DNA of 20,000 nucleotides from Rhizaria sp. SCN 62-66 (GCA_001724265.1 MEDY01000284.1:57948-77947), one strand, 5' to 3'. Counted from the stretch's first letter, positions 1 through 20,000 are shown. Program-made: numbers and translations. The notes: a model not told the origin generated them from the letters alone.

Positions 1-227
1 CGCGTCGCGACGGCGCGCGGCGTCTTCGCGCTCCTTGCGGAAGGCCAGAAATCGCTCTGCGGCCGCAAATTGCGCCACGAACTCGGCGAACACGGCGAAG
101 AACTGCGGCCACGACAGCACCGCGGGCGCGCCCAGCGACGCGGCGGCCGAGGCGGAGAGGCAGCCTGCGCGCGCAGGCAGCACGGGCACAGCCGCCCACG
201 CGGCCGCCAGTCCGCTCCCAGCGCCCG

Positions 228-258
<31 letters not shown>

Positions 259-3200
259 GTGGAAGCGCGCAACGGCGTCCGCGGCGGTGGCGGCGTCGGG
301 GACAACCGATGCAGCGACGCCGAAGAAGGCCATCGCGTCGGCGGCGACGGCGACGGCGGCGTGGAGCTGCGCGGCCGTCTCGTGGTACAGCGCCGCAGTG
401 ACCGCGGCGCGCGCGTGCAGCTGCAGCAGCGCGCGCTCGCCCGCGGCGTCGGCGGGCGCGCGGCGGAGCACCGTGGCCGCGGTGCGCAACACGGCCTCGA
501 TCTGCGCGAGTTCGGAGAAAATGGGCTCGCAGTCGGCCTTGGCGGCGTCGGCGAGCGCGGCCGTGTCGTGGATGAAGGCCACGCACTCTGGCCGGTTCTG
601 GTGCAGAAACGTGACCAGGTAGTGCAGCAGGGTCGTGCCGCCGCCGGAGATGCCGCCAGCGGAGCGGGTGTCGCCTGTACGGACACGCGTGATACATGAG
701 TAAGAAAGCAAGATGAGCAATAAAAAACAAAAGTTTTCGAAAAATATTAGAATTTCATCGCAACAAAGTTAAAATGCGTCATATGAGTTCAATCTGCGCT
801 GAGTATAGGAGATTTGTCGTACCGAGCTTCGTGAGGGTGGAGATGTGGAACGCCACGGCGGCGGGCTGGTCAGCGTTCATAAAATTGCCAAAGCGCAGAA
901 TGACGTGCAGAATGGTCCGCAGGTGCTGCGACGTCACCAGCGCCTCGCACGCGCGCACCGCGGCCGCCACGCGCGCCTGCATGCCGCGCAGCGCCGTCTC
1001 GGCGGCCTCGGCGTGCAGCGCGGTGGCGAGCTGCAGCCGCGTCTTGAGCAGCGGCGCGGCGCCCACCAGCGCGAAGACTTCCTCGGCAAAACCCAGCACG
1101 TGCGAGCGCGTGGCTGCCACCGCCTCGCGCCGCGCGGCCAGTCCGGCAGCCTCGCCTGCGGCCGCTGCATCGTCATCGCTAGGCAGCAGCCGCAGCAAGC
1201 GCTCGCGCATGCGCGCGCAGTCGGCCTCGGTGCGCCTGGCTAGCGTCGCAATGGCCTCGATCTCGTCCTGCGAGGGCGCGTGGCGGGCCAGACACTCCAG
1301 CGCGGCGTAGGGCAGCGCCGCGGCATCGGCGGCGGCGACCGCGGCGGCGAGCGCGGGCAGCGGCAGGCGCGCGGCGCGGAGCACGATCTCGAGCTGTCGA
1401 GCGCGGTCCGCGGCCAGCGCGGTCGCGGTCACGCGGGCAGACGGCGCGCGCGCGGCGGCCAGCGCGGCGTCGAACGCAGCGAACACGGCCGGGCCTTGAC
1501 TGGCCGCGCCGTCACTGTTGTTGTTGCCGCTGCTAGAGCTCTTGTTGTGAGAGGATTTGATGGGCATGGCGGAAAATGTGCGCGCAAACTCGGCCTCATC
1601 AAACGGCAGCGCGGCGGCCTCCGAGCCGGACCAAATGGAGCGCCCCGCGCCACGTGCGCGCGCCGTGGCCGTCACAGGTGACTGGGAGCGCGAGCGCGAG
1701 CGCGCGTTGAGCGCTGCGTGCTCGGCGTCGAGCCGCTGCCAGTGCAAGCGCTTCACACGGGGGCCTGTGCGCGCGGCGGCGGCGACGAGCACGGGCTTGG
1801 CTGCCGCCTTGCCACAGTCGCCGTCGTTGCCATCTTCGTCGTCGAAGAGACCGGGCGGCGCGGGCGGCGGCGCGGCCGTATTGCCCGACAGGAAATCGCC
1901 GAAAAGGTCTTCCGGCGGGGGCGGGGGCGCGCTGCCACAGCCGCTATCGCGCTCTCCCCTGCTAGGAGCGAGGTCGTCAAGCAGGCCAGCTGGCGCGGGC
2001 GGCGGCGGCGGCGGAGCGGTCGCAGCCAGCTCAGGGGCGGCGTTGCTCGCCACAGCGACTGCGCTGTTTACGGCTGAGACAGTGGCAAGCTGGCTCTTGG
2101 CGGCCGCAAGCATCGCTGCGACGGCGTCAGATGCTGCGCTGTCGACAGGGCTCACGCTTGAAGTCACACTGGCATTCGCGTTAACAGCGTCATCGTTGCT
2201 GGCGGCCGCAGCGTCAAAGAGCAGACTGAGCGGGTCCGTGACGTCCGACGCGGCGGCTTGACTTTGATCCCCCCGCGTCGGGCCCTTGCTGAGCACTGCG
2301 TCGGTCAGAACGGCATCAGTGAGCGCGGCGTCGTTGAGCGCAGCGGCGACGGCGCGCGCGACGGAACTGGCCACGCGTGCGGCGGCGCCCGGCGCAGCCA
2401 CGGCCCCGGGGGCAACGCCGCGCACGCGCACAACAAATGTGCCCGCGTCGGCCCCAGTCTCGGCCAGCACGGCCGCCGCAGCGGCCTCAGCCTCGGCGTC
2501 AGCCTCGTCGGTGCCAGTCAAGTTGAAGCCGCGCACTGCAGTGGCCGCAGCGGGGAGCGAGACGTCAACCACTGCACCGGCTCTAGCCACGGGACCAGTA
2601 CCGCTGACTGCCACGTGCTTGCGGCTGTGATCGCGGTCGCGGGGGCGATACGGTGTGGCGGGGCGGCCACGACCGCGCCTGTTCCCTGCCACAGCCCCGG
2701 ACGCGGTGGAGGGCTCGGTGACGGTGTTGCGGCCGCGGGGCGGTGTGGCGGCGCCCTCGCAGTCGGCGGCGTCGGAGCCGGGCGAGCAGTTGTGTTGTGC
2801 TGCGCGCGCGCTGTGGTGGTGGCTGTTACCACGAGCGAACCCTTGGCCATTGTGAGCCTGACCGTGAGCGTGAGCGTGACCGTTAGTGTTGATGTGGTTG
2901 TGGCCGTTGCTGTCGTTCTGAGTGAGAGTGCGCGCAGCGGCCCCGCGCGGAGGCGGCGTGCGCATGTGATTCGCGCCCGCGGAGGCCGCCGCCATTACCG
3001 CAGAGGCCGCGCTCGCAGCGCTTGTCAGTGTAGAGTGTGACGAGTGTGCAGCGCCAGCGACGGGGCCAGCGACGGGGCCCGCTGCTGTGGCGCCGCGGCA
3101 AGAGCGCGGGGCAGTGCGGGGCTGCTGTGGTGCGGGGGAGCCAAGCGCAGTGGGGGGCACGTGCGCGGGGCGGCGAGCGGCACCGTTGCGGCCAGCTGTA

Positions 3201-3635
3201 GCGCTGTTGGGGTTGTTGCGACGCGCGTGGGCATCGGCTCGGTACTGCGCCTCGAGGAACGCGAGCTCTTCTTGCGCAGACGGGGCTAGGCATGCAAAAA
3301 AACACAACGCAATACACACATGTTAGAGGTACTTTGTCATCGCAACATGCTAGCTTTGTTCTCTGGCTGATGATATAAGGACAAGCAGGGCGGAAGATAG
3401 TTCAGGACGTACCTTCGAAGAGAGGCTCGAAGAAGGAGAAGATCTTGGGGAGCAGTGAGGTCTGCAGCGGATCAGCGCGTGGCTCGCGAAACCGTGCGTT
3501 CACATCGGCGGGGTTGCGCACAGGCATCGGGGAATAGGTCGCGCGCGGGGCAACATACTGCTGTGGGCGCAGCAGAGCAGCATGCTCCACGCGGGGTCCA
3601 CCTTCGTACGCCTCTGTCGACGGATACGCACCCAT
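1..3635 (-). CDS. Formin (FH1/FH2 actin nucleator), 3'-partial; exons complement(3635..3413, 3285..823, 674..<1)
   Basis: FH2 hallmarks in order: RVKRLHWQRL and SIWS (lasso tryptophans), ARQLEIVL, ILRFGNFMN, then across the intron AFHISTLTKLG/DTRS...TTLLHYLV and FFAVFAEFVAQF. Short polyproline FH1 runs (PPPPPPAP, APPPPP, APPPAPP) lie just upstream. Both GT-AG introns splice in frame. The ATG at 3635 has an in-frame TAA just upstream; the start is less certain than the rest. Confidence 0.92.
675..822 (-). other. Spliceosomal intron (148 nt) in the formin FH2 domain
   Basis: Minus strand G|GTACGA...TACAG|GC, AT-rich; removal restores KLG-DTRS, matching the formin KLxDTKS motif. Confidence 0.9.
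3286..3412 (-). other. Spliceosomal intron (127 nt) in the formin 5' region
   Basis: Minus strand GAAG|GTACGT...TTTTTTTGCATGCCTAG|CC; joins ORF 3402..3641 to ORF 779..3319 in frame. Confidence 0.8.
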
Positions 3636-4076
3636 AGCCAATTATAAAGAAAGTAGGCTGTGTTTCTTAATACGTTAAAACGTGTGCACTTGTTCACAAA
3701 CGTATGATCGGGATATTGACGAAGCAATTGACTGATCACGAAAGGCGTTGGCATCACGGTTTCCAACGGCTACTACTTGCTTGTCGTCGCTTCGGATAAG
3801 CTGGACCGAAAAAAGAGCATGGCTGACTGCTGTGGTGAGACGGGAGAAGGACGAGAAAAACATCGCACTTCGCCTGGTTCTATCTATTCTGGCCGTCAAA
3901 CGTGTTGATGTTGAGTTGAGAGTGCTATTGCACCGATTTTCTATCATTTTTCTTTTTAATAGTCGTTCTTTGTCGCTCACTCGACCCTCTGCACCGTGCC
4001 CTCTTTTCTCGGTCCGACCCTCGCCCTGCGTGCCCGCCCCCCCGTCCACGCCCCCCACCCGCAGCTTGCTGTCCCC
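3636..4076. promoter_or_regulatory. Short divergent (head-to-head) intergenic region between formin and PNO1
   Basis: About 440 bp of lower-GC sequence between two oppositely oriented start codons; no specific motif identified. Confidence 0.45.
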
Positions 4077-5016
4077 ATGTCCAACATGATCGACGACGAG
4101 GACTACGCCGGCTCTTACGAGCACGGCCAGGACCTGAACGCGGCCTACGCCGAGGGCGGCGAGTCGCTCGCGTCGCAGGAGTACGGCGGCATGCACGACA
4201 ACGACGCCACGGCCTCGGATGTCACTTTTGCGCCCCTGGGCGCGGCCGAGATGGACAAGGGCGTGGTTCACAACCTGCGCGTGCCGGTTCCGCTGCACCG
4301 CTTGACGCCGCTGCGCGACGCGTGGATGGACATCTACACGCCCATCGCGCAGCACATGAAGCTGCAGATCCGCTTCGACACTGCAAAACGCTTCATCGAG
4401 CTGCAGACGTGCGAGGAGACCGAGTCGCCTCACGCCATCACCAAGGCCGCCGACTTCTGCCGCGCCTTCGTGCTGGGCTTTGAGCTGCGTGACGCCATCG
4501 CGCTGCTGCGTCTGGACGACCTCTACATCGACACGTTCCACATCAAGGAAGTGCGCCAGGTGTCGACCGACGAGGAAGTGTCGCGCTCCATCGGCCGTAT
4601 CGCCGGCCACAACGGCAAGACCAAATTCACCATCGAGAACGCCACCAAGACGCGTATCGTGCTTAATGAGGGCCAGATCAACATCCTCGGGTACGTTAAT
4701 ATCCCATCTTACAGTCTCTTATTATAGTCTCAGTGCAAACAACAACGAGCTTCATCAGTACAAAGCAAATCTAAGTCACTTGATCACACAGCCTCCTATA
4801 TCTCGCATTCTCATGCATCTTAGCTCACATTCAATCGCTCTGTTCCATTCTGTCTCGATCGTGTTTTGTATTCTTTTGACCATCATACTTCACAGTTCGT
4901 ACAAGAACATCCGGTACGCCAAGGACGCCGTGGTGGCCCTTATCATTGGCTCGCCCCCCGGCAAGATCTTCACCCGCATGCGCAACGTCTCCACATACAC
5001 CAAGCAGCGCTTCTAA
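4077..5016 (+). CDS. PNO1: Pre-rRNA processing KH-domain protein PNO1/Dim2; exons 4077..4690, 4896..5016
   Basis: Characteristic sequence RVPVPLHRLTPLRDAWMDIYTPI...KAADFCRAFVLGFELRDAIALLRLDDLYIDTF...SRSIGRIAGHNGKTKFTIENATKTRIVL...ILG/SYKNIRYAKDAVVALIIGSPPGKIF...QRF; ends in TAA. Confidence 0.96.
4691..4895 (+). other. Spliceosomal intron (205 nt) in PNO1
   Basis: GG|GTACGT...CTTCACAG|TTCG; removal gives the conserved ILGSYKNI. Confidence 0.92.
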
Positions 5017-5718
5017 GCTCAAAGCTTAATAGTCTAATACTATTCGCCAACGCTTCAATCAAGTCAAGCGAAGCTAAGCGACAAGTCCATTTAGTATCTG
5101 CTATGCACTGCCGTGGGTTTCTTGTTGCAGCGCACAGAGGCTTGCTGCGAACAACACACTAGCACACGCACCGCGCAGCGCACTGACTGCGGCACCGTGC
5201 GCAGTCTGGCTCTGGTGGCCCGACTGACTGCGATCCGCTGTGGCTGGGGCTGAGGTGACAAGCGAGCAGTACACCATTACATAGTTTATATGCACTCGAG
5301 CGAAAACAGTTATTTCGATATGCAATACACACACTTTTGAATAAATTGAAACTGCCATTATTTATTTCACCCGAGTCGATTTGGGCACTGCTGGAGGGGG
5401 GATATGTCCGTTGCGAGCCTGATTTGGTGACCGTGGGCAGCCGACTGACAGCACTAGGTGGCGACAGAAGCAGGGTCATCGCCCAACCTCAACGGGAATG
5501 GTCCCCCCACGTCGCCTTGTTTTGCTTGCTGGCGCTTGCTGTAGTCGATAAAGCCGTTTGATAACACGATGGTGCGACATATACACACGTTAAGATATCA
5601 TTTCTAACACTTTTTTGTGCTTCCCCGTCCGTTTTGCAGGTGTATTTCGTGCAGTTATTTTCCACTACCTGTTCCCCCTAGTTGAGCTCGTTCTGTATTA
5701 TATCCGCTGCCGGCGTGC

Positions 5719-8237
5719 ATGCTATCGTCCTCTTCACCGGGCCACAGCGCGCTAAATGGTCAGGAGGCCCAAAACCACATTAGTTACTCTTCAGAAACGT
5801 ACGTCACTGTGATTCTTTTAGAGCGAAACACGTCTTTTTAGTTTGATTGACCAGGGCCCTTCGGCTCATATCCACTTGTGTGGCCCTTGCATCTTACCCC
5901 CGATCTCAGCTCCATCCATGCTATTTCCACTCAACCAAACGCTTTTCATTTCTTTCCTCCCCGTTTACACCTTCCGCAGCGACACCCATGACATTATAAT
6001 CCCGCATCTGTTCGCAAAGCTGACGCTCAACGTTCGCGAAGGCTTCGACCTGCAGAGCTCCCCACAGCATGACCCGCGCCCGCTGCCGCCCAAGGCGCCG
6101 CTGGTGACCCCGCGCAACGGCACTACGGTGCTCGCCACGCGCGACGCGCCGCACAGCGCTGGGATGGGTCCTGCCCCCGGCACTTCCTATTCTGGCGGCC
6201 TTTTCCCCATGCACCACATGGACGCCTCCTCCGCCTCCGCGTCTGCCTCTGCGTCTGCGTCTGCGTCTGCGTCGGCGTCGTGCTCGTCGTCTGCGGCGTC
6301 GTCCTCGCTGGGCCACACGCGCAGCCTGTCGCGCTGCATGGCACCTGATCGCACCTTCGACGCGCCCCCGCCGCTGGCCGCGCTCGCTATTGCAGATACG
6401 CTGCTCATCGAGCCCGTCGCGCGCTCACGCCGCCCGCGCGAGAACGGCGGCACCACGCCCACGCCCACGGCCGCCGCTGCAGCCGCCGCCGCAGCCGCCG
6501 CCACGCTCGCCGCCGCCACCGCCGCGGCCGCCGCCGCGGCCGCCGCGAACGCGCCCGCCGGCTTGGGGGTCGGTTTCCCGCTGGGGCTGCCCCACGGGCC
6601 TCCGCGGCGCTGCCATACTTCGCACTCGAATGGCGCGGGCGGCGCGGGCGGCGGCGCACAGACGGTGGCGATGAGCGACTCGTACGCGCGCGCGGGTTCC
6701 GCGCTCGACAACCACCCGAACGCTGGTGGTAACATCAATGGCACGGGCGCTGGCGCGGGCGCGGGCGCGGTCTTCCCTGGCGCGCGCGGCGCCGCTGGCC
6801 CCTTCGGCCCCGGCTCTGGCGCAGGCACTGGCGTTGGCGCTGGCTCTGGCGCGAGCGGTAGCGCGGTGGCGCCTGTGCGGACTCTGGGCGTGCACGGCAC
6901 TCGCGGGGCGCGCGCCGGCAGCAACGGCTCCGCGTTCGAGGCTGGTCTTCCGCTCCCGCTCCCCAGCGGCGCGGTCGCCGGCGGACAGGGCGGCGCCGTT
7001 GCCGTTCCTCACGCCCACGGTCACGGTCACAGTCATCATCACCCCCACAGCCACGCGTCCCACCACCACCACAACCACCACCGAGGTGGCGCGGGCAGCG
7101 GCAGCAGCAGCAGTCTGAGCGACGACGACGACAGCGACGACAGCGACGCGGACCGGAGCAAGAACCGCGCCAACGAAGACAGCGACGATGACGACGAAGG
7201 CTACTACCGCCGTCAGCGCTCTGCTACGCAGCGTATGCTGCTGAGCTCGCACACGCACACGCCCGCGGCGTCGGCGTCGGCGTCTTCGCCCTCGCGCTCC
7301 CCCGCCACGGCCCCCGCCTCGGCCGCTGCCGCCGGCGTCTCCCAGCAACATCCACACGCGCAATCGCCGGCGCAGCTGTCGTGGCCGGCGCCGGTCCCCG
7401 CAGGCCCCGCGGGCGCGGGCGCGGTGTCGGCCGCGGTGATGCGCGCGGGCGACGACGACGACGTGTGCCTCGGCGCGCCGGCCCCGGTCCCCGTCACGCT
7501 CACGCCTTCGCTGTCGACGCGCGACCTGTACTTCCACAACATATCGGCCGCGTACCAGACCGCCGCGCTCACCTTGTCGCACGGCGCGTACGCGAGCTGC
7601 GCTGCCAGTACCGCCGGCAACGGCAACGGCAACGGCGGCGCCAGCTACGCGGCTGCGGGATGCGGCTACGGCGGCTACGGCGGCTACGGCCCAGTGCCTA
7701 CTGTGACAGCCAGCGGTGTGGTCACCAGCGGCAGCAGCAGTAGCAGCAGCATGCAGACGACGTGCATCGGCGCGTGTCCCATCCACGGCCCCGTCTCGCG
7801 CTTCGCCGCCGCGGGCCACGCGCACGCCGCGGCGGCCCGCGCGCCGTCGCCGCTGCTCAGCGCGTCCGCGCAGCAGCACTCGTTCTCTCAGTCGCACGCA
7901 CAGTCGTTCACGGCACAGGCACAGGCACAGGCACAGGCGCAGGCGCAGGCGCAGGGGCAGGGGCAGGGGCAGGGGCAGATGAGCTGCTTCGTGCACCCGA
8001 CGCCCGCCTCGGCGCTGGCCGCCGCGCACACCGCCGCGGCACAGGCCCGACTCGCCGCCGCAGCCGCGCTTGCCGCGCCAGTGAGCACCACGCCAGTGAG
8101 CACCGCGCCGATCAGCACTGCGCCGGTGAACTCTGCGCAGCAGATGCACGGCGCTCAGATGCTGTCTGTGCCGGCGCCCGGCAACAGCATGGACTTCGCA
8201 GACTTCAACAACAGCAACAGCGGTAACACCAGCGCCA

Positions 8238-8269
<32 letters not shown>

Positions 8270-11110
8270 GCGCCCACGGTGGGCGGCCGCGCGCGGTCCG
8301 CGTCTCTGGGTGTGGACTCAACGCTGCCCGCGGCCGCCGCGACCGCCGCTGCGACGGGGCAACACTCGCACTCGCACGCCCGCGCCGCTGGTCTGCCCCA
8401 GGCCCATGCCAGTGGGCTCTCCGCGGGCAACAGCGGCAGCAGCGGCAGCGGCGGGTTCGCTGCCGGCGGGTTCGCGGGGTTTGCGCACTCGTTCGGCGGC
8501 GCGCAGCCGCAAGCGCTGGCGCGGCAGCCGTCGTCCAGCAGCCTGGGCACCGCGCCCATGTCGGCCTCGTTCACCGGCGGCAGCAACAGCAATACCATGG
8601 GCGCGTACGCTGGGGCTGGGCTCAACTCGCCCCCGCGCGCCCCCTCGGCCCACGCCCACCATGGCCACAGCGGCCACAGCGGCCTCACAAGTCACGGCCA
8701 CGGTTATGCCCACGTTGTGAACCATAGTCACGGGACTGCTGCTGCGGCGGCGCTGCTGCCCCCGCAGCCCGCGTCGTCGGCGTCGTCGCACCGCACGCTG
8801 CCGGCCTCCAACAGCTTCTCCGCGGCGGCCTCGGCCTCGGCGGCGGCGGCGGCGGCGGCGGCCTTTGCGGCGGCCACCGCGGCGGGCGGCGCCGCGGGCG
8901 TAACGCCTCCGCCCGTCCACGACAGCAACTCGCAGGCGCAGTCGCAATCGAACGCGCAGTCGAACGCGCAGTCCGCCGCCAACACGCCCGCGTCTGCCGG
9001 CGCCGGCGCGTGGCAATGGCAGACCGCGCAGACGCAGTCGCTGCCGCCGGGCCCGCCCGTGCCGTCGCTGCACTCGCCGCTCTCGGTCCGCGCTTCGCCC
9101 CCCGCGGCCGCCCCCGCTGGCGCCGGGGCCGGCTGGATGGGACTTGGCGCCGGCGCCGCAGGTTCTGTGTACAGCACGACGTCTGTGAGTGTGGTGAGTA
9201 ACAACAATAACAGCAACAACGCGCCGTCTGCGACGCTGCTGCCGCCGCGACCTATGGCCTTCACGCCCTCGGCCCCCGCGCCCGCGGCCAGCTTCACCGC
9301 TAGCGCCGTCAGCTCCAGCTCCAGCAGCGGCGGCGGTTTCGGTGGCGGTTTACTGGCGGCGCCTGTGCCTGTGCCGACTTTGAGCAACAACTCGACGCTA
9401 GGCGGCGTGAGCATGAGCTTTGCGGCCGCGCAGGCGCAGGCGCAGCAGTACCAGCAGTCGTACCAGCTCTACACACAGCAGCAGCAGCTACAGATGCAGC
9501 AGAACGCGCTGGCGTCCTACTCCTCCGCGGCCGCCGCCGCCGCGGCCGCGGCCGCGGTCTTCGGTCCCGACTGTCAGTGTCCGTGTCTGTGCGCGCAGCT
9601 GCTCACCGCACACACGGCCGTGTCGGCCGCCAACGCCGCCGCCGCTGCCGCCGCGCTCGCCGCGGGTCGCGCCGCGACGCCGCTGTCGGTGCTCTCGGAG
9701 CGCCATTCCCCCGCGCCCGCCGCCGGCGTGTTTGCCGCTGGCTCTGCGCACGGCATCGGCGCTGAGACGCCCCGGTCGCTGCTCAGTCTGCTGTCGCCTG
9801 CGGCTTCGGCGCAGCACTCGCCCGCGGCGGAGCCCGCGGTGCCGCCCGCGGCGTCGGCCGCGGCGCTGATGCTCGCACTGCCGTCCTCTTCGTCGTCGTC
9901 GTCGGTGTCGCCGGCGGCCGGCGGGCTGATGATGCTGTCTGCGCCCGCGCTGTCGACGTCGTTGTCGGCGTCGTCGCTCTCGCCGAGCGGGCTATCGCTC
10001 TCTGGCACCGGCGCCGGCGCCGTGATGCACCAGCAGCACCAGCAGCACCAACAGCTACAGCTGCAACAGCAACAGCAGCAGCAGAGCCCGTTGCAGCAGC
10101 AGGCGCTGGCGCACACGTTCTCGGCCTCGGGCTTCAGCCACAGCTCTAGCTCCGGCTTCGGCTCCGGCTTTGGCTTCGGTCTCACGCCCAGCTCTTCGCC
10201 CACCAACGCTAATCCCAGTACCAGCGCCAGCGCCAGTGCCAGTGCCAGCGGGGCGTACGGTGCGAGCGGCGTGAGTGGAGTGAGCAGCAGCAATGTGGGG
10301 TTCAAGTCGTTCGCGTCGCTGCAAGTGCCCGCGACTGCGCAGGCGCAGGCGTATGGCCACGGCTTCCAGACCCAGCTTCAGGCTCAACAGGCTCAGGCCC
10401 AGGCACAGGCCCAGGCGCAGGCGCAGGCGCAGGCTCAGGCGCAGGCTCAGGCGCAGCAGACGCCGACGTTGCCGCAGTCGCATCTGCTTCTCCCGCATGC
10501 GACCGTGCCCGTGACCGGCACGCGCAATTCTTTCTCCTCGCTGTCGTCGTCCTCGGGCTCGTCGACCTCGGCCGGCTCCGGCTCGGGCTCCGCGCTGCCG
10601 CTGTCGCTCGACTGGCGCTCGCTGGGCGCGACCACGCTCTCGCTGGCCGAGTCCTCGGCCGCGTCGCGCGTCGGCAGCGCAGGCGTCCCCAGCAGCGCCG
10701 CCGCCGCGCCCGGCCTTCAGCACGCGCATGCGCATGCGCACCCGCACGCACACGCACACGCGACCGCCAGCAGCAGCGCGGCGGCTGCGGCGGCGTCTGC
10801 GGCCGCGGGCGGCGGGCACATGGGCGACGAGTGCGTTGCCGGACTGGATATCGTGGTGCACGGAGACGATCAGTGCGACGCGCACGGCGTCCAGTGCGTT
10901 AGCCACGACCACAGCCACGGGCACAGCCACGGGCACAGCCACGGGCATGGGCACGGGCATGGACGCCATGCGAGTGCGCGGTTCGGCTGTGGCGAAGACT
11001 CCATGCGCGTGTGCAGCGGATGCGGCGAGCCGTGCGGCGACGAGGCGCACTCGTCCGCCGACTGCACGCCCCAGCCCGTCACGCGCCGTCTCGGATCACA
11101 GCCCATCTAA
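5719..11110 (+). CDS. Hypothetical ~1736-aa low-complexity (Ala/Ser/Gly/Gln/His-rich), probably disordered protein; exons 5719..5798, 5980..11110
   Basis: 5.1-kb uninterrupted frame with GC-rich third positions, ending TAA with an abrupt drop in GC. A short first exon (MLSSSSPGHS...SSET) splices in frame via AC|GTACGT...CCGCAG|C. No recognisable family domain. Confidence 0.75.
5799..5979 (+). other. Spliceosomal intron (181 nt) in the low-complexity protein gene
   Basis: GTACGT donor, pyrimidine tract, CCGCAG acceptor, phase 2 on both sides. Confidence 0.75.
6233..6280 (+). repeat. Coding hexamer repeat (GCNTCN)n encoding (Ala-Ser)n
   Basis: gcctcc gcgtct gcctct gcgtct gcgtct... read directly. 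Confidence 0.85.
7913..7978 (+). repeat. Coding hexamer repeat, 11 units: (GCRCAG)7(GGGCAG)4 encoding (AQ)7(GQ)4
   Basis: Read directly from the sequence. Confidence 0.9.
10391..10456 (+). repeat. Coding hexamer repeat (GCNCAG)11 encoding (AQ)11
   Basis: Read directly; synonymous variation between units. Confidence 0.9.
10910..10963 (+). repeat. Coding repeat (CACAGCCACGGG)3 plus HG dipeptides; His-rich tract
   Basis: Encodes HSHGHSHGHSHGHGHGHG. Confidence 0.85.
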
Positions 11111-13702
11111 GCCGCCGTCTAGGCTGTCATCGAGGCCGCCATCAACGCCTGCCAATGTTTACTCCCCGGTTTCGTCTTTCATAATTTCCGCAACATATGC
11201 GCTGTGTGTGAACATGAGCTTCTTGTGTCGTAGCTCATATAACAACATGACCCTCTATCTCTTCTAACCAATCACTCCAGAATAACAACGATATCTTTTG
11301 ATTGCCGTCTTTTTCCTTTCTCTTCTGCATGTTCTGTTTATGTGCTCTTTGATACTGTTTACTTTGTTTCATATTTTTCGTCGTCTTCATAGCGATTACA
11401 GTTTACCCAGTTGGAACTTTTCTTGCGCTTTTTGCTTTAAAGAGCAACAGCGCGTTACTTCTGTCTGGTCTGCTTTTGCTTGCCTTCTATATTTTCTTTG
11501 ACCCCTCAATCCCTCACCCCTTATTTATGCGTTTACGCTCCCTGTTTCCGTCTCCTATTTCTCAATCATCATTTCTCATCATCATGTAACAACCGCCGCT
11601 GTCACTGTGTCTAACTCTCATCGTAGCTGTCACTGCAACAGTAATAACGATAATCTTCTTATCCATAGCAAACGTCACATGCTCTTGTGGTCAAAACCCA
11701 TTCACTACATGCGACTTTCTTTGGATATCTCTGTACAAACCCAAACAAAACCCAAACGCAGTCACAGTTTTTGTCACTGGCACAGTCACAGCCACTAGGC
11801 TGGTCAGTTCCATCAACCCTATCGACTTGTTACCCTTTGTCACACACCCAATTTCGTTTCGTTACGCATTTCGTCTCGTTTCGTACCGTCGATTCATTCC
11901 ACACCAAAAATCACATCGCTCCCACTCTGTTCAGCTGAATCGTTCATCGATCACCAAACGTCCAGCCAGTGCACACACGCTTCTTGCCGCATCACACTGC
12001 GCCTTCTCTTGTTCTTGTGTACATGTATCAACAAACTTCTGAACCCGACCGCTCGCCTGGCTTCGCTGTCGCTCCCGTGTGCTTTGTTGTGTTCCGATGT
12101 GGTCTGCTGCTTGCGCGGCGAGACGCGTGCTGTGTCTTATAACTTTGTTTTTGTATTGTTTCTTCTCCTTCCCATTTTGTCTCTGTTTAGCTTAACTGTT
12201 TTCTTGCATCGTCCCCCACCAACGCACGCCTCTTCACCTCGGCTCGGTCATTGCGCCTCTGGCGCACTGCCCTGATTCAGACTCAGATTTCTGGACTATG
12301 ATTTCGTTTTACTCTCTCACAAATGTCTCTAGACAATTCAACACACTTCATAATGTTTTAATCTATTTTATTTTCATTTTTTTCTTCTTCAGCTCTTTTG
12401 ATGTCACACACGCACACACACAACAAACGTCTTGTGTACGACCAGCTCGCCTCTTTTCTTTTTATGTTCATTGACATTCATATGTTTTATTGTTTGTTGT
12501 TCTTTTAAGTTTGTTTTAATGGCGTTGAACTCGATTATACTCGCAACCTTAACACACGGCACCGCATCGCGCCGCACACCGTCACACATGTCCGCACGTG
12601 CTTTGTGACTGGCCTGCGCGCGCTGCCGCCATTCTTTCGCACTAGCCACTCGGCCACTACCCATGCTGTGCTGTTTCTGCACGTTTTCTGCGTTTTCTGT
12701 TCGCGTTGCCACGCTGCTTTCGCTGCCAGCATGCTCCAGCTTTCACTTCGCTTAATTTGTCATATTTTGAAGTTTTTTCTTTTTCCTTCTTTGTCGCTGT
12801 ATCTTTGTCCACTCTGCTTCTCACAAGCAGACTGCACATATACAATGTATCACCATCTCGTGTGGTCTCGTGTCGTCTCGCTATCTCTCCCCCATAGTCT
12901 CGATCTGATTTTCTCTTTCTCTCTCGCTGCTTCTTTCTCCCCGTGTCTCTCTGTTCCCATATCTTTGTTTCTCCAGTCTCCCCGCATGCATGTATTTGTC
13001 CCGTGTCTTGGTTTCTCCACACGATACGCTGTACACTGCAATAAACACTGTACGTGCGCGTGCGTGCGCTCACTCGCGCACGCACCCGCCCGCGCCCGCG
13101 CGTCGCCGTGTCCGCGCGCTGGCCGGCCAGTCTGCTCTGTTCTCGCTGCGTGAGTCGCAGGAGGGAGACTGCGCCGGCCCGCACGCACAACAAACACAGC
13201 ACGGCACACGCGTGTCTCGGTCCGCTCCGCTTTCGCTGTCTGCTGAATGCAGCGCGGCGGCGGAGCGGGCCGCTGCTGGGAGTGGTCTAGAGCCGCGTTC
13301 ATGCTCGCATGCACGCTCACAATCGCGTCAACACGTATTATTAAGACATGCGGAGTGTGTTGGCACATGTAGATTGATATGATTGCACCCCGACTTCGTT
13401 ATCTTCACACCGTCATTACTACCTATCCTCCTCCAAAACTCTCAAACTTATAATCCCAACAACGGTAAACTAATAATTAAAATACAACCTCAGCGTTATT
13501 CATCAATCAATCTTTAATTCAAAGTGCCTCCAGTGATCATGATCTAATCAGCGTCTTTGTATTGGTTGATTCTATTTCATTTTAGTCATTGATTCTGACT
13601 CGATTTAACCCCCATGTCATAAATGCTGTTCTATATCAACTTATCGCTGTCAGTGACAGCCGACAGCAGTCACTGCTATCACGATTGCAGTGCTACAGGA
13701 GC

Positions 13703-16700
13703 TCACCGCGGCGACTGCTCACTGCCGCTGCCGATGCTGTTGCCCGTGCCACGGCTGCCCATATCGCTATCCCTGCTGCCGCGCCGCAGCACCGACGCCC
13801 ACGATGTCGCAGGGCCAGCGTCGCCGCCGACACTCGCGCTTACACTGTCACACGCGCTCTCACTCTCGTCCTCGCGATCAGTGGCGTCGTCACTATCACT
13901 CTCGTTGTCGCTGTCCTGCGCACTACCACCGGTACTAAGCAGCGCGGATACGGCTTGATAGGCCACACTTGCCGCGACAGAGTCATAACTGTCGCCGTTG
14001 CTGCGCCCTAACACAGTGGTCGCGGCGCGGCTGCGTGTATTGATGTCGGCACTATCGCTGAAGGCGTTCTCTGCTTGCTTACCTGCGCTGGTGCAGAACT
14101 CGGCCAGTGACGGCACTGGCTAAAGTGACTGATGCGGCCTCGCATGGCCGGACTCCTTTGCCTGCACCTGTGTTAGTATGGGTTGTTGCGCTTGCGTCTG
14201 CGACCGCGACTGCGAGCTTGGTGTGAGCGTTAGCGTGATGACAGAGAACGCATCAGCACCCACGTCTCTCTGCGGGTTTGCGCTCTCCCGGATTCTTGTC
14301 GCTGTAGCGCCAAGTCCCCCCATGGCAGCGTTCACAGCAGCATCATCATTGCTGCCACTACCGTTGCGCTCACTATAGTCGCTGTGATGTGCGTTTTGGC
14401 GGTGCGCATTGGCGCTGACAGGCGGCGGCGTCACCAAAAATGGACTCGGCGTCGGCTCTAGCCCAGCGCTGGCGGTGCCCCGCTCTGCTCCACTGAGTCC
14501 TGCCGCAACGCTGGCCAGTCCGGCCTTAGCACTGCTCGCTGCGGTCACGACGGCCAGCCCGCGGCCCTGCGCGCGCATGCGCTGCAACGCCGCGCGCACA
14601 GGCGTTTGCGCCGTGTTGGCACCCGTGCCCACAAGTACGGCGGTGCTGGAGTCAAGCGCAAGCGCCAGCGCTGGCGGCGGCGCGGGCCCAGTCGTTGAGA
14701 CGTGTAGAGGTGGAGTGCCAGCGCCGCTGACGTTACTTAGCGCACGAGCCAGCGGCGGCAGGCGCGCTAGCGGTGGCGGCAACGGCACCTGCGGCGTTCC
14801 AGGGCGCTGCGGGAGCGCTTGCGGTGCTGGCTGCGTCCCGCTAGCAACCAATGCAGGCGAGCCCGGGACATGCAGCGACTGCGACTGGGACAGCAACGAC
14901 TGCGAGAGCGGTGACGTGAGCGTCGGCACAGGCGGCGGCGCGAGCGGCGGGAGCCAGTGATCATGGGCCGCTGCAGGTGGCAATAGCGTGGCAACGTTTT
15001 CTAGTGACGCCGATGGGGTTACAACGCCCACTGTTGCTGTAGCGCCGTTGTGGGCAGCTGCCATGGGCTGGTGCTGAGCAGCAATGTCAACGGCTGCAGA
15101 GGAGTAATCAAGCGCAGCCGTCGCCACTCCGGAGTTTTCGAGGCACTCGATCGTGGTCTCCGTGTCACGATTCGCAGCAACGGCTGCAGTGGATTTTATT
15201 GGGGACTGGGGCACCTAGATCTCAACGCGTCTATCTCTGGGACATGTCGCTGTGACGCCGTCCGCCAAGTCGTGCTTGCCGTCACCAGCATCAGTGCAGT
15301 TTGTAGCGGCCTTCTTACTCGAGTTGGCAGCGGGACTCGTGACGTCCGCGCTTGAGCTGCTACTATGACTGCTGCTTACCATGATCCATGCACCGGAGCT
15401 TGCCAACATGCTACCGCTTTTGCTGGCGCTGCTAGTGCCATTGTCGCTTTTAGCAGTAGCAACAACAGGACTGCTAATGCTTGCGTAACTGCCGCGGTTG
15501 TTGGCGTTGTTTCCTCCGGACCAATGTACTCCAGGGCTGCTTGTCGGGGCAACAGTCTAAGTTGCAGCAACGTTGGCGCCGACATCAGCGTTGGCACAAA
15601 CGTGACTTTCCTCCTCGTCGGCCTCAATTGCGACCGGCAGCACGTGCACCCATCCGGCGCTACCACCGTTACTCCCGCAACTGCCCTCAGCACTAGTGTC
15701 TGCCCGCGCAGTACTGGAAGCAGCCGTAAATGCGCCGTCGGAAGCCTTGCTGCCGCGCTGCCTGCCAGACCTTATACCTGCAATTGAGACCGAGGGCAGA
15801 GGCGCCAGCGCAAACGGCGACGCCGCGCCAAACACCGCAGCGTCGCAATTGCGCTCATCTATGCGTTCCACTTCAGGCGCGCGGCGCGGCGCCACAACGT
15901 CTCCCCAGCTCCGGCTGCGTGCGGCGGCCACGTCCACTGCAAGCCACACCGGCGCAGCCCGATAGCTATTGGCTCCGCCGTGCGCGCCGGGACCCTGACC
16001 GTAGCCCCTGTAGTCGTCGTTGCCATTGCCGCTGCTGGCGCGAGTTGACCGGGCAGCCGCGCTGGCGTCGGCGTCGTTGTCGTTGTCGCCATCTGCCTCG
16101 GCGTCATACTCAGCGCCGGACTCGCATCCGCTGCCGTGGCCTGCTGCAGCTGCCGCCGCAGCGGCGGCCGCCGCCGCCGCCGCCGCCGCAGTGACAGGCG
16201 CCGAGCGCGCGACGCGCTTGAGCACGAGCGCGCGCACCGCGGCGCTGCGCAGCGGCGTCGGCAGTCCGGCCGCGCCCCACGCGCCAACAGCCCTTGCACC
16301 GCCGTTGCTTGCGCCAGTAGTAGACTCCCATCCGCGAGGCGCGCGCTGTGCTGAACTCTTTGCATCGTCAGTGTTTCCGTCTGCGTCTGCGTCTGCATCA
16401 ACGTTGGCGGCGGCGGAGCAGGCATCTAAGCACTCGGCTGGCTGGTGGATGCGCAGGGGCCCACGCAGCATCCTAGCAACAAGCGCGGCGAGCGTCACCG
16501 GCAGCCAACGCGCCGCGGCGCCCAGCGCGGCCCTGCGCACGACAGCACGCACCGAGTCGCCCACGGTCACTTCGTCCTGCGAGGCTTCGAGCGCGCGCAC
16601 AATCGCACTGGCCGCGGCCGCGGGCGTCACGGGCCCCGTGCCAAGCGCCGCGCGGCGGGCTAGCGCGCCCGCGCGCAGTCGGGCCGCGGTGGCCACTGCG

Positions 16701-18269
16701 GCCGTCCGCGTGGCGAGACGGGAGAGCAGCGGCGTGCTGGGCGGGGGCGGCGCGGCGGCGGGCGCAGGGGGGTCTGGCGCGAGGCAGGAGCCCAGCAGCG
16801 GCGCGGCAAGCGTGACCACAGTTACACCCGCGTTGCACGCACTTACTGTCGCGTAGAAAGGCTCAAAGGCTCCCTCAGCCGGCGGCGCTGGCACGAGGTC
16901 GATCGGCTCGAGAGTTTTGCTTGAGCTCTGACTTGAAGCAGCGATGCCACTTGACGGGCTTGTCTGCAGCTGCCGCTGCGGCTGAAGAGTAACTGCAACC
17001 GTGCTTAACGCCATCATTGGCACGGTAGCTAACATGCTTGACCCACTGCTTGAGGTTGTCGTGCTAGGGCTTAAGCTTGACTTCAAAGCGCCACTATTTG
17101 TGTTCGCTGTGAGCGAGGGGTCGACCCAGGGCATCTCTGTGCGCACTGCGCGGGCGACAGCAAGCAGCGCAGAGTGCGCGACAATGGCGTCGCCAACGTA
17201 TGCGCCAGCGGCGGCCACGGCTGTGGCGGCGTCCGCGCGGCCCACCGCGGCGGCGAGCGCGTGCGCGTGCGCGTGTGCCTCGAGCAGCACTGGCAGGTTC
17301 GATACGTAGCAGAGCCGACCCTCGCCCTTTTCGCGCATCTCGGGCGCAAACGCGCGCGCCAGCCACAGCGCGCACTCCGCGCCGCGGTCCACAACGGCGC
17401 GCAGCACGTTGGTCGGCGTGTCCTCGAGCGCGGCAAGTCCCGACTGCAGAGGCGCGTGGATCACAGCGTACACAAAGCCGACTTCTTCGATCGCAGCCTG
17501 CGACGCGGCCGCCACTTGCGCGGGGTCTGCGCAGTCCACAACGGACGCAAAGAGCTATGCACTGCGGCCGCGCGACACCGCAGAGGCTTGCAGCTCTGAG
17601 ACAAGCGCGTGCAGCGCGGCCGAGTCACGTGACCAGAGCACCAGGCGCGCGCGGCGGCGCAACAGGCAGCGCGCCAGCGCCACGCCGAGCGGCGACGTCG
17701 CATCCTAAGTGAACAATACAGCACATAAAAAACAGTGTCCACATGAGATAGAGCGCTAGTTTTGAGCTCAAGTTCTAATAAGAACAACATGTATAAGAAA
17801 GTAGAGTAAGTCCAGGAGACGTACAGTTATTAAGACATTCCGTCGATTGAGGGATACGCGCGCAGGATGTTTGCGCGTAAGCAGTGTGTAAACACGCGCG
17901 ATAAAGCGCACAATAACAAAGACCAGGACTGTGCGGAGAACGATGCGGGAGCGCAGGACTCTGATAAGCAACGACAGGGCGTTCGTCACGCGCCTTGAGA
18001 AGGAAGTCAAGAAGATCAGCAGCCAAAGGTATTAGGAAATTCATCTGATTATATGTACCATTATGATCATACGTTGAAACTGCTGTACATTTTCTACTGA
18101 CGTACTGTTTGAGCGCTGCGATGAAGCTGAGAGGCGGGTTTGCCTCGAGGGGTGAGGCGGGAGTGAGCCCAGTAGCGGAGAGAGGGACTTGAATTGAGAA
18201 GAGACCGGACTTGTACAGCATGGCCTGCGTTTCCGACATAGACCGCAGCAGGGCAGTTGATAAGCTCAT
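13703..18269 (-). CDS. Membrane-anchored SDR-fold protein (HSD17B11/RDH10-like architecture, degenerate motifs) with a long disordered tail; exons complement(18269..18106, 17993..17825, 17704..13703); four in-frame TAG codons interpreted as sense
   Basis: Spliced N-terminus: hydrophobic segment, then SLNRRNVLIT/DATSPLGVALARCLLRRRARLVLWSRD...SA*LFASVVDCADPAQV...EEVGFVYAVIH...GRLCYVSN...SALLAVARAVRTEM...GVTVVTLAAP...VTPAAAASAIVRALE, which is the SDR secondary-structure order. Track ORFs 15557..17539, 15215..15409, 14120..15214 and 13703..14116 share one frame and are separated only by TAG. Ends TGA at 13705..13703; the exact 3' end is less certain. Confidence 0.75.
17705..17824 (-). other. Spliceosomal intron (120 nt) in the SDR-like gene
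   Basis: ACT|GTACGT...TTCACTTAG|GAT, phase 0, AT-rich; joins NVLIT to DATSPLG at the Rossmann beta1 loop. Confidence 0.85.
17994..18105 (-). other. Spliceosomal intron (112 nt) in the SDR-like gene
   Basis: CA|GTACGT...CCTAAT...pyrimidine tract...CTCAAG|G, phase 2 on both sides; removes an in-frame TAA. Confidence 0.75.
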
Positions 18270-19550
18270 AGTAGCAGGCTGAGGCGCAACGTTTTGCGCG
18301 AGATATCAATGCTGCTAGCGGTGGCGGAAGTGATAGCAACAAGCTCACCTCTCAATAGTTTGTCTGAGGTTTAGTGCAGGTAGATGCGCGGAGAGAAACG
18401 TTTCGTAAATGAAAAAGTTGGACTACTAAACACTATGCCGGATTACTAAATGGTGAGTCTATTCTACGAATAGATGGGGTACAGCTAACTTAGACAATTC
18501 ATACCATCGTTGGACCCACCAATTGATTCGAGCCAGCTCCACTGCCCCTCCCCGAGCTCACGGTCATCAAAGCCACTATGCAAGCAGCTATATTGGTCCT
18601 GAACATAGTGCTAGCAAACGTTACTTGTTTTAACATTCAATTCACTGTCACAGATGTGCATTTGTATCTTTAAAGTGTTCGACACACAATAAATCAGTAA
18701 ACTTCAAGTCGTTGTTTAAGTTCAGAGTCACGAACTCAATGACTCTACGGGGTAAAAAATCGCACCACATAAAGCGATGCCTTATAAATACGCGTACCAC
18801 ATAAGAGAATGCAACATTAGCATCAATAATATCGATGCCATGCTCATGGACAGCTTGACAGGGGTTGATTACGAGCTACTATAGATGATCGAGATCACAT
18901 CAACCAGTGCGAATCACAGCAAGGGCGGCTTATATGACAACAAATTCTTTTAACGACATAGAAATCGACATATATTATATGAAACTAGCTTAACCTTAGC
19001 TCATGGTCGCTATAAAGGCAGCATATTTCTAAGTAAAGTGTCGTCTACCCCGAAAGTCCGCCTCCTTGAAGGAGCACAATCCATTCTATCGGACAATTAA
19101 AGAGAGATTGTGTCTGAAAGCAAATGCAAGTAACAAAAAAGATATAATACAATATACCTACTGCAATATACTAATTTGATCCCATTTATGTGATGTGATA
19201 TGCGTGTATTCAATGAGATTTTGTAGACGAGAGAACGGTTCCGAAAAAAGGAACAGCAAGCCAGGTTTTTGCGGGGGTCGAGCCAAGCAACTCTGATTTT
19301 CATGGTTTCTTTCATATTTCATCGCTGTTTGAGCGTCAATCATAGTTATCGTGATTCAAGACATCAGTTTGTCTATTTACTTTTTTTGGTGCTGGATATC
19401 ATTCAGAAGAGATCCTGCATTTTGCGTTCGGAACAACCACAGTGGACTCGTCGTCCTCTGCGGCGAAACCTGCTGCCACTTCTACTTCCGGCGCTCATTT
19501 CTTACATTTGATCTTTGATTTCTGTACATTTCTGGCCACACACAGACCCC
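18270..19550. promoter_or_regulatory. AT-rich divergent intergenic region between the SDR-like gene and aconitase
   Basis: About 1.3 kb low-GC, no credible ORF, between oppositely oriented starts. Confidence 0.4.
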
Positions 19551-20000
19551 ATGTTCCGTGCTACCGTTCGTGGTGCCCGTGCTGTCGGGAGCGCTCGCTC
19601 CTTCTCGACCAAGGTCCCCCTCTCCGTCCATGAGCCCACCTCGTACGTCCAGTACGACAAGATGGCCGAGAAGCTCGAGACGGTCAAGAAGCTCATGAAT
19701 CGCCCCCTGACGTACGCCGAGAAGGTTGTCTACGGCCACCTTGACAACCCCGCCGACGCCGCGACCATCAAGCGCGGCGAGTCGTACCTCAAGCTGCGCC
19801 CTGACCGCGTGGCGATGCAGGACGCGACCGCGCAGATGGCCGTGCTCCAGTTCATCTCCTCCGGCCTGCCCCAGACGGCCGTGCCCACCACGATCCACTG
19901 CGACCACCTTATCGAGGCCAAGGTTGAGGGCAAGACTGACCTCGACGTCGCCAAGGACAAGAACAAGGAGGTCTACGACTTCCTCGCCTCCGCTGGTGCC
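19551..20000 (+). CDS. ACO2: Mitochondrial aconitate hydratase, 5' part (runs off the window; absent from the ORF track)
   Basis: Translates [21 protein letters not shown] (Arg-rich, acid-free presequence)...[18 protein letters not shown]...[51 protein letters not shown]...[13 protein letters not shown], the mitochondrial aconitase signature. Confidence 0.97.

Follow-up and report, generated by a model that had tools for sequence, protein, structure and literature searches.

Four in-frame TAG codons in an SDR-like orphan gene of Rhizaria sp. SCN 62-66 may reflect its recent disablement in an organism with the standard genetic code

A three-exon gene on the minus strand of a 20,000-nucleotide stretch of Rhizaria sp. 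SCN 62-66 DNA (GCA_001724265.1 MEDY01000284.1:57948-77947; hereafter the window) carries four in-frame TAG codons. We give a probability of about 0.5 to the reading that this lineage-specific gene was recently disabled, or is at least no longer needed, and that the organism reads the standard code. On that reading the TAGs would terminate translation and would have arisen by recent mutation. The product is a membrane-anchored, SDR-like orphan with a low-complexity tail of ~1,000 residues. The features of the gene, all on the minus strand, are as follows.

18106..18268, minus strand: exon 1; putative start ATG at 18268-18266, from the open reading frame and splice phase
17994..18105, minus strand: intron 1, 112 nt, GTACGT...CAAG, GC 0.37
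17825..17993, minus strand: exon 2; hydrophobic anchor (VLVFVIVRFIARVYTLL) and start of the SDR fold; splice phase fits (CA/G)
17705..17824, minus strand: intron 2, 120 nt, GTACGT...TTAG, GC 0.38
13703..17704, minus strand: exon 3; 1,333 codons and the terminal TGA, with four in-frame TAGs
17300..17698, minus strand: SDR homology (adh_short, Pfam PF00106), residues 3-135 of exon 3
17555..17557, minus strand: TAG1, codon 50 of exon 3, within the SDR domain
15557..15559, minus strand: TAG2, codon 716 of exon 3
15215..15217, minus strand: TAG3, codon 830 of exon 3
14120..14122, minus strand: TAG4, codon 1195 of exon 3, with a 7-bp hairpin directly after it
13703..13705, minus strand: terminal TGA of the exon 3 frame
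12906..13475, minus strand: probable 3' UTR, downstream of the terminal stop; overlapped by a contig from run X7, a polyA RNA library

The openness of the exon 3 frame is far beyond chance, as the five remaining frames over 13703-17704 hold 29, 57, 31, 23, and 34 stops. The frame translates as 1,334 codons; apart from the terminal stop, only codons 50, 716, 830, and 1195 are stops, and all four are TAG, with no TAA and no internal TGA. When 43 sliding windows of 60 codons were scored, frame 0 ranked best as coding frame in 39, among them every one that follows a TAG, so exon 3 hides no frameshift. The start codon, both GTACGT donors, the acceptors, and the splice phases are all intact. A sequence-only reading of the window had described a one-frame, 4002-nt minus-strand exon with exactly four internal TAGs, no TAA, TGA or frameshift, and coding-like sequence around each TAG. 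Translation, coordinates, and coding scores all agree with that description, and the reported contexts (SA*LF, AT*TV, EI*VPQ, and QSL*PV) were reproduced. Its list of terminators, none of them TAG, also holds: TAA for PNO1 (5014-5016), TAA at 11108-11110, and TGA at 13703-13705.

Removal of intron 2 links ...RNVLIT with DATSPLG and so rebuilds the SDR glycine-rich motif. The adh_short profile match, at 35.2 bits (E = 1.1e-8), exceeds the curated cut-off of 26.6, and its alignment crosses TAG1 without a gap. In the feature-based Atlas, the first match was a hydroxysteroid 11-beta-dehydrogenase-1-like family (score 0.96), and the segment after TAG1, taken alone, was still scored as SDR (0.96). 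As in these classical SDRs, an N-terminal hydrophobic anchor is followed by a Rossmann-type SDR fold. Cofactor binding and catalysis in SDRs are marked by the motifs TGxxxGxG, NNAG, and YxxxK. Unlike the 11-beta-dehydrogenase-1-like proteins, the gene has kept none of them: in an alignment with 15 distant SDRs, it has TDATSPLG in place of TGxxxGxG, IHAPL in place of NNAG, and nothing aligned with YxxxK. The long tail has no counterpart in that family. Since the defining catalytic residues are lost, the product is SDR-like in fold and cannot act as a dehydrogenase. At the TAG1 column, the distant SDRs have polar, variable residues (K, R, E, Q, T, N, H).

None of 8,000 scored candidates matched as a full-length orthologue. 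When the first 308 residues were compared exhaustively with 1.84 billion representatives, again no orthologue came up; the matches were 56 distant SDRs at 25-36% identity, together with the gene's own 42-residue peptide, which ends at TAG1. Internal repeats could have paired a TAG with a sense codon, but none of the repeat families listed (20 of 30) lies near the TAGs. No other gene of the window has so weak a codon bias (GC3 0.69 vs 0.77-0.88; TA observed/expected 0.75 vs 0.42-0.57), a difference too large for recent decay and thus a long-standing property of the gene rather than evidence of its death.

Parts of the gene are present in X7, a polyA RNA library (metatranscriptome). The X7 contig over TAG1 is unspliced there, but it extends 14 nt into intron 2 and may represent pre-mRNA or DNA carry-over. 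Among the pieces listed (32 of more than 14,000 pieces; 15 of 537 joints), no RNA contig covers TAG2-4. Depth in X7 was nil in bins 11340-12006 and 18677-19343 and 0.09 in 18010-18676, which would fit true RNA; contig depth in this library cannot rank genes, and uncovered parts carry no meaning. The ORFs within 12906..13475 have flat GC by codon position and no Pfam match, and are therefore without coding signal.

We propose that this gene, whose SDR-like product has a membrane anchor, no catalytic function, and a very long low-complexity tail, became dispensable. Point mutations would then have turned four of its codons into TAG, the nonsense codon within easiest reach of codons that end in G. 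The gene would still be transcribed, with splice sites and frame intact, because its decay is young. Several observations point to a disabled gene: the neighbouring genes have no TAG in 3,647 codons, the SDR motifs are lost, and neither search above found an orthologue. Moreover, in Iotanema and the rhizarian exLh, which read UAG as sense, UAGs are common in conserved genes, and here aconitase (684 codons) and PNO1 have none. The gene resembles a unitary pseudogene in that a premature stop falls within a family-homologous domain (TAG1 in adh_short, with SDR likeness continuing after it), motifs are lost, no orthologue was found, codon bias is the weakest of the window, and the neighbours are normal.

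Other features argue against a disabled gene, namely the intact start and splicing, the preserved frame 0, the absence of TAG among three terminators, and the RNA-library contig with an unspliced TAG1. Neutral decay would be expected to leave mixed disablements, whereas this gene has no frameshift, TAA or TGA, keeps its splice sites, start codon, and frame, and is present in a polyA RNA library. Nonsense changes make up 2.3-2.5% of the point mutations open to the gene, so four of them imply ~160-176 substitutions. The probability that neutral decay makes all four disablements nonsense and all four TAG is 4e-5 to 9e-3, calculated with indel:substitution ratios of 0.03-0.16, which are general values and not measured for this organism. 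A decaying pseudogene therefore fits poorly, as all four disablements are TAG and none is a frameshift.

How much weight the TAG-only pattern can bear depends on its expected frequency. The sequence-only reading had put the chance of four TAGs out of four, with the three stops equally likely, at about 1/81, which is too strong. The trinucleotide counts of the strand (TAA 18, TAG 32, TGA 41) give (32/91)^4 = 0.015. TAG is also the stop most readily reached from the gene's G-ending codons (CAG, GAG, TCG, TGG, AAG, TTG) and represents 51-58% of the single-base nonsense mutations open to the codons of the exon 3 gene; the chance of four out of four is then 0.07-0.12. A broken gene would make this an ordinary finding, but one with a lesson for genetic-code screens: TAG is the commonest nonsense outcome in GC-rich genes (here at that same 51-58%), and seeing 'only TAG' in a single gene therefore carries far less weight than 1/81 suggests. 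RIP-like C-to-T hypermutation, which would give TAG without indels, was considered and rejected, with (CpA+TpG)/(ApC+GpT) at 1.33 and not depleted.

The sequence-only reading had favoured another explanation, in which UAG encodes an amino acid, by full reassignment or through an efficient suppressor tRNA, and UAA and probably UGA still stop. The gene would then be intact and encode a protein of ~1,440 residues, and TAG would be rare genome-wide and found mainly in weakly expressed, fast-evolving genes. We regard this as doubtful, although the tests cut both ways. Across 1,333 codons, all four stops are TAG, with no TAA, TGA or frameshift, and the other frames have 23-57 stops; frame 0 remains coding after each TAG within an intact gene structure; and TAG1 interrupts a continuous SDR domain, with the Pfam match running across it and the part beyond it still SDR. 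UAA is a stop, none of three terminators is TAG, and the pseudogene model yields the pattern only with the low probability given above. The polar TAG1 column suits Gln over Leu or Trp, weakly.

Precedents exist for such a code. The background given by the sequence-only reading on UAG-only reassignment, to Gln in Iotanema spirale and to Leu in the rhizarian exLh, is borne out by the accessible part of PMC5304391, and cases in ciliates are described in the accessible parts of PMC11687900 and PMC10553269. Like the codes of Iotanema and the sainouroid exLh, the pattern here combines TAG-only in-frame stops, a TAA terminator in PNO1, and, for what so few genes can show, no TAG among three gene ends. 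TAG would account for 4 of the 45 Gln codons of the gene, near the ~8% of Gln codons that are UAG in Iotanema according to the same part of PMC5304391. That text counts 204 in-frame UAGs in 126 Iotanema genes and 71 in 8 exLh genes, so that UAGs there are spread through conserved genes, whereas here they are confined to one orphan gene. The prior is also very low outside ciliates, with two non-ciliate cases in the accessible part of PMC5304391.

The neighbouring genes weigh against UAG as a sense codon. In-frame TAG is absent from four of them (0/3,647 codons: aconitase, 684; a large ORF, 1,709; formin, 1,050; the PNO1 exon, 204), compared with 4/1,333 in exon 3 (Fisher p = 0.005 for the absence, on a 3,660-codon tally). 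If TAG served as a Gln codon as in the exon 3 gene, 13.8 would be expected among the neighbours at an equal share of Gln codons (P(0) = 1e-6), 7.2 when scaled to CAA use (P(0) = 7.5e-4), and 6.2 when scaled to the analogous TTG/CTG choice (P(0) = 2e-3). About half of the Gln codons in the large ORF sit in AQ/QQ repeats, which softens this test somewhat. For aconitase, the gene calls in relatives at 92% and 80% identity give proteins of 774 residues with no interruption. All of the evidence for a sense UAG sits in a single orphan gene, which offers no conserved positions from which to read the amino acid.

That UAA is a stop in this organism follows from PNO1, the only one of the three terminators tied to conservation: its TAA follows the last KH-domain match by no more than 7 residues (Pfam profile 52-87/90, residues 136-171 of a 178-residue frame). 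A tRNA scan and an Rfam scan of the window found no tRNA gene and no Rfam match, respectively, and eRF1 is found neither in the window nor in L001, a 4,607-bp, 100% identical metagenome contig that is the sole further DNA of the organism among the matches listed (588 pattern matches, a number probably raised by a low-complexity pattern). As the two explanations come out with similar likelihoods and the prior favours a broken gene, we lean against the claim that UAG is sense throughout the organism. A UAG-only code that arose independently, and probably not long ago, with UAG decoded most simply as Gln and UAA kept as a stop, seems unlikely. If true, it would add to the non-ciliate origins of the rare uncoupled UAG/UAA code, this one in a lineage rich in GC. 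As a sense codon, UAG would as yet be rare and limited to genes with weak expression and fast evolution, an early stage that has hardly been observed before, and a reassignment possibly caught so early would bear on the choice between ambiguous-intermediate and codon-capture models.

Recoding might also be limited to this transcript, with the standard code kept in the genome: A-to-I editing could turn UAG into UGG (Trp), or read-through could be programmed. In filamentous ascomycetes, restorative A-to-I editing of premature stops involves a few genes that have in-frame UAG and intact frames, and the genome is otherwise normal. The gene-specific UAGs, intact frame, and normal neighbours seen here are like that pattern, and a stable hairpin lies directly 3' of TAG4 (fold z = -2.64; 3 of 200 shuffles were equally stable). 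However, the folds around TAG1-4 are not consistently structured (z = -0.87, -0.26, +1.75, and -2.64), and the RNA-library contig reads TAG at TAG1 with no other letter, bearing in mind that contigs drop minor variants. Four serial read-throughs would yield very little full-length product. For Fusarium graminearum and other filamentous ascomycetes, the accessible parts of PMC4817773, PMC10776026, and PMC11156358 describe restorative mRNA editing of premature UAG, and the likeness extends to gene-specific in-frame UAGs in an otherwise intact frame with the standard code elsewhere in the genome. The differences are that no consistent hairpin-loop context is present here, that TAG1 is unedited in the one RNA-library contig, and that the lineage is distant: the organism is no filamentous ascomycete, its nearest named relatives are not ascomycete-specific, and they reach only ~50-57% for PNO1 and 71% for aconitase. 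We therefore consider transcript-specific recoding improbable.

The TAGs might also never be translated if each closed an unrecognized intron ending in ...TAG, or if the 4-kb exon were several coding units. YAG intron ends would account for the TAG-only pattern, a GTACAT at 15529 lies upstream of TAG3, in phase and 315 nt from where that TAG ends, and GC within exon 3 is lowest between TAG2 and TAG3. Set against this, the five recognized introns of the window begin with GTACGT (four) or GTACGA (one), span 112-205 nt, and have a GC of 0.37-0.38 (two measured), whereas no 90-nt part of exon 3 falls under GC 0.49 and no GTACG donor precedes TAG1, TAG2 or TAG4. The Pfam alignment is ungapped over TAG1, and the X7 contig is unspliced over it. 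Four such introns, all 3n long, in phase, and otherwise free of stops, are unlikely, and we judge this explanation very improbable.

All four TAGs exist in the DNA itself. In run X3, which belongs to a separate wastewater study, contigs span every one of them with no other letter (TAG2 by contig 14773-16139), those of X5 span TAG1, TAG3, and TAG4, those of X4 span TAG3 and TAG4, and the X7 contig spans TAG1, each with no differences. Sequencing or assembly error, for which no support was found, is refuted by this repetition in three further runs from other studies (X3, X4, and X5). Among the pieces listed, no substitution occurs inside the coding exons across the compared samples.

As to the organism itself, an uncultured eukaryote from wastewater, the window contains no rRNA and has a GC of 62.7%. 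The nearest aconitases are metagenome and EukProt proteins at 92, 82, 80, and 79% identity, with named ones at 71% or less, and the nearest named PNO1 matches are from Fonticula, fungi, and Capsaspora (~50-57%). An exact 40-mer gave no hit in genome_contigs or in viral_contigs. An aconitase query of genome_contigs returned 80 loci, all prokaryotic at 54-61% identity (mostly Bacteroidota, with Brachyspira and archaeal MAGs), and not the organism. A sainouroid, Rosculus-like identity, an idea prompted by the sainouroid affinity of exLh and the abundance of Rosculus in sewage, was rejected on GC (37.7% in Rosculus, PMC10770858, vs that of the window). The organism does recur: seven of eight other runs that contain it are labelled wastewater or bioreactor, from four studies dated 2016-2025, and three of those runs, from three studies, were verified by sequence alignment to the window.

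Translation of the minus strand across exon 3 (13703-17704) yielded 1,334 codons with stops at codons 50, 716, 830 and 1195 and the last codon only. All four internal stops are TAG (TAG1 to TAG4), confirming the sequence-only reading in both identity and coordinates. The other five frames each carry 23-57 stops, so the exon 3 frame has been kept open far beyond chance. Scored by codon usage learned from the other genes, this frame came first in 39 of 43 sliding windows, among them every one after each TAG, and frame 2 was narrowly preferred in the remaining four. Exon 3 hides no frameshift; frame scores and stop tally agree with the earlier description of a coding-like sequence on both sides of each TAG, free of TAA, TGA or frameshift.

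Exons and stop codons of the TAG-bearing gene
18268-18106, minus strand: exon 1, ATG start, ends before a GTACGT donor
17993-17825, minus strand: exon 2, hydrophobic anchor, ends ...RNVLIT before a second GTACGT
17704-13703, minus strand: exon 3, starts DATSPLG
17555-17557, minus strand: TAG1, exon 3 codon 50
15557-15559, minus strand: TAG2, exon 3 codon 716
15215-15217, minus strand: TAG3, exon 3 codon 830
14120-14122, minus strand: TAG4, exon 3 codon 1195
13703-13705, minus strand: terminal TGA, last codon of the exon 3 frame

The TAGs are genuine, being reproduced in contigs of further sequencing runs. Contigs of run X3, from a study other than that of the probable source sample, span all four with no differences, while X5 contigs span TAG1, TAG3 and TAG4 and X4 contigs span TAG3 and TAG4; sequencing or assembly error is a negligible prospect.

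Two short exons precede the 4-kb exon 3. Once joined, the exons restore the glycine-rich segment with which a short-chain dehydrogenase (SDR) begins, both splice phases fit, and the start and splice sites are intact. A Pfam adh_short match covers exon 3 residues 3-135, unbroken over TAG1 (E = 1.1e-8, above the curated cut-off). The part after TAG1 alone is still classed as SDR by Atlas features (score 0.96), with a hydroxysteroid 11-beta-dehydrogenase-1-like cluster as first match. Searching the first 308 residues exhaustively against 1.84 billion representatives gave 57 matches: 56 SDRs at 25-36% identity, and one 42-residue peptide that fully matches the segment ending at TAG1. When aligned to 15 distant SDRs, the protein shows neither NNAG nor YxxxK and carries D where the first glycine would stand; it is SDR-like in fold but incapable of enzyme activity. 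Low-complexity runs of Ala, Ser, Pro and Gly make up the other ~1,000 residues, which match no Pfam family, and none of 8,000 scored candidates matched the protein over its full length. Gene GC3 is 0.69, versus 0.77-0.88 elsewhere in the window, a gap too large for a few percent of recent decay; hence the weak codon bias is an old property and not a sign of death.

We favor a standard genetic code and a recently disabled orphan gene, at a probability of about 0.5. The principal competitor, in which the organism reads UAG as sense, is unlikely.

Other genes in the window
1-3319, minus strand: formin, one intron
4077-4690 and 4896-5016: PNO1, ends in TAA
5719-5798 and 5980-11110, plus strand: large low-complexity ORF, ends in TAA
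from 19551: start of the mitochondrial aconitase gene

Aconitase runs for 684 uninterrupted codons once extended by L001, an identical metagenome contig of the same organism. Against a sense UAG, the other coding stretches contain no TAG in 3,647 in-frame codons, versus 4 in 1,333 in the TAG-bearing gene (Fisher p = 0.005, on a 3,660-codon tally). If UAG encoded Gln, several TAGs would be expected among them, figures softened by the large ORF, where about half of the Gln codons lie in repeats.

Expected TAGs in the other genes if UAG is Gln, and probability of none
Same share of Gln codons: 13.8 expected, P(0) = 1e-6
Scaled to CAA use: 7.2 expected, P(0) = 7.5e-4
Scaled to the analogous first-position choice TTG/CTG: 6.2 expected, P(0) = 2e-3

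In the two described non-ciliate UAG-sense organisms, Iotanema spirale and exLh, in-frame UAG is frequent in conserved genes, with 204 across 126 genes in the former and 71 across 8 in the latter (PMC5304391); the neighbors here have none.

In favor of the sense reading, a dead gene should gather frameshifts and other stops as well. Here the start codon, the splice sites and their phases all survive, and the sole length variant seen, a net loss of 3 nt from the GCG (poly-Ala) run at 16216-16218 in one X3 contig, keeps the frame and is a polymorphism between samples. Nonsense changes make up only 2.3-2.5% of the gene's point mutations, so four imply ~160-176 substitutions. A dead gene would acquire four disabling events that are all nonsense and all TAG with a probability of 4e-5 to 9e-3, computed with general indel:substitution ratios of 0.03-0.16. 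The TAG bias itself is weaker than first claimed: 51-58% of the nonsense mutations open to the gene's codons yield TAG, giving p = 0.07-0.12 for four of four, and the earlier 1/81 was overstated. One contig from the polyA RNA library X7 also includes TAG1 unspliced, although it extends 14 nt into intron 2 and so may be pre-mRNA or DNA carry-over. As for the amino acid, its identity could not be inferred by alignment, since TAG1 is the sole alignable site and its SDR column is variable and polar.

Both main readings fit the data about equally badly, at roughly 1e-3 each, and either is of an already known kind. The disabled gene is preferred because a single broken gene has a higher prior than a UAG-only code outside ciliates. 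The single-gene observation is real and unusual, and does not establish a code change. If the code has changed, the find would be notable, giving the rare UAG-only variant a new and probably young origin outside ciliates, in a GC-rich lineage; the four-TAG gene justifies recovering the organism's genome from public wastewater data.

Directly 3' of TAG4 lies a 7-bp GC-rich hairpin, GCCAGUG/CACUGGC (14091-14120, minus strand). For the 61-nt fold at TAG4, z = -2.64 and 3 of 200 shuffles reached its stability; folding found nothing similar at TAG1-TAG3. Transcript-specific recoding, by analogy with fungal restorative A-to-I editing of UAG, would match the gene-specific pattern. It is nonetheless improbable, given the inconsistent folds, the unedited TAG1 in the RNA-library contig and a lineage different from that of fungal editing. 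Unrecognized introns ending in TAG are more improbable still: exon 3 has no intron-like GC stretch (minimum 0.49 per 90 nt), a GTACG donor is absent ahead of TAG1, TAG2 and TAG4, and the Pfam alignment is gapless over TAG1. RIP-like hypermutation was ruled out, CpA/TpG not being depleted.

Recognized introns
4691-4895
5799-5979
17705-17824
17994-18105
~675-822, minus strand

All five are 112-205 nt long, with GTACGT donors in four and GTACGA in one; GC is 0.37-0.38 in the two measured, versus 0.64-0.73 in exons. So strict a donor consensus is unusual and could aid binning of the organism's contigs. The two-exon gene at 5719-11110 (plus strand) encodes a low-complexity protein of ~1,730 residues without a Pfam match, with long AS, AQ, GN and poly-Ala repeats and a His/Gly/Ser-rich C-terminus containing Cys (HGHSHGHSHGHGHGHG...CSGCGEPC). 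Antisense to aconitase, L001 carries a 706-codon open frame (3-2123, plus strand), showing that in this organism chance produces very long ORFs opposite GC3-rich genes; the length of an ORF does not by itself argue for coding. Another polyA RNA library contig, at 12906-13475, lies 230-800 nt downstream of the TAG-bearing gene's TGA in sequence that lacks coding signal; it represents a long 3' UTR or else an independent non-coding transcript.

The window turns up again in wastewater, activated-sludge and bioreactor samples: besides the probable source, six studies (2015-2025) contribute nine runs, of which one is unlabeled and one derives from a microbial fuel cell. Its PNO1 protein also occurs on contigs of up to 77,886 nt, and close relatives occur on contigs of 311-314 kb. 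Among aconitases, unnamed proteins come closest, at 92, 82, 80 and 79% identity, against at most 71% for any named one, and the nearest named PNO1 proteins, at ~50-57%, come from Fonticula, various fungi, Capsaspora, Salpingoeca, Arcella and some animals. With relatives so distant or unnamed, the lineage is an unsampled one, with only a hint of amorphean placement, possibly near fungi. A Rosculus-like identity was rejected, that genome having 37.7% GC versus 62.7% for the window. Within PNO1 (4382-4568) and aconitase (19583-19826), differences cluster in contigs of X4, X7, X5 and X3, mostly at multiple-of-three spacing. One or more related species share the samples, consistent with the aconitases at 92% and 80-82%.
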